A stretch of 64,000 nucleotides of DNA from Fimbriimonadales bacterium (GTDB lineage Bacteria; Armatimonadota; Fimbriimonadia; Fimbriimonadales; Fimbriimonadaceae), in contig JBBRML010000004.1 of the NCBI GenBank assembly GCA_038230855.1, forward strand, positions 15,562 through 79,561, given 5' to 3'. The notes under the pieces were generated by a model. It worked only from the letters and a program-made list of their open reading frames with translations, did not search any database and had not been told where the DNA came from. Below are positions 1-64,000 of the stretch, one piece after another. The number at the start of each line of letters is the position of its first letter. The first letter of the stretch is position 1. A program made the position numbers and the translations under genes.

Positions 1-908
1 CGGCCCACGAGCACGTCCCCCTGACCACTAGCGTCGCGCGGGGTTGGAAAGCGATTGTTTTCACGGTCGTCAATGACCCTAACACCGGACGCGGCGGCAA
101 GTACGGCTCGGACCGCATCGAGAGACGGCGCGGTTGCGCTGAACTCGACCGTGACCGATTCTGAATGAGCGCGCACTACCGGCACTCGAATGCAAGTCAC
201 ATTGAGTTTGAGCTCAGGCATGCCTAGAATTTTTCGACTCTCCGAAATGACCTTTGCTTCCTCCTCGTTGTAACCGTCGTTGCCGATAGGCGTGTTATGG
301 GAGAAGAGGTTGAAGGCGTAGGGCGTCCCCAATGAACTTTCCGGTATTGGAGCGTTTCGCAACGCGAGTGCGGTTTCGTCCAAAAGCTGCTGCATCATGG
401 ACGCTCCGCCCCCTGAGGCGCTTTGATACGTCGAAACGATTAGGCGCTCAAGCGTTCCCAACTCTCGGAGCGGATTCACCGCCATCAATAGAATGATCGC
501 GGAGCAATTTGGAACGGCGACTAGTTTTGAATTTCCGATCGCAGCCGCGTTGATTTCTGGGACGACAAGCGGGACGGTCGAATCCATTCGAAATGCGCTG
601 GAATTGTCAATGACCGTCGCTCCAGCGGCAAGAGCAACAGGAACAAATTCCCGAGATCGAGACGCGCCCGCGCTGAAGAACGCTATATCCACACCGTCAA
701 ACGCATTCTTCGTAGTCTCCATCACGGGGATCGAGCTTCCTTCAAAGTCTAACGCGCGACCGACTGAGCGCGAAGAAGCGAGTAGTCTCAATTCTCCAAC
801 CGGAAACTTTCGGTCGGCAAACAATCGGAGGAATTCGGAGCCGACGGCGCCGGTCGCTCCAACAATAGCGACGGTTTGGTTCGATGCCACACCTAAATTA
901 AACCGCAT
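1..908 (-). CDS. asd: Aspartate-semialdehyde dehydrogenase (3' end runs off the window)
   Basis: Not in the ORF track; translated by hand from ATG at 908: VAIVGATGAVG, LLASSRSVG, VIDNSSAFRM, VPNCS, STYQSASGGG, TCIRVPVVRAHSES. Confidence 0.95.
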   Translation of the reverse strand, partial: MRFNLGVASNQTVAIVGATGAVGSEFLRLFADRKFPVGELRLLASSRSVGRALDFEGSSIPVMETTKNAFDGVDIAFFSAGASRSREFVPVALAAGATVIDNSSAFRMDSTVPLVVPEINAAAIGNSKLVAVPNCSAIILLMAVNPLRELGTLERLIVSTYQSASGGGASMMQQLLDETALALRNAPIPESSLGTPYAFNLFSHNTPIGNDGYNEEEAKVISESRKILGMPELKLNVTCIRVPVVRAHSESVTVEFSATAPSLDAVRAVLAAASGVRVIDDRENNRFPTPRDASGQGDVLVG

Positions 909-1013
909 TTGAACTTAATGGAGCGAAGGTCGACGGCCAGATCGGCGATATCGAATCGACCCGCACGCTGCGATCAGATTGCATGATATATTGAGCCGAG
1001 GCTTGGGATAACC

Positions 1014-1883
1014 ATGCACAACGATTCCCCACAATGTATTTTTGATCAGGAGGCCATCGGAGATGGGTTTTCGTTCGACTGTGTGGAAGGGTTTGCTATT
1101 TGCCACGTGTCTCGACTGAACGCGGGTTCCGGTCGCCTTGTGCGGGCACAGTGGACGTTAGGTCCGGGATGGAACTTGCTCCTCGCAAATTACGCCGGAT
1201 CTGCTCTTGTCCAAGCTGGATCCAGCGAGGAATGGCGCCTGGTCACGTCTAACACGCTCCTCTTTGTGCGTGATACGATCCTCGACGTCGCACTTGGCCG
1301 CGGATTTCACGATGCCCTCGCTATTCTTTGGCAGTCTGACAGTTGCATGCCTTTGCAGCGTTGGATTGATGGCGCGATCGGAGATGGACAGAGTGGCATG
1401 CTACTGACTCCATTTGATTGGGATAAAACCGAAACTCTAGATCGGCTTTCGAAGGTGCTGAGCGATCCAGCGACTGCTGAACCGCGTATCTTTGGACTCC
1501 TACTCGATGTCATTCCGTTGATGGACAGACGCAGCCAGAAAGTGAACCTGATGCGAGTTCCGTCGGAACTGCCAGAGACAATCGCAGCTCTGACGAGGCG
1601 AGTATTGCGCCGGCCGGAGTCGCCATGGCCACTCAAAGATGCTGCAGATCAGGCAGGGTATTCACCTTTTCATTTCTCTCGACTCTTCAAGCAGCTAGTG
1701 GGTTACGGCTTTCACGAGTATGTCGATCGTTGCCGAACCTCGGCCGCGGTTGATCTTTTGATGAAGGGTCAAAAGTCGGTGGACTCGATTTCTGCTGCGA
1801 CCGGTTTCGGCACGACTCAAGGTTTGCGGGAGTCAATCAAGCAGCATCTTGGCCTTATCCCGTCGGAGCTGCGACCTACCTAG
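1014..1883 (+). CDS. AraC-family transcriptional regulator
   Basis: C-terminal double HTH (LKDAADQAGYSPFHFSRLFKQLVGYGFHEYV...ISAATGFGT). Confidence 0.9.
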   Translation: MHNDSPQCIFDQEAIGDGFSFDCVEGFAICHVSRLNAGSGRLVRAQWTLGPGWNLLLANYAGSALVQAGSSEEWRLVTSNTLLFVRDTILDVALGRGFHDALAILWQSDSCMPLQRWIDGAIGDGQSGMLLTPFDWDKTETLDRLSKVLSDPATAEPRIFGLLLDVIPLMDRRSQKVNLMRVPSELPETIAALTRRVLRRPESPWPLKDAADQAGYSPFHFSRLFKQLVGYGFHEYVDRCRTSAAVDLLMKGQKSVDSISAATGFGTTQGLRESIKQHLGLIPSELRPT

Positions 1884-1889
1884 CCTTAC

Positions 1890-3134
1890 CTAACCATGCG
1901 AAATTTCGGCCGCTGCCTCGTTCGGTAGTCGACCATCGAGTATGCACGTTGAAGTGAGGTCGCCCATGACGTTAACCGTCGTGCGACACCGGTCAAGCAG
2001 CCAGTCCAGCGGCAGCAGGAACGCTACGTATTCAGTTGGCAGATGAACCGCCGTGAAGACGGCGAGCATCGTCACCAAGCCCGCCTCCGGGATCCCGGCT
2101 GCGCCAACCGAGGCAACAATGGACATTAGGACGACGATCAGCTGTTGCTCCAGCCCTAAATGCTGCCCGATCAACTGCGAAACAAAGAGAGCGGCCATCG
2201 CCTCGTACAGCGCGGTGCCGTCGTGATTAAAGGCACCGCCGACCATGACGCCTAGTGAAGCATTCTCTGGCCGCACGTGTAGCTTTTGGGTCGCACACTC
2301 GTAGGTTACGGGCAGCGTTGCCGCCGATGAAGCGGTGGAAAATGCCAACGAAAATGCGTCAACGCCGCCGCGCAAAAACTGCATCGGCCGCACGCGGGAG
2401 CTTAGCCTGAGCCGAATGAGATAGAACGCGACCATAAGCGACAAGGCCAAAATGACGCTCAAGGCAAAAATTAACAGGGAGCGAAACGGTGCGAATCCTT
2501 GCGTGCCTACCGTATTTGCAACGACGGCGAGGACGGCGAACGGTACGAGTTCGAACACCCAGTGCAAAACGACGGTAACTACCTCGTACAGCGTCTCGAT
2601 GGTAGCCATGAGGCCCTGAGTGTCATCTCGGCCCGCTTGCTTTTGGGCACTGCGCACCACTCGTAGGCCAATCCCGAGAGCGATCGACAGCACGATGACG
2701 CCGAGTATCTCGTTCTTCGCAAAAGGCGTGATCCAATCTTTTGGAATACGTTCCAGCAGGTCTGCAATTAAGCTGTACGGTTTCTTGTCTATGGACTTTG
2801 TCGGAACTTCGAGTTTGACCCATGCTCCGGGTCGCACTACATTTGCGACGAGCAGTCCAACGATGATCGCGATGACGGTATTCGACATCAGCAAGTACAT
2901 CAGCCTTCCGGCGCGACGTGCACCAGCATCGGTGAAGACAAGCGATCGCACAACCGCCAAGAAAATGAGAGGAGTCGCCAGTAGCTTCAGAAAGCCAAGC
3001 ACGACATCCGAAATCGGCTTTAGGCTCGCAGCATCCTTACCGAGCACCAGCCCAAGGATGATGCCCAAAACAAGGCCGCAGATAATCTTTAGGTAGAGCG
3101 GGCAGCGCCGGTAGCGGCGGACGTTTGCATTCAC
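1890..3134 (-). CDS. Dicarboxylate/amino acid:cation symporter (GltP/DAACS family)
   Basis: Multiple TM helices; FSTASSAATLP, AFNHDGTALYE and DRCRTTVNVMGD motifs. Confidence 0.93.
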   Translation of the reverse strand: MNANVRRYRRCPLYLKIICGLVLGIILGLVLGKDAASLKPISDVVLGFLKLLATPLIFLAVVRSLVFTDAGARRAGRLMYLLMSNTVIAIIVGLLVANVVRPGAWVKLEVPTKSIDKKPYSLIADLLERIPKDWITPFAKNEILGVIVLSIALGIGLRVVRSAQKQAGRDDTQGLMATIETLYEVVTVVLHWVFELVPFAVLAVVANTVGTQGFAPFRSLLIFALSVILALSLMVAFYLIRLRLSSRVRPMQFLRGGVDAFSLAFSTASSAATLPVTYECATQKLHVRPENASLGVMVGGAFNHDGTALYEAMAALFVSQLIGQHLGLEQQLIVVLMSIVASVGAAGIPEAGLVTMLAVFTAVHLPTEYVAFLLPLDWLLDRCRTTVNVMGDLTSTCILDGRLPNEAAAEISHG

Positions 3135-3138
3135 GACG

Positions 3139-4086
3139 CTAGTCTAGCGATTTCCGGCCAGCCAGTTCTTCAACTTTCGCACCGATTGTCTTTTCCGGAA
3201 CTACAAATCTGACGTAACCAACGGCGCGGAGCCGTCTTTCGAGATCGAGGCGATCATCACAGAGGGCGATCACAGTGCCCCCGAGGCCCGCGCCCGCCAA
3301 TTTTGCGCTGCGCGCTCCGTTGTCCAGGCAATGCTTAATGAGTCGATCGATAGGTTCACCTGAGCCGCCAATTGCAGCCACTCGCTCCTGATTTTCACGC
3401 ATCAGTTCGGCGAGCAAGTCCCAATCGCCGCCAATCATCGCGACTGCACCTTGGCGTGCGAGAGGCGGCAAGCAGTTCATTGTCTCGATCACCGCGGTAT
3501 CGCCTGAGAGCCACCTGTCGATCATCTGGCCATGGACGGCGCCACTCAAACGTTCCACACCAGTGGTGATCAACAGAAATGGCGTCTCGGCATCGATTTC
3601 GGTCAGGGTTCCGCTCGGTGCGGGATTGATAGGATGCTTTCCCGGAAACTCCATCAATTGGAGTCCTCCGTGGCTTATCATGTACGCGTCTTGAAATCCA
3701 CAGACGATCGATGCATCATTTCGCTCGATGTCTCTGACGAGTTCCGCAAACGCGGTACGACCCACACCCGAAGTGAGGTCAGGCAATTCGCCTCGAATCG
3801 CAAGGAGACCGGCGGTCATCGCGGCGATCATTGCCGTAGAACCCGATAGGCCGCTGGACCGCGGCACGTCAGTTTCGAGAGTAACCCGACAAGGTCCAAT
3901 TGGTAGCCGTTTATGTGCGGCATCCCAAAGCCTCGAATCCGGGAGCTCAATTGGAGTTGCTCCAATTTCGATTCGACACGAATTCCGACAGGGAATCGAG
4001 CAACTCAGGACTGCGCCGCCATAGATGTCGCTCGGGTTTCCAACAATGCCACATCGGCCTGGGGCGGATGCCTGAATAGTTACCAT
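3139..4086 (-). CDS. GHMP-family sugar kinase, glucuronokinase-like
   Basis: APGRCGIVGNPSDIYGG, PRSSGLSGSTA, GFQD and KLAGAGLGG motifs. Confidence 0.85.
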   Translation of the reverse strand: MVTIQASAPGRCGIVGNPSDIYGGAVLSCSIPCRNSCRIEIGATPIELPDSRLWDAAHKRLPIGPCRVTLETDVPRSSGLSGSTAMIAAMTAGLLAIRGELPDLTSGVGRTAFAELVRDIERNDASIVCGFQDAYMISHGGLQLMEFPGKHPINPAPSGTLTEIDAETPFLLITTGVERLSGAVHGQMIDRWLSGDTAVIETMNCLPPLARQGAVAMIGGDWDLLAELMRENQERVAAIGGSGEPIDRLIKHCLDNGARSAKLAGAGLGGTVIALCDDRLDLERRLRAVGYVRFVVPEKTIGAKVEELAGRKSLD

Positions 4087-4799
4087 GTCAATTCTTTGGC
4101 TCGCAAGTAGTCTTCGACACTCCCGCAGTCCACACGCTGCGCGCCCTGAGCGAGAGGGACCGAGCGGAAGTCCATTCCGGCATCGATCGCGGCTTGCATA
4201 GCTGGGGTGAGGGAAACTTCCGGGCGACCGCTCTCTCTCAGAAATTGACCCATGCGCTGAATAACTAGATGAAAAAAGCGTGCCGAGAAAATGTAGCGCG
4301 CCGCAATCGCTTCCCTACTGGACGTATCGCTCACGTTTGGCTTCTCAAGAATGCGCGTCACCTGACGATCGAAGGCGCACTCGACAATACCGTATGCCGA
4401 GAGTTGCGAATCGTCGACGGGCTCAACGGCCAACACTCCATCGTAACCCAACGCAAATTGCCGTCCAAGTGCTTCCAGAGGGGAGACACCTCGATACACG
4501 GTGTCACCCAGCAACAGCATCGAATCAGTGGCAGGGAGTGCCAGTGCAACAGCGGGTCCAAGGCCGTTTGGTTCGAGTTGGTCTACAACCACGCACCCGA
4601 GATCTTTGGCGTGGTGGGAGAGTTCCGCCTTTGCTGGGGAACTGACAACGAGGACTTCAGTTGCCCCGGCACATCGCGCCTCATGCACGATTCTTGCGAG
4701 AACGGTCCGGCCCCCGAGATCGAGAAGCTCCTTTGGACGGCCACCCGTCACGGAATACATACGAATGCCGGACCCACCTGCAGGAATGATTGCGCGCAC
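4080..4799 (-). CDS. Sugar-phosphate nucleotidyltransferase (GalU/RmlA-like)
   Basis: IIPAGGSGIRM, PKELL, LLGD, YGIV, ILEKP and DCG motifs. Confidence 0.88.
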   Translation of the reverse strand: MRAIIPAGGSGIRMYSVTGGRPKELLDLGGRTVLARIVHEARCAGATEVLVVSSPAKAELSHHAKDLGCVVVDQLEPNGLGPAVALALPATDSMLLLGDTVYRGVSPLEALGRQFALGYDGVLAVEPVDDSQLSAYGIVECAFDRQVTRILEKPNVSDTSSREAIAARYIFSARFFHLVIQRMGQFLRESGRPEVSLTPAMQAAIDAGMDFRSVPLAQGAQRVDCGSVEDYLRAKELTW

Positions 4800-4926
4800 G
4801 AGGTCGAATAATACGTTGAAGCTAGAAGCATTTGCTAGGGTCAGCTCCGAAAGTGACGCTAGGCCCTGTGGCTACGCTTCGTTCGGAGAAAAACGAGAAA
4901 TTGAATTAACAGTTTAATCTAACGAT

Positions 4927-4967
4927 GAACGTGATTTACAGGCATGATTTATCGTGAAATCACGTTC
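4927..4967. promoter_or_regulatory. Candidate operator: perfect 11-bp inverted repeat GAACGTGATTT-N19-AAATCACGTTC
   Basis: Read directly in the divergent intergenic region; an extra TGATTT at 4945-4950 forms a nested palindrome with AAATCA. Confidence 0.5.
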
Positions 4968-5086
4968 TGGATCAAGGCCCTGTACGCGTCGAGAGATCGG
5001 GAATTCGTGCCGCAACCAACCTCAGATCACTTACGCCCAATAACGCCATTTGCGTTTATGCGATACACGTTGTATGATGTTGTGTA

Positions 5087-6304
5087 ATGCCCTCCAAAAG
5101 GGAACGTAGCGCATCGACGCGCAATATATTTAGGGACGTGGCGAGCGATCTGCAAAAGCAGATTGCAGATTGTTCAATCGAACTCGGACGATATCTGCCA
5201 ACCGAGCGCGATTTGCAGCTGCAGTACAACGTCAGTCGCAGTACGATTCGCCGGGCGCTGTCACGACTGATTGATGATGGCTGGGCCCACAACGTTCCAA
5301 ACAAAGGGGTAATCGCGGGCTCTGGCTTGCGGCCGCTGAAGTCGAATCGAATCGCGATCATCGACCAAGACAATTTCGTCACACGGGTGCTATTCACACG
5401 AATGCAGGACCGCTTGCGTACGCTCGGTTACGAACTCGAACAATTTGTTGGAGTTGAGCAAATGCCGATGGAGCAAGAGATGCTGCGCGCGCTCGATCAA
5501 GACTTCGCGGGGATCATTCTATGGCCCTATCAAGGGTTTCCGAACCAGGAAATCATCCGTCGCGTTTGCCAGAGCATGCCGGTCGTTGTCTTGGACCACC
5601 GATTACGCGACAGCAATCACGACCTCGTGACATTCGATCATTTTGAGAACGGGCGACGCGCCACCAGACACTTGATCGAGATGGGTTGTCAACGTGTTGC
5701 GATAACGGGCATGATGGACATGCTGGACACCACGCACCAGATTTTTTGTGGCTATATGGCAGCTCAATTTGACGCTGGTCTCAAACCACAAGCTCGTGAT
5801 TACGCATTTATTCACACGAGCGGAATGGAGGAAGCCGATCCAATTCCTCTACGTACTAGGTTGACGGCCGAAGATCGACCCGACGGCCTGCTCGTACTAA
5901 CAGATGATTTTTTGGCGGTCACAATTGAGACTGCTCTCCGAGTAGGGCTTCGAGTTCCACAGGACATCAAGGTCATGTCGATCGGGGATGACGTGGACGT
6001 CACCGTCGAGTCATGTGGAACGTCCGCCGTAGCACGCGATTGGGATGACATGATGAACCGAGCGGTCGAACTCATAGTCGAACGAATAGAAGACCCGATG
6101 CGATCACCGAGAATTCAAATTGCGAACAGCAGCATGGTGATCCGAGGTCTTTGCGGGGCACCGCAAGAAAAGTGGAACGCTGGGCTCCACGAACCAACAT
6201 CTTTCAACGGCAAGCTTCCATTTCCAAGGAAGCAATATTCATATCGTAATCATTGGTCTGTCGATGTGGCGGACCGCACTCACAGTGGAGGAATCACTAC
6301 ATGA
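5087..6304 (+). CDS. GntR wHTH + LacI-type ligand-binding domain regulator (AraR-like)
   Basis: LPTERDLQLQYNVSRSTIRRAL N-terminus followed by a periplasmic-binding-protein-like domain (VVVLDH, DLVTFDHFENG, RVPQDIKVMSIGD). Confidence 0.9.
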   Translation: MPSKRERSASTRNIFRDVASDLQKQIADCSIELGRYLPTERDLQLQYNVSRSTIRRALSRLIDDGWAHNVPNKGVIAGSGLRPLKSNRIAIIDQDNFVTRVLFTRMQDRLRTLGYELEQFVGVEQMPMEQEMLRALDQDFAGIILWPYQGFPNQEIIRRVCQSMPVVVLDHRLRDSNHDLVTFDHFENGRRATRHLIEMGCQRVAITGMMDMLDTTHQIFCGYMAAQFDAGLKPQARDYAFIHTSGMEEADPIPLRTRLTAEDRPDGLLVLTDDFLAVTIETALRVGLRVPQDIKVMSIGDDVDVTVESCGTSAVARDWDDMMNRAVELIVERIEDPMRSPRIQIANSSMVIRGLCGAPQEKWNAGLHEPTSFNGKLPFPRKQYSYRNHWSVDVADRTHSGGITT

Positions 6305-7170
6305 AACGAGCATTTACGCTCATTGAACTTCTCGTCGTTATCGCGATCATCGCGATTCTTGCCGCCATCCTGTTCCCGGTTTTTGCCTAAGCAAAGGCTG
6401 CCGCTAAGAAGACGGCTGCTTTGTCGAATGCAAAGCAACTTGGACTTGGCGTCATGATGTACTCGGGCGACGTCGACGACGTCTATCCGAAGGGTACCGG
6501 CTCCTGCTGGTGGTCACCGATCGACGGCGGTTGGGTTTATCTCATTCAGCCATACGTAAAGAACACGCCGATCTTCGTGTCGCCAAACGACCCGAAGAGC
6601 AAGTCCACCTGGCCGAACTGGATGGTCGGAGTTCCGGAAGCTGTTAACATTTCATTCGCCGCAAACGGCTTTATGAAGTGGGACGGTACCGGTTGGGGCA
6701 TGTACGGAATCATGGGCATGGACCAGGCGCACGTCCAAGTTCGATCGCCGGCTGATGGCGGCGCAGTCTGCGGCGCTTGGATGGACAAGGGCGACACGAA
6801 CGGCACGGCTGTTTCGAAGCCGGCTGAGACCATCATGCTTGTCGAGGCTTACAAGGCGTACCCCGTCTTCGGCCCGAGCGACTTCTTTACCAGCATCAAC
6901 TGGTGGGACTTCGTAGGATTCGGTGGTTTGATCCCCGATCCTCGACGCGACGGAACCCCGTACATCATCTCTCATGACGGAGTGAATCCTGCCATGACCG
7001 CGAACAACAAGAACGGCGGCATCAATTCCGTCGGTGCCAATGGCGACACCCTAACGGGCAAAACCAACATGGTATGGGCAGACGGCCACGCGAAGAGCTT
7101 CACACCTCTCGCAACGGTTGGCGATCCGACCCAGAACTCTCAGAATCTCTGGGATTCTTCACGCCCGTAA
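6301..7170 (+). pseudogene. Prepilin-type N-methylation / DUF1559-like protein interrupted by in-frame TAA at 6388-6390
   Basis: ATG 6301 reads [49 protein letters not shown]..., in frame with ORF 6421..7170, which ends NMVWADGHAK. The family usually has FPVFAQA, so CAA>TAA is the likely change. Confidence 0.85.
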
Positions 7171-7176
7171 TGAATC

Positions 7177-7200
7177 TGGCCCGGGCTTTTGCCCGGGCCA
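7177..7200. terminator. GC-rich hairpin after the prepilin gene
   Basis: TGGCCCGGGC-TTTT-GCCCGGGCCA perfect 10-bp stem; the following U-tract is weak. Confidence 0.6.
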
Positions 7201-7226
7201 TTCTATGTTTACATGGGACTAATATT

Positions 7227-7523
7227 TTGAAAACCAAGATATGCATCGTAGGCATCTGTTTTGTCAGTCTGGCATTCGCCGGTTGCGCGAGCTCAAGTTC
7301 TGAGATGTCGCAGAAAGACGTTGACGCACTGAAGCATCCTAGCCGCTCGATTCCGAAGGAAGCGGCCGAAGGAATGGCTCACATGGGTGAGTCGATGGCG
7401 GCGCAGCGGAAACTCAACGCAGAAAAGGGCGTGGACGACCACGGTATTCCAATCGCAAAGTCAACGTCGAACGAAAAGGCGCCTGACGTCAGCGGCGTGA
7501 AAAAGGACACCGCACCGAACTAA
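7227..7523 (+). CDS. Small lipoprotein, paralogue 1
   Basis: Likely TTG start at 7227; lipobox LAFAGC; clearly similar to the next gene (KGVDDHG motif). Confidence 0.75.
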   Translation: MKTKICIVGICFVSLAFAGCASSSSEMSQKDVDALKHPSRSIPKEAAEGMAHMGESMAAQRKLNAEKGVDDHGIPIAKSTSNEKAPDVSGVKKDTAPN

Positions 7524-7586
7524 CTTGCCGTTTTTCTGCACGCGGTATAGTCAGAAAAACCAATCTCTAGGGGGATAAACGTTATT

Positions 7587-7883
7587 ATGAAATTCGCTCT
7601 TAATATGATCGCCGTCGCCTTTCTTGGCGCCGCGATCATCGGATGTTCGTCGTCGGGCTCAGACATGACCAAGGAAGACGCCGATAAGGTCAAAAATCCT
7701 GGGAAGTCCGGGCCACCTCCTCAGGCAGCGGGCATGAACACGGCGGACATGATGGAAAAGCAACGCAAGGACAACGCCACTAAGGGCGTTGACGATCATG
7801 GAGTGCCTCTCAAGAACTCCAGTGCTGGCTCAGAAAAGGGCCCAGACATGAGTGGTGCTAAAAAGGACCCGAACGCCAAGTAA
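7587..7883 (+). CDS. Small lipoprotein, paralogue 2
   Basis: GGGGGA RBS; lipobox IIGC; QRKxNAxKGVDDHGxP motif shared with the upstream gene. Confidence 0.8.
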   Translation: MKFALNMIAVAFLGAAIIGCSSSGSDMTKEDADKVKNPGKSGPPPQAAGMNTADMMEKQRKDNATKGVDDHGVPLKNSSAGSEKGPDMSGAKKDPNAK

Positions 7884-7903
7884 AGCGTATCGATATTGCC
7901 TAG

Positions 7904-7942
7904 GGGTAGTTGCCAGCCGGAAAGCTGACAACTACCCTTTTT
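7904..7942 (+). terminator. Intrinsic terminator
   Basis: GGGTAGTTG-C-CAGC...GCTG-A-CAACTACCC followed by TTTTT, between convergent genes. Confidence 0.8.
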
Positions 7943-8733
7943 TACGGCAACATCCTGATGAACTCAGCGACGCCCGCATTTTCATTCGAGGCGACAACTA
8001 CCTGCGCAACGGCTTTTACCTCTGGACGGGCATTGGCAACGGCACCGCCAAATGACGCCCATGCGACCATTTCGACATCGTTCAAGTAATCGCCAATCGC
8101 TGCGGTCTGACTTTGATCTATCCCGAGACGCTCAGCTACATACGCTAGTGCAGAGCCTTTAGAAACAACGGGCGAGAGAAACTCTAGGTATTCCGCTTCT
8201 GACTCGGTAATGGCGACGGGCAGATCTGCCAGCAAGGGCGCTATTTCTTCGTGGTACAACGTGACACGGGCTTCGTCATCCGCAAGCAGCAACTTAAGGA
8301 TCGGTTGGCTCCTGGCCTCTGCGGCGCCACAGTACGTTGGCAAAATTGAGTGCACTCGCTGCAAGTACTTCTCGCCCCAAGCCCCAGAGTTGACGAACAG
8401 AAGCTCTGCGAGGGTGTAAACGTTCAAGTGCGCGTCTTTGGCCCTGGCAAATTCGAAAACGCGGTCAAATACCCTTGGATCGACGTAGTTCGCGGTCCAA
8501 ATGTTTTCGTCACGGTCGTACACAACAGAGCCGTTGGCCGCGATGATTGGCCCGCTCAAACCAAGTTCGTGGACGAACCCGCGCATCGTGGGTAAGAAGC
8601 GACCGCTGGCGAGTACGACCGTAATTCCTAGGTTCAGCGCGTCCTGAACGGCACGTGCGTTTTCTGGCAAAATTGTGCGATCTTTGCCCAATAGCGTGTG
8701 GTCGACGTCAATTGCCAGTAGCTTTGTCGTCAT
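7942..8733 (-). CDS. Cof-type HAD-IIB hydrolase
   Basis: LLAIDVDHTLL, LASGR, SKGSAL and IGDYLNDVEM motifs. Confidence 0.93.
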   Translation of the reverse strand: MTTKLLAIDVDHTLLGKDRTILPENARAVQDALNLGITVVLASGRFLPTMRGFVHELGLSGPIIAANGSVVYDRDENIWTANYVDPRVFDRVFEFARAKDAHLNVYTLAELLFVNSGAWGEKYLQRVHSILPTYCGAAEARSQPILKLLLADDEARVTLYHEEIAPLLADLPVAITESEAEYLEFLSPVVSKGSALAYVAERLGIDQSQTAAIGDYLNDVEMVAWASFGGAVANARPEVKAVAQVVVASNENAGVAEFIRMLP

Positions 8734-8912
8734 TCCTCACATCCCCGACCGATTCGGGCTAAGGTTCCGTTCCCTATTCGCCAACGATTTACATGCAACG
8801 TCATGGAAAGGCTAATTGTATCTGTCGCGACGACAAACCAGGATGGTTGGTCGGGAGTATTTGAACTTCGCAATGCGTGCTGCTCTGTGAGAGGCACGGG
8901 GCAAGAGTGCAC

Positions 8913-9788
8913 ATGACACCAGCCTACGATCCTGCGTCAATGATACGGGCACGCATTCTTCGTGCTACCGCCGATCTGCCGCCCTTGCCCACCGCGGTTC
9001 TGAGGATCATGCGAGAAGCTGAGCTACCAGACTCTTCAGTCTCTCGACTCGAGAAAATCGTTCTGACAGACCAAGCGCTGACGGCGCAACTACTTCGTGT
9101 CGTCAACTCTGCGTATTACGGTATGAGCGGCGAGGTCAGCAGCGTCAGCCAGGCGATTATGATTTTGGGCTTCCAGCAAGTGAGAAATCTCGCGATGAGC
9201 CTTTCTGCACTGAGCACGTTTCACCCGACATCTGCCCGCCAACGTGACACGGTGAAATGCTTCTGGGCCCACGCGTTTGCGACGGCAGCGGCCACACATT
9301 TTTTCAAGGAGCTCAAGCGACTACCAGAGAAGGTCGCGGCTCCCTTGTTTGTCGGTGGGCTCATCCACGACGTGGGTCGCCTCTTCCTGTTCGTGAACTA
9401 TACGTCCGCATACGATCAGGTACTTGACCGAGCCGCCCGCGAAGGAACTAGCGCGGAAGAGGCTGAGAAATCATTGCTAGGCACGACTCACGCTGAAGTC
9501 GGATTGCTTATCGCGCAGCACTGGAAGCTGCCGGAGAACCTCCAGCAAATGATCGGCGAGCACGAAGGCCCGTTCACCGCGAACACGCCCGTCGATATCC
9601 TTGTCATTCACATCGCGGATGCATTCAACAAGGCACTGTACTTTCCGTACACCGGTGAAAGCGTCGTAAAACTTGACCCGATCGCACAAGAATGGCTTGG
9701 TGTCGACCCCGCTTCGTTTGCCGAGATGCAGGAAGAGGTCTCGCGACGAGTTGAAGAAATGTCGCGACTCTTCGGAATCGCAGCCTAA
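8913..9788 (+). CDS. HDOD domain protein
   Basis: LPPLP, DQALTAQLLRVVNSAYYG, GLIHDVG, HAEVG...HWKLP; ATG at 8913 preferred. Confidence 0.9.
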   Translation: MTPAYDPASMIRARILRATADLPPLPTAVLRIMREAELPDSSVSRLEKIVLTDQALTAQLLRVVNSAYYGMSGEVSSVSQAIMILGFQQVRNLAMSLSALSTFHPTSARQRDTVKCFWAHAFATAAATHFFKELKRLPEKVAAPLFVGGLIHDVGRLFLFVNYTSAYDQVLDRAAREGTSAEEAEKSLLGTTHAEVGLLIAQHWKLPENLQQMIGEHEGPFTANTPVDILVIHIADAFNKALYFPYTGESVVKLDPIAQEWLGVDPASFAEMQEEVSRRVEEMSRLFGIAA

Positions 9789-9831
9789 CGGCTCAATAGC
9801 TGCGTCCGAGCGTGTAGATCAGCTCACCTGT

Positions 9832-9839
9832 ACCGATGA
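9832..9839 (+). promoter_or_regulatory. Possible sigma28 (FliA) -10 element upstream of fliD
   Basis: ACCGATGA resembles GCCGATAA; no convincing -35 TAAA at the expected spacing. Confidence 0.3.
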
Positions 9840-9858
9840 TTAACATGGAGAATTTGAA

Positions 9859-12129
9859 TTGGCAAGCACAGGCGTAACTTTTGGTGGGCTGTCCAGCGGC
9901 CTAGACACGACGAGCATCATCAACAGCATCGTGAATGCTGATTCCTCTGCGCTGACGCGAATGGCCACGAACCAGGGCGCGCTACTGCAAAAGCAAACTG
10001 TCTACAGTCAGCTATCGAGCCAACTTCAGTCATTTTCAACGACTGCGTCCTCGTTGAATATCCCTGGCGCATTCAACTCGATCAAAGCAGCATCATCCGA
10101 CACTGCGGTGGCGACGATCTCTGCAGGTGCGGGAGCAGCGGCCGGCGTTTATGCCCTGACCGTGTCCAAACTTGCGCAGTCACACAAAGTTTCCAGCACG
10201 GCTCAATCCGATACGACTACCGCTCTCGCCTTACCGAGCGGAACGTTTACGGTAAACGGGCACGCGATCGCTGTAGACGCGACTGATTCCCTTACGTCGA
10301 TCGCGAAGAAAATCAACGGCGTTCAGCCAGGGGTTGTAGCGAGCCTTATCAATGGTGGGGCGGGAAAAGCATATCTGACGCTTACTGCGACAAATTCGGG
10401 AGAGAGCAACAAAGTCCAAATTGGCGACCTGACCGGAAGCGTGGCTTCTACGCTCGGACTGATCTCGGGAGCAAGTACTGTCCGCAGTCCAATCACGAAT
10501 GGTGCTCAAAGTATGGCTTTGTCGTCAAACGGGACAACACTGGACAAGCTCCTCGGCACCAATGGAATCGCAGCGAAGTCCTTTTCGATCAACGGAACGA
10601 CAGTCGCCGTGGACGTCACGACGGATTCGTTACAAGGTGTGGCAGATAAGATCAATGGCGCCGGCATCACCGGTGTCTCTGCTACAGTGGCAAGCAAGAC
10701 TAGCGCCGGAGTCACCTCCTATCAGTTGCAGATTTCCGGAAGCAGCACAACTCCGACGTTGAGCGATACGGATGGATTTCTCAACGGGATCGGCGTCTTA
10801 CAGGCTGGCTACGGAAGTGAGCTTGTCGCCGCGCAGGACGCACATTACACTCTAGATGGAGTAGCCCTGACGAACACCTCAAACACAATCACAGACGCCG
10901 TGCCGGGCGTGTCAATGACCCTGCTGGCGGCAGACTCGACTACGCCAAAGACGGCAAACCTGAGCATGATTCAAGACACAAGTGCGGTCAAAAGCAAGGT
11001 TCAGAGCTTCGTCGACTCCTACAACGCGCTCAATCAGTTTATTTCCAGCAACTCAACCTTCGACGCGAAATCATTCCAGTCTGGTCAGCTGTTCGGCGAT
11101 TCGACGGCCCAGCAGATTGAATCATCCATGACTTCGATGCTATTTACATCTGTACCCGGACTTACGGGAACTTATCAAAATCTCGCTTCGATCGGTTTCG
11201 GCCTGGATAAGGACGGAAACATGACCGTTGACAATTCGATTCTGACGGACGCGATTTCCAGCCACCCCGACGCGGTCGCCGCCCTCTTTCAGGCCACAGG
11301 TACGACAGACAACACGGCGCTGTCATACATTTCGAGCACAAACGCTTCCAAGGCCTCCGCAAGTAGTGGGTACGCGGTCAATGTCACGCAAATTGCAACG
11401 AAGGGTGTGTACACGGCAGGCACAGCGCAAACAACGGCGTCCACGGTTGCAGAGAAGTTAACCTTCGGCGGCTCGTTGTTTGGCAACAAGGGCTACACCC
11501 TCGACCTCGACATTGGATCGACAGGGGCCACTACGGTCGCGAAAATCAATAGCGATTCAACCCTCAAAAACCTCATATTTGCATCGCTGGACAGCGGCGG
11601 CAAACTCTCGTTCGCGAGCAAACGTTTCGGCGCCCTCGGCAACTTTACAGTTGTGAGCGACCATAGTTCGTCGTCTGCGAACAGTGGTGTCGGGCCAGGA
11701 GGCGAGGGCGTCGGCGTCGCTGGTGTAGACATTGCAGGCACGATCAACGGCGAGGCCGCGACCGGAAACGGCCAGTTCCTCACGGGAAATACAGACAACG
11801 CGAAGACGGAAGGTTTACAGATTCAGTACACCGGCTCGACGACCGGGAGTATCGGGACAATGCAGTTCAGCAAGGGGATCGGCATGCAATCGTTTGGCGT
11901 ACTCGACAATTTTACGAACTCCAAAAGCGGCTTGCTCTCCGTGCTCAATTCTCAGATTCAGGATCAGATCACGCAGTTCGACAAGGAAATGGCGAGCGAG
12001 CAAAGTCGGTTAGACGACGAAAGAGTTGACCTGCGACTCAAATTTGCGCACATGGAGACGGCGATTGCGACGGCGAAACAGCAGGCAACGAGTTTGTCTG
12101 GCTTGGCGCTCACTTCTAGCTCAAAATAA
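9859..12129 (+). CDS. fliD: Flagellar filament cap protein (long form)
   Basis: GLSSGLDT...II N-terminus, VSKLAQSH, FVDSYNAL, GQLFGD, L...F..ME C-terminus; GGAG RBS before TTG. Confidence 0.92.
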   Translation: MASTGVTFGGLSSGLDTTSIINSIVNADSSALTRMATNQGALLQKQTVYSQLSSQLQSFSTTASSLNIPGAFNSIKAASSDTAVATISAGAGAAAGVYALTVSKLAQSHKVSSTAQSDTTTALALPSGTFTVNGHAIAVDATDSLTSIAKKINGVQPGVVASLINGGAGKAYLTLTATNSGESNKVQIGDLTGSVASTLGLISGASTVRSPITNGAQSMALSSNGTTLDKLLGTNGIAAKSFSINGTTVAVDVTTDSLQGVADKINGAGITGVSATVASKTSAGVTSYQLQISGSSTTPTLSDTDGFLNGIGVLQAGYGSELVAAQDAHYTLDGVALTNTSNTITDAVPGVSMTLLAADSTTPKTANLSMIQDTSAVKSKVQSFVDSYNALNQFISSNSTFDAKSFQSGQLFGDSTAQQIESSMTSMLFTSVPGLTGTYQNLASIGFGLDKDGNMTVDNSILTDAISSHPDAVAALFQATGTTDNTALSYISSTNASKASASSGYAVNVTQIATKGVYTAGTAQTTASTVAEKLTFGGSLFGNKGYTLDLDIGSTGATTVAKINSDSTLKNLIFASLDSGGKLSFASKRFGALGNFTVVSDHSSSSANSGVGPGGEGVGVAGVDIAGTINGEAATGNGQFLTGNTDNAKTEGLQIQYTGSTTGSIGTMQFSKGIGMQSFGVLDNFTNSKSGLLSVLNSQIQDQITQFDKEMASEQSRLDDERVDLRLKFAHMETAIATAKQQATSLSGLALTSSSK

Positions 12130-12877
12130 GCAGAATTGAGGCGACGGCGGCAAGCGCCATGATGATCCAGCTAAATACGTCTTGAGGAATAACCTTAAAA
12201 AGACGCTTTCCGGTCAGAGCGCCCGCGACGATCAATACAATTGCTGCGGCGTCGAATGCCAACGTATTTGAACTCAGAAGAGGCGTCGACGGCTGCATTT
12301 TCGTGACGAAGATGATGAGCGGCACTTTGACAAGATTGAAGATCATAAAGTAAACGGCGCTCGTGCTAATCAACTGTTGCTTGGTCAACTTTGCCGCCGT
12401 CATGTAAATTGACATAATGGGGCCGGCCGCGTTCGCCGTCATCGTGGTGAACCCGGCGAGGCCGCCTGTCACCTGAACTCCAACTGTCGAAGTCGGGACA
12501 AGCTTGTCACCAAATTTCTTGCGCATTAAGGTGATGGCCAGCATTCCCAGAACGATGGAACCGATTGTGACATTGAGTACGTGAGGCTTCCCAAAGTTGA
12601 GCAAGAACCAAGTCCCGGCAATCAAGCCAACGACCACGGTCGGAGCAAGTCGCCTAAGATGAGACCATTGGATTTCGCTGTGGTGGATCCACACTGCGCA
12701 GATGTCACCAGTGATAAGCATCGGTAATGTAGCCCCGATGGAAAGACGCGATCCGAACGAGTGGGCCATAAGAGGCACGACCAGTATTCCCGCCCCCGGG
12801 AGTCCAGCCTTCGAAAATCCGACGATGAATGCCGCTATTCCGGCAAATATTATCGCCTGAGGAGCGAGCTCGAACAC
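12116..12877 (-). CDS. TauE/SafE (TSUP) family membrane protein
   Basis: GFSKAGLPGAG and GGLAGFTTMTANAAGP motifs; about 8 TM helices. Confidence 0.88.
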   Translation of the reverse strand: MFELAPQAIIFAGIAAFIVGFSKAGLPGAGILVVPLMAHSFGSRLSIGATLPMLITGDICAVWIHHSEIQWSHLRRLAPTVVVGLIAGTWFLLNFGKPHVLNVTIGSIVLGMLAITLMRKKFGDKLVPTSTVGVQVTGGLAGFTTMTANAAGPIMSIYMTAAKLTKQQLISTSAVYFMIFNLVKVPLIIFVTKMQPSTPLLSSNTLAFDAAAIVLIVAGALTGKRLFKVIPQDVFSWIIMALAAVASILLILS

Positions 12878-13882
12878 TTAGTACCGAACAGTCTGAAGTG
12901 CGGCCTGGACGAGCTTCTCGACTGAGGGAAGCACGAATAGCTCTAACGGCTTCACCCACGGAACTGGCGTGTCCAAGCGAGTAATTCGTACGGGTGGGGC
13001 ATCCAAGAGGCTAAAAGCATTCTGGGAGATGCGGGCGATAATCTCTCCCGCGAATCCGCACGTCATCGGTGCCTCGTTCACGACAATCACCCGGTTAGTT
13101 TTGGCGAGCGACGCGTAAATTGTCTCTTCATCCAGAGGCACGAGGGTCCGTATGTCGATCACTTCGGCCTCGATGCCTTGCTTGGCGAGTTCATCGGCGG
13201 CAAGCAAGCAGTGATAGACGTTCTGTCCATAACTCACAAAGGTGATATCGGTGCCGGTGCGTCGCACGGCGGCCTTGCCGAGCGGTACGAGGTAGTCCCC
13301 TTCAGGAATCATTTCCTCAATATCTTTGCGTCGGTACAGTTCCTTTATCTCTAGGAATATCACTGGATTGCCGTCTCGCAAACTACTTTTCAGGAGGCCC
13401 TTCGCATCGGATGGCGTCGACGGGCATACTACTTTCAGGCCCGGCGCGTTGCAGAACCATGCCTCCGGCATCTGGCTGTGATACAGGGCGCCGCCGCCGT
13501 ACGCGCCCGCCGGTCCACGCACGACAACCGGCATATTCACTTCGCCAGCCGTTCGATAATGGTAAGTGGCCATCATGTTTACAATCTGGTCGAAACCGCA
13601 CGAGATGAAGTCGATGAACTGCATCTCGGCCATTACAGTCATGCCGTTTAGCGCTAGGCCGACCGCCGAACCAATGATGCACGCCTCGGAAATCGGCATG
13701 TCGATAACTCGCTCCTGACCGAACTTCGCCTGGAGGCCCTCCGTAACACCGAAGGCTCCGCCGAGCTTGCCAATGTCCTCACCTTGACAGATCATGTTGG
13801 CGTTCATCGCCATTTCCTCGAACATCCCTTCCTTCAAGGCAGTTAGGAAGTTCTTCTTTGCGGGGGCAGCAACGGCGCTCAT
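12878..13882 (-). CDS. 2-oxoacid dehydrogenase E1 beta subunit
   Basis: GEDIG..GGAF.VT.GL, DMPISEA, EMQFIDF and EVIDIRTLVPLD motifs. Confidence 0.93.
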   Translation of the reverse strand: MSAVAAPAKKNFLTALKEGMFEEMAMNANMICQGEDIGKLGGAFGVTEGLQAKFGQERVIDMPISEACIIGSAVGLALNGMTVMAEMQFIDFISCGFDQIVNMMATYHYRTAGEVNMPVVVRGPAGAYGGGALYHSQMPEAWFCNAPGLKVVCPSTPSDAKGLLKSSLRDGNPVIFLEIKELYRRKDIEEMIPEGDYLVPLGKAAVRRTGTDITFVSYGQNVYHCLLAADELAKQGIEAEVIDIRTLVPLDEETIYASLAKTNRVIVVNEAPMTCGFAGEIIARISQNAFSLLDAPPVRITRLDTPVPWVKPLELFVLPSVEKLVQAALQTVRY

Positions 13883-14955
13883 GAGTTCTCCCTAAAGACC
13901 CACATGCCGCCTTCTTCAGGCGAGGGCATCGAAGAGGCCAGGGCGAATTCGACGCCTCTGGTCATGTACGCGACGACCTCAGGCGGAAAATCTTCGTTCG
14001 CGGCTTGCATCGCATCCTTCCCTTCCGCGATGTACTGGCCAGCCTCGGTTGAGCTCAAATATCCGAGTTCGACGAGGCGCTTACGACACATCGCAATCGG
14101 ATCTCGCGCGCGTCCTCGCTCAACATCCGCGGCGGGACGGTACCTGACCGCACGGTCGTTGTCGTGGTCGCCATGGCCGTAGGCGCGAAAAGTCTTGCAC
14201 TCAACAATGCTGGGGCCGTTGCCATTTCGAGCGTGCTCCACGGCTTGCAAAACCTTGTCGTAGACATCGAAAACATCCTGTCCATCCGCAACGAGGCCCG
14301 GGATCCCGTAGCCGTCCGCTCGCCGGGCGAAGTCTTCGAGACTGTATTCAAACTCTGTCGGAGTACCGTACGCCCATTGGTTGTTTTCGATGATCGTGAC
14401 GACCGGCAACTTGTGCACCGCCGCGTAGTTGATCGCTTCGTGAAAAATCCCCTGAGCCGTTGAACCTTCACCGTTATAGGTAACAGCGACCGCGTCGCCG
14501 CCACGTAAGCGGTCGGCGTAGACGACACCGGCGGCAGTTGGAATCGTGCCCGCTAACATGGAAGTGCTATGAATAATATGCTTTTCGCGGCTTCCGATAT
14601 GGCTCCAGTTATCGCGAGCGCGTCCAGGAGAACCCAATCTTCCCCACACTTGACAGCACACTTCCTCGATGCTCATGCCCATCCGATCGGACTTCGTCCA
14701 ATTGAACTTCGCGTCCTTCAAGAAAAAAGCGGGCATGTCTCGGTGGATCGGAGAAACCCAATCGGTCGAGCGGAGTCCGAACAGTGACCCGACGATGATC
14801 GCCTCTTGGTTGTGGCTAGAGTAGAGGGTGCCCGTTAGGCGGCCCTTCTTCTTCTCTTTGATCAGCCGGACGTCGAAATATCGAGCCAAGTAGAGTTGCT
14901 TGAACATCTCCAAGCAATCTTCTTTCGTCAATAGATCGGATGCTGAACTGGCCAT
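13879..14955 (-). CDS. TPP-dependent 2-oxoacid dehydrogenase E1 alpha subunit
   Basis: Likely start MASSASD at 14955 (AGGA RBS); GEGSTAQG...ENNQWA TPP motif; R..GH..HD...Y loop. Confidence 0.9.
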   Translation of the reverse strand: MASSASDLLTKEDCLEMFKQLYLARYFDVRLIKEKKKGRLTGTLYSSHNQEAIIVGSLFGLRSTDWVSPIHRDMPAFFLKDAKFNWTKSDRMGMSIEEVCCQVWGRLGSPGRARDNWSHIGSREKHIIHSTSMLAGTIPTAAGVVYADRLRGGDAVAVTYNGEGSTAQGIFHEAINYAAVHKLPVVTIIENNQWAYGTPTEFEYSLEDFARRADGYGIPGLVADGQDVFDVYDKVLQAVEHARNGNGPSIVECKTFRAYGHGDHDNDRAVRYRPAADVERGRARDPIAMCRKRLVELGYLSSTEAGQYIAEGKDAMQAANEDFPPEVVAYMTRGVEFALASSMPSPEEGGMWVFRENS

Positions 14956-15062
14956 TCCTTGGCTGAGCTGATTTGGCTTAGTGCCGGTTTTGGAACTCAA
15001 TAGCGTGGTCTCCACTACAGGTGAGGCTAAGAGATTACCCAACCTCAAGGGTAATTCTCGGC

Positions 15063-15101
15063 AAAAGAGGCTCGATCGGGTATGCCGATCGAGCCTCTTT
15101 T
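15063..15101. terminator. Bidirectional intrinsic terminator
   Basis: AAAAGAGGCTCGATCGG-GTATG-CCGATCGAGCCTCTTTT perfect inverted repeat. Confidence 0.9.
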
Positions 15102-15115
15102 GAAGCATTGCGTGC

Positions 15116-16114
15116 TTACGCGCCGAGAATGAATTCGAAGAAATCGGCCGGCGTCGAGTATCCCACGCGAGTTGCGGCAACTGAGCCGTCCGCATTCAGG
15201 ATTAGTTGAGTGGGCATCGCCTCAATCTTGTAGTGAGCGGCGACACCTTTCTGCTCGTCCACGTCGATTCGCGCGAACACAAATTTCTTGCTTAAAGCCT
15301 TGAACTTGGACGTGCCAAAAACTTCGGCTTCTAGTCGCTTGCAGGGACCGCACCAAGAGGCCATGAAGTCAACGAAGATTCGCTTGCCAGATTTCTGAGC
15401 GATCGACTTTGCTTGTTCCATGTCGGTGTACCATCGACCGCCGTTGTATTCGTCGACCGAAAGCTCACGAGCGTCGCTTGGCGCCTTGAACTCAAATGTA
15501 TCGGCCTTCAATGCCTTGTTCAGAGCCACATCGGGAGCGTCAATCAGGACTGACTTTGCGTCGCTTTCCTTTCGCTTGTACTGAACAAGCGCTTTGTGCG
15601 CGATGCCGTCTGTCGTGTCGACGTAGTACGTGACGACGCGTTGCTCGTTCGCATCATAGATCGCTTCTACGGCTTTTGCCTGTTTGCCGCTGATGGTCTT
15701 TGTTCCCTTTGAGGCAGTGGCGACCGGTCGGTAAGCATTCTCCGTGAAGAATCCGGCCCAGACGTTCAAGTCCTCATAGGCGAAGATGCCTCGCAAGTCC
15801 CCGATATTTTGTGGCATCTTGACAAATGACTGGTCGCCCTTGTCGTAGATCGTGAGATTCTTACCGTCCGCCACGTACAGCATGTCAGGAGTCTCAACCC
15901 GAGCCAGATTTGGCTTTTGGAGAGCGATGCTGTAGGTGCGCTGCGCTCCGCCGATGTCCTGAACGATATAGCTACCCGCCATCGTCTTCGCGCTGGTCAA
16001 GCTTGCGCCGAGAGACGTGATGATCGCCTTCCCCGCGGAATTGGTCGCGCCCGTTTGGGCGTACGAAACAGCCATCACAGCTGTGAGTGTTGCGATAATA
16101 TGTATTCGCTTCAA
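15116..16114 (-). CDS. Secreted LolA/DUF2092-like + thioredoxin fusion
   Basis: Signal peptide; KPNLARVE...ADGKNL..YD LolA-like strands; C-terminal FMASWCGPC thioredoxin; AGGAG RBS. Confidence 0.8.
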   Translation of the reverse strand: MKRIHIIATLTAVMAVSYAQTGATNSAGKAIITSLGASLTSAKTMAGSYIVQDIGGAQRTYSIALQKPNLARVETPDMLYVADGKNLTIYDKGDQSFVKMPQNIGDLRGIFAYEDLNVWAGFFTENAYRPVATASKGTKTISGKQAKAVEAIYDANEQRVVTYYVDTTDGIAHKALVQYKRKESDAKSVLIDAPDVALNKALKADTFEFKAPSDARELSVDEYNGGRWYTDMEQAKSIAQKSGKRIFVDFMASWCGPCKRLEAEVFGTSKFKALSKKFVFARIDVDEQKGVAAHYKIEAMPTQLILNADGSVAATRVGYSTPADFFEFILGA

Positions 16115-16197
16115 AATATGGCTCCTGCGAACATCGTTCGACTGTTGTTACTATAGCGTAGGGATGCGGAATTAGCATCGCGTACGGGCCTTTCCCT

Positions 16198-17532
16198 ATG
16201 GATTCTAAGAAAATTCGGCTACTGCTAGCAGCGATCGTGCTAATGCACCTGACGTTGGCGTATCTTTTTGCGAGCCAGACACCATTTCGGCAAGCAGGAA
16301 TTCTGCTGTCTCAGGCAAGAGACCCGGAAACCGGGTTGCATCCGAAAATCGGCGACGTTGGCGCACCTGACGAACGACAGCACGTCAACTACATTCGGCG
16401 ACTCGCGAATCACCAGGGCCTGCCCGTTTTCAATCCGAAGGACCCCAATCTCTACGAAAACTATCAAAGCCACCAACCGCCGGTCTTTTATTCCATTGGT
16501 GCGGTTTGGGCGTCTATCTTAGATGCACCGGCCGAAGACACTTTCGGGCGATCCGTTCGGTACCTGAATATACTTTTCGGCGGGTGCACGGTTATCGCGG
16601 TGTTCTTTCTCGGCAAATTCAGCTTTGACGAGCGGACGGGCCTGCTCGCAAGTTGTTGGGTCGCGGTTTTGCCGATGTTTTGCGCCCTGTCGGGCGCCGT
16701 CTCCAACGATCCGTTACTGTTTCTACTCTGTACTATCGAATTGGCATTAGTCGCGTACGGATTGAGGCACGGATGCACACTGCACACTACGGTGGCGATG
16801 GCGCTGGTGCTCGGGCTCGCCCTGTGGACGAAGACGACGTCGGTTGCCCTACTGCCAGCCATGGTTGTCGCTATCGCCGCGGCTCGAAAGAAATCAGACG
16901 CGAAATACTTGCTCATCGCGACGTTGTCTGGCCTGGTGATGATTCTGCCGTGGTGGCTGCGTAATCAGAATCTCTACGGCGATCCGCTTGCGTTGAAAGC
17001 CTTCGACGACGCATTTGTCGGCACTGCGCAAGCCGCGTCCTTTGTTCAGGGCTACGGCCTGTTCGGCTACCTCGTGAACTGGGTCGGGTGGTGGACCGCG
17101 AGGTCATTCTTCGGAATATTTGGGTACATGGACATCGCGATGAACGAGAAAGGGCTCCCCGGAGCGAACTGCCCGAACACCCTTTACCGACTATTGCTCG
17201 TCGGAACAATTGTCGCCATTCTCGGCTACTTCCTAGCGCCACAATCAAAGATCAAGTCAGATGTCGTGCAGTGGGTAAATCTGACGTTCGGCTTCGTGAT
17301 CCTCGCGCTGTTCCTCAAGTTCAATATGCATTATTTTCAGGCCCAGGCTAGGTATCTGTACCCTGCGATCGGACCAATTGCCGTTGCCTTTTCCGCAGGA
17401 CTGCTTCACCTTACCAAAGGCAGGTTCAAGGTCGCAGCCGCGATCACTGTCCTCATTTTTGGGTCGGTGACAATCTACGCCGGGACTTCACTTTCTGATG
17501 CGTTCCGGCAACGCACGGATCTGGTGCGCTGA
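16198..17532 (+). CDS. GT-C membrane glycosyltransferase (ArnT/PMT/DUF2142-like)
   Basis: PDE..H motif, HQPPVFY, SNDPL, multiple TM helices, QARYLYP. Confidence 0.8.
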   Translation: MDSKKIRLLLAAIVLMHLTLAYLFASQTPFRQAGILLSQARDPETGLHPKIGDVGAPDERQHVNYIRRLANHQGLPVFNPKDPNLYENYQSHQPPVFYSIGAVWASILDAPAEDTFGRSVRYLNILFGGCTVIAVFFLGKFSFDERTGLLASCWVAVLPMFCALSGAVSNDPLLFLLCTIELALVAYGLRHGCTLHTTVAMALVLGLALWTKTTSVALLPAMVVAIAAARKKSDAKYLLIATLSGLVMILPWWLRNQNLYGDPLALKAFDDAFVGTAQAASFVQGYGLFGYLVNWVGWWTARSFFGIFGYMDIAMNEKGLPGANCPNTLYRLLLVGTIVAILGYFLAPQSKIKSDVVQWVNLTFGFVILALFLKFNMHYFQAQARYLYPAIGPIAVAFSAGLLHLTKGRFKVAAAITVLIFGSVTIYAGTSLSDAFRQRTDLVR

Positions 17533-17535
17533 AGC

Positions 17536-17560
17536 GAACCGTTCGCAAGCGTAACACGTT
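17536..17560 (+). promoter_or_regulatory. Possible ECF-sigma autoregulatory promoter GAACC-N16-CGTT
   Basis: Matches the generic ECF AAC/CGT pattern about 20 nt upstream of the ECF gene. Confidence 0.35.
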
Positions 17561-17580
17561 GAGCAACCGAAGCGTCACAT

Positions 17581-18159
17581 TTGGAAATCGTGGTGTCAGT
17601 GATCGTTGAGAAAGCCAAACCGGGAACATTTGACGAGGACATCGTTCTTGTTGAGCGCTTTTTGGGCGGTGACGCGAGTGCGTTCGAGGCGCTGTACGCA
17701 AAGTATCACGAGAAGGTCTTTGCAATCGCCCGCGGCATTCTTCTGGACACCGATGAGGCGCACGACGCTGTGCAAGAAGTCTTCACGCTCGTATACCGGC
17801 ACCTGGGAAGATTTGATAAGCGATCTCGATTCAGCACGTGGCTCTTCAGAGTTGCCGTCAATCGAAGCATCCAGGAGGCGCGCAAGTTCCGCCACCGAGC
17901 GAAAACGGTCGAACTGAACGAAGCGGTAGCAAATTTAGCGGAGGATCCGCCTGAGTCGCACGATCCGCGCGTACAAATTGCGTTGGCAAAGCTCTCGCCG
18001 AACGATCGAGCGCTCCTGATTCTGTTTTACTGGGAAGATCTCAGCTTGCAGGACATTGCCCAGAGCATTGGGTGCGGCGTGAACGCAGCCAAGACTCGAC
18101 TTTATCGGTCTCGCGAACGATTTCGGGTCATCTTTGAGGACACGGGAGAAGAGGCATGA
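17581..18159 (+). CDS. ECF RNA polymerase sigma factor
   Basis: AHDAVQEVF, FSTWLFRVAVN, LSLQDIAQSIG...KTRLYRSR. Confidence 0.93.
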   Translation: MEIVVSVIVEKAKPGTFDEDIVLVERFLGGDASAFEALYAKYHEKVFAIARGILLDTDEAHDAVQEVFTLVYRHLGRFDKRSRFSTWLFRVAVNRSIQEARKFRHRAKTVELNEAVANLAEDPPESHDPRVQIALAKLSPNDRALLILFYWEDLSLQDIAQSIGCGVNAAKTRLYRSRERFRVIFEDTGEEA

Positions 18160-18911
18160 AGCAGCGCATCCCCGTTGAAATCGATTCGCTCATGTGGACG
18201 CTTGCGGAAACTAAGAATCAGGCGGCGATCGACGAGTTCATCAGCCGTAACCCGCTTTACCGAGCCCAACTTCTGAAGCGCATCGAGACGGTGGGCGGAC
18301 TTAAAGCGGCTAAAGTGCCGGCTACGACTCGGGTGCAAGCCCCACGGTTCGAGCCGTTGAAGACGGTACCTTCAGATCCATCGCGCATGCTCGTCGGAAT
18401 CGGTATTGGCGTGGGGCTTATGATCCTAGCCATCGCCGCATTTGTCTTGACATATAACTTTGCCCCTAGTGCGGAGCTTGCGCCGAGCAAAAAGCCTCCG
18501 AATGTGCACGCGACGCGCAAGGGCCAAACTCCAGAGCAGCCAAAGCCTGATTTGACTCCGGATAAGTCTTCCGGTACCGTTGAAAATTCTCTGCCCGTTG
18601 AAAACGAATCGGCGTCCACGGTCATTCTTTCAATTCGAAGCAATGGACAGCCGCTTGCGTCGATATTTCGCACGCTCGAGTCGCTGGCAAAGGTCGAGAT
18701 AATCTCGTCTAGGGACCTCGACTCAAAGATTGTCTCCGCGAAGTTTTCGGATGTTACGGCGATGCAGGCGCTTGAAACCATGGGGTTGATGTACGGATTC
18801 ACGGCAATTGATCAGCACAACGGGCAGATCATCGTGCTCCCAGGAACGACGCAAAAGGGGTCGAGCGGAACCGCCAGCAAAAATTTGGACCAGCGCCGAA
18901 TTGGCGGGTAA
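18156..18911 (+). CDS. Putative membrane anti-sigma factor with C-terminal STN/FecR-C-like domain
   Basis: ATGA overlap with the sigma gene; single TM; Pro-rich linker; GQPLASIFRTLE...SAKFSDV...AL STN-like pattern. Confidence 0.65.
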   Translation: MKQRIPVEIDSLMWTLAETKNQAAIDEFISRNPLYRAQLLKRIETVGGLKAAKVPATTRVQAPRFEPLKTVPSDPSRMLVGIGIGVGLMILAIAAFVLTYNFAPSAELAPSKKPPNVHATRKGQTPEQPKPDLTPDKSSGTVENSLPVENESASTVILSIRSNGQPLASIFRTLESLAKVEIISSRDLDSKIVSAKFSDVTAMQALETMGLMYGFTAIDQHNGQIIVLPGTTQKGSSGTASKNLDQRRIGG

Positions 18912-18938
18912 GTCGGCCGATTCCTGCCTTTTTGCGCG

Positions 18939-19709
18939 ATGAGTAGCGAGGAAACCCGTTCTCAACATATACTTGTGGGCAACTCTATGGCACGCATCAA
19001 GCGAAGCTCTGACGTAAAAGAAGTTCACGGTGAGTACGCTTTCGTCTACGGGATCATCGGCCTTCTCGCAATAGTCGGCGGTGGAATTCTGATGTACTAC
19101 CGAGGGGACGGCGTGCTTATCGGATTCTCGATTGTCGCCATCGCCGCCGGAGGTTGCGGCATCTTTTACTCCGGCTACCAAATGACTCGGGTGAAGAAGG
19201 TTCCGGAAGTACACGTGATCTGCCCGTACTGTGCTTTCTCAAATGCCCTCGTGTCTGCGCCGGTTGACGATTTCGCGTGCACGGGGTGCAACCGCCTGAT
19301 CCCGCTGGTTGACGGAGCAATCGTTCCCGTTCACCAAGTGCGTTGCGGTTTTTGCAATGCGCTCAACTATTACAGTGAGAAGACGGAAGTGCTCCTCTGC
19401 GAAGAATGCAATCGTGAAGTTCCGATCGCCCAAGCAGACGACATGCGGCCGCAGAGGCACTCTCGCTTCGCCGTCGTGGATGACGAGAAGACTTACGAAT
19501 TGATCCTGTCCGGGTACAGCCCGCACAAAGTCGAGGAACTCATGGAAGCCTTGCAGCATATGCTCGCGCTCAACCGCACTCAGGTCAAGCAAATGCTTGA
19601 GGATTTGCCCGTACCACTCCTTACGGGAATTAACCGCCGCAAGGCAGAAATGTTGCACGCTCAACTCTCCGTTCACGACGCAGAAGCAGAATATCGAGCA
19701 CTGAACTAG
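18939..19709 (+). CDS. Membrane protein with four CxxC motifs and an L7/L12-CTD-like domain
   Basis: Two TMs; CPYC, CTGC, CGFC, CEEC; C-terminus resembling ribosomal L7/L12 CTD. Start may be 18987. Confidence 0.7.
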   Translation: MSSEETRSQHILVGNSMARIKRSSDVKEVHGEYAFVYGIIGLLAIVGGGILMYYRGDGVLIGFSIVAIAAGGCGIFYSGYQMTRVKKVPEVHVICPYCAFSNALVSAPVDDFACTGCNRLIPLVDGAIVPVHQVRCGFCNALNYYSEKTEVLLCEECNREVPIAQADDMRPQRHSRFAVVDDEKTYELILSGYSPHKVEELMEALQHMLALNRTQVKQMLEDLPVPLLTGINRRKAEMLHAQLSVHDAEAEYRALN

Positions 19710-19834
19710 GTTTCAGAGGCTGCGGTGGAACAAACGGACCGTCGAGAGGGATATAATTGCGTGTCACCGTAGCGGCCAAGTGCATTATTTGCACGGAAGC
19801 GTGAAAAGATTCTTAAGAGGTTTTACCACTCGCG

Positions 19835-22800
19835 ATGAATTTTCTTCAGCAAGCGATGCGGCTCGTCACTCGACGCCCATCTTTTCGTGCAATTGGGGCA
19901 ACATTATTTCTTGCCTTGTGTGCGTTATTTCCAACCTTGGCCATGGCCGCGGAAGGCGATAACGTCCATCTAAAGTTCTCACAGTCGGACAAATATGTCC
20001 TCATTGCCTCGTTGGTCCTCGGCATCCTTGCCGTGATCTACGCGTTCACTCTGCGTGCGAAGCTGCTTAAGCATTCGCCCGGCAGCGAAAACATGCAGCG
20101 CGTTGGAAAAGCCATCAAGGATGGCGCGCTTGCCTACTTGCAGCAGCAAGTTCGCATGATGCTCATTTTCGTGGTCGTGCTGTCTGTAGGTCTATTTCTG
20201 CTCTACAACAGCGTTTCGATCGCAGTTTGCTTCATTCTGGGCGTCGCCTCGTCTTACTTGGCTGGCTACGCTGGAATGCTCACCGCCGTCGACGGCAATA
20301 TGCGCACGGCAAATGCCGCCCTAACCAGCTACAAGAAAACGCTGGAGATTGCTTTCAAAAGCGGTGCCGTCGCAGGCATGGTCACGGTCGGACTTGGTCT
20401 GATCGGGGCCTCCGTAATCCTGCTCGTTGCCGGTGAAAACGCAACGACACTGCTAATCGGTTTCGGTTTCGGTGGTTCGCTCGCCGCACTCTTCATGCGT
20501 GTCGGCGGTGGCATTTTCACCAAAGCAGCTGATGTAGGCGCTGACCTCGTAGGTAAGGTTGAGGCCGGAATTCCTGAGGACGACCCCCGCAACCCGGCGA
20601 CGATCGCCGACAACGTTGGCGACAACGTTGGAGACTGCGCTGGTATGGCCGCGGACGTTTTTGAGAGCTACGAAGTAACTCTCGTCGCCGCAATCGTCTT
20701 GGGTGCGGCAACCGCGTCCATCTTCGATCAGCAGACGTGGACGCGACTAGTCGTCTTCGCGCTTGCCGCTCGCGGTATCGGAATTATTGCTTCCGTGATC
20801 GGCATTGAGTCTGTTCGAGGTGACGATGACGTTAACGTTGATCCGCTCAAGAACATCCGCAAAGGTTTCTACCTTTCCGCAGTCATTGCGGCAGTCGCGA
20901 CCGCAGTCCTTGCGTTCGTCTTCATGGGAGGCAACGGAAAGAGTCCGATTGTCACTTCCCAGTTCAAGGCGCTGCAGACCATAACCGAAGAGCAGCGAAA
21001 GGAAGCACAGGCATTCAAGTCAAAGATCAAGGTTGACCGACCGTCGATCACTGACGATGAAATCACAACTGAGTTTCAAAAGTCGAAGTACGCGACTGAG
21101 AATTCACTCAGCGACTCCACTGCCAAGCAGGCAGTAGACACTTTCATGGCCTCGGACGAAGAAGATCTCCGCGCCGCCACGATAAGCAAAGAGTACAAGC
21201 CGGTTGACATCAACAGCAACGACGAAGTGCTCAAGTACACGACGACTTCCGGCAAGCTGTACCGCGACCCGGCGAAGCCGGCGGACCCTGAATTGATGTC
21301 TCTCAAAGAGGCCTTCCAGCCGGGTCGACTTCGACTGTTCCAAGTTGAAGTAACCCCAGCTAAGGCGGCCGACCCGAAGGCACCGCCTCCTGTCACGCAG
21401 AAGCCTTGGCTTGGGCCAACAACTCTGGAAAGCATTCAAGAGTTCATTTCAAAGAATGGCTTCGGAGTCGGCAGCAACGCCAAACTGCTGACCCCAGATG
21501 GATTGTTAGTCACCTTATACGAGAAGTCAGCTGACAAGATCGCGATTGGCGTGAAAGGCTTTACCGGGAACATCGCTGAACTTCAGCGAATACAGCTCCC
21601 AGTCGCAAAAGAAGATGTTGCAACCGTAACCAAGTTGATCAAATCGCCGCCAGCAGACGGGAAGCCGGGCATTAAGCCCGTGCCGGTACTGGTTGGAGAG
21701 ACGAACGCAAATGCCGTTCCATGGTATTCGTTCGCGATTGCAATCGTCTTCGGAATCTTCCTCGCCTTCGTCATCGAATACCTGACCGACTACTACGTGT
21801 CGACCCACAAGAAGCCGACACAGGAAGTTGCCGGTGTGGCGTCCGCAGGACCGGCGCCGATGATCATTCAAGGCTTTGCCTACGCTTGCGAGTCGAGCGT
21901 ATTCATGGTCTTCGCGATCGTCTTTGCACTCTGCGTTCCGCTATTCTTGTTCAATCCGACCACCTACGGTCTGATCTTGAGCTTCTACGGCATCGCGCTC
22001 GTCGGTCTGGGCTTGCTGACGACGACGGGTTACGTGCTCGCAATGGATACGTTTGGCCCGATCTCGGACAATGCTCAAGGCGTGTTCGAGATGAGCGGTG
22101 ACGGTCATGGCAACGAGTACGGCTCCAAGGCCGTCCAGCGGCTTGATGCCGCTGGCAATACGACCAAGGCTCTCACAAAGGGCTTTGCAATCGCCACTGC
22201 GGTTGTCGCGGCCGTTGCCCTGTTCCACTCGTACCTAGAAAGCGCCAAACTTGAGGCCATCGGACTCCGGCTGGATATTCCGGAAATCTTCCTTGGATTG
22301 CTCATCGGAGCTGCCGCACCATATCTCTTCTCGGCATTCGCGATCAACGCGGTTGGTCGAGCGGCTTTCGAGCTCATTAATGAAGTCCGTCGGCAGTTCC
22401 GAACGGACCCGGGAATCATGAAGGGCACCAGCCTGCCCGATTACGGCCGGTGCGTGGCAATCGTCACCAAGGCCGCCCAGAAGGAACTCCTCGGGCCGGC
22501 AATTCTCGCGATTGCACTGCCAATGGCGGTTGCCTTTGGCTTCTCGATCGGCAAGCCACAGACGGTTATTGGCGGCCATAGCTACAACTTAGTCGGCGCT
22601 CAAGCGCTTGGTGGATTCCTGGCAGGAGCAATCGCTTCAGGTCAGTTGCTCGCCGTTCTACTCGCCAATTCAGGCGGTATGTGGGACAACGCGAAGAAGC
22701 TCATTGAAGACGGCTTGCACGGCGGTAAGGGCACAGAAGCTCACAAGGCTGGCATCGTGTGCGATACGGTCGGTGACCCATTCAAGGACACCGCTGGTCC

Positions 22801-23131
22801 GGCTCTGAACCCGCTAATCAAGGTCATGAACCTTGTCGCTCTGTTGCTCGCGGTCAAGGTGATTCAGCCTTACCCGGACAACGTGCTCATCACAATCACT
22901 GTCGTTTGTGTTGCTGCACTCATCGGCTCGATCTACATGTCCAAGAAGGGTTCCCTCTCCTCGGAAATGCAGAAAGCGACGGGAGACGGAGGCGCGGCAG
23001 CAATGGCCGCTGCCGCCGCGACTTCCTACAGCGCTACAGGACACGAACCGGTCCTGACCGAAGCGCCCGTGCCAAAGCAGACTCTCACGGTTGAGTCGCT
23101 TACGCAAGAGCCAACAGACCCAGAAGCCTAA
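19835..23131 (+). CDS. hppA: Membrane H+-translocating pyrophosphatase (K+-independent type) with large insertion
   Basis: DVGADLVGKVE, DNVGDNVGD, GPISDNAQG, GNTTKA, DTVGDPFKDTAGP; TATAAT at 19752-19757. Confidence 0.93.
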   Translation: MNFLQQAMRLVTRRPSFRAIGATLFLALCALFPTLAMAAEGDNVHLKFSQSDKYVLIASLVLGILAVIYAFTLRAKLLKHSPGSENMQRVGKAIKDGALAYLQQQVRMMLIFVVVLSVGLFLLYNSVSIAVCFILGVASSYLAGYAGMLTAVDGNMRTANAALTSYKKTLEIAFKSGAVAGMVTVGLGLIGASVILLVAGENATTLLIGFGFGGSLAALFMRVGGGIFTKAADVGADLVGKVEAGIPEDDPRNPATIADNVGDNVGDCAGMAADVFESYEVTLVAAIVLGAATASIFDQQTWTRLVVFALAARGIGIIASVIGIESVRGDDDVNVDPLKNIRKGFYLSAVIAAVATAVLAFVFMGGNGKSPIVTSQFKALQTITEEQRKEAQAFKSKIKVDRPSITDDEITTEFQKSKYATENSLSDSTAKQAVDTFMASDEEDLRAATISKEYKPVDINSNDEVLKYTTTSGKLYRDPAKPADPELMSLKEAFQPGRLRLFQVEVTPAKAADPKAPPPVTQKPWLGPTTLESIQEFISKNGFGVGSNAKLLTPDGLLVTLYEKSADKIAIGVKGFTGNIAELQRIQLPVAKEDVATVTKLIKSPPADGKPGIKPVPVLVGETNANAVPWYSFAIAIVFGIFLAFVIEYLTDYYVSTHKKPTQEVAGVASAGPAPMIIQGFAYACESSVFMVFAIVFALCVPLFLFNPTTYGLILSFYGIALVGLGLLTTTGYVLAMDTFGPISDNAQGVFEMSGDGHGNEYGSKAVQRLDAAGNTTKALTKGFAIATAVVAAVALFHSYLESAKLEAIGLRLDIPEIFLGLLIGAAAPYLFSAFAINAVGRAAFELINEVRRQFRTDPGIMKGTSLPDYGRCVAIVTKAAQKELLGPAILAIALPMAVAFGFSIGKPQTVIGGHSYNLVGAQALGGFLAGAIASGQLLAVLLANSGGMWDNAKKLIEDGLHGGKGTEAHKAGIVCDTVGDPFKDTAGPALNPLIKVMNLVALLLAVKVIQPYPDNVLITITVVCVAALIGSIYMSKKGSLSSEMQKATGDGGAAAMAAAAATSYSATGHEPVLTEAPVPKQTLTVESLTQEPTDPEA

Positions 23132-23154
23132 GTTTCAATTAGGCGCTGCTATTC

Positions 23155-23187
23155 GCCCCCATGCTCAACTGAGCGTGGGGGCTTTCT
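23155..23187 (+). terminator. Intrinsic terminator of hppA
   Basis: GCCCCCATGCTC-AACT-GAGCGTGGGGGC followed by TTTCT. Confidence 0.8.
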
Positions 23188-23379
23188 ATTGGTCCAGTCG
23201 AGCGCTGAGGATTGGCGACGAGTAGCGCGAGGCGGTGACCGTAGTAGGCGAAAGAAAACGATCAGTAATTGCGCGGAGACCCTGTCAAAGGTGGAGCCGA
23301 GCCGGATTTCGGGGTAACGGGCCCGTACACGCAAAAACATTTTCGTTCATGGTGCGCTCAGGAAGGGTAAGGTTTGCAT

Positions 23380-23631
23380 ATGGCCGTAGACAAGGAAGCC
23401 GACAAGCGAGGTCAAAAGACCGCACGGACCGAATTTACAAAGCGCGGCATTGAGCTCCAGCGTGCTGACGTCCGTACGATGCATGGAATCGTCTACGTTC
23501 GCGGAACGGTCACGCGCGCAGCAGGTGCGCACATCGCCGATCTTCGAACCGAAATGGAGCATATCGCGCGTTTGCTGCGACAAAAGCAAGGCATCAAAGA
23601 CGTCGTCCTTGACTGCACCGTCATTGGTTAG
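23380..23631 (+). CDS. Small hypothetical protein, possibly BON-like
   Basis: ATG at 23380, 6 nt after TAAGGT; HGIVYVRGTV resembles a BON strand. Confidence 0.65.
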   Translation: MAVDKEADKRGQKTARTEFTKRGIELQRADVRTMHGIVYVRGTVTRAAGAHIADLRTEMEHIARLLRQKQGIKDVVLDCTVIG

Positions 23632-24497
23632 GCTTCTTCGATGCCGCAGTCAATGAGGACGCGCATCAGCCGCTCCTTGTCGTACTCATCCATGCGATCT
23701 GCACTTGCACGTTCGAGCTCAGATTCTTCTTTGAGACCAGCCTCGAACAGGAACTCGTAGAGGATTCCGTGGTAGAGCGCTTTGTCGGGGTCCAAGTCGC
23801 TCGCGAGACGAATCGCTTTGATCGCCTCCGTGCGACGATTGCACTGCCAAAAAGCGACAGCCGCGCGTTCATAGAGGTAGTCGTCACCCGGTGAAAGTTC
23901 GATTGCCGCCTGGAAGGAGTCGAGGGCCTCGTCAAACCGCCTGAGCTCGACGAGAATGTCGCCGACAAAGTAGTGATAGTAAGCGTCGTCAGGTTTGGCG
24001 ATGACCGCGCGCTGAGCGGACTCAAGCGCGCGCTTGGGGAAGCCAGCATCCCTAAGCGCTTCCGCCAGCTTCAGGTGGCCGTGCGGACTTGTTGGGTCCA
24101 TTTCCACGGCTTTCGCGATGACTTGGATCGCATCACTGAAGCGTCCGTATTGACGGAGGGCATCCGAGATGCCGAACCGTGCCTCCGCGGAAGCTGAGTT
24201 CTGCTCAAGCGCAAGTTGGTATTGACGGTAAGCCTGTGGAACCTGACCCGCGAAAGCGAGAGCGCCAGCAAGATTCAGCCGAGAAGAGACGTCGCTGGAA
24301 TCGCGTTGCTCGACCGCTTTTCGAAAGTATCGGATGGCCGACTCAAAGTTGCCGTCGTTTAGGCTTGCGGTACCGAGCGCATCACTTTCTGCGGCGGTGC
24401 GACCGACTCGGGGCCGAGCTGGCGATTCCTCATCCGTGTCAGGCGAAAGCGGCACGGCGAATAAATTTGCGATGGTTCTAAATGTGGGGTCCGACAT
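23628..24497 (-). CDS. Tetratricopeptide repeat protein
   Basis: Repeated A...Y.KA.E.DP patterns. Confidence 0.9.
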   Translation of the reverse strand: MSDPTFRTIANLFAVPLSPDTDEESPARPRVGRTAAESDALGTASLNDGNFESAIRYFRKAVEQRDSSDVSSRLNLAGALAFAGQVPQAYRQYQLALEQNSASAEARFGISDALRQYGRFSDAIQVIAKAVEMDPTSPHGHLKLAEALRDAGFPKRALESAQRAVIAKPDDAYYHYFVGDILVELRRFDEALDSFQAAIELSPGDDYLYERAAVAFWQCNRRTEAIKAIRLASDLDPDKALYHGILYEFLFEAGLKEESELERASADRMDEYDKERLMRVLIDCGIEEA

Positions 24498-24517
24498 AAG
24501 GCTAACGCCACGATCGC

Positions 24518-26317
24518 TTAGCGATTCTTTGAGATTGGGCGTAGTGTCATTGTGACAGGATAACTTCCGCCAGAGATCGGCACGGTCAGAATCGAAGATT
24601 TCACCGTCGCACCGGCGGGGATCGAGAACCTTACGATCCGCGACGTGTCCTTTGGCCCCAGGTACGGCGCGCAGTATGTCTTGCCGTCAACAATAAACAG
24701 CCCGGTCGTGTACCCAGACGAACTCTCCAGAATCAATTCGACTTCTGCTGGGTGATTCGTCGGATTCGAAATCGTCGCCCGGATGGAGTACATGACGCCA
24801 TAGTTGCCATCAAGGTTATTGTGCGAATCGGCCGTAGCAATCGGAGCCTCTCCAAGTCGAATCGTCCCGAATCGGCCACCAACTGAGTATCGACATTCCA
24901 AATCTTTGTATGGATTGGGATAAACATGTACCGACTGCTCACAGGGGGCGCGGTCGAACTCATTTATTGGATGCGCACCGACTTCACGCCAAGGCGTGGA
25001 GGTCAGAATCGCGTTCCGCCACTTTTGCTCCAGCGCTAGCGGCGGCCACACGTCCGTACGGACGGTCAGACCTGTTCCGGATATCACGCGAACACTGCAG
25101 AGTCCGCTTACTGTTTCGCCGGGCGAAAATCGGCGCAGGGACAACGGAAGGGTACTCCGCGGTGGAATCGTAATGACTTCCCCGCTTCCCCAGTAGTTCG
25201 CGGGCAGATACTCAATCGCCGCACGCATGCCAGCTCGGACTGGGTTCTTATCCGGCTTACTGTCCCCAGAAATGATCATCAACTCTATTGCTGCATCTGA
25301 GTTGTTGATTGCCTGCACGCGCATGAGCATTGGTATGGTCGATGCGTTTAGGTGGTGGTAGAGAAGGCGAGCAGACCGACTAGGTTCCAGCGTAGACATG
25401 AAGAGTGGGCCTGGATTCCGCACGCTCTCCGGATCATTCGAATACCACAGAACTTCATCGGTGGCGATCGGCGGCATCACGTTCGTGACCCGAACACGCA
25501 CTTCCCCCGTTGATTCGATGGATTGAAACGCGGACGCATGTACTTCGACAGTAATCGTTCGAGATTGGCCCGCTCCGATAGCGTTCACCGGCCTCAACCG
25601 GAAGTCAATCACACTTCCGTCCTCAGACTTGAGCTGTGTGCGAATCGCGCCCGTGATGGCGCCCTCGACGGTGCCGGCCGTCGCAGGTTGCCCGCAAACG
25701 GTTGCGGTCACAATTTGTGGAAATATTGCGGCAAGCGGTTGCACAACGACGGTTATTGATTGGTCCTCTTCGTTGCCAACGCCGACAGTAATTGCCGTAC
25801 GGCCAGGACTCTCACCCTTGATCCGCAAGCCATAAGGGGTCTTTTCAACGCTAGCAACCGCTCGATTCATCGAATTTGCGGTTACGTACTCGCAAAGGTG
25901 GCCAATTACGCTCACATCGACCCCGCCAGCGACGGCAACTTTGACGAGATCGTCGCCGATTTTCAGAGCGGGCAGGGCCAATGCATGTTTGATTCGAGAC
26001 GCCCAGTCGTTCGCGATCGCCAAACCATTTGCCCCATCCTTAGAATAGACGGTGATTAGGGTCTCGGCACCCAGTACGATCGCTGTCCCACGGGCATCCG
26101 ACCTCACCGAAATCGAGTCGGGCGAGCTCGCAGAAACCAGAATAGCCGCAGCGGTCTTCGCGCGCTCTTCGGGGAGGGGTACGTCTACACTTGGACGAAA
26201 TCGCACCACGGGTAAGCCGTTTACGACTAAAACCCCGCCATCCGTGCGCACAGAAGCACCGCGACCGAAGGCTAAACACGAGAGAAAGGCGAGGACGATC
26301 AGGGCAAGGCTTCGCAT
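24518..26317 (-). CDS. Large secreted hypothetical protein (Ig-like segment plus DUF3370-like C-terminal region)
   Basis: Signal peptide; VASVE...IKGESPGRTAITV; YSNDPE...RLLYHHLN; GNYGVMY. Confidence 0.6.
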   Translation of the reverse strand: MRSLALIVLAFLSCLAFGRGASVRTDGGVLVVNGLPVVRFRPSVDVPLPEERAKTAAAILVSASSPDSISVRSDARGTAIVLGAETLITVYSKDGANGLAIANDWASRIKHALALPALKIGDDLVKVAVAGGVDVSVIGHLCEYVTANSMNRAVASVEKTPYGLRIKGESPGRTAITVGVGNEEDQSITVVVQPLAAIFPQIVTATVCGQPATAGTVEGAITGAIRTQLKSEDGSVIDFRLRPVNAIGAGQSRTITVEVHASAFQSIESTGEVRVRVTNVMPPIATDEVLWYSNDPESVRNPGPLFMSTLEPSRSARLLYHHLNASTIPMLMRVQAINNSDAAIELMIISGDSKPDKNPVRAGMRAAIEYLPANYWGSGEVITIPPRSTLPLSLRRFSPGETVSGLCSVRVISGTGLTVRTDVWPPLALEQKWRNAILTSTPWREVGAHPINEFDRAPCEQSVHVYPNPYKDLECRYSVGGRFGTIRLGEAPIATADSHNNLDGNYGVMYSIRATISNPTNHPAEVELILESSSGYTTGLFIVDGKTYCAPYLGPKDTSRIVRFSIPAGATVKSSILTVPISGGSYPVTMTLRPISKNR

Positions 26318-26367
26318 CGCGAGTAAACAGGTTACCCCGAGGCCGACTGGTACACTTTCTACAAAAT

Positions 26368-27864
26368 ATGCAACCTGTTTACGCCCGAAATTACATCAAT
26401 GGTGAGTGGGTCGACAGTTCGGACCGCTTCGAAAGTTTGAACCCGGCCGACGAGCGCGTGGTGATCGGTTCGGCCCCGTCCAGCGGAGCCAAAGAAGTCA
26501 CCGACGCGGTGGCGGCCGCCAAGCACGCCTTCGAGACGTGGCGAGACCTGAGTTGGGTTAAGCGAGCGGAATACGTGGACGCGTTTGCTCAACTGCTCAA
26601 GCGCGACCTCACGGAGATTAGTGAGCTCGTAACTCGAGAGTGTGGCAAAGCAATCAATGAAGGCCGCGCTGATGCCGTGGAAGCTCTTCACATGGCCCAA
26701 TACGTCGCTGGTCTCGGCCGGCTGCCTATTGGCTATGCAATCAGCTCCGAGATATCGGCCAAGGACGCGTACATTCTTCGACGTCCGAAGGGCGTCGTCG
26801 CGTGCATCACGCCGTGGAATTTTCCGTCGGCGATTCCCCTCTGGGTAATCCTGCCAGCGGTCCTCGCGGGCAATACCGTGGTTTTCAAGCCAGCCGAGCA
26901 GACTCCGATCTGCGGTCACAAGCTCATGGAACTTTTGCATGAGGCCGGATTCCCCGCAGGTGTGATCAACTTGGTGCACGGCTTCGGAGAGACCTGCGGT
27001 GACCCGCTCGTCAAGCACAAAGACGTATCCACAATTCTGTTCACGGGCTCACGGGCCGTCGGAAAATACATTCAGCAAGTCGCGGCGAACGACGCGTTCA
27101 AATTTGCGGCAACCGAGATGGGCGGGAAGAACGCGACAATCGTGCTCGACGACGCTGATCTCGAACTCGCGGTCTCAGCTTGCGTTCTTGGAGCATTCAA
27201 GACCACCGGACAACGGTGCGTCAGCACGAGCCGAATCATCATCGACAAAAAGATTGAGCCGGAGTTCACGAAGCGTTACGTGGAGAGAGTCAAACGCATG
27301 CGCATTGGCAATGGCATTGCAGAGGACACTTTCATGGGACCCCTCATCGAGGCGGGCAGCATCGAGAAGTGGCAGCAACACAATGCCAAGGCAAAGGAAG
27401 AGGGCGCCGAAGTCCTGATCGATGGCGGTCGTCTCACGGACGGGGCGCTTGCCCATGGTCACTTTGTTTCACCGTTCGTGTATCGATTTGAGAGCTACAA
27501 GCGAGAAACTTTCTGCCTTCGGGAAGAAGCGTTCAGCCCGCATGTTGCGATTATCGGAGTTGACGGTGTCGAAGAGGCGGTAGACGTCTACAACGACACC
27601 GACTATGGCCTCGCGATGGCGGTCATAACGGAGGACTACCGAAAGTGGCGCTGGGTGCGCGATCACGCCGAGTACGGCCTTGGATACGTCAACCTACCGA
27701 GCATCGGGGCGGAAGTTCACTTGCCCTTCGGAGGAGTGAAAGCAAGCGGAAACGGCCATCCAGGTGCCGAAGGAATCCTAGAGTCGGTAACCCACAGAGT
27801 CGCCTTCACAGTGAACCACGCACGAGAGATCGTGATGGCGCAGGGCCTCTCGACGAGTGTATGA
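26368..27864 (+). CDS. NAD(P)-dependent aldehyde dehydrogenase
   Basis: ITPWNFP, KPAEQTP, FTGS, EMGGKN, GQRC; ATG at 26368 preferred. Confidence 0.93.
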   Translation: MQPVYARNYINGEWVDSSDRFESLNPADERVVIGSAPSSGAKEVTDAVAAAKHAFETWRDLSWVKRAEYVDAFAQLLKRDLTEISELVTRECGKAINEGRADAVEALHMAQYVAGLGRLPIGYAISSEISAKDAYILRRPKGVVACITPWNFPSAIPLWVILPAVLAGNTVVFKPAEQTPICGHKLMELLHEAGFPAGVINLVHGFGETCGDPLVKHKDVSTILFTGSRAVGKYIQQVAANDAFKFAATEMGGKNATIVLDDADLELAVSACVLGAFKTTGQRCVSTSRIIIDKKIEPEFTKRYVERVKRMRIGNGIAEDTFMGPLIEAGSIEKWQQHNAKAKEEGAEVLIDGGRLTDGALAHGHFVSPFVYRFESYKRETFCLREEAFSPHVAIIGVDGVEEAVDVYNDTDYGLAMAVITEDYRKWRWVRDHAEYGLGYVNLPSIGAEVHLPFGGVKASGNGHPGAEGILESVTHRVAFTVNHAREIVMAQGLSTSV

Positions 27865-28490
27865 CGTTTGACTGCGAGGGCGTTCTGTTCGATCTGGACG
27901 GAACGCTCGTCGATTCGCTCGCGGCGGTCGATTATTCATGGACTCGATTCTGTCAGTTGCATGACCTCGACCCTGAGGTCGTAATTCCCGATATTCACGG
28001 TAAGAAAGCGACAGATTCGATCCGTAGATGGCTACCCAATCTAGATGCTGACGAGCAAAACGTAATTCTCCGAGCTTACGAGGTCGAAGATAGCGCATTG
28101 GTGCGCACGTTCCCCGGTGCTTCCGATTTCTTCTTCTCGATACCCGGCAGCAAACGCCTCATCGTGACCTCTGGGACGCGGGATGTCGCTACGGCGCGGG
28201 CGCACGCGAGCGGGTTGCCAATCGACGCACGAACGGTGACTGGCGATCAGGTGACACGTGGCAAGCCCTTCCCTGATCCGTTCTTATTGGGGGCAGCGCG
28301 ACTTGGCCTCCAGCCAAGCCAGTGCCTCGCATTTGAAGACACGGCGGCCGGCGTGAAGGCGGCTCGCGCCGCGGGTTGCCAAGTGGTCAGCTTCCGATGC
28401 GATGCGGGGGCCGAATCGCGTTTTGACGACTGGGCTCAGCTCAGCACACTCATTCATTCGAAGGGCATCACGATTACGCTAACGACGTGA
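27861..28490 (+). CDS. HAD-IA sugar-phosphatase-like hydrolase
   Basis: LFDLDGTLVDS, VTSG, GKPFPDPF and FEDT motifs; ATGA overlap with the ALDH stop. Confidence 0.9.
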   Translation: MTFDCEGVLFDLDGTLVDSLAAVDYSWTRFCQLHDLDPEVVIPDIHGKKATDSIRRWLPNLDADEQNVILRAYEVEDSALVRTFPGASDFFFSIPGSKRLIVTSGTRDVATARAHASGLPIDARTVTGDQVTRGKPFPDPFLLGAARLGLQPSQCLAFEDTAAGVKAARAAGCQVVSFRCDAGAESRFDDWAQLSTLIHSKGITITLTT

Positions 28491-28509
28491 TGCCCGCATA
28501 CGGTTTGCC

Positions 28510-31080
28510 TCACTCTTGGAGCCACGTCATCAGCCGGATATCGGCGTCAACCGGGACATGAGCGTGCTGAGGACGCACGCGAACCGTGTATCCGACTTGC
28601 CCAGACCTTAACCCGCGAAGCGAAGCGCGATATAGCAGCTGGTCGCCATCTTTGCCGTCCAACTGCATCGGAATAGCGGTCCGATCGTGCAACTCGCGGT
28701 ATTGACCAGGACGACCGACTACTAACTCAACCTTCAGGTCGTCTACCGATACCGCGCCTGGGAACACCCGCGCACAAATTTCGACGGGCGTGTCCGCGGA
28801 GTTCGTCAATCGTGCGTTATCAGAAACAGACATAACCCGCACGCCAGACCAGGTCTCTCGTATCGAACGCGTCCACGCGAGGGCGTCAGAGCTTGTGGTA
28901 TTGCCGTCAGAACTCATACCGACAAAGTCTCGCGAACTCGGGATGTACGCCTCGCGAGCGTATTCGGCCACCATGCGGCCCGTGGAGAACCGTGGACCGA
29001 GGCTTTTGATCGAATTGCGGACCATGCCCACCCATGCTTCGGGGACTCCTGCTTGTGACCGCTCGTAAAATGTCGGCGCAATTTTGCGCTCGATCAACTC
29101 ATACAATTCTCGGCTTTGGATCCAGTCCTGCCGGCCTGGGTCGGCATCCTTCTCCCGCCCTCCAATCGCCCAACCAACCTCAGGATCGTAGCCTTCATCC
29201 CACCAGCCGTCAAGAATCGAGCAGTTCAAGCCACCATTGGGCACGACTTTCATGCCGCTCGTGCCAGAGGCCTCAAATGGCCGGCGGGGATTGTTCAGCC
29301 ACACGTCGACGCCTTGGACAAGTTGGCGCGCTACAAACATGTCGTAGTCTTCGAGGAATAGCATGCGCGATTGCACGCCTTCCTGCTCAATGTATTGGAC
29401 GAGCTCTTGAATTAATTTCTTGCCCGCGTCGTCACGAGGATGCGACTTCCCCGCTATCAGAATCTGAATGGGTCGGTCGGGGTGAAAGAGCAACTGCTTG
29501 AGTCGGTTGCGGTCGGCGATCATCAGAGTCGCACGTTTGTAGGTGGCGAACCGGCGAGCAAACCCGATGGTTAGGATTCTGGGATCAAGGATCGAGTTCA
29601 ATGTCGCAAAATCCGGTTGATTCTGCGTTCTTCGCTCGATATCACGCTGATAGCGTCGACGGGCAAATCTCACTAAATCGCCGCGTTTGTTCTCGATCGT
29701 CGACCACAGGTCATCGTCCGGTATTTCGTCTACCTTCTCCCAGAGGTCGGGGTTCTCTGGATGCTCGCGCCACTCTTCACCCAGATAACGATCGAACAAC
29801 GCCGCCATCCGGCGTCCGACCCAAGTCTGGGTATGGATGCCATTGGTCACAGCGGTCACTGGAACATCTGCTGCCGGATAATTTGGCCATCGATCGCTGA
29901 ACATTTCGCGCGTCACTTCGGCATGCAATTTGGCGACGCCATTCACGCGGCCCGCCATGCTCATCGCGAAATACGCCATGTTAAACGCCTCACCTTCGTT
30001 ATTGGGGTCAGTTCTGCCGAGTCTAATGAACTCTGCCATCGAGAGGCCGGTTGAGGCAATCGTCTTTCCGAGGTACTTCTGTAAAAGTGGTGGTTCGAAG
30101 AGGTCAAAAGCGGCGGCGACCACGGTATGAGTCGTGAAAACGTTGCCAACCATAATGACTTGCCGTGCGGTGTGGAAGTCGCAGCCATGTTCGTCCATGT
30201 ACTGCCGGATGCGCTCGAGCGAGAGGAATCCGGCGTGGCCCTCGTTCATGTGACATACCGTCGGCTTGATGCCAAGAGTAGCGAGGGCTTTCATCCCTCC
30301 GATGCCAAGAATCATCTCTTGGCGAATCCGCATGTCCTCGTCGCCCCCATACAAATTGTCTGTAATTCCCTGGTCAGCGGGCTGGTTTTCCATGACGTTG
30401 CTGTCGAGGAGGTAAAGGTCAACTCGGCCGACAGTTGCTTTCCAAAGTTGGCAGTGGACCGTTCGGTCCGGGAACTCGATTTCGACTCGTACCGGACGAC
30501 CTTCCGAATCGCGCAACATAGTGATAGGTAGCTGGAAGGCGTCGTTTTGAGGATAAACCTCCTGCTGCCAACCGTCGAAATTCAATCGTTGACGGAAGTA
30601 GCCTCGGTTGTAGAGCAAGCCAACTCCGACCAGTGGCAACCCGAGATCACTCGCGGCCTTTAGGTGATCGCCAGCAAGGATTCCGAGTCCACCAGAGTAA
30701 ATCGGAAGGCTTTCCGTAATCCCGAATTCGGCACAGAAGTAGGCGATTTGCGTTGTATCGCGTTCGCCGGGGTAGGTCGCGTCGAACCAAGTCGGAGAGT
30801 TCATGTATGCGCGCAGGCTTACGACGGCTTCGTTCAGATGCTCAAGAAACGATCGGTCGCTGGCCAGCTCGTCAATCCGCTCTCGATCCAGAGAATGGAG
30901 CAAGGCGAGCGGATTCCGCTCTGTGACCATCCAAGCGTTTCGATCTATGTCTCGGAACAGGTCACGAATCGAGTGGTTCCATGTCCAATAGTAGTTCCTC
31001 GCAAGCTCAAGCAGGGGCAACAAGGTCTCGGGCAAATCGAGAATGACTTCAAACGATCGAACGTATTTCGGAATTTTCAT
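28510..31080 (-). CDS. glgP: Alpha-glucan (glycogen) phosphorylase
   Basis: AYFCAEFG, YSGGLGILAGDHLK, HMNEGH, EASGTSGMK; ATG at 31080 preferred. Confidence 0.95.
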   Translation of the reverse strand: MKIPKYVRSFEVILDLPETLLPLLELARNYYWTWNHSIRDLFRDIDRNAWMVTERNPLALLHSLDRERIDELASDRSFLEHLNEAVVSLRAYMNSPTWFDATYPGERDTTQIAYFCAEFGITESLPIYSGGLGILAGDHLKAASDLGLPLVGVGLLYNRGYFRQRLNFDGWQQEVYPQNDAFQLPITMLRDSEGRPVRVEIEFPDRTVHCQLWKATVGRVDLYLLDSNVMENQPADQGITDNLYGGDEDMRIRQEMILGIGGMKALATLGIKPTVCHMNEGHAGFLSLERIRQYMDEHGCDFHTARQVIMVGNVFTTHTVVAAAFDLFEPPLLQKYLGKTIASTGLSMAEFIRLGRTDPNNEGEAFNMAYFAMSMAGRVNGVAKLHAEVTREMFSDRWPNYPAADVPVTAVTNGIHTQTWVGRRMAALFDRYLGEEWREHPENPDLWEKVDEIPDDDLWSTIENKRGDLVRFARRRYQRDIERRTQNQPDFATLNSILDPRILTIGFARRFATYKRATLMIADRNRLKQLLFHPDRPIQILIAGKSHPRDDAGKKLIQELVQYIEQEGVQSRMLFLEDYDMFVARQLVQGVDVWLNNPRRPFEASGTSGMKVVPNGGLNCSILDGWWDEGYDPEVGWAIGGREKDADPGRQDWIQSRELYELIERKIAPTFYERSQAGVPEAWVGMVRNSIKSLGPRFSTGRMVAEYAREAYIPSSRDFVGMSSDGNTTSSDALAWTRSIRETWSGVRVMSVSDNARLTNSADTPVEICARVFPGAVSVDDLKVELVVGRPGQYRELHDRTAIPMQLDGKDGDQLLYRASLRGLRSGQVGYTVRVRPQHAHVPVDADIRLMTWLQE

Positions 31081-31151
31081 GTAACACCGGGGCAACCGTT
31101 GGCTTTGAGCTATGAGCTTGGCAGGCGTGTCGGGTATCACCTACCAGCGGC

Positions 31152-31856
31152 ATGCTTGATATCCAAAACATAAATGTCTTTTACGGCGCGATCCAGGCCC
31201 TGAACAACGTCTCCATTAACGTCCAGCCGGGAGAGATCGTAGCAATTATTGGCTCAAACGGCGCCGGAAAGAGCACCCTCTTGCGAACAATCAGCGGAAT
31301 TTTGCGACCAAGGTCGGGCACGATTCATTTTGAGGGCAAAGAAATAAGCTCTATGCCCGCTCACGAGATCGTAAAAATGGGAATCTCGCACTCTCCTGAA
31401 GGGCGGCGCATCTTTACGAACATGTCCGTGCAAGAGAATTTGCAGCTAGGCGCATATCTGCGATCGGACAAAGCGGCGATCGCCAAGGATATGGAGGCTG
31501 TTCAAGATCGATTCCCACGACTCCGAGAGCGCTTCAAACAGAGCTCCGGCACGATGAGCGGTGGCGAACAACAGATGCTCGCGATAGGGCGCGCCCTGAT
31601 GTCCCGTCCTCAAATCCTTCTTATGGACGAGCCCAGCCTTGGACTCGCACCGTTTTTGGTGACGGAGATTTTCAATATCGCGCTGGAGTTGCACCGCGAA
31701 GGCACAACCATCTTGATAGTTGAGCAGAATGCAAACCGCGCGCTTGAAATCGCAGACCGCGGTTACGTCCTGGAAACCGGGAACATTGTTCTTGAGGACA
31801 CCGGCAGAGCCCTCCTGACAAATCCAAAAGTAAAAGAAGCGTATCTAGGCGGTTAA
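31152..31856 (+). CDS. livF: Branched-chain amino acid ABC ATPase (LivF-like)
   Basis: GSNGAGKST, HSPEGRRIF, SGGEQQML, DEPSLGLAP, GYVLETG. Confidence 0.9.
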   Translation: MLDIQNINVFYGAIQALNNVSINVQPGEIVAIIGSNGAGKSTLLRTISGILRPRSGTIHFEGKEISSMPAHEIVKMGISHSPEGRRIFTNMSVQENLQLGAYLRSDKAAIAKDMEAVQDRFPRLRERFKQSSGTMSGGEQQMLAIGRALMSRPQILLMDEPSLGLAPFLVTEIFNIALELHREGTTILIVEQNANRALEIADRGYVLETGNIVLEDTGRALLTNPKVKEAYLGG

Positions 31857-31859
31857 CCA

Positions 31860-32339
31860 GTGAACGAACTTGCTACCCTGCGCTTCGAGCCGATCACGGA
31901 ACGACACATCGAATCCATCCTTCCGATCGAGGCTGCTTCGCACGGTGCTCCCTGGTCGGAGCGGAGCTTCCGAAATGAGATCAACCACGAGTTTGGAATC
32001 TATCTCGTCGCGATGCTCTTTGGAAAAGTCGCGGGATATGGTGGGGTTTGGCTTGTGATTGATGAGGCTCATGTCACAACAGTGACAATCGCGGAAGAAC
32101 ACCGGCGACTCGGAATAGGTCAGAAATTGGTGACCGAACTTCTTCGGCAAGCCAAAGAAGCCGGAATGGTTTGCAGCTCCCTCGAAGTACGCGCTAGCAA
32201 CGAAGCGGCGATCGCGCTGTACGAAAAGATCGGATTTGAGCGAACATCCGTGCGTCGCCGTTACTATCCGGACAATGACGAAGATGCCGCGGTGATGTGG
32301 CTGCACGACCTTGGAAACTGGGAACCGAGAAAGGCTTGA
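31860..32339 (+). CDS. rimI: Ribosomal-protein N-acetyltransferase
   Basis: PWS, LEVRASN..AI.LY, RRRYY...EDA motifs; located upstream of tsaD. Confidence 0.9.
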   Translation: MNELATLRFEPITERHIESILPIEAASHGAPWSERSFRNEINHEFGIYLVAMLFGKVAGYGGVWLVIDEAHVTTVTIAEEHRRLGIGQKLVTELLRQAKEAGMVCSSLEVRASNEAAIALYEKIGFERTSVRRRYYPDNDEDAAVMWLHDLGNWEPRKA

Positions 32340-33334
32340 CGTTTTTCGACCGCCCGATATTAGCAATCGAATCGAGCTGTGACGAGACTTCAGCAGCAAT
32401 CGTGGTTGGCCGAGCGGTAATCGCAAACGTCGTTAGTTCACAAATCGAAACCCATCGCAAATGGGGAGGAGTTGTCCCAGAAGTGGCAGCGCGCCTCCAT
32501 GTTGAGTCGATTCTCAGCGTTGTGGACGAGGCGCTGGCAGTCGGAAATATTTCGTTAGCTGAGGTCGGGGCGTTTGCGGCAACCGATCGACCGGGACTCG
32601 TCGGAGCACTCGCGGTGGGCGTTGCCGCCGCCAAGTCTTTGGCGTTTAGCGCCAACAAACCCTACCTTGGAATCCATCACTTAGAGGGCCATATCTGCAG
32701 CGTATTTGGCCTCGCAGACGTCATTCCTTACCCAAACATAGCGCTCATCGCCTCAGGCGGGCACACAGAGATCGTGCATGTGCGGCAGTTTGGTGAGTAC
32801 GAGATCATTGGTCAAACCATCGACGACGCCGCTGGCGAAGCGTTCGACAAGGCAGCCCGTCTTCTTGGCCTTGGTTACCCAGGGGGGCCAGCAATTCAGG
32901 CTGCGGCCTCACTTAACACGAAGCGTTATCTTCTTCCACGCGGTCTCACCGGTGACGTTATAGACTTTTCATTCAGTGGGCTGAAAACAGCGGTGCTCCG
33001 GTTGACGGAGCGCGAAGGGGCGAAGCTCAACGTTGCTGATGCAGCCGCAAGCCTGCAAGAAGCGATCGTGTCGGTACTGGTGGAGCGAACGATTCGAGCA
33101 GCGGAGCGAGTGGACGCTCGAGCCATCGCGGTCACCGGGGGTGTTTCAGCTAATTCAGCGCTGAGAACTCGGTTTGAGGGTGAATTGCCTAAAGTTGGCA
33201 TCCCGTGTTTCATCCCGCCTCTGTCGCTGTGCACGGACAATGCGGGCATGATTGGCCTAGCTGCGTCCGTCCGTTTTGCGCGCGGCGAATCGCACGAACT
33301 CACCAAAGACGTACAACCGAGCGCGAGTCTTTAG
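32336..33334 (+). CDS. tsaD: tRNA N6-adenosine threonylcarbamoyltransferase
   Basis: ILAIESSCDETS, GGVVPE.A.R.H, HHLEGH, DDAAGEAFDK, TDNAGMI; TTG at 32336 overlapping the rimI stop is preferred. Confidence 0.96.
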   Translation: MTFFDRPILAIESSCDETSAAIVVGRAVIANVVSSQIETHRKWGGVVPEVAARLHVESILSVVDEALAVGNISLAEVGAFAATDRPGLVGALAVGVAAAKSLAFSANKPYLGIHHLEGHICSVFGLADVIPYPNIALIASGGHTEIVHVRQFGEYEIIGQTIDDAAGEAFDKAARLLGLGYPGGPAIQAAASLNTKRYLLPRGLTGDVIDFSFSGLKTAVLRLTEREGAKLNVADAAASLQEAIVSVLVERTIRAAERVDARAIAVTGGVSANSALRTRFEGELPKVGIPCFIPPLSLCTDNAGMIGLAASVRFARGESHELTKDVQPSASL

Positions 33335-34104
33335 ACTACGGCACCAAACTTACGGGTCCGCTTCTGGTATTCCAAGATCGACCCGAACAGTTGGTTTTCA
33401 TCAAATTCTGGCCACGTTACAGGCGTGACGACTAGTTCGGCGTACGCGGCCTGCCAAATCAGAAAATTGCTCCATCGCATTTCGCCCGCGGTTCGGACCA
33501 TGAGATCGGGGTCCGGGTGATGGGGGTTGTAAAGACTCTTCGTGATAAGCTCTTCGTTGACTTCGGTCGCCGGGACGCCGGACGCCAATATCTGCTTTAC
33601 GGCATCGACAATCTCCGCGCGACCGCCGTAATTGATGGCAAGGGTGAACGTAATCGCCGTATTGTTTTTCGTCAGTTCGACGGAGTCCATGATCGCATCG
33701 TAGAGCCCGCGTGGAATTTCATTCATTCGGCCCGAGACATTGATCCGGGCATTCTTCGCGTGAATCTCCTTCAGCTCAGCGCGAATCGCCATTTCGATCA
33801 ACTTCATGAGGCCGGAGATTTCGTCCTTCGGTCGCCGCCAGTTCTCCGCTGAGAATGCATAAACGGTGAGGTATTTGATGCCAAGATCGTTCGCAGCGAG
33901 CACAGTACGCTTGAGAGCGCCGTAACCCTCCCGATGACCCATCAAGCGCGGAAGCCCGCGACCCTTTGCCCACCGACCATTGCCATCCATGATGATGGCA
34001 ATGTGGGTTGGGAGGCGTTCGATATCGATTCCGGCGCGAATGGCGCGATCGACGATATCGTTCGGCGCATCCGAGGGTCGTGCTTTTTGTCTTCGGATCG
34101 CGAT
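33331..34104 (-). CDS. uppS: Undecaprenyl diphosphate synthase; start uncertain, apparently non-canonical
   Basis: PTHIAIIMDGNGRW, AFSAENW, YGGR, DPDLMVRTAGE, SNFLIWQ. The conserved region extends upstream of the first ATG (33990). Confidence 0.9.
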   Translation of the reverse strand: MAIRRQKARPSDAPNDIVDRAIRAGIDIERLPTHIAIIMDGNGRWAKGRGLPRLMGHREGYGALKRTVLAANDLGIKYLTVYAFSAENWRRPKDEISGLMKLIEMAIRAELKEIHAKNARINVSGRMNEIPRGLYDAIMDSVELTKNNTAITFTLAINYGGRAEIVDAVKQILASGVPATEVNEELITKSLYNPHHPDPDLMVRTAGEMRWSNFLIWQAAYAELVVTPVTWPEFDENQLFGSILEYQKRTRKFGAVV

Positions 34105-34153
34105 CTTTAGACTCCGATTTTTGGCCGTGGTGAGTGTAGCTTCAAGTCGATGA

Positions 34154-34714
34154 TCAAACGACCATCAACTCGGCTTCTTTCTTCTTGCCTAGTTCATCTG
34201 CGAGGTGCACCGCTGAGTCAGTCAATTTTTGCACCTTCGCTTCGTTGCCCTTTACGTCATCCTCGGTGATCTCTTTTTTCTTCTCAAGCGCCTTGAGGTT
34301 CTCAATGGCGTCTCGACGAAGGTTTCGAATCGTGATTCTCGCCTGCTCAGTGCGGGCGTGAACTTGCTTGACCATTTCCTTTCGACGTTCCTCTGTCATC
34401 GCTGGAAACGTCAAGCGAATGCCCGATCCGTCATTTACGGGGCTGATACCGAGATCGCTCTTGAGAATTGCACGCTCAATCGCAGGGATGAGGGACTTCT
34501 CGTACGGCGATATCAGAAGCTGTCGAGGCTCAGGAATGCTTATGTTTGCAACTTGGTTGACGGGAGTCTCGGTTCCGTAGTAGTCGACGTGAACGCGCTC
34601 GAGCACAGAGGGAGAAGCCCGACCCGTTCGGTAAGTTCCGAAGTCGTGAGTCATGGCATCAAGGGCCGCCTTCATACGGTTCTCTGCTTCCTGCAAGATT
34701 TCTGAAACGGTCAT
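34154..34714 (-). CDS. frr: Ribosome recycling factor
   Basis: RTGRAS, DYYG, PAMTEERRKEMVK, RNLRRDA. Confidence 0.97.
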   Translation of the reverse strand: MTVSEILQEAENRMKAALDAMTHDFGTYRTGRASPSVLERVHVDYYGTETPVNQVANISIPEPRQLLISPYEKSLIPAIERAILKSDLGISPVNDGSGIRLTFPAMTEERRKEMVKQVHARTEQARITIRNLRRDAIENLKALEKKKEITEDDVKGNEAKVQKLTDSAVHLADELGKKKEAELMVV

Positions 34715-34716
34715 TT

Positions 34717-35445
34717 CTATTCTCCTCCAACAAGGGTACCGCTCGATCCGCCGCTGATGGCGTCGAGCAAGCTTCCGGGCTTATGAAAATCCAACACGAT
34801 GAGGGGCAGTGAATGCTCCTGGCACATCGTGAATGCGGTCAGGTCCATTACGCCGAGGCGCCCTTCGATGGCGGTCGTGTATGAAAGAGTGTCGTAGCGC
34901 TTTGCGGTGGGATTCTTCCGGGGGTCACTTTCGTAGACTCCGTCCACTTTGGTTGCCTTGATCAGAACATCAGCCTCGATCTCGAGAGCGCGCAATACCG
35001 CAGCCGTATCCGTCGTAAAAAAGGGATTTCCTGTTCCAGCCGCAAAAACCACAACTCTTCGTTTTTCCATGTGGCGAATTGCTCGGCGACGAATGAAAGG
35101 CTCGGCGACTTGGCTGACGGAAATCGCGCTTTGAACTCGAACTTGCAGCCCTTGCCTCTCGACCGCTGACTGAATCGCGAGCGAGTTCATCAATGTGCCG
35201 AGCATTCCCATCTGGTCTGCCACGGATCGATCTATTCCGCCTTCGGCAGAAAATGACGCACCGCGGACGTAGTTTCCGCCTCCGACGACGATGGCGATCT
35301 CGCAGCCAACTGCGTGCACTGACGCGATCTCCCCGGCGATATAGCTGAGTACCTTCGGGTCTAGGCCAAAGCCCTGATCTCCGGCCAACGCCTCGCCGCT
35401 GAGCTTGATTAGAGCTCGCTTAAACTGCTTTCTGACTAGCTCCAT
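34717..35445 (-). CDS. pyrH: UMP kinase
   Basis: IKLSGEAL, VGGGN, DQMGM, GTGNPFFTTD. Confidence 0.97.
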   Translation of the reverse strand: MELVRKQFKRALIKLSGEALAGDQGFGLDPKVLSYIAGEIASVHAVGCEIAIVVGGGNYVRGASFSAEGGIDRSVADQMGMLGTLMNSLAIQSAVERQGLQVRVQSAISVSQVAEPFIRRRAIRHMEKRRVVVFAAGTGNPFFTTDTAAVLRALEIEADVLIKATKVDGVYESDPRKNPTAKRYDTLSYTTAIEGRLGVMDLTAFTMCQEHSLPLIVLDFHKPGSLLDAISGGSSGTLVGGE

Positions 35446-35627
35446 ACTCTGCCCACACTCGTTTTCACTTTCCCAAAACGAAGGCCTGCGTTTGACTGCA
35501 GACCCGCACCGAGTGTACCAGCGCGATTAGTTCACGCTCGTCCAAAACGAATGTCCAGAATAGGGGTCGCGATCTTCGTAATGAGGGTGGTGAGGGTGAT
35601 AAACTAAAATCCAGCGCATCGAATCGG

Positions 35628-36194
35628 TTGATGCCTGCGTCCTTTCCCATGCCGAATGAAGCATCGACTGACTCCCTGGCTGAGACAAAGTGGCTCGAAT
35701 CCCTCGCGCAGGGCGATCCTAAAGCCTTGGGAAGCCTATATGAAATGTATGGCGAAAGGATTTTTCGCTACACATTTCGCATGCTCGGCAATCGCACGGA
35801 AGCGGAGGACGCTACCGCAGAAACCTTTCTACGGGTCCTTCGACGTTCCGCTGAATTGCGGGCCGATGGTGCCTTTCGGACATGGCTGTTTCGCATCGCA
35901 CGGAACCTATGTATTGACAGATTGCGGCAGCACAAACTCTTGGAGTTGCCGCCAGACGCCCAGTATGGCGGGTCGGAAGACCGAGCGACCTTGCGGATTA
36001 CGATCCAGCAAGCCCTTGCCGACCTTCCCGTCGAATATCGCGAGCCGATCGTCCTGTGCGATCTTGAGGACATGGCCGCGAAGGATGCAGCGGAGATCCT
36101 AAAAGTGAGTGTGCCGGCATTAAAGTCGCGCCTTTACCGGGGTCGCCGCGCGTTACGAGACAAGCTAGGAAGCACAATGGAGAAGACGTCGTGA
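35628..36194 (+). CDS. ECF RNA polymerase sigma factor
   Basis: AEDATAETF, FRTWLFRIARN, V.ALKSRLYRGR; start may be 35649. Confidence 0.92.
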   Translation: MMPASFPMPNEASTDSLAETKWLESLAQGDPKALGSLYEMYGERIFRYTFRMLGNRTEAEDATAETFLRVLRRSAELRADGAFRTWLFRIARNLCIDRLRQHKLLELPPDAQYGGSEDRATLRITIQQALADLPVEYREPIVLCDLEDMAAKDAAEILKVSVPALKSRLYRGRRALRDKLGSTMEKTS

Positions 36195-36478
36195 AGCACG
36201 AAATCTACAATCAATTAGTCGACATCTACGCAGGACGCGAATTACCAACGGAACTCGAATCTGAGATGGAAGCAGCCGCTTTCACCGATTTGGCGCTCAG
36301 CCATAACATGGCCACGCTACGACGAACGGTCGATCTGTTGCAGTCGCAGCCGAAACCAGAATTCACCGAGGAGTCGTATCAACGCGTCCTCATGAAAATT
36401 TATGCACGCGGAGGGAACATCGAGCCGAAATCTGCGACCCCAACGCACCTGCAATACCATTTACCGATTCAGGGCTAA
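36191..36478 (+). CDS. Small cytoplasmic putative anti-sigma factor
   Basis: GTGA overlap with the sigma gene; L.D.Y..ELP..LE.EME anti-sigma-like helix pattern; no TM. Confidence 0.55.
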   Translation: MKHEIYNQLVDIYAGRELPTELESEMEAAAFTDLALSHNMATLRRTVDLLQSQPKPEFTEESYQRVLMKIYARGGNIEPKSATPTHLQYHLPIQG

Positions 36479-36500
36479 GTCCAGAATCCAGAAAGTCACA

Positions 36501-37604
36501 ATGAGACTCGAATGCCCCCGAAAAGAACTCTTCGACGCGATCAACGCGGCGACCAGCGCCGCTAGCGCGCGCACGGCACTGCCAATTCTTCAAAGTTTGA
36601 AGGTCGACGCCTCGGATGGCCAAGTACGCGTCCTCGGATGCGATGGCGAAATGTGGATTGAGCGAAAGGTCGCTTGTATGGTTCACGAGCCGGGGGCGAT
36701 TTGTCTGCAAGCTCGGCTACTGTGCGATCTAGTCTCGTCGATGGGTGAGGGCTCGATCGAGCTCAAAACTCTCGACGGACAGGGCGTTTTGCTGACGCAG
36801 GGCGCGTCTGAGTACCGCATGGTAAGTCTCGACGCAGAGGACTTTCCGGAGCCTCCCGAGTACGGCGGCGAAAGTGAACTCCGACTGCCTCTGAGTACCC
36901 TTCGAGAAGCTGTGGACTCGGTTTCGTTCGCAGTTTCAACAGACTTTCATCGGCAAGTTTTGACGGGTGTGCTTTTCGTCTACGATGGATCAAAACTGAC
37001 CCTCGTCGCAACGGACACTCACCGGCTCGCTGTTCGAGTGATCGAGCAGAGTGGAATCGGATCGAACATGACCGCGGTAGTCCCTGAGAAAGCGCTTCGC
37101 GCAATCAAATCGATGCCGCTGAGTGAGGACGCCGAAGTGGAAATTCGCTTTGACTCAGTACGACTCGGTGTTGAGGCTGGCGGCATGAAGGTGGTTTCCC
37201 AGCTTCTGGCGGGGACGTTCCCAAATTGGGAGCGAGTGATTCCGTCCGATCCAAATCGCAGCTGGTCGATCGAGCGAGATCAGCTTGGCGAGAAGGTCAA
37301 ACGAACGATGATTTTGGCCAGAGACTCCGCTTTCAGAGTTCGGTTCAAGGGCTCTGGCGACCAAGTTCTGCTCTCGGCAAAGTCCGAGGAGAAGGGCGAG
37401 GCCAAGGAAGAGCTTACGATCGTTTCGGACAACGGCGATATCGAAATCGCGTTTAACGGCAAATATGTGCTCGAAGCGCTTCAGCCGATTATCGGGCCGG
37501 GAGTCAAAGTCACTATGACGGAGAGTTCTCGAGCAGCGGTGATTCGACCAGCTGATGACGACCAAGATTATCTTTGCGTCATCATGCCGATGGCGCTGGC
37601 CTAG
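36501..37604 (+). CDS. dnaN: DNA polymerase III beta clamp
   Basis: LPIL, LVATDTHRLA, FPNWERVIP, IAFNGKY, VIMPM; ATG at 36501. Confidence 0.96.
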   Translation: MRLECPRKELFDAINAATSAASARTALPILQSLKVDASDGQVRVLGCDGEMWIERKVACMVHEPGAICLQARLLCDLVSSMGEGSIELKTLDGQGVLLTQGASEYRMVSLDAEDFPEPPEYGGESELRLPLSTLREAVDSVSFAVSTDFHRQVLTGVLFVYDGSKLTLVATDTHRLAVRVIEQSGIGSNMTAVVPEKALRAIKSMPLSEDAEVEIRFDSVRLGVEAGGMKVVSQLLAGTFPNWERVIPSDPNRSWSIERDQLGEKVKRTMILARDSAFRVRFKGSGDQVLLSAKSEEKGEAKEELTIVSDNGDIEIAFNGKYVLEALQPIIGPGVKVTMTESSRAAVIRPADDDQDYLCVIMPMALA

Positions 37605-38068
37605 TCGGAACTGTCAATGACCTTGTCGGCAGGAAGGCAATACTCACAATAACATCGCCGTGGCAGTCGGGCATTTAGCAGGTGGAACCCGATTAAGGTT
37701 GCGCCCCCAAGAATTGACAAACCGGCTTCGGCGATCCGTGAAGTCCCGCTGAACAACGCATGCCCTACGCCAATCGTCGTCAGGCCAAGCGCGAACATAA
37801 TGCCAGGGACGTAGGAACGATGCTGGCGGAAGCCCCGCACGATTGCCAACGTTCCGATAGATGCCGCCGCACCGAAAAAGCAAAGTTCAGCGGCGACTGA
37901 ACCGAGAAACTCGGCTCCGACGATCGGTAAGATGCCGACCAGGAAGCCGGTCAGTGCGCAGTGGATGACGCAAAGAAAACTGGCGACTGAGCCAATCTTG
38001 TCGATATCAAAGTGCCTCCGAGCGCGGTCCACAAAGAAACTATACCCTGGTGGGGTAGGCCACGACAA
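37601..38068 (-). CDS. MerC domain membrane protein
   Basis: DKIGSVASFLCVIHC, four TMs, H.LN near the C-terminus, CYCEYC tail. Confidence 0.8.
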   Translation of the reverse strand: MSWPTPPGYSFFVDRARRHFDIDKIGSVASFLCVIHCALTGFLVGILPIVGAEFLGSVAAELCFFGAAASIGTLAIVRGFRQHRSYVPGIMFALGLTTIGVGHALFSGTSRIAEAGLSILGGATLIGFHLLNARLPRRCYCEYCLPADKVIDSSD

Positions 38069-38146
38069 TTGTTAATTGTGCCTACTGCCCTTCGGACGTT
38101 TGAAGCGTGTAACGGGCTCGCAACTGCTTAGGTAGGCTAACCGCAA

Positions 38147-39280
38147 ATGGAAGTCGTGCGTCTCGGGATCATCGGTTTGGGAAATATGGGTTCAACTCAT
38201 GTAGGTTGGTCGCCGAAAATCAATCGTTTGAAGCTCGTCGCCGTATGCGACCTTGACGAATCGAAGCTGGCGAAGTACCCGGACTACGAGCATTTTACAT
38301 CCGCGTCAGAGCTCATCCAATCTGGAAAAGTAGACGCAGTTCTAGTTGCCACACCCCACTACGCGCACACGACCATTGGAATTGAAGCCCTGGAAGCCGG
38401 CCTTCATGTCTTGGTTGAGAAGCCGATTTCTGTTCACAAAGCAGATGCTCTGCGGCTGATCGCGGCATGGAATGGACGGCAGGTTTTTGCGGCTATGTTT
38501 AACCAGAGGACCGATCCCCACTACCAGCAGATGCGAAAAATCGTCCAGTCTGGGGAGTTAGGCGAAGTACAGCGCGTGAATTGGATTATCACGGACTGGT
38601 TCAGGACAGAGACTTACTATGCCAGCGGTGGATGGCGGGCGACATGGCGAGGCGAGGGCGGCGGCGTGTTGTTAAACCAATGTCCTCACAATTTGGACTT
38701 ACTCCAGTGGATCGCGGGAATGCCGACCAAGATGCGCGCGTTCTGCAACTTCGGAAAGCACCACCGGATTGAGGTTGAGGACGAGGTCACGGCCTACTTC
38801 GAGTATGCAAATGGAGCGACGGGAGTATTTATCACAACAACGGGTGAAGCACCCGGCACGAATCGCTTGGAAATCGCTGGTGACCGAGGCAAAGTTGTTC
38901 TTGAGAACGGAACAATCACTTTCTACCGAACCCCTGTCAGCGTGAAGCATGTGAAGGATACGTCTCTTGAGTCGTTCGCAACTGTCGAGACGTGGACCTG
39001 CGACGTGCCAGTCCGTGGAAACGGCGGCCAACACACCGAAATCCTACAGAACTTTGTCAACTCGATTCTTGATGGGGCAACATTACTGTCTCCCGCGGTC
39101 GAGGGTCTCAATTCCGTCGAGTTGGCTAACGCGATGCTGCTGTCTGCGTGGACCGACGCAACAGTAAGTTTGCCGATTGACCCGGCGTTCTACGAGGCCG
39201 AGCTCAAAAAGAAAGTGGATGGATCGGCATTCGCGAAAGAAACTCGCGCAGCCGTTGTGGACATGGCGGCATCTTTCTGA
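38147..39280 (+). CDS. Gfo/Idh/MocA oxidoreductase
   Basis: GIIGLGNMG, VATPHYAH, VEKP, GGGVLLNQCPHNLD. Confidence 0.93.
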   Translation: MEVVRLGIIGLGNMGSTHVGWSPKINRLKLVAVCDLDESKLAKYPDYEHFTSASELIQSGKVDAVLVATPHYAHTTIGIEALEAGLHVLVEKPISVHKADALRLIAAWNGRQVFAAMFNQRTDPHYQQMRKIVQSGELGEVQRVNWIITDWFRTETYYASGGWRATWRGEGGGVLLNQCPHNLDLLQWIAGMPTKMRAFCNFGKHHRIEVEDEVTAYFEYANGATGVFITTTGEAPGTNRLEIAGDRGKVVLENGTITFYRTPVSVKHVKDTSLESFATVETWTCDVPVRGNGGQHTEILQNFVNSILDGATLLSPAVEGLNSVELANAMLLSAWTDATVSLPIDPAFYEAELKKKVDGSAFAKETRAAVVDMAASF

Positions 39281-39284
39281 CGCG

Positions 39285-40016
39285 ATGAAGTGCTGCGTAG
39301 TTATCCCCGCTCGTATGGCGAGTACTCGCTTTCCAGGAAAGCCCCTGTGTGACCTCGGAGGAAAACCGATGCTTCAGTGGGTTGTTGAGGCCGCACGGCG
39401 CGCGGACGTAGGAGATCATGTCCTTGTCGCTACTCCCGACATCGAAATCGCACAGGCGTGCGCTCGGCTAAAGATCGACTCGATGATGACCTCAAATGTG
39501 CATCCCAGCGGTACCGATAGGATCGCAGAAGTAGCGCGGGCGGTCGACGCGGACATTTATGTAAACGTCCAAGGCGACGAGCCGCTAATTCCGGAGGCCT
39601 CGATTCGTGCCTGCGCGGAGCCGTTGCTGGCCGATCCGGCCGTTCAAATGGGAAGCGTTTGGGCTCCGTGTTCGGAAGAGGACCACGACAATCCTGCAGT
39701 GGTGAAGTGCGTAACTGATGCGCAAGGCTTCGCTTTGTACTTCAGCCGATACTGTATTCCTTTTGCTCGCAATCCTCGAATCTCTGTAGTAAAACGGCAT
39801 GTTGGGATTTATGCGTACCGAAAAAGTGTGTTAGCCGCGTATTCGACTTGGCCCCAGACGCCATTGGAAGTTGCTGAGAGCCTCGAGCAACTAAGGTTTC
39901 TAGAAAACGGAGTGCGGATCAAACTATCCGAGGGTCTAGGAGCAGATATTGGCGTTGACACGCCTGAGCAGGCTGACCAAATCCGAGCCAAGATTGCTCA
40001 ATTGGGTTTAGCTTAA
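39285..40016 (+). CDS. kdsB: 3-deoxy-manno-octulosonate cytidylyltransferase
   Basis: VIPARMASTRFPGKPL, SGTDR, NVQGDEP, ALYFSR, LEQLR. Confidence 0.95.
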   Translation: MKCCVVIPARMASTRFPGKPLCDLGGKPMLQWVVEAARRADVGDHVLVATPDIEIAQACARLKIDSMMTSNVHPSGTDRIAEVARAVDADIYVNVQGDEPLIPEASIRACAEPLLADPAVQMGSVWAPCSEEDHDNPAVVKCVTDAQGFALYFSRYCIPFARNPRISVVKRHVGIYAYRKSVLAAYSTWPQTPLEVAESLEQLRFLENGVRIKLSEGLGADIGVDTPEQADQIRAKIAQLGLA

Positions 40017-41093
40017 TGCGCGATCGCGCGGAACCGTGAAGCTCGCGAAGCGAGCCTTTCGCGCTCGATCAATCGCTTCAAGCCCTACTTCGCGCTCGAA
40101 TGCTCTGAAACTCGCCAGCTTGAACCCGTGCTTAACGGCGAGCCGAGCGATCTCCTCGACCTTCTCCACACTAACGTCTTTGCCTAAAGTGAAGCTTTCT
40201 GGACGATTTTCGAGGGCCAGAATGATTGTTTCGCTCATACATGCGTACGCCGTCTTCTTTGGAAAGCCAAAATTGAAGTTGAACTTGGCGTCCCCAGGCA
40301 CGGCGATAACGCCACCTTCGATCACGAGTACGTCCGGACGCTCACGCGCTACACGCGCGGACACATCTCGGGGCCGCGCGACATCACAGACGATTGCGCC
40401 CGGCCGCAGATGTTCGGGCAAGACTAACTCCTTCCCCGCCGAGCTAACGGTAACGATCACATCGGCCTCGCGAATCCGAGAAATGTCGGTCGAAGCTTCG
40501 CCATTCTGAACGTTCAGGGCGACGAGCGCGGTGCGCTCCTCGTCCCGGCCAATCAGGATCACCCGGCCAAATTTCTTGCCGAGGATGATCGCGCAAGTCT
40601 TTCCAATTGACCCGGTAGCCCCGACAACCGCTAGGGTTGCATTTGCGACGTCGATGTCAAGGTATCCCGCGGCAACAAGGGCGCCTTCGCACGCGGTGGC
40701 AATCGTGTAGCTATTCCCGGTGGTTACGGGAATTTTGGATCGACTCGCCACGGTCAAGCCGCCGTCACCGACGACGCTCGTGAATGCACCAAGCCCGATC
40801 AGTTGCGCTCCGCGTTCCGCGGCCAAGTCAGTACATTGAACAATCCGTTCGTAAACCAACTCTAGAGGGACCTTGCCCATCATTTGGCTCGGCGTGAGGG
40901 GGCACGCAATGAGCCAGCCCTCCGTTTCAGCACCAGTGGGCGAGTGGATGCCCGTGACATAGCTGCCAATCACCGGCCGCTTGTGCTGCAGGAATTTCTC
41001 GATAATCGCGTCAGGCACATACTTCGCGATCGGATACTTTCGCGCGACGTCTTTGGGGACAATCGGATGTATTACAAAGGCGAATTTGGTCAA
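40008..41093 (-). CDS. Long-chain acyl-ACP reductase-like Rossmann protein
   Basis: SPTG...G, GLGAFTS, TTGNSYT, VVGATGSIG, YACMSE. Confidence 0.7.
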   Translation of the reverse strand: MTKFAFVIHPIVPKDVARKYPIAKYVPDAIIEKFLQHKRPVIGSYVTGIHSPTGAETEGWLIACPLTPSQMMGKVPLELVYERIVQCTDLAAERGAQLIGLGAFTSVVGDGGLTVASRSKIPVTTGNSYTIATACEGALVAAGYLDIDVANATLAVVGATGSIGKTCAIILGKKFGRVILIGRDEERTALVALNVQNGEASTDISRIREADVIVTVSSAGKELVLPEHLRPGAIVCDVARPRDVSARVARERPDVLVIEGGVIAVPGDAKFNFNFGFPKKTAYACMSETIILALENRPESFTLGKDVSVEKVEEIARLAVKHGFKLASFRAFEREVGLEAIDRARKARFASFTVPRDRALS

Positions 41094-41190
41094 TGCTATC
41101 GATTTCGAGCCCGAAGCTCTAGCCTTTTTGCGTACGCCTTTTCGCTTATGGCGAACGGCGCCTCCAATCCTATCAACGTCAGCCCATTGC

Positions 41191-42096
41191 TCATGGATTC
41201 AGTTCGAAGATATTCGGCTTCCATTTTAGCTCAGCGAGAACAGCTAGGTAGTCGTCCGGGCTCAGTGCCTCCGGACCCTTGGATAGCAAGGCGACCACCA
41301 CGCCTTCCATCACGTTCGTGCCGAATGACTCGCCACCGATCTCCGGCGTCGTTGAAATCGCACGCTTCGCCCCGGTAGATTTGAGCCACTGGAGATCCGC
41401 AGACCGGAGCGTGTTCGTGAGGATGGTCTTTCCTGGCATCGCATCGGGCGCGTATTTGTGGATGTAATGCCAGTCGCCGCAAATGAACGTCGAGCGATCG
41501 AAGACCGCTTTGAACTTTGGGCTGCGAATCTCCTGCTTCTCGCCGGTCGGATAAAACCACTTGAACGGCAATTTGGTAACAAGCGGTAAGAGCAATGCTC
41601 CGAATCGCTTGACTTGGCTGTACTTCGTCAAGGGCACATTTACGCCGAGTCCGAACAACAGATCTCCGAACACGACCTGCGCTCCGGATTCAACAAGCGC
41701 TTGTGCCATTCCAAAACGATCGACGGCCGAAACCAAAAGAACTTTTTCCGTTTTGAAGTCAATGATCCCGTCACTCTGCAACGACCGGATCGTTTCCCGT
41801 TCCAAGGTGTGCTTCATCCCACTTCCATCGACTACGGGCGTCTTCGTCGCGCCAGAAACGAGCTTTAGGATTTGTCGAAACGCATAGCGTCTACCGTCAA
41901 TGACTACATAAATGTCTGCCCCGCCGACCGTGAGCGCGTCAACCTTTCCGTCGAGGTCACGAAACATCTGCCCAAATTTCGCGAGGTCACCGTCTGTGCC
42001 GATCCGTTCGAGTAAAAACTCCTGCCCAAGAATCGTGACTTCGCTGCGCTTATCCCGCTTACTGGTTCCCAAACTGACCGAGACGACTCGTTTCAT
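41191..42096 (-). CDS. Conserved uncharacterised protein (family often auto-annotated 'quinate 5-dehydrogenase')
   Basis: MKRVVSVSLG.S.RD, ERIGTDGD, VDGSG.K.TLE, SFGTNVMEG (recalled family pattern). Confidence 0.6.
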   Translation of the reverse strand: MKRVVSVSLGTSKRDKRSEVTILGQEFLLERIGTDGDLAKFGQMFRDLDGKVDALTVGGADIYVVIDGRRYAFRQILKLVSGATKTPVVDGSGMKHTLERETIRSLQSDGIIDFKTEKVLLVSAVDRFGMAQALVESGAQVVFGDLLFGLGVNVPLTKYSQVKRFGALLLPLVTKLPFKWFYPTGEKQEIRSPKFKAVFDRSTFICGDWHYIHKYAPDAMPGKTILTNTLRSADLQWLKSTGAKRAISTTPEIGGESFGTNVMEGVVVALLSKGPEALSPDDYLAVLAELKWKPNIFELNP

Positions 42097-42102
42097 TGGG
42101 AT

Positions 42103-42483
42103 TCAATATACTGCGATGACTTCGATTTCCACGTCGACGCCTTTCGGTAAGCCGGCAACGGCCACGGTGGATCGAGCAGGTGGTTCCGACTCAAAATAGG
42201 CGCCGTAAACTTCGTTGACGACACCAAAGTGATCCATCGAAGAGAGAAAAATCGTCGTCTTGACGATGTTGGAAGTGGTTAGGCCCTCCGCGGCCAAGAG
42301 ACTCTTTACGTTCTCCATACTCTGCGTCGCCTGGTCACGCACCTCTCCGAGCATAAGTTTGCCATCTGGCGTGAGCGGGATCTGACCACTACAAAAGAGG
42401 AACGTGCCGGAAGTCTTTATTGCTTGGCTATACGGGCCAATCGCACCCGGTGCGTTCGGCGTCGAAACTACGACTCTCGTCAT
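42103..42483 (-). CDS. ridA: RidA/YjgF family enamine deaminase
   Basis: APGAIGPYSQA, SGQIP, VKTTIFL, PARSTV..LP...VEIE; ATG at 42483. Confidence 0.93.
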   Translation of the reverse strand: MTRVVVSTPNAPGAIGPYSQAIKTSGTFLFCSGQIPLTPDGKLMLGEVRDQATQSMENVKSLLAAEGLTTSNIVKTTIFLSSMDHFGVVNEVYGAYFESEPPARSTVAVAGLPKGVDVEIEVIAVY

Positions 42484-42529
42484 GAAGCCAGAATACCGAA
42501 CGATCATAGCCAGCCAGTAAACTGCATCG

Positions 42530-43423
42530 ATGATAATGCTCGCGCTGGCCCCCGTAGCCCTGTTGTTCGCTCGACAGGAGCCAGACCCCATGCGGCTCTC
42601 GATAGGAGGTCCGGGCGAGATAACGATCACCCCCGGCCAACTATGCTCGACCAAGACTGGCGCACCGGCGACGCCTGCGGATGTAGCGCGCGCGGCACGT
42701 GGCAAGAAGTGGGTGTTTCTGGGTGAAAATCACGCAACTTCGGCGCACCAGAACCTTCACGCGGATGTGATCTCAGCATTAGTAAGAGATGGCCGGAACG
42801 TGATCGTTGGATTGGAGATGCTTACTCGCCCAAAGCAGCCCATTTTGGACCAGTGGACAAGGGGCGATTTGATGCGATTCCAATTCACCAAAGCAGTCGA
42901 CTGGAAAGGTGAGTGGGGGTTTCCGTTCACTTACTACGAACCAATCTTTAGCGTCTGCCGGGACAATCACGTTTCGATGGTGGCCTTGAATGTGCCTCGC
43001 GAATGGGTGCGAAGCGTCGGACGCAGCGGCTTTGCGGGCCTCGACACCAAGGCCAAACTACAGTTGCCAGCGAATATGTCCTTAGTCAATGCGAGCCACC
43101 GCCAAGTTTTCACGGCTCTGATGGGCGGGCACCCTATGACCGGCTCTCGAGGCGAAAACATTTACTCCGCTCAAGTGCTTTGGGACGAAGGCATGGCGGA
43201 TACCGCAATTAAGTTTCGACACTCGCAGGTGGCTGAGAACTCCGTATTCGTCGTCATCGCAGGCTCGGGGCACGTCATGTATCGGCAAGGCATCAATTTC
43301 CGGATCCAATCTCGGAACGAGGGCGATGGCATCACCGTCGTGATGACTCAAAGCGCGGTGCCGATCCAAGCGGCGAAGGGCGTCGGCGACTTTGTTTTCG
43401 TTAGCGCACCGGAACGCAAGTGA
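42530..43423 (+). CDS. ChaN-family (haem-binding uptake) protein
   Basis: FLGENH...H, GLEM, AQ.LWD..MA, AGSGH motifs. Confidence 0.8.
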   Translation: MIMLALAPVALLFARQEPDPMRLSIGGPGEITITPGQLCSTKTGAPATPADVARAARGKKWVFLGENHATSAHQNLHADVISALVRDGRNVIVGLEMLTRPKQPILDQWTRGDLMRFQFTKAVDWKGEWGFPFTYYEPIFSVCRDNHVSMVALNVPREWVRSVGRSGFAGLDTKAKLQLPANMSLVNASHRQVFTALMGGHPMTGSRGENIYSAQVLWDEGMADTAIKFRHSQVAENSVFVVIAGSGHVMYRQGINFRIQSRNEGDGITVVMTQSAVPIQAAKGVGDFVFVSAPERK

Positions 43424-43788
43424 CACTTGAGTGGCTAGCCGGAAAGTACTCGGTATGCAAGTGCGCGGCAATGCCCGCGCCAATGCAGCCGACTTCACTG
43501 TGGTCCGTGTCGATAACTTCGGACGAAATCTCGCTAGTATGTGAATCCTCTCTTGCCCCGCCTGAGTCTGTGATTGAATCGGATTGGGTTACATTCCGAG
43601 TATCCGGCCAGATCCCGTTTTGCTTGACTGGGGTGGTCGCGAGTTTCACTTCCCTGCTCGCCGAAGCGGGCATTCCGGTGTTCGTGATTTCAACGTATGA
43701 CACCGACTACGTGCTCGTTCCCGCGTCTTATCAGCCAGCCGCTCAGAAAGCCCTAGAAGCGCGGTACGTGTTCGTTAACGCAGTCTGA
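43420..43788 (+). CDS. ACT domain protein
   Basis: T.DEISLV, LTGVVAS...L..AGIPVF.ISTYDTDY.LV. Confidence 0.88.
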   Translation: MTLEWLAGKYSVCKCAAMPAPMQPTSLWSVSITSDEISLVCESSLAPPESVIESDWVTFRVSGQIPFCLTGVVASFTSLLAEAGIPVFVISTYDTDYVLVPASYQPAAQKALEARYVFVNAV

Positions 43789-44024
43789 TGACTACCGTCG
43801 GGTGACGCGTTCACTGGTCGCTATAGTTGAGGAATGTGCTCGCATGTCGTTGTGCGAGTCGGATGCTTGCACGACCTCGCTTAGTTCGATTTCTCCGCAT
43901 AGCCTAAACGAGCCTACTCATCTCCCCGACCGACTTTGCGAAGAGAACTCCTGAGCACGGTAATGGTTCCAAAACCGGCCCGCGACTTCCTAAAGCCCAT
44001 TCGTTGGCCATCTGTGCACAAAAA

Positions 44025-44055
44025 TAGCCCACTTCGACATCATCGAAGTGGGCTA
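44025..44055 (-). terminator. Intrinsic terminator directly after rpsJ
   Basis: TAGCCCACTTCGA-N5-TCGAAGTGGGCTA with an adjacent A-run, i.e. a U-tract on the minus strand. Confidence 0.85.
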
Positions 44056-44071
44056 CCAAATTATCCTGAAG

Positions 44072-44383
44072 CTAGGCGCTCTTGATTTCGATATCGACGC
44101 CGCTCGGCAAATCGAGTCGCATCAACGCGTCGATGGTCTTGTTGGTCGGCTCGAGAATGTCGAGGAGACGGTTATGGGTTCGAAGTTCGAAATGCTCCAT
44201 CGACTCCTTGTCAATGTGCGGCCCTCTAATCACGCAGAACTTGCGGATGTTTGTTGGGAGGGGGATTGGACCCTTGACGCGGGCTCCGGTTCGCTTTGCG
44301 GTGTCGCAAATCTTGGCGGCTGACTGATCGATAATTCTGTGATCGTAGGCGCGTAAACGAATTCTAACTTTGATTCCTGCCAT
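44072..44383 (-). CDS. rpsJ: 30S ribosomal protein S10
   Basis: [38 protein letters not shown]. Confidence 0.98.
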
Positions 44384-44508
44384 TTTTGTACCTGGCCTCT
44401 AGGGCCCGCTCCGTCCACTTGAAAACAGGCGTGTGTCGCCTCAACCTCAAGGGAACGTGTATTGTACCTCGGCGGTCAACCGGAGCGGGGACAAGGTAAA
44501 ACCTAGGC

Positions 44509-45273
44509 ATGCTGCTTGAAGGTAAGAAGGGCGTCGTCCTCAATGTCACCAATAAGAATTCGATCGGATGGGCGATCGCCGATATGGCAAACCGCGAGGG
44601 CGCGCGCGTCGGATTAGGAGCGCAAAACGAGCGGCTTGCGGAAGGCATGCAGAAGTTAATTACGGATCGAACCGGTTTCGATCCGCTTATTATTGACTTT
44701 GGTGACGACTCACAATTTGAAGCCTTGGCTGAGCAAGTCGCCGCCCTTTACGGGAAGGTGGACTTCGTGGTTCACAGCGTCGGATATGCTCCAAAAGAAG
44801 CACTGAATGGCCGGTACATAGATACAACGCGCGACGACTTCATGCTAGCCATGGACATCAGCGCCTACTCCCTTCCCCGCCTTTGCCGGGCCCTCGAGCC
44901 CCTCATCAACGACGACGGGAGCGTCATTGCCCTCAGCTACGTTGGGAGCACGCGCGCGGTGCAGAATTACAACGTGATGGGCGTGTGCAAAGCCGCTCTC
45001 GAAAGCTCCGTGCGGTACTTGGCCCTCGATCTCGGTCATCGCGGAATTCGCGTCAATACAATTTCACCAGGCCCGGTTAACACAATCTCGGGACGTGGGG
45101 TGAGCGGCCTGAGCGATATGATCAAAGCAGTCCACGAGCGCGCTCCGCTCAAGCGACCGTACGGTCAGACGGAAGTCGCGGGGGCGGCGGCATATCTCCT
45201 GAGTGACCTCAGTCATGGAGTTACTGGTCAAATCATGTTTGTCGACTCAGGATTCACAATCTTGGGCTTTTAA
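44509..45273 (+). CDS. fabI: Enoyl-ACP reductase
   Basis: NKNSIGW, VHSVGYA, ISAYS, YNVMGVCKAALE, RVNTISPGP. Confidence 0.95.
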   Translation: MLLEGKKGVVLNVTNKNSIGWAIADMANREGARVGLGAQNERLAEGMQKLITDRTGFDPLIIDFGDDSQFEALAEQVAALYGKVDFVVHSVGYAPKEALNGRYIDTTRDDFMLAMDISAYSLPRLCRALEPLINDDGSVIALSYVGSTRAVQNYNVMGVCKAALESSVRYLALDLGHRGIRVNTISPGPVNTISGRGVSGLSDMIKAVHERAPLKRPYGQTEVAGAAAYLLSDLSHGVTGQIMFVDSGFTILGF

Positions 45274-46137
45274 ATGCGGGTGCTGACCGTTCCGAACTGG
45301 TCGTTTGGCCGAAACAAGCCGCTCTGCCGTAAATTCGCTGAAATTTTCGAATCCAGACAGTTGAGCTTGCATTACTTTCAGGGCGACCTTGACCATAACC
45401 GAACGGTAACGGCCTTTTCAGGCGATAGCCAAGATGTGTCGGATGCACTCTTCGCGATGTGCGAAGTGGCGTTCGACACGATCGATCTGAACCATCATGT
45501 TGGTGTCCACCCTCGTATTGGCGCTCTTGATGTGTGCCCGATCGTTCTTCCGGACGATGCCGAAGATCTGAGCGCCTATCTTGGCTATGCCGAAGAACTC
45601 GGAGAAGAGATGGCGCGGCGATTTGACCTACCGATCTACCTCTACGAGAGATCAGAGCGAGGTCGGCATGAATCAGACCTGCCGTCTTTACGCCGTGCGG
45701 GCTTTGGAGGCGCGCTAGGCCGCATTCTGCGGCCGGACTTTGGACCGATCCGCGCGCATCCGAGGCTTGGCGTCACAGTGCTGGGCGTGCGCAATTTCCT
45801 AGTTGCAATGAACATCAACTTAGGCTCGGACGACCCCACAGTCGCCAAAAAGCTCGCGTCAGAGATTCGATCGCTACGCTCACAAGGTGATGAGCGGTTC
45901 CTTGGCGTCAGAGCTCTGGGCTTTCCTTTGCATTCTAGGGGACAGTCACAAGTAAGCTTAAACCTCACCTTGCCGAACTTATCGCCCATCGATCCAATCA
46001 TAGAGTGGGTGCGACACGAATCCGTGCGCCTCAACGTCATTCCTGTGTCGACCGAGTTGATTGGAGTGATTCGGCCCAGAGATGTCGAGCATGCGACTCG
46101 ACTCGCCATTCGCGACGAACAGATTGTGCCCGCTTAA
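45274..46137 (+). CDS. Glutamate formiminotransferase (FT domain only)
   Basis: VPNWS.GR, D.DHNRTVT, H.GVHPRIGALDV.P. Confidence 0.85.
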   Translation: MRVLTVPNWSFGRNKPLCRKFAEIFESRQLSLHYFQGDLDHNRTVTAFSGDSQDVSDALFAMCEVAFDTIDLNHHVGVHPRIGALDVCPIVLPDDAEDLSAYLGYAEELGEEMARRFDLPIYLYERSERGRHESDLPSLRRAGFGGALGRILRPDFGPIRAHPRLGVTVLGVRNFLVAMNINLGSDDPTVAKKLASEIRSLRSQGDERFLGVRALGFPLHSRGQSQVSLNLTLPNLSPIDPIIEWVRHESVRLNVIPVSTELIGVIRPRDVEHATRLAIRDEQIVPA

Positions 46138-46142
46138 CAGAC

Positions 46143-47174
46143 ATGGAATTGTTCACGAACGAACTTGACGCGAGAAAGCAATCGATCCTGCGAGCCATCA
46201 TCATCGAGTACGTCGATGGTGCTGAGCCAGTCGGGAGCGAAGCACTCGTTCAGAAATTCCACCTCGGTGTGAAGTCTGCCACCGTGCGGAACGAGATGGC
46301 GGAGATGCTCGATCTCGGATACCTTGAGCAACCTCATACAAGTGCAGGACGCATCCCAAGTGACTCTGGCTACCGCTATTACGTTGACCGACTCATCGTC
46401 GAGCGGCCGGTCGACGAGACGACGAAGCAAATTGTGGAGAGTGCGTCCACTCAAGGTGATGCGCTTCAGCTATTGCTCCGCGAGACGGTCCGCGCACTCA
46501 GTAGGGTCACAAACTATCTTGGAGTTGCAACCACGATTCGGGATCTTTCAGTCGTGGTTCGAGCAGCGGTCCTGAGTGCTCTCGGACCGCAAAATGCCCT
46601 GTTGGTCCTTGCTCTCAACAACGGGCATGTCGAAAACAAGATGATCGAGATGCCGCAAGGTACGTCACTCGAGGACATCGGCACAATCAATGAACTACTT
46701 GCCGCCCAGCTCTCAGGAAAGACCTTGGGCGAACTCGCGAAGCTTCGACTGAATTTCCCGACCGCCAACGAAAAGCTGGCAACGATTCTTGCCGGTGCGA
46801 TACGCACGATCGCCCAGTCGCTCACGCGGGGCAAACTCATCACCGAAGGCGAGGAGTTTCTCTTTGCACTCCCGGAGTTTCAGAGAGACTCCGGTTACAC
46901 GGCTCAACTGATGCGGGAATTGAGCGACTCCGACCTTTTGTACGAATCGGTTGCGCAGTCTGACGGAACGAAGGTTGTTACGATTGGAAAGGAAAACCAG
47001 CATTCGCAAATGCGGCAACTTTCCGTTATTCGAGAGAGCTTTTGTGTCGGCGACAACAAGGCGGGAATGATTGCCCTGATCGGTCCGACACGGATGCAGT
47101 ACGACACGAGTATTCCTCTGGTGAACTTCACCGCTCGGGCGCTATCTGCCTCTCTAACTCGCTACTTTGCGTGA
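46143..47174 (+). CDS. hrcA: Heat-inducible transcription repressor
   Basis: IL.AII.EY....PVGS, SATVRNEMA, QPHTSAGRIPS..GYRYYVD, GPTRMQY; ATG at 46143. Confidence 0.95.
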   Translation: MELFTNELDARKQSILRAIIIEYVDGAEPVGSEALVQKFHLGVKSATVRNEMAEMLDLGYLEQPHTSAGRIPSDSGYRYYVDRLIVERPVDETTKQIVESASTQGDALQLLLRETVRALSRVTNYLGVATTIRDLSVVVRAAVLSALGPQNALLVLALNNGHVENKMIEMPQGTSLEDIGTINELLAAQLSGKTLGELAKLRLNFPTANEKLATILAGAIRTIAQSLTRGKLITEGEEFLFALPEFQRDSGYTAQLMRELSDSDLLYESVAQSDGTKVVTIGKENQHSQMRQLSVIRESFCVGDNKAGMIALIGPTRMQYDTSIPLVNFTARALSASLTRYFA

Positions 47175-47215
47175 GGCCAGCGTGGCTGGCTCAGGTGGTA
47201 TTGGTGCGCGAAAAC

Positions 47216-47244
47216 AAAAAAGCCCCACCCGAGAACGGGTGGGG
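47216..47244 (-). terminator. Intrinsic terminator between convergent genes
   Basis: CCCCACCCG-AGAA-CGGGTGGGG preceded by an A-run. Confidence 0.75.
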
Positions 47245-47267
47245 GAGCGGGGTTGCTTTGAGCGGGG

Positions 47268-48056
47268 TTAATTATTCAGCGCGACTTTCGTCGGCTTGGG
47301 CTTGCCGATCGCAATCGAGTAGTTTTCGGTGAATCGATACTCGAGGCCAGCGGCGTCGGTAATCTTATCGAGGGCGTACTTGAGAGAAGTATTCATGAGG
47401 TACGCGTCGATCTTGTATTTCGGCACGTCGTCGCTAATTTCAATCGTGATCTTCGCCTGCCGTGCGAAATCACCAAACACCTTTCGAATGTCGCCGTGTT
47501 GGATTCGTGCCGTAACTTTCTTGTTCAGAATCGACATCGGCAACACCCTCGGCGTCCCACTCGGATCTTTTTTCAGCGGCTCAAGACTGAGGGCCACCTT
47601 CTTAGGGGCAGTAATCTCGGCCGAAATTTGCGGCTTGGTCGTGACTGAACTCTGTCCTAGGGCCTTTTCTGGACGGGGTTGTTTAGGCGCCGGAGTCTTG
47701 ACTGCGGTCTGAGTGGCAGGAGTCGGCTTTATTAAAGTCTCGGTCGGAACTGGAGCACTCGTCGTGGCCATCCGCACGTAGTACACGCCATCTCGAATAT
47801 CGTAAACGAGGCCTTGGTTGTCGCAAACAATTTTGAGCGCCTTGGAGAAATCAACGTCCTCAAACGAGGCATATACGATGCCATGCATGTTTGGTTGGAA
47901 GATGTAAGACTTCTTTGCTTGATCGAAAAGATTGGCGAGGGTAGCTCTCAAGTCGGTAGCTCGCGCATTGATTGACACTTTCGCGTCCGTCGATTGGGCC
48001 GTCGAAGTACCAGCAATGAGGATCGCGGCGATAGTTGACAGGATAGTTTTCTTCAT
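47268..48056 (-). CDS. Secreted protein with two STN-like domains and a Pro/Thr-rich linker
   Basis: Signal peptide; two L...F.QA...Y/I...G.V..SF.DV..AL..I...GL.Y patterns; GGAG RBS. Confidence 0.7.
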   Translation of the reverse strand: MKKTILSTIAAILIAGTSTAQSTDAKVSINARATDLRATLANLFDQAKKSYIFQPNMHGIVYASFEDVDFSKALKIVCDNQGLVYDIRDGVYYVRMATTSAPVPTETLIKPTPATQTAVKTPAPKQPRPEKALGQSSVTTKPQISAEITAPKKVALSLEPLKKDPSGTPRVLPMSILNKKVTARIQHGDIRKVFGDFARQAKITIEISDDVPKYKIDAYLMNTSLKYALDKITDAAGLEYRFTENYSIAIGKPKPTKVALNN

Positions 48057-48082
48057 GATTTCTCCAATTCGCTAATCAGGAA

Positions 48083-48925
48083 TTAGCCTTGATTTTCCGT
48101 GACGACTTTTCCTCGACCGTCATAAATTTGAACCGTGTCTTTGGCGAGTTGAACCGTCGGCCGGTGGTTCGGGCGCCGAGTTTGAATTCGCTTTGTTCTT
48201 CGGCTTGCGGTCAGTCGGCGGTGGGTCGGCCGAATCGGCGCGATAGCCTTCTCGACGTCTGCGCGACTTGATGTCGTGATTTTAGGTTCGGGAGTCGACG
48301 TATCTACGTCGATTAGGGCCTCGGTCGGCGCGATATAGTTGCCGAGCGCTTTACCAACGTTCAACGCCTTCGTCAAGCTTGTGGTGGCGTTCGTGATTGG
48401 CTTACCAACAGTCGTGGAGTCCGCGACGGGCTGCAGCTCGACGCGGTCGGTCGCCCGAGGTCCGAAGGCCGAGCCACTCTTCACGGCATAGGACATTCCG
48501 GTTAGGACAATCGCGAGGGCCAAAGTGTACAGAAGCGGCTTTATCAATGAACCACGCGTTGTTTCTGCAGCACGGTCTTTGGTCGTCCGCACGGCTTGCT
48601 TGATCTGAGAGATAGCTTGTTTCTTTGCCGTTGCTTCACTGACGGCCGGCTCTGCCGGGGCCTGGTTTTGCAGCGCTTGGAATGCCTCGGCGAGGACGTC
48701 GTTTTGAAGTGCTTCTGGCGAAATGGCCGCAATCGCTGGAGGCGAAGTCACGCCCAGCATCTTCTGCAGAGCCGCTTTTCGCTCTGCGAGGGCATTTCGA
48801 CAGAACTCGCACGAACCGACATGCTCTTCAAGCTGTCGCATTCCTTCTCGAGAAAAATTTTCACCTGCGAGGAATCGATTGATCTGACCTCGGGCTATTT
48901 GACATTCAAACGTTTCAACCGCCAT
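48083..48925 (-). CDS. Zinc-binding anti-sigma-like (HxxxCxxC) single-pass membrane protein
   Basis: LEEHVGSCEFC; one TM; low-complexity basic C-terminus. Confidence 0.65.
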   Translation of the reverse strand: MAVETFECQIARGQINRFLAGENFSREGMRQLEEHVGSCEFCRNALAERKAALQKMLGVTSPPAIAAISPEALQNDVLAEAFQALQNQAPAEPAVSEATAKKQAISQIKQAVRTTKDRAAETTRGSLIKPLLYTLALAIVLTGMSYAVKSGSAFGPRATDRVELQPVADSTTVGKPITNATTSLTKALNVGKALGNYIAPTEALIDVDTSTPEPKITTSSRADVEKAIAPIRPTHRRLTASRRTKRIQTRRPNHRPTVQLAKDTVQIYDGRGKVVTENQG

Positions 48926-49014
48926 TGTTATCAACCCACTTTAGGTTTTTGTGTCCGGGGCATTCCACGGCACAATAGGATTGTCGGCGACCGATCCGGA
49001 TTCTGCAGGTGAAT

Positions 49015-50142
49015 TTACTGGGCGCCTACATCTCGCTCGGATACGGCGGGAGTGGCTAGAACGAACCTGATGCTCTTGCCGACCTTGTAAAGCAGTAGCA
49101 CCGTCGCCAAAGACCCCTCAAGTCGCAGGGACCGTTGAGTCTTCGCCAGATCCAATCCAGCTTGCCGCTGTTTCAAAATCGGGGTTGCGCTTCCTAGTGC
49201 GCGAAGCAATCTACGAATACGATTCAGATCAAACGCCCCTTGCTCTACTGAGCGGTAAGACCGAAAAACAGGCGAGCGTGCGAAGCCGCCGGTAACGTAG
49301 CCGCCAGAGTCACCGAGGACCGAAAGCTCGTGGAGACGACACAAGGTTCCGACCGAATGTGATCGTACGACCGCGGGATCACAGTCATACACAAAGTCCC
49401 CGACATCGCTCGCGACGGTGGGATCGGTCGTCGCCTCGATCTCGATCCCGGATTCGACATGTACCGATCGTCGCCGGGATGTGGCCTGCTCTCCGAAGCT
49501 GACCAGCACCTCACGGCATTCACCCCCAAAGCTTACAAATTGAATGTCGGCGCTGAGGTTGATCAGGTCAGCATCGCCCAACATCGGCGACAACTTCATC
49601 ACTCCGAGTTTCAGTGAGCGCATTCGCGTAGCAAGGCGCGCTGGAGCGGGCGAGAAGTCGTCGATGTCCAGCGTACGCCGGGAATCAATGCGACGCGACG
49701 GGTCGGCGAAGACGTAGTGGGCATCCCAGCCGAAAGCAAGTGAGTCTCCAAGGCGGAGGTCTGAGTTATCAGTTACGAGAGCGACGTTGTGCTCGGCGTA
49801 CCTGAGGCGTTCCTCGTCTAGCTCAAATCCCTGAACAGGACCACGAGCGGCGAGCGCCATGGCGTCCGAGCCTATGCCAAGCGTCGCATCGATCACGAGT
49901 TCACCGACAGGAAACAGCGACGCATGGTACGCGGCGATCGCCTCGTGGGTCGCTTGTTCGAGTGCCTCACGCACGAACAGCATTGAGGAGGCCCGTGAAA
50001 ACTTGGCTTTAGCTCGCTCTCGAAGCTCCGCTTGAGCAAACGCCCAACGTGCAACTTCTGGTCCGTGCTCCTTTGCCAGTCGATCGATACTCCGCGGGGT
50101 CAAGCCCAGTTTGTTCGCGGCTTCAATTGCTTCAAGATTCAC
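49015..50142 (-). CDS. Class I SAM methyltransferase with THUMP-like domain
   Basis: LEQAT...A.YHA, DATLGIGSD, FADPSRR, KLSP, YDCDPAVVRS. Confidence 0.8.
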   Translation of the reverse strand: MNLEAIEAANKLGLTPRSIDRLAKEHGPEVARWAFAQAELRERAKAKFSRASSMLFVREALEQATHEAIAAYHASLFPVGELVIDATLGIGSDAMALAARGPVQGFELDEERLRYAEHNVALVTDNSDLRLGDSLAFGWDAHYVFADPSRRIDSRRTLDIDDFSPAPARLATRMRSLKLGVMKLSPMLGDADLINLSADIQFVSFGGECREVLVSFGEQATSRRRSVHVESGIEIEATTDPTVASDVGDFVYDCDPAVVRSHSVGTLCRLHELSVLGDSGGYVTGGFARSPVFRSYRSVEQGAFDLNRIRRLLRALGSATPILKQRQAGLDLAKTQRSLRLEGSLATVLLLYKVGKSIRFVLATPAVSERDVGAQ

Positions 50143-50513
50143 GCTTCACCAAATAACGTCCGGGCCCTTGACTCAAAGGCCTCCCACACAGTCTCAGTTG
50201 GCGGCCCAACGATGCACATGCCGCCAGATTCATGTATAAGCAATCCAAACGCTCGTGTCGACGGAATGCTCGGCATTTCGGAGACTGACTGAAGGCGGGC
50301 GCACAGCGATGGCGCCAAAACTTGCTCCGCCCCTTCGAGAGCGGAGGTGACGAGCAAGCGGAAAGGAAGTCTTGCGGATTCAAAGAGCTTGATCCAAACG
50401 GTGCACTCGATGAGGGCGGGCACACTTCCTGCGCCGCAATAGACGCCCGCCTCAACGTCCCACTTAGGAAGTGCCTCGAGCACGACCGGCTCATAAGGTA
50501 ATCGCCAAATCAA
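50139..50513 (-). CDS. Hypothetical protein
   Basis: Fills the gap between co-oriented genes, overlapping the downstream one by 4 bp. Confidence 0.6.
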   Translation of the reverse strand: MIWRLPYEPVVLEALPKWDVEAGVYCGAGSVPALIECTVWIKLFESARLPFRLLVTSALEGAEQVLAPSLCARLQSVSEMPSIPSTRAFGLLIHESGGMCIVGPPTETVWEAFESRARTLFGEA

Positions 50514-50515
50514 CG

Positions 50516-51241
50516 CTAAAGCTCCGCGAGCGAGGCGTAGGTTCGCCCCGGCACCAGGATTCGCTCAAGCAACTGGTCGCCGATCCATTCGATGCGATGA
50601 GCAACGCCGCTTTCTTGGCAGGCAAGAATTCGATACTGATCCCCGTTCACGTGAATGGCACAGCAATCGTCGAGGCCAACACCGATTCCAGACTCTGCCT
50701 GCATCATCGCGCGAAATTCACTCAAGCGGAACCCCTCGTCACGAGTATGCGGGCACACGACCAAATCAACAAGGTTCATTCCGGGAAGTCTTGCCGTATT
50801 GACGTCTGGGATATTCTCGTATTGGGGCCAATCGCTGTTGCCTACGCGAAACCAACAGATTGCACCGGCACTGAGGCCACCGACGGGCGTTCCTTCACGA
50901 ATCACGCGGTCTAAGATCGCCAATGCTCCCGTGTCTGTCCAAACCTCAAGCATCATCTTTGTGTTACCGCCGCCGACGTAAATTGCGTCTGCACGTGCAA
51001 TTTTGTCTAGCTCAAATCCGTCGGAGAGCAAATAAAGAACGTCGGTATGACACCCGAGTCGACCTCCATAGATCGAAGCAAAACCTTCGGCATAACCTGA
51101 ATCGTCTCCGCTCGCGGTTGGAATGAACAGGACACGGGGTGATTGCTTGCCGGTTCGTGCCACAAACTCGCGATCCAATTCAATCGTCTCGCCCCCGCAC
51201 ATGTCGCCACCACCGATCGCGAAGATGTCTGGACTTGCCAT
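50516..51241 (-). CDS. Peptidase E (S51) family
   Basis: FIPTASGD, IYVGGGNT, GLSAGAICW, CPH. Confidence 0.9.
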   Translation of the reverse strand: MASPDIFAIGGGDMCGGETIELDREFVARTGKQSPRVLFIPTASGDDSGYAEGFASIYGGRLGCHTDVLYLLSDGFELDKIARADAIYVGGGNTKMMLEVWTDTGALAILDRVIREGTPVGGLSAGAICWFRVGNSDWPQYENIPDVNTARLPGMNLVDLVVCPHTRDEGFRLSEFRAMMQAESGIGVGLDDCCAIHVNGDQYRILACQESGVAHRIEWIGDQLLERILVPGRTYASLAEL

Positions 51242-51288
51242 CGACGAAGGCTACCCGGAGGTAGACATTCGCCGGGTATATTGTCTGC

Positions 51289-52728
51289 TTGGCAGAAGTC
51301 GTCGAAGACCTTGTGCCCGTGGTTCAACCTCACGAAAGCGCTGCGCGCGTCGTATGGCGACTAGCCTGGCCCGCGGTGGCTCTCAACTCGATGCAGGTCG
51401 CTAATAACCTGCTCGATCGTGGCTTTATTGGTCACCTGCATCAAGCATCTCTCACTGCCCACGGCTGCTCGATGAACGTCATGTTCCTCATGTTTTCGCT
51501 CGCGATGTCGCTGGCAACTGGAGCAACTGCACTTGTGAGCCGCGCGTATGGTGCCGGAAACGTCTCGGAATACCGCATGGCCGCGCAGCAAGCCCTTCGA
51601 GTCGCCATCATTGGCGGATTTCTTGTCGCGGCAATCACCGCATTGCTAAGCAGGCCAGTGGCTCACGCCTTGATTCCACCAGACGACCATGACGCGATGA
51701 CGGAGATGATCCGATTTGTGCTCGCCTACTCGTGCGGGCTTCCCGCCATCTGGGTGGTGCAGGCTTTGGCTGGATCGATGCGGGGCGTGGGGGACACAAA
51801 GAGTCCGATGGTGATCTCGGGCATTCAGATCGCGCTGCATATTTGCTTCAACTTCTTACTCATCTTTCCCGTTCGGCACGTGGGAAGCTTTACGATTCCC
51901 GGTGCAAACCTTGGCTTGGCGGGGGCGGGACTCGCCCTCTCTTCGTCGGCGTGGATCGCCTCGATCATGTATGTGCTTTACGCGTCCCGCACTCGACTCG
52001 GACGCGTCTTCTCGCTCTCGTTACCGACGCGAGAATGGATCGTTCGTATATTAAGAATTGCGATTCCGGCCGCGGCGATGGCCGTTTTGAGGGTGCTGTC
52101 GCTGACCGCGTTCACTCTGGTCCTAAAAGTTGTTCCAAATGGCTCGATTGCGATTGCTGCGATGAGCACAGGTTTCGCGATTGAGTCGGTTATGTTCATG
52201 CCAGCCTTTGGCGTCTCGATGGCCGCCGGGGCGCTTGTAGGTCAGAGTTTGGGAATGAAGCGGCCTGATCGCGCCGAGAAACTAGCGTGGACGGCAGCGC
52301 ATCATGCGGCGGGTGTAACGATCTGCCTCTGCATCCCTATTTTCCTCCTGTCCACGGCGATCCCACATTTGCTTCTCGGCGGAAAGTCGGAGATGGTCGC
52401 CCAGACCTCGATGCTCTTGCGCTACCTATGCTTCACGGAAGTGTTCTTCAGCTACGCGATGGTGATGATTGGAGCGATGCAAGGCGCAGGAGATACGCGA
52501 GCGCCGCTCGTGATCACCGTGCTCTGTCTCTGGGGAGTTCGAGTTCCTCTGGCCATCGTCCTCGCTTTGCCCGCCCACTTCAAACTTGGCGGATTCCTAC
52601 CGTTGCCAGTAGGCCTTGCCGTCGGCAGCGGGGGCGCGTGGATGTCAATGTCAATCACGCAGGCTATGCAGGGCGTGATGGCAGTTCAATTGTTCCGCCG
52701 GGGCGGCTGGCGTCGACAGACGGTTTGA
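51289..52728 (+). CDS. MATE family efflux transporter
   Basis: LAWP, RG.GDTK.P, GQSLG, GAGDTRAP; about 12 TMs. Confidence 0.93.
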   Translation: MAEVVEDLVPVVQPHESAARVVWRLAWPAVALNSMQVANNLLDRGFIGHLHQASLTAHGCSMNVMFLMFSLAMSLATGATALVSRAYGAGNVSEYRMAAQQALRVAIIGGFLVAAITALLSRPVAHALIPPDDHDAMTEMIRFVLAYSCGLPAIWVVQALAGSMRGVGDTKSPMVISGIQIALHICFNFLLIFPVRHVGSFTIPGANLGLAGAGLALSSSAWIASIMYVLYASRTRLGRVFSLSLPTREWIVRILRIAIPAAAMAVLRVLSLTAFTLVLKVVPNGSIAIAAMSTGFAIESVMFMPAFGVSMAAGALVGQSLGMKRPDRAEKLAWTAAHHAAGVTICLCIPIFLLSTAIPHLLLGGKSEMVAQTSMLLRYLCFTEVFFSYAMVMIGAMQGAGDTRAPLVITVLCLWGVRVPLAIVLALPAHFKLGGFLPLPVGLAVGSGGAWMSMSITQAMQGVMAVQLFRRGGWRRQTV

Positions 52729-52849
52729 GAGTAGGTTTTTGAATCCTTTCACCTCGCTCAGCCGTGCGAAATACTGAGCACGCTCGTGATGAGTTCGCAT
52801 ATTCGCGAGACATAAGTACAATGGGCAACTCGTATACCGTGAATTAATA

Positions 52850-53473
52850 ATGGAAGCACCTCCTACATTTTCCGCTCCCGCCAAAAAATCAGGCGGCTCA
52901 AAACTCTGGGTTTGGATCCTCGCGGGTGTCGGACTCTGCTGCGTACTGCCAGCGCTCGTCTGCGGCGGCGCGGCATTGTGGGGTCTCAATAAGTTCAAAG
53001 ATCTCGGGGCGTGCTTTGTAAACCTCGATGCCGTCAGTAAGTCCTTCCGAGAGTATTCGGACTCGCATGACGGAAAACTGCCGCCAGCCGCGACGTGGCA
53101 GGACGATCTCAAGTCGTCAGTTGCCAAAAACCTCAACATGAATGGCAAGGACACTGGACCATTCAAGTTGATGAAAGCTGACGGCGCTTGGGGCTGCACC
53201 AACGATGCTGGGGTCCAGTACGGCATTGCCTACAATACGACCGTTGCCGGGAAAAAGATCGGCGAAATCAAGCAAGAGGATGTGCTGTTCTACGAAGTTC
53301 CGGCGCCAAAGCAAAATCAAGCGGCACCCTACAAACCGCAAGACCCGGCAACGGGTCGCCAGGTATTTGGAAAGCCTTTCGGATGGATCTTCGTCACCGT
53401 CGGCGGCGAAAAGAACCTTCATGGCGTTACTGGTGATCAGCCAATGAGCAACACCAGCGTAAACCTCAAGTAA
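52850..53473 (+). CDS. Single-pass membrane protein with a pilin/DUF1559-like soluble domain
   Basis: Cys-rich TM followed by C..NL...Y...HDGKLP...W.D.L. Confidence 0.6.
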   Translation: MEAPPTFSAPAKKSGGSKLWVWILAGVGLCCVLPALVCGGAALWGLNKFKDLGACFVNLDAVSKSFREYSDSHDGKLPPAATWQDDLKSSVAKNLNMNGKDTGPFKLMKADGAWGCTNDAGVQYGIAYNTTVAGKKIGEIKQEDVLFYEVPAPKQNQAAPYKPQDPATGRQVFGKPFGWIFVTVGGEKNLHGVTGDQPMSNTSVNLK

Positions 53474-53548
53474 CGCCGACTGAGTCCGCTTAGCAATGGC
53501 CCGGTCGAACTCGGCCGGGCCATTATGCGTATACTTAATGGTAGGTTT

Positions 53549-53755
53549 ATGCCAATGCAACTGCCGCTCGCAAACATTCTCGGACCTTACGGACTCGTCA
53601 TCATCGGCGGATTACTGTTGTTGCTCTTCGGAGGAGCAAAAATCCCCGAGTTGATGCGCGGTATTGGTCGCGGTGCTGGTGAGCTGAAGAAAGGGCTCGA
53701 AGAGGGCAAGCAACCGGACTCACCGGACGACAAGAAGCCAGACGACAAGAAGTAA
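53549..53755 (+). CDS. tatA: Twin-arginine translocase TatA/E
   Basis: LLLLFGGAKIPELMRGIGRG..ELKKG; exact start uncertain (53525-53555). Confidence 0.88.
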   Translation: MPMQLPLANILGPYGLVIIGGLLLLLFGGAKIPELMRGIGRGAGELKKGLEEGKQPDSPDDKKPDDKK

Positions 53756-53775
53756 GCGTTGGCAAATATGAATTC

Positions 53776-54300
53776 ATGAATTGGACTGCCCCCGCACTCG
53801 CAAATTTTGGGAATATTGAAGGTTGGCTCATCGTAGTCGGCTTCGCGTTGCTGGTCTTTGGGCCCAAGAAGATTCCCGAACTGATGCGCGGTCTTGGGCG
53901 TGGTGTTGGCGAACTTCAGAAGGGGATCGAGGACGGGAAACGCATGTTGCATGATGCGACCCACATAGACCACGAAGCCTCGACTTCGAGCTCCTTTGTT
54001 CCCCCGAGCGACATGCCGAAGGTCGAAGAGCCTTCTACCGAAGTGCACACAGAGATAGGCGCCCCAAACACTGCGGCAGCCACCCAGATGGATGTGGCTC
54101 CGCCGAAAGATTTAGTCTCGCCGACGCCTGTTGAGCCGACGGTACCAGTCACCGCCGTAGTCTCGCCGACGCCTGTCGAGCCGACGGTACCAGTCACGTC
54201 AGTAGTCTCGCCGACGCCTGTAGAGCCGACCGCGCCAGTGACACCAGTAGTGGTGCCGACCGTGCCCATGGCTGGGCCGTCGATGCCGGCAAAGCCTTAA
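53776..54300 (+). CDS. TatA/TatB-family subunit with repetitive Pro/Val/Thr tail
   Basis: LLVFGPKKIPELMRGLGRG..ELQK followed by a long tail. Confidence 0.85.
   Translation: MNWTAPALANFGNIEGWLIVVGFALLVFGPKKIPELMRGLGRGVGELQKGIEDGKRMLHDATHIDHEASTSSSFVPPSDMPKVEEPSTEVHTEIGAPNTAAATQMDVAPPKDLVSPTPVEPTVPVTAVVSPTPVEPTVPVTSVVSPTPVEPTAPVTPVVVPTVPMAGPSMPAKP
54113..54260 (+). repeat. 45-bp tandem repeat, three copies plus a partial (VSPTPVEPTVPVTxV)
   Basis: TAGTCTCGCCGACGCCTGTNGAGCCGAC starts at 54113, 54158 and 54203; degenerate copy at 54248. Confidence 0.9.
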
Positions 54301-54304
54301 ATCC

Positions 54305-55096
54305 GTGCAATTCGGGTGGCACGGAATCAGTTTCGCGCACGACGATGATTTTGGACCGGCGGTCCTAACGGGCACGCAGTCCAAAGGCTACGTGCGACTT
54401 CAAAGCGGCGAAGGTCGAGTACTTCAAGTTCGTTGGCTGCCTGCAAAGACGCCTCCGACGACGACGAGCCTCTCAGACTATTTCAAGCGCTTGCAGCGAG
54501 ACAATCGAAAGTCTCCGAGCTTTAACATTGAATGCACCGAAACCGAGTCTGGAATCGAGTATCGGTATTCGGCTGCGCTTCGAGCGGAAGGACTCGGCCT
54601 TTTTGACGACGTCACTCAGCGAGTTTTCTTCGTCGAGGCGCTGAATACTCACCGAACCGGGGCCGCGAAAGACCTAAGGCGGATTCGCGCCAGCTTCGAG
54701 GTTTCAAACGATCCTCAGACATGGGCCGTCATGGGGCTCCATTCGCGCCTGCCAGGGCCCCTGAGAGTCATCAAGACTCGCTTGCTCAGCGGAAGAATTG
54801 GCCTTGACCTCTCGCGGCGAGGTCTCCGGATAACGATCGAGCGATGGGCGCTCGCCAAGCAGCTGCTTGAAAGGCATGACTTCGGAGAGTGGCTAATCGC
54901 CGCATCCAAGGTTCGGGGGCAGATCGATGAACCAAAGCTTGGACGCATGCGTATTCGCTGCTCGTCATGGAGTGGCAACTCCACCGTGATCGCTAAGGTC
55001 GATCCGGTCCATAATCAGATCGTCTTCGCGCGAGCGGACTACCGCGATCCGAAGTGGGAACCTACATGGGAGTGGTTGGATGACGGGACTCGTTAG
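54305..55096 (+). CDS. Hypothetical soluble protein, first gene of the PqqD/ABC operon
   Basis: 263-aa ORF overlapping the next gene; no signal peptide or TM seen. Confidence 0.75.
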   Translation: MQFGWHGISFAHDDDFGPAVLTGTQSKGYVRLQSGEGRVLQVRWLPAKTPPTTTSLSDYFKRLQRDNRKSPSFNIECTETESGIEYRYSAALRAEGLGLFDDVTQRVFFVEALNTHRTGAAKDLRRIRASFEVSNDPQTWAVMGLHSRLPGPLRVIKTRLLSGRIGLDLSRRGLRITIERWALAKQLLERHDFGEWLIAASKVRGQIDEPKLGRMRIRCSSWSGNSTVIAKVDPVHNQIVFARADYRDPKWEPTWEWLDDGTR

Positions 55097-55487
55097 GCAG
55101 CTCAGCCAGTTCGTTCGTGGGCCAAACCGGCTGGCGCCAGAGCGGTACGCGGCCTCAAAACCGCTCAGGAATCCAACGGCGGTTGAATCAACCGACGCCG
55201 AGGGAAATCTCGTGCTTACTTTCTCCGTTGAGCACGATCAGCGCCTAATTACGCGGATCTTCGACCGGCTGGCGCGCTCGAGGGAGACTAGAGAGTTCCT
55301 GCTTGAATCCATCGGGGCGACGGTCTGGCGAGCTTGCGACGGAAAAACAACGGTGAAAACCATCGCAAAGCGCTTGTGCACGGAGTATAAGATGAACAAG
55401 CTGGAGGCAGAAACTGCTTTGGCGCAGTATCTCCAAACGCTCAGTCAACGCGGACTCATCACCATGCTCGTTGTAGGAAAGAAGTGA
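55080..55487 (+). CDS. PqqD-family (RiPP recognition element-like) protein
   Basis: LESIGATVWRACDGKTTVKTIA..L......AE..L..YL..L..RGLI wHTH signature. Confidence 0.85.
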   Translation: MTGLVRQLSQFVRGPNRLAPERYAASKPLRNPTAVESTDAEGNLVLTFSVEHDQRLITRIFDRLARSRETREFLLESIGATVWRACDGKTTVKTIAKRLCTEYKMNKLEAETALAQYLQTLSQRGLITMLVVGKK

Positions 55488-56053
55488 AATCCACTACGAA
55501 CGTCGATCCACCGCTGCGGGTAGCGTGGACACAGGCGATCGCGAGCATTCGAGTGCGTTTTTTGCGCATGGCGATCACGACGCTTGGAATTGCGCTCGGA
55601 ATTGCTTTCTTTTGTAGCATGCAAACGCTCCGAATCGCCGAGAGTACGGTCGTGGGCTCAGAACGGGACCGTCAAGCATGGTTGATCGCAACTTCCCTGC
55701 TCATGTGCTTGGTCGGAGTAACGAACTCAATGCTGATGTCCGTCGGAGAGCGATTCCGTGAAATCGGCACCATAAAATGCTTGGGGGCTTCAGACGGGTT
55801 TGTTGTGAAGATATTCGTGCTTGAGGCGCTCTTACTGGGGTTGATCGGATCGTCCGTTGGAGCCACCCTTGGCACGGTAGCAATTGCGGTGTTCGCGACG
55901 CGTGCCGGCGAGACGGTCACGTTGCCGCAAGTGGCAACCACAATTGGCGTCGGCGTGGCCGCGGGGGCGCTCCTGACCATTACGGCAGCCGTGGTGCCGG
56001 CAATGCAGGCGGCGCGAATGCCTGCCGCCGCCGCCCTCCGGGTGGAACTTTGA
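55484..56053 (+). CDS. Minimal MacB/FtsX-type ABC permease
   Basis: R..R..IT.LGIALG; N.ML.SV.ER.REIG.IK.LGA; E...LG..G; almost no periplasmic loop. Confidence 0.85.
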   Translation: MKSTTNVDPPLRVAWTQAIASIRVRFLRMAITTLGIALGIAFFCSMQTLRIAESTVVGSERDRQAWLIATSLLMCLVGVTNSMLMSVGERFREIGTIKCLGASDGFVVKIFVLEALLLGLIGSSVGATLGTVAIAVFATRAGETVTLPQVATTIGVGVAAGALLTITAAVVPAMQAARMPAAAALRVEL

Positions 56054-56769
56054 GCGAAGTCGTCGTACGAACCGTGGACATAGCCAAGCAATATGGCGAA
56101 GGCGAAGCGGCGGTGCGAGCACTTAACAGCGTCACGTGCGAGATATACGCCGGCGAGTATCTGTCGATCATGGGTCCGTCTGGTTCCGGAAAATCAACGC
56201 TTTTCAACATGATCGGGGGCCTAGACAAGCCGACCGAGGGTAGCGTCTTCGTCAATTCTGTAGATCTGGCTCAATTGACCCCGCGAGAGCTCGCGTTCCT
56301 GCGGTGCCATACGATTGGCTACATTTTTCAAACGTTCAATCTGATCGCCGTTCGCACCGCTTTGGAAAATGTGACATTGCCGATGCTATTTGCGGGAACC
56401 AACCCGGACGACGCGAACTCACGTGGCCGTGAGCTACTTGACCTTGTAGGTCTTGGGCACCGTCTGCATCACCGGCCGAGTGAGCTTAGCGGCGGACAGC
56501 AACAGCGTGTTGCGGTCGCGCGAGCGTTAGCAAAGTCCCCGACGATCATCCTTGCGGATGAACCGACGGGGAATCTGGACCTGAAAACTGGGCAAGAGAT
56601 CATTGACCTCTTGCGGAGTTTGAACGAGGACCGAAACGTGACCATCATTTCGGCCACCCATGATCACAAGATGCTCAGCGTTTCGGATCGAATCTTTAGC
56701 ATCCGCGATGGTCAACTCGCGGATGTCCAAGTGAATGAGAAGGTCAGGCCTTCGGCTTCTGAAGCGTAA
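56050..56769 (+). CDS. LolD/MacB-type ABC ATPase
   Basis: [42 protein letters not shown]. Confidence 0.95.
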
Positions 56770-57571
56770 TTTTGACCGTTGAATTGCTGGTGCTGTCGCC
56801 GGTCATCCCAATGGCCGACATGTCCATCGTGGCCTTGTCCTTCATTGTCATCGTCGTTTCGAGCGTTTGACCGGTAGCTGGATCGACAAGGATGTCCGCG
56901 GTCACCGTCGAGGCACCCTTGATCGCGAGGTCGGAAGGCAAGTTGGGAATATCGTCGGCAGTCATCTTGATTAGGTATTCGAGTACGCCAGTCATTTTGA
57001 GTTGGACCTGTCCGTCCTTCATTCCGACATAGGTGACCTTCATTTTTTGCTCCTTATTCAAGGTAGCGGGGCTCTTCGGAATTACCATGTCCCAACTGTC
57101 GCCTGCATTAACTGCCTTGTCGGAGAAGGTGACGAATATGCCGTTCAATCGGCTAACGGAGCCTAGAGCCATTGAAACCATTCCCTTCATCTTTGCATCC
57201 TCAAGTGTGACGATATTGAGCGATGAAATCGTACCTTTCTGGGTAAACGCAGGAATCTCGCTTGCAGGCGGAACCCCGTCGGCGCCGGGCCCGGTCATCT
57301 TCATTTCCACCAGTTTCATCGACTGAGTCAGGTTCATCTCACCCTTGTCGTTCGCCTCTAGGTATTTGACGGTGACGCTCGCTCCAACCGAGGACTCTTG
57401 CTCGATGTCCATACCGCCGATGCTGATGTTCATCTTTGACTTCTGCTCGAGCTTGTAGACCTCCGAAGTGTTTGGCTTAACGACTCGCTTAAGCGTGACA
57501 CCGTCATGAGCGGCAAAAGCCACGGATGCCAGCGCGAAAACAGCAATTGCTGAAACGTGAGTAATCTTCAT
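56744..57571 (-). CDS. Secreted hypothetical protein (DUF6263-like)
   Basis: Signal peptide; beta-strand-rich; V..GDSW motif. Confidence 0.6.
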   Translation of the reverse strand: MKITHVSAIAVFALASVAFAAHDGVTLKRVVKPNTSEVYKLEQKSKMNISIGGMDIEQESSVGASVTVKYLEANDKGEMNLTQSMKLVEMKMTGPGADGVPPASEIPAFTQKGTISSLNIVTLEDAKMKGMVSMALGSVSRLNGIFVTFSDKAVNAGDSWDMVIPKSPATLNKEQKMKVTYVGMKDGQVQLKMTGVLEYLIKMTADDIPNLPSDLAIKGASTVTADILVDPATGQTLETTMTMKDKATMDMSAIGMTGDSTSNSTVKITLQKPKA

Positions 57572-57665
57572 TTAATTCCAAAGATAGCACACGGGGTCCG
57601 TGCGCATCCGCATCGGAAATACGTTTTAGCCCGTCTTAACGTTACGGTATGGGACCCAAGAATTA

Positions 57666-58682
57666 GTGGTTGGTCTAAATTTTGCGCCTTTTGGGCCCAT
57701 CCATGAGTTCACTCTTGGCCTTGGCGGTGACCTCATGCTGAACGCGATCACCCCCTCCGAGAAGCCTTGGACGGGGATCGCTCCCGACATCCGTCGGCCG
57801 GACGTATTCCTAGCAAATCTTGAAATTCCTTTGACCGATGAGAAGGCGAAAACTCTGAGGAAGTCGGCCGCAGAGCTCAAGGCACGATCGCAGTTTGTGC
57901 TGAAGGCGGATCCCAAGCATGCGGCCTTCATGGCAGCCGCCGGATTCGATCTTGTCTCGCTGGCCAATAATCACGGTATGGATTACGGGCCCAATGGAAA
58001 TCGCCAAATGCGGCGAGCGCTAGAGGCGGCCAAAATCCACTTTGCCGGTGCAGGAGACAACGCGGCAGAGGCGATGGCCTTCTCGGTCATCACTCTCAAG
58101 GACGGAACGAGAATTGGGCTTTTCTCCGCTCTCGCGTTCTTAGGTCGGGGAGCACTCCTAAAGACCACCCCAGCGCGGCTAAACGCCCCAGGCGTCAACG
58201 TGCTCAACTTCAATGCTCGAATCGATGACTCAGCTAAATCTCGAATCAAGCGCATTGTCGCCAACGGCCATCGAGTGTGCGACTTTTTGGTTATTGGACT
58301 GCATTGGGGGATCGAACGGAAGCCAGTACCCGCGGCTTATCAGGTGGAACTTGGCCGTGCTTTCGCCGCAAGCGGCGCAAATCTAGTTTGGGGCCATCAT
58401 CCGCACGTGTTGCAAGGCGCAGAGTTGTACTCTGGAGTGCCCATTCTGTATTCGATGGGAAACCTGATTTCACCGACGCCTGCGCTAAGCGGCATCATCC
58501 ATATCCGAGTTCGAGAAGGCCATATCGTCCGCTCCTTCTTTCAACCTGTTATCGTGCGCGGAGGTAACGCCGCCAGTGAAACTGGCCCGGCTGGAAAAGC
58601 AAGCCGGGCAAAATTCGCAGAGCTTTGCCGAAAGTTTCATAAGATTTATCCCTCACCTCTATCGAAACCTCTTCGGATCTAG
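57666..58682 (+). CDS. CapA/poly-gamma-glutamate-synthesis family metallophosphoesterase
   Basis: GGDLML, ANLE, LANNHGMDYG, HWG.E, GHHPHVLQG, YSMGN. Confidence 0.92.
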   Translation: MVGLNFAPFGPIHEFTLGLGGDLMLNAITPSEKPWTGIAPDIRRPDVFLANLEIPLTDEKAKTLRKSAAELKARSQFVLKADPKHAAFMAAAGFDLVSLANNHGMDYGPNGNRQMRRALEAAKIHFAGAGDNAAEAMAFSVITLKDGTRIGLFSALAFLGRGALLKTTPARLNAPGVNVLNFNARIDDSAKSRIKRIVANGHRVCDFLVIGLHWGIERKPVPAAYQVELGRAFAASGANLVWGHHPHVLQGAELYSGVPILYSMGNLISPTPALSGIIHIRVREGHIVRSFFQPVIVRGGNAASETGPAGKASRAKFAELCRKFHKIYPSPLSKPLRI

Positions 58683-58703
58683 ACTATCGCGTCGTCGCGA
58701 GAT

Positions 58704-60680
58704 ATGCTCGCTTCAATGAACCTTCTGGCGGCCTACGTAGTTTCTGTGTCTGGACAAGGTGCCACCTCGCCATGGGTAATTGGGATCGAGCAATTACATC
58801 GGCTGGACCTATTGCCAGCATACAAACGAGCGATTCGAATCGGCAGCGTGACAAGCTATGACCGGAGCGGCGGTAATGACGACGGATTCTCCGGCAAGTA
58901 TTCGTTTGTCCGGAAGGAAGGCGAGAATCTCGTGCTGGCCGATCTCGTCGGACCCGGCTGCATATACCGAATCCATACGCCGACACCGACGGATGACATC
59001 CTCGATGTCATTTTTGATGGCGAATCGACGCCGCGGATCAGCATGCCGGTGCGAGATTTCTTCTCGGGCAAATTCGCGCCATTTCTACGTCCTTTGGTCG
59101 ACTATGCAGGCGGCGGATACTACTCGTACGTTCCCCTGCCCTATCGCAAAAGTTGCAAGTTGCTTCTCCACGCGAAGTCATTTCAGTTTTACGACCTGAA
59201 CTATGCGCAGTACGCTCCAGGTGCCGCCGTTACAACTTATGATCCGGTGGCCGCAAGTGGTCGGAATTATTGGAGGGCAGCTGACGTCTTCAATCTGGGT
59301 TCACGCACCCCGATCACGGAGTACACGACGCCAGCAGGCTCAAAGACAAGCACCCGAAACTTCGCAGGGCAACTTCAACCCGGTTCCGCCACTACCATCT
59401 TCGAATCTAACCGCGGCGGCCGAATCCTGGGAATCAAGCTTGGGCCCGCCGACGCTTTCGTTGGTAAGGCGCGCGATTTGTACCTAAGGATGACCTGGGA
59501 CGGTGATAAACATCCAGCCGTACTGTGCCCAGTCGGTGACTTCTTTGGATATGGTTGGGGGCGACCGGCGACAGGTTCACGACTGGTCGGAACGCGCGAC
59601 GGGACGAACTACTGCTTTTTGCCCATGCCCTTTGCTAAGAACGCAAAGGTTGAGCTCGTGTCCCTGCGGTCCACTGCCGAGCCTGTCGAGTTCCGGGGCA
59701 CAGTCACGGTAGGCGACATCCCGAGGCGGCCTTGGGAGGGCGCGTTTTTTGCGCGTTGGAATCGCGAAAACCCGACGACGCCAGGAATGGATTTCACCTT
59801 CTTCGAGTCGCCCGGCAAGGGCCATATAGTTGGTTTGGCGCTCCAAGCCCAGGGCAAGGAAGCAGGAAGCACCGGATTCTTTGAGGGCGACGACCAAACA
59901 GTCGTCGATGGCAAGATGGCGATCCATGGGACGGGTTCGGAAGATTTTTTCAATGGCGGTTGGTACGACGTGCCCGACCGATGGGACGGACCGGTCGCGA
60001 GGGCGCTGAGTGGATGCATGACCTATCAGAAGCCGCTCGGCCGGACTGGTGCTTACCGGTTCTTCATTGGCGACGCTTATAGTTACGTGTCCAGCATTCG
60101 CCAAGTGATCGAACACGGTGGAGATCGGAGCGATGTGCCTGCGGACTATTGCTCAATGACTTACTTGTACGCTTCTCACAATCCGGCTACGACGTCGAGC
60201 ATCCCCGATACGAAAACGAGAATGGTCTCGGACCCGCAACAAATCATCTTTTCGGCCCACTGGACTTTGCCGATCAGCTCGTTTAGCTTTCGTCAGGCTA
60301 CGGTTAGCCGCCGGGATGTCCCGGCCGCAGGTGGCCAAACGAGGTGCTTGTCCTTCCGCGCGCCATACGACGATTTCTTCGGCCCACCGTTCATCTCCTT
60401 TGTTTGTGATCTTCCGGCGGCTGGACGCTACCGAGTATTTGCCGATGTCGTAAAGGGGCCAGAGCAGGCGCAAGTCCAATTGTTCCGGGATGAATCTCCG
60501 GTGGCGGCACCGGTTGAGTTCTATGCCGAAAAGCCTATTTTGGTATCAGCCGTGCCCTTGGGCGAAGTTGTGGCGACGGACGGTCCGAACCGAATCATGT
60601 TCAAATTGGTAGGCAGCGACCCTCGGGCCAAGACAAAGGGCTTTGACATTGTCAACCTGATCTTCAAACGCGTGATATAG
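58704..60680 (+). CDS. DUF2961 / GH172-family glycoside hydrolase (likely secreted)
   Basis: SYDRSGGNDD, GPGCIYRIH, P.GDFF, EGDD, GTGSEDFFNGGWY. Confidence 0.85.
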   Translation: MLASMNLLAAYVVSVSGQGATSPWVIGIEQLHRLDLLPAYKRAIRIGSVTSYDRSGGNDDGFSGKYSFVRKEGENLVLADLVGPGCIYRIHTPTPTDDILDVIFDGESTPRISMPVRDFFSGKFAPFLRPLVDYAGGGYYSYVPLPYRKSCKLLLHAKSFQFYDLNYAQYAPGAAVTTYDPVAASGRNYWRAADVFNLGSRTPITEYTTPAGSKTSTRNFAGQLQPGSATTIFESNRGGRILGIKLGPADAFVGKARDLYLRMTWDGDKHPAVLCPVGDFFGYGWGRPATGSRLVGTRDGTNYCFLPMPFAKNAKVELVSLRSTAEPVEFRGTVTVGDIPRRPWEGAFFARWNRENPTTPGMDFTFFESPGKGHIVGLALQAQGKEAGSTGFFEGDDQTVVDGKMAIHGTGSEDFFNGGWYDVPDRWDGPVARALSGCMTYQKPLGRTGAYRFFIGDAYSYVSSIRQVIEHGGDRSDVPADYCSMTYLYASHNPATTSSIPDTKTRMVSDPQQIIFSAHWTLPISSFSFRQATVSRRDVPAAGGQTRCLSFRAPYDDFFGPPFISFVCDLPAAGRYRVFADVVKGPEQAQVQLFRDESPVAAPVEFYAEKPILVSAVPLGEVVATDGPNRIMFKLVGSDPRAKTKGFDIVNLIFKRVI

Positions 60681-60682
60681 TC

Positions 60683-62323
60683 ATGGCGATGCAAGGATAT
60701 CCTCTCATGCCCGGCCCAATGGGCTCACTGGCAACACCACAATCCGGCCGGAGCATGCGCGCCACATCTACCTTTCGCGAGGGCGCGGACGGCTTGTACG
60801 ACCCGAAGGCACCGCCCAAAAGCGACCTCGAAGAGAAGAGTAATCGAGATAACTTTCGGATTGCCCCGGGGGCGACGCACGTCCTGATGGACGTTGAGGG
60901 TCCGGGAATCATCACGCATATGTGGATCACGTTCTTGGGCCCGGAGATTCACCCTTGGGCGAAAACGGGCTCGGCGAACCACCAAGAGTTGCTCCTACGC
61001 ATTTATTACGATGGAAACGACAGGCCCGGCGTTGAAGCGCCGTTGGGAGACTTCTTCGCAGGATGTTTTGGGCGGCGGAGTGAGGTAATCAGCATTCCCG
61101 TGGTTGTGGAAGGCGGCGACAGCTACAACTGTTTCTGGCATATGCCATTCCACAAATCCGCGAGGGTTGAGATCGTGAACGAGAGCGAGAAGCCGCTCAG
61201 CCTCCTGTATTACAACATCGATTGGATCCTGAAGGACAGCTTGCCAGAAGATACGCCGTACTTCTACGCGCAATACAATCAGGCTTATCCGCTCGAAACG
61301 GGAAAGCCGTACACGATTCTGGAAACTACCGGAAAAGGTCATTACGTCGGCACTGTATTTTCAGTCCGGACGCGGAGTCCTTACTGGTTTGGCGAAGGCG
61401 ATGAAATGATCAGCATCGACGGCGAGGCAATTCCGTCCGTTTGGGGCACCGGCACGGAAGACTATTTTCTGTGCGCTTGGGGCCTTGAACGTGTACTCAC
61501 TCCGTTCTTCGGCGTGCCTTATTTTGATCAGTGGGGGATTATCGGCGGGCACACGAGCGCTTACCGGTGGCACGTGAATGACCCGTTCTTGTTCAACACG
61601 TCATTTAGATTTCAATTTGAAACATTTGGTTGGATGAGCCCGGATGAGAATCTGGAGTACCGGGCCATGAGTTGGAACCCGCGCGAGGATGACTTCGCTA
61701 GTGTCGCCTTTTGGTACCAAGTCGGCACGCCGACATTTGCAGCAAGAGCCCCACACGCTAAGGAGCGGGCACTGCCGAACATCGACAGAACTGTCGTGTT
61801 GGTTTCTCAACTCGACTACGGTCAAAAGAACACCTTGGACACCGACGAGCCGCCTCGGCTCGAATATGACGGAAGAGGTCACCGAGCCGCGACGGAAATC
61901 GAGGTTCAGCGCTATCCCGAACATTTTACCAACGATGTCTTGGTGGTGCCAGATACGACGGTGCCGTTCGAAGTGAGTTTTTCGGTCGCAGAGAAGGAGC
62001 CGCTGAGGTTACTCATCAACATGGGCCTTGCGCCGAGTCTAGGAACGTACGAAGTCTCGCTTGATGGAGTTCGGATGGGTGAGACAATGGACTTTTACGC
62101 CCCAGAGGTTGGACAAAAGGAGTTTCATTTCCTCGACTTTTGGCCGGAACCGGGCACTTACACGCTGCGCCTTACCTGCATTGGCAAGAATCACCTTTCG
62201 AGTGGATCCGGCCTCATGATCGAATCGGTTCGCCTACGAATGCGCAGACCCCGCGTTGTCGCAATGGCGCACGACAAAGATAAAGATTGGCGCACCAACC
62301 CGCTGTACTACGCTGGAACTTAA
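60683..62323 (+). CDS. DUF2961 / GH172-family glycoside hydrolase
   Basis: GPGIITHMW, P.GDFF, FGEGDE, GTGTEDYF, SVAFWYQ. Confidence 0.88.
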   Translation: MAMQGYPLMPGPMGSLATPQSGRSMRATSTFREGADGLYDPKAPPKSDLEEKSNRDNFRIAPGATHVLMDVEGPGIITHMWITFLGPEIHPWAKTGSANHQELLLRIYYDGNDRPGVEAPLGDFFAGCFGRRSEVISIPVVVEGGDSYNCFWHMPFHKSARVEIVNESEKPLSLLYYNIDWILKDSLPEDTPYFYAQYNQAYPLETGKPYTILETTGKGHYVGTVFSVRTRSPYWFGEGDEMISIDGEAIPSVWGTGTEDYFLCAWGLERVLTPFFGVPYFDQWGIIGGHTSAYRWHVNDPFLFNTSFRFQFETFGWMSPDENLEYRAMSWNPREDDFASVAFWYQVGTPTFAARAPHAKERALPNIDRTVVLVSQLDYGQKNTLDTDEPPRLEYDGRGHRAATEIEVQRYPEHFTNDVLVVPDTTVPFEVSFSVAEKEPLRLLINMGLAPSLGTYEVSLDGVRMGETMDFYAPEVGQKEFHFLDFWPEPGTYTLRLTCIGKNHLSSGSGLMIESVRLRMRRPRVVAMAHDKDKDWRTNPLYYAGT

Positions 62324-62341
62324 ACAGCGAGGAATTCTGAC

Positions 62342-62662
62342 ATGCCGCACATTTCTATTGCCGTCTATAAGCCCAAGCCTGACCAGGATGCTGCCCTTCG
62401 AGCAGTGCTCGCCGACCACATGCCCATTCTCCTGAGTCAAGGCCTCGTGACCGAGCGACCATCGATTCTGATGAAGTCCTCAGGTGGTGCCTACGTGGAA
62501 GTGTTTGAGTGGGCTTCTCAGGAAGCTATCCAAGCGGCCCACACAAACCCAACGGTGCTGGAGATGTGGGCTCGGTTTGATCTCGCATGTACCTTTGAGC
62601 GCCTGCCCGACCTGCCAGAGTCGAGCGACATGTTCGCTGGTTTCGAACCGGTTAACCTCTAG
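62342..62662 (+). CDS. Small hypothetical protein (ABM/dimeric alpha-beta barrel-like)
   Basis: GAGG RBS; YVEVFEW.S.EA...AH pattern. Confidence 0.7.
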   Translation: MPHISIAVYKPKPDQDAALRAVLADHMPILLSQGLVTERPSILMKSSGGAYVEVFEWASQEAIQAAHTNPTVLEMWARFDLACTFERLPDLPESSDMFAGFEPVNL

Positions 62663-62752
62663 CTCGTACTGAACCAAAGCTGGAAAATCGTCGTTACGCT
62701 GTCATAATTCATCTTGAACAACTCAATCCCATTGTCTGGGAAGGTGATACGT

Positions 62753-64000
62753 ATGGCAGAACTCTACGAAAACTCATATCTTTATCGGCTGCGACACTCT
62801 GCAGCGCACTTGATGGCCCAAGCGGTCCAAGAGCTCTATCCCCGAGTCAAACTCAGTATCGGTCCCCCGATTGAGAACGGCTTCTATTACGACATAGACT
62901 TCCCCGAGCCTTTCCGCGAAGAAGAGCTCGCGAAGATTGAAGCGAAGATGAAGGAGCTGTCAAAGCTCGATCAACGCATCGAACGGATCGAAGTCAACCG
63001 CGAAGAAGCAAGGTCGCTTATCCTTGATGAGACGATTCCGGGGATGGGGGCCGCGGTCGCGGACTACAAGCTTCAGCTACTTGATGGCATTCCGTCCGAC
63101 CAAACGCTCAGCTTTTATGACCAAAAGCGAACGGATCGCGAAGGCAACCACCATCGCTTTCTCGACCTGTGTCGTGGTCCCCACGTAGACTCGACGAAGG
63201 AGGTCAAGCATTTCAAGCTAATGTCCATCGCCGGCGCATATTGGCGCGGCGATGTGAAGAACAAGCAGCTCACGCGCATCTACGGAACGGCATTTGAGTC
63301 GAAAGAAGACCTTGAGTTGCACCTGCATAACCTTGAGGAGGCAAAGAAACGCGACCACCGGATCCTAGGGCGCGAGCTTGGCCTATTTATGTTCAGTCCG
63401 CGTGTTGGCACGGGCTTGCCGCTTTGGTTACCAAAGGGCGCGATTCTGCGCGAGACGCTCGTGAATTTCATGAAGGACGAGCAGTTACGGCGAGGCTACC
63501 TGCCCGTGGTTACGCCTCATATCGGCAGCATCAAACTATACGAAAAGTCCGGTCATATCATCAATTACCGAGACAAGATGTTTCCATTCATGGTGGACGA
63601 AGACAAGGAAACGTACATTCTCAAGCCGATGAATTGTCCGTTTCACATCGAGATTTACGCATCTCAAATGCGTTCGTATCGTGACTTACCCATTCGCTAT
63701 GCAGAATTCGGAACGGTGCATCGATACGAGCAGAGCGGCGAGGTTACGGGCATTTTGCGTGCCCGGGGCTTCACGCAGGACGACGCACATCTTTTTGTTC
63801 GCCCCGATCAATTGCTATCAGAATTTATCGGTGTTGTCGACCTGATGAAGGCCACGTTGGACAAGCTGGGCCTAACCGAGTATCGTGTTCGGGTTGGCAC
63901 GAAGGACCCGGCGAGCGACAAATACGTCGGACACGACGACAACTGGGTGGCGGCGACGAACGCGATCGAGACCGCATGCAAGCAGATCGGCCTCGAATAC
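62753..64000 (+). CDS. thrS: Threonyl-tRNA synthetase (runs off the window)
   Basis: Translated by hand: RHSAAHLMAQAV, IGPPIENGFYYD, DLCRGPH, RDHRILG, KPMNCP, RGFTQDDAH. Confidence 0.97.
   Translation, partial: MAELYENSYLYRLRHSAAHLMAQAVQELYPRVKLSIGPPIENGFYYDIDFPEPFREEELAKIEAKMKELSKLDQRIERIEVNREEARSLILDETIPGMGAAVADYKLQLLDGIPSDQTLSFYDQKRTDREGNHHRFLDLCRGPHVDSTKEVKHFKLMSIAGAYWRGDVKNKQLTRIYGTAFESKEDLELHLHNLEEAKKRDHRILGRELGLFMFSPRVGTGLPLWLPKGAILRETLVNFMKDEQLRRGYLPVVTPHIGSIKLYEKSGHIINYRDKMFPFMVDEDKETYILKPMNCPFHIEIYASQMRSYRDLPIRYAEFGTVHRYEQSGEVTGILRARGFTQDDAHLFVRPDQLLSEFIGVVDLMKATLDKLGLTEYRVRVGTKDPASDKYVGHDDNWVAATNAIETACKQIGLEY

Follow-up and report, generated by a model that had tools for sequence, protein, structure and literature searches.

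The window analysed here, a 64,000-nucleotide stretch of a Fimbriimonadales contig, contains a block of four overlapping genes (Table 1) that encode a 263-aa protein, a stand-alone PqqD-family protein, a small FtsX-type permease (mini-FtsX) and an ABC ATPase. The successive overlaps of 17, 4 and 4 bp, as originally noticed, are confirmed at the level of open reading frames, and a GGAG sequence lies about 8 nt 5′ of the ATG of the PqqD gene. The block is also conserved: in all 20 related loci the genes for the 263-aa protein, PqqD and mini-FtsX stand side by side, and the ATPase gene comes next in most of them. The exception is one family (f4), with three loci that have no ATPase match directly 3′ of the permease; this apart, the four genes are kept together in other genomes. 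A search of positions 52000–57800 against Rfam gave no RNA family match at E ≤ 1. A promoter and terminator scan performed no better than on shuffled sequence and gave nothing usable within the four-gene block; its sole promoter-like matches (52794–52851) are just 5′ of the up207 gene.

The four genes are preceded by up207 and by two genes of the TatA family, whose members are small N-terminally anchored membrane proteins; the second of the two has a repeated tail rich in Pro, Val and Thr. Its TAA stop codon (54298–54300) is 4 bp 5′ of the GTG of the 263-aa gene, a junction that bears out the spacing reported from the first reading of the sequence. The up207 protein has no Pfam match, and blastp finds a weak similarity (~1e-7) to a short DUF1559-like family located inside full clusters of other Armatimonadota.

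Table 1. Coordinates of the genes discussed; positions without a contig name refer to the window.
Gene	Position	Strand	Basis or remark
up207, 207-aa membrane-anchored protein	52850–53473	+	head of the up207-tatA-tatA block
tatA-family gene 1, 76 aa, housekeeping Tat subunit	53525–53755	+	TatA_B_E, 32.9 bits
tatA/tatB-like gene 2, 174 aa	53776–54300	+	TatA_B_E, 39.9 bits
263-aa protein gene	54305–55096	+	ORF, GTG start
PqqD-family gene, 135 aa	55080–55487	+	ORF; Pfam PqqD
mini-FtsX permease gene, 189 aa	55484–56053	+	ORF; Pfam FtsX
ABC ATPase gene, 239 aa	56050–56769	+	ORF; Pfam ABC_tran
Giant FtsX, 1475 aa	C48:2835–7262		M28 and FtsX domains; no adjoining ATPase
OPT-like polytopic membrane protein, 649 aa	C43:24273–26222		48–55% identity to the OPT-like proteins of cis clusters

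The permease matches the Pfam FtsX C-terminal domain over residues 68–180 (58.9 bits versus a cut-off of 25.5), and hydropathy analysis places its four hydrophobic segments in the FtsX order, TM1 and TM2 being some 15 residues apart, both in agreement with the original prediction. Because this gap is so short, mini-FtsX lacks a periplasmic domain; in particular, the large Porter or Sabre domain is absent from between its TM1 and TM2. Its homologues have 15–24 residues at this position and share an invariant ERxxEIGTxKCLGA motif in the cytoplasmic loop between TM2 and TM3. No fewer than 580 loci of species-representative genomes, spread over several phyla, encode full-length relatives. Since the homologues in the 20 related and 78 further loci are all about 187–260 aa long, mini-FtsX is not a fragment of a normal MacB truncated by the assembly. 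At one locus (L081), an apparent 833-aa fusion ending in mini-FtsX was rejected, since its upstream part is an artefact of GC-rich sequence and overlaps the OPT-like gene.

The ATPase scores 112 bits against Pfam ABC_tran, and the Walker A motif, the signature, the Walker B motif with its catalytic Glu and the H-loop (THD) can all be read in its translation; across the order, it is 66–86% identical. Its top-ranking NCBIfam models are LolD, MacB, YbbA, DevA and FtsE (204–234 bits), with LolD in the lead at 234.3 bits (cut-off 307.75), MacB at 212 and FtsE at 204, all of them under their equivalog cut-offs. The LolD likeness first remarked upon therefore holds at the level of the MacB/LolD/FtsE class. 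The PADLOC matches of the locus are generic LolE-TM and ATPase domains only, and it is therefore not a catalogued defence system.

The PqqD-family protein, the sole member of its family encoded in the genome, scores 43.9 bits against Pfam PF05402 (cut-off 23.4), while all of the pathway-specific NCBIfam models for PqqD proteins of RiPP clusters give scores far below their cut-offs. Its AF2 model (pLDDT 84.1) is matched by Foldseek to leader-bound TbiB1 and to the lasso B1 protein 6jx3 with target TM-scores of 0.76–0.82, and to PqqD (5sxy) with a target TM-score of 0.69; these are its top hits, at a probability of 1.0. The protein thus models as a lasso-B1-like RRE, consisting of a winged helix and a three-stranded sheet, in keeping with the RRE fold proposed for positions 55080–55487. 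With TbiB1 (PDB 5v1v/5v1u), lasso B1 and PqqD it has in common the winged-helix and beta-sheet fold; it differs from them in an additional N-terminal segment, which bears a conserved PxRN motif, and in an insert (residues 50–69) modelled with low confidence. Its neighbours differ as well, being constantly the ABC module and the PsbP-like protein described below rather than a precursor or a modifying enzyme. Hydropathy analysis finds no TM segment or signal peptide, and the protein is taken to be cytoplasmic.

The 263-aa protein has no Pfam or NCBIfam match at E ≤ 0.1, and in these databases its sequence does not belong to the curated PsbP, Mog1 or DUF1795 families. Its AF2 model (pLDDT 92.2, pTM 0.83) contains two alpha/beta domains. 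Foldseek aligns PsbP, Mog1p, DcrB and Tsi3 across one domain at probabilities of 0.9–1.0, reaching 1.0 for PsbP (1v2b, 2vu4, 3jcu_P) and Mog1p (1eq6), with one-domain target TM-scores of 0.44–0.59 for PsbP and Mog1p; the two-domain protein TplEi is matched at E 3e-4. The protein consequently models as a tandem PsbP/Mog1-like fold, each half being an alpha/beta sandwich of the PsbP/Mog1 type, with TplEi (a T6SS immunity protein, PDB 5h7z) likewise having two such domains. Sequence kinship to PsbP, Mog1, DcrB and TplEi is undetectable (6–14% identity). The description of an unknown soluble protein accordingly stands as to solubility, the hydropathy profile showing neither a TM segment nor a signal peptide, and as to the absence of a named family, while its fold has now been modelled. 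Unlike PsbP, which is lumenal, and DcrB, which is periplasmic, it is cytoplasmic, and unlike the PsbP, Mog1 and DcrB proteins it is always paired with the PqqD protein. The PsbP/Mog1 fold serves protein-protein binding, and the protein is proposed as a candidate adaptor. A word-based search with the 263-aa protein recovered one relative only; the exhaustive profile search used instead gives a family of 1261 representatives at 50% clustering.

The original prediction regarded the four genes as a self-contained, stripped-down ABC complex with an orphan RRE, perhaps with partners encoded elsewhere. The first part of this description has to be revised, and the second is borne out: mini-FtsX always co-occurs with a giant FtsX-type permease and with an OPT-like membrane protein, which in most lineages are encoded in the same operon and here are encoded on two other contigs (Table 1). 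The giant carries an N-terminal ectodomain of about 750 aa on an M28/PA peptidase fold (Pfam M28 PF04389, 37.9 bits versus a cut-off of 21.3), extra TM helices and a cytoplasmic tail of about 165 aa. In an alignment with the aminopeptidase 2ek8, the His of the HxD motif is replaced by Tyr and GAEE by GAHF (Glu-Glu to His-Phe), and the M28 ectodomain is, judging from these replacements, a catalytically dead pseudo-peptidase. Some 260 aa separate its FtsX TM1 (921–939) from TM2 (1201–1219) in the hydropathy profile, a stretch that is predicted to form a periplasmic domain. The OPT-like protein reaches 21.9 bits against Pfam OPT, under the gathering score of 25.8, and only over its C-terminal 110 residues.

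In other Armatimonadota and in Latescibacterota, the six genes form a cis cluster in the order giant, OPT-like, 263-aa homologue, PqqD, mini-FtsX and ATPase, which is complete at 22 loci or more, with giants of about 1500 aa and OPT-like proteins of about 660 aa. Each cis cluster has a single ATPase gene for its two FtsX-type permeases. When all neighbouring ORFs of 80 loci were clustered, only these six families recurred broadly. About nine Desulfobulbales loci have a different arrangement (mini-FtsX, ATPase, giant, DUF6785 and OPT-like). Neither the 263-aa gene nor the PqqD gene was detected in the L081 and Desulfobulbales-type clusters with the profiles used, so that these two proteins may be dispensable there or too divergent to detect.

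The three loci are inherited together. Among 41 related genomes, 25 have the four-gene block, the giant and the OPT-like gene, and the other 16 have none of the three; within the same genus, the system is absent from 12 of 25 genomes. On an RpoB tree, this distribution requires four independent joint changes (bootstrap range 4–4), including changes at the sister genomes G005 and G006. Large ORFs of the window were also examined as tree markers; they encode a glucan phosphorylase, FliD and unknown proteins, and RpoB was therefore preferred. Across the phylum, where presence lists for 401 genomes were matched by eye, 293 genomes carry the OPT-like gene and 288 of these also have the PqqD family, 108 genomes have neither, and the system is present in about 73% of the sampled genomes. 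With the operon split in this order, three unlinked loci have been lost together, and their co-occurrence is unusually clean evidence: it shows functional dependence, and does not establish a heterodimer of mini-FtsX and the giant, beside which a mini-FtsX homodimer may work instead.

The four genes most probably (at a probability of roughly 70%) form the energising, cytoplasmic module of a type VII (MacB/FtsX-type) ABC envelope machine with six components, which in Fimbriimonadales has been split into three loci. This reading builds on what is observed of gene content, folds, conservation, the shared inheritance of the three loci and their cis arrangement elsewhere; from these we infer a physical assembly, its stoichiometry, the roles of its adaptors and its substrate. 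In particular, two copies of the ATPase would bind an asymmetric pair of FtsX-type permeases, formed by the 189-aa mini-FtsX without an ectodomain and the 1475-aa giant; the pair would correspond to the two FtsX bundles of BceB split between two genes, with the ectodomain on one bundle. ATP binding and hydrolysis would be passed by mechanotransmission into the giant's periplasmic parts, which may work with the OPT-like protein, the latter supplying the membrane path. The PqqD/RRE protein and the tandem PsbP/Mog1-fold protein would be cytoplasmic adaptors that, by analogy with known RREs, which take up a leader peptide as an added beta-strand, bind an extended peptide segment, either the substrate or a partner's tail, and deliver it or gate the ATPase. 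In the function we favour, the machine would capture a peptide or protein ligand on the outer side of the inner membrane and handle it there in coupling with the OPT-like permease; this would be an accessory nutrient- or envelope-related role rather than a core one.

A wider reading, to which we give somewhat short of even odds, is that these genes define a new class of envelope machine, found in most Armatimonadota and several other phyla, in which an asymmetric type VII motor has an OPT-fold permease as its obligatory partner. An RRE/PqqD domain recruited from natural-product biosynthesis would, together with the tandem PsbP-fold protein, load or gate the motor as its cytoplasmic peptide-recognising subunit, and the split operon of Fimbriimonadales would prove the interdependence of the six genes.

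The competing explanation closest to the original prediction is a self-contained mini system, where a mini-FtsX homodimer and the ATPase make up a whole complex devoid of an ectodomain, the RRE and 263-aa proteins deliver a peptide or regulate it, and the giant and the OPT-like protein are separate machines in the same pathway. MacB and FtsX permeases are usually homodimers, and translational coupling links the four genes, which remain side by side even in genomes where the other two have moved. Nevertheless, the giant lacks a dedicated ATPase, both on its contig and in every cis cluster, and the co-loss is perfect across four independent events; further, we know of no means by which a type VII permease without any ectodomain could do work outside the membrane, making this explanation unlikely. 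A function linked to Tat, with the adaptors and the ABC module acting on TatA or on Tat substrates, would fit the position of tatA, which directly precedes the block in 17 of the 20 related loci and at a single locus (L074) beyond the order, as well as the 4-bp junction to the only two TatA-family genes of the genome. Against this, almost all cis clusters of other lineages are without tatA, the single-copy tatC gene is at another locus (contig C63), and the up207-tatA-tatA block is retained in sister genomes that lack the system, indicating that Tat does not need it. From gene order, the tatA link looks like a lineage-specific positional feature, and a Tat-linked function is very improbable.

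The fold of the PqqD protein raises the question of whether the locus serves the export of, or immunity to, a RiPP, with the RRE binding a leader peptide and with the modifying enzymes and precursor gene elsewhere in the genome. The PqqD family and the RRE fold are typical of RiPP pathways, some peptides are exported by MacB-type ABC pumps, and the NCBIfam models for the darobactin and lactococcin-972 exporter ATPases give the ATPase 185–198 bits. The RiPP-specific PqqD models fall far short, as noted above, and the partners are all membrane or adaptor proteins. As originally observed, no modifying enzyme or precursor gene flanks the cluster in the window, and neither a modifying enzyme nor a short precursor gene recurs in the 80 loci, where the six core families alone do so. 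Moreover, RiPP clusters are diverse and patchily distributed, unlike a system with one conserved architecture in 73% of the phylum's genomes, and this explanation has only a slender chance. A divergent housekeeping FtsEX (division) or LolCDE (lipoprotein release) system is scarcely credible: LolD and FtsE models are among the top matches of the ATPase, but all scores are under the equivalog cut-offs, and a canonical ftsE-ftsX pair, followed by a 406-aa gene, is already present on contig C41. FtsEX is near-universal, and its FtsX ectodomain binds EnvC, PcsB or RipC, whereas mini-FtsX has no ectodomain with which to bind EnvC or LolA. An essential role is at odds with the absence of the system from 16 of 41 close relatives, among them 12 of the 25 genomes of the genus.

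No paper describing the system was returned by literature searches that paired PqqD with FtsX or type VII ABC systems with Armatimonadota, or that looked for DUF6785; this agrees with its original characterisation as undescribed. Type VII ABC systems, such as MacAB, LolCDE, FtsEX, BceAB and YbbAP, are central envelope machines that have come to be understood once their partners were identified; the present system is common and has a fixed six-part composition, yet it has no description in the literature searched. If the proposed machine is correct, an FtsX permease can act as a bare half-unit in the membrane, a peptidase fold has been reused as the ectodomain of an ABC permease, and an RRE/PqqD domain functions outside RiPP biosynthesis. 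The last point bears on genome mining, where a stand-alone PqqD match is often read as the sign of a natural-product cluster. Experimental testing is possible because a cultured organism, Chthonomonas calidirosea, has a full cis cluster (L091).

Among known systems, LolCDE of E. coli resembles the proposed arrangement in that two paralogous FtsX-type permeases form a heterodimer and are served by a MacB-class ATPase homodimer, and the ATPase here scores highest against LolD models. In contrast, LolC and LolE each have a periplasmic domain, which mini-FtsX lacks, and LolCDE is essential and universal in diderm Proteobacteria, whereas the present system is accessory. The scores of mini-FtsX against the LolE and LolC/E models (23–29 bits; cut-offs 362–540) and against the FtsX equivalog models (24–31 bits; cut-offs 225–255) are low. 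The YbbAP-TesA system of E. coli, whose function was found through a co-evolving and separately encoded partner, and which works by mechanotransmission to a bound ectoprotein (PMC12646458), is similar as a type VII ABC system with a separately encoded partner; it differs in that YbbP, with its two periplasmic domains, binds an esterase that is active, while here a catalytically dead 'enzyme' domain is fused to the giant.

The closest likeness in architecture is to BceAB of Bacillus subtilis (cryo-EM, PMC9169098), which is asymmetric and acts by mechanotransmission rather than transmembrane transport, as would the present machine, and in which one of the two FtsX bundles of BceB has no ectodomain in the solved structure (PMC9169098, PMC12646458). 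Both BceAB and the machine proposed here would have two MacB-class ATPases for two four-helix bundles of the FtsX fold, one of them with an extracellular domain. Both would also have a separate membrane-embedded partner, as type VII systems can: BceS in the case of BceAB, and the OPT-like protein here. The differences are that both bundles of BceB are in one 10-TM chain, as compared with two proteins of 189 and 1475 aa here; that the giant adds a pseudo-M28/PA ectodomain and a cytoplasmic tail; and that the partner of BceAB is a histidine kinase, as compared with an OPT-like permease and two cytoplasmic adaptors. The sequences of BceAB are related to those of the present system only distantly, and the two would share an asymmetric plan that BceB realises within a single chain.

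The four overlapping genes in the window (see table) are part of a naturally split form of a widespread, putative six-component type VII ABC machine. The open reading frames, their overlaps of 17, 4 and 4 bp, and the 4 bases between the TAA of the second tatA-family gene (54298-54300) and the GTG of the 263-aa gene agree exactly with the original prediction; a GGAG lies ~8 nt 5′ of the PqqD ATG, within the upstream 263-aa gene. Hydropathy analysis gives the mini-FtsX permease the four-helix FtsX layout with a TM1-TM2 gap of ~15 residues, and finds neither a TM segment nor a signal peptide in the 263-aa or PqqD protein, so that both are predicted to be cytoplasmic. The ATPase retains an intact Walker A, signature, Walker B with its catalytic Glu, and H-loop; its top NCBIfam models are LolD, MacB, YbbA, DevA and FtsE, every score being below the equivalog cut-off. 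A convergent gene (56744-57571, minus strand) for a 275-aa secreted protein with no family match overlaps the ATPase gene's end by 26 bp, and its position, adjoining a PGA_cap-family gene (57666-58682), is kept in several genomes of the genus.

Proposed components of the split system in the window and on two other contigs (C43, C48) of its genome
Feature	Position	Strand	Details
263-aa protein gene	54305-55096	+	GTG start; no Pfam match
PqqD-family protein gene, 135 aa	55080-55487	+	PqqD 43.9 bits (Pfam cut-off 23.4)
mini-FtsX permease gene, 189 aa	55484-56053	+	Pfam FtsX C-terminal domain 58.9 bits
ATPase gene, 239 aa	56050-56769	+	Pfam ABC_tran 112 bits
Giant FtsX, 1475-aa open frame	C48:2835-7262		FtsX domain; M28-peptidase domain 37.9 bits
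OPT-like protein, 649 aa	C43:24273-26222		homologue of the ~660-aa cis-cluster protein, 48-55% identical

The block is conserved as a unit. In related genomes, the genes for the 263-aa protein, PqqD and mini-FtsX lie side by side in one orientation in 20 of 20 fetched loci, with the ATPase gene next in most and tatA upstream in 17. Identity to the window proteins falls from the ATPase (66-86%) through mini-FtsX (40-67%) and PqqD (30-47%) to the 263-aa protein (21-38%). Every mini-FtsX homologue has a length of about 187-213 aa, which excludes an assembly-truncated MacB. In three loci of one family (L029, L030 and L031; f4), the region fetched has no ATPase match 3′ of mini-FtsX; the homologue of the 263-aa protein is longer there, at 323-403 aa, and aligns over its first ~200 residues only.

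The block had been described as an orphan PqqD/RRE protein with a miniature transporter, perhaps with partners encoded elsewhere; the reading as an orphan miniature transporter fails and that of partners elsewhere holds, as a giant FtsX and an OPT-like protein are encoded on other contigs here and in cis in other lineages. An FtsX search of the whole genome found ordinary full-size permeases, the canonical ftsE-ftsX genes beside one for 406 aa on contig C41, and the 1475-aa frame on C48. The giant has a signal-like N-terminus, ~260 residues between TM1 and TM2 of its FtsX bundle, extra TM helices and a ~165-residue tail, and no ATPase gene lies near it on C48. Aligned to the aminopeptidase 2ek8, its M28 domain has Tyr for the His of HxD and His-Phe for the catalytic and metal-binding Glu-Glu, replacements that make it, as judged by sequence, a pseudo-peptidase. 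This domain also has weak sequence matches to Nicalin (E about 4e-4), the M28-like subunit, itself inactive, of a complex for membrane-protein biogenesis in the eukaryotic ER; in both, a dead M28 fold is attached to a membrane machine. The OPT-like protein scores 21.9 bits against Pfam OPT, below the cut-off of 25.8. A distant paralogue, a 666-aa DUF6785+DUF6784 membrane protein (C96:9761-11761, minus strand), stands apart beside a 464-aa gene; its family adjoins the giant gene in Desulfobulbales clusters.

Scanning species-representative genomes with a mini-FtsX alignment confirmed at least 580 loci, of which the best 80 were mapped; these come from Fimbriimonadales, other Armatimonadota, Latescibacterota, Desulfobulbales/Desulfobacterales, Poribacteria, Hydrogenedentota, WS1 and Planctomycetes. 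Three gene orders emerged. At least 22 complete loci run giant, ~660-aa membrane protein, 263-aa homologue, PqqD, mini-FtsX, ATPase; about nine Desulfobulbales loci run mini-FtsX, ATPase, giant, DUF6785, ~650-aa membrane protein; and only in the nine Fimbriimonadales loci do the four genes stand by themselves, after tatA. When all neighbouring ORFs were clustered, only six families recurred broadly: mini-FtsX (78 loci), ATPase (75), PqqD (49), 263-aa (43), OPT-like (34) and giant (31).

A seventh, small family lies within the operon between the OPT-like and 263-aa genes in about nine Armatimonadota loci (for example, L044:7327-8480, L076:5831-6424, L087:7927-8478, L053:6-464, L054, L056, L108 and L110). 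It combines an N-terminal membrane anchor with the first part of DUF1559 (motif C..NLK...Y..DYD...P...W), and one member passes the Pfam DUF1559 cut-off (24.2 versus 23.3 bits). A 207-aa membrane-anchored protein (up207, 52850-53473) is weakly similar to it (about 1e-7), and a full DUF1559 prepilin-like gene (C48:7263-8144) immediately precedes the giant gene. A role for pseudopilin-like proteins as clients or partners is conceivable, but these phyla have very many DUF1559 genes.

The three unlinked loci are inherited together. The giant and OPT-like genes each occur in exactly the same 25 of 41 related genomes; the 263-aa gene was initially detected in 23 of these, and was recovered in G027 and G035 once a member of their own family served as query, two control genomes still being negative. 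The loci lie at 1.97, 2.27 and 4.87 Mb in one genome (G023) and at 2.72, 3.23 and 1.48 Mb in another (G013). A maximum-likelihood RpoB tree for these 41 genomes requires four independent present/absent changes (bootstrap range 4-4), at family f2, G040, G005 (sister of G006, support 100/100) and an 11-genome clade within the window's genus, and all three loci change jointly at each. Of 401 genomes sampled from the phylum, 293 (154 of 205 genera) have the OPT-like gene and 288 match the PqqD-family profile; compared by eye, the PqqD set is the OPT-like set minus five genomes, and 108 have neither. The two genes are 1-3 kb apart on one contig outside Fimbriimonadales, and on separate contigs or megabases apart within it. 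Together, these patterns make a strong case for a functional dependence of the four window genes on the giant FtsX and the OPT-like protein, and point to a break-up of the operon in the order's ancestor. The window's genome has a second rpoB besides that on C41 (C126:1847-5302, a 1247-aa open frame), on a contig that is probably a contaminant, which fits the stated 1.4% contamination.

An AlphaFold2 model of the 263-aa protein, built from a 16-sequence alignment (pLDDT 92.2, pTM 0.83), has two similar alpha/beta domains. Foldseek against the PDB matches PsbP (1v2b, 2vu4, 3jcu_P, 9gnw_P), Mog1p, DcrB and Tsi3 over one domain (probability 0.9-1.0), and the two-domain T6SS immunity protein TplEi over both; on these matches, it is a predicted tandem PsbP/Mog1-type protein, a fold that serves protein-protein binding. 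Its family has no curated model despite its sizeable membership (1261 representatives at 50% clustering, 599 at E <= 1e-10). The model of the PqqD protein (pLDDT 84) best matches two lasso-peptide B1 proteins, 6jx3_B and TbiB1, the latter from a structure that includes its leader peptide (target TM-score 0.76-0.82 for the two), with PqqD itself also among the best; these matches bear out the RRE fold proposed for it.

None of the 80 loci shows a recurrent enzyme or precursor gene, which makes a RiPP pathway unlikely. Scores under the cut-offs, a canonical ftsEX pair elsewhere in the genome and a patchy distribution exclude division FtsEX and LolCDE; PADLOC matched generic domains only, so that the block is not a catalogued defence system, and no Rfam family matched the region to suggest an RNA regulator. 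The upstream tatA genes, both matching Pfam TatA_B_E, are the genome's only TatA-family genes, with a single tatC on another contig, and are thus housekeeping Tat subunits. The up207-tatA-tatA block is kept in six sister genomes lacking the system, followed by none of the four genes, and tatA is almost never in cis clusters of other lineages (one exception, L074). On this evidence the tatA neighbourhood is best taken to be positional, perhaps with read-through transcription, and does not in itself show TatA to be a component or client. The second TatA-family protein has a Pro/Val/Thr-rich C-terminal tail (54100-54265) with three near-identical copies of VSPTPVEPT(V/A)PVT(A/S)VV.

The system had been proposed to be undescribed, and the literature searched agrees: no paper was found with both PqqD and FtsX or mentioning DUF6785, and the type VII ABC papers found covered only MacAB, LolCDE, FtsEX, BceAB and YbbAP. 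Its absence from 12 of 25 genomes of the window's genus points to an accessory function. Since each cluster encodes two FtsX-type permeases and a single ATPase, the simplest complex would have two ATPase copies, one mini-FtsX and one giant. The TM2-TM3 cytoplasmic loop of mini-FtsX, with its invariant ERxxEIGTxKCLGA, presumably lies where MacB-type permeases contact their ATPase. The giant's periplasmic and pseudo-peptidase domains would form the motor's working end and the OPT-like protein its membrane partner, while the PqqD and tandem-PsbP proteins may act as cytoplasmic adaptors, each binding a peptide segment in extended form. The preferred guess is that the machine, coupled with the OPT-like permease, handles a ligand, either peptide or protein, on the outer side of the inner membrane. 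Type VII systems work by mechanotransmission and can include membrane-embedded partners (PMC9169098, PMC12646458). In the BceB cryo-EM structure, TM1-4 and TM7-10 form two pseudo-symmetric FtsX-fold bundles, and the only ectodomain sits between TM7 and TM8 (PMC9169098). By analogy, mini-FtsX may be the half of an asymmetric motor that lacks an ectodomain; whereas BceB holds both bundles within one protein, the proposed mini-FtsX and giant pair would be its split-gene version.
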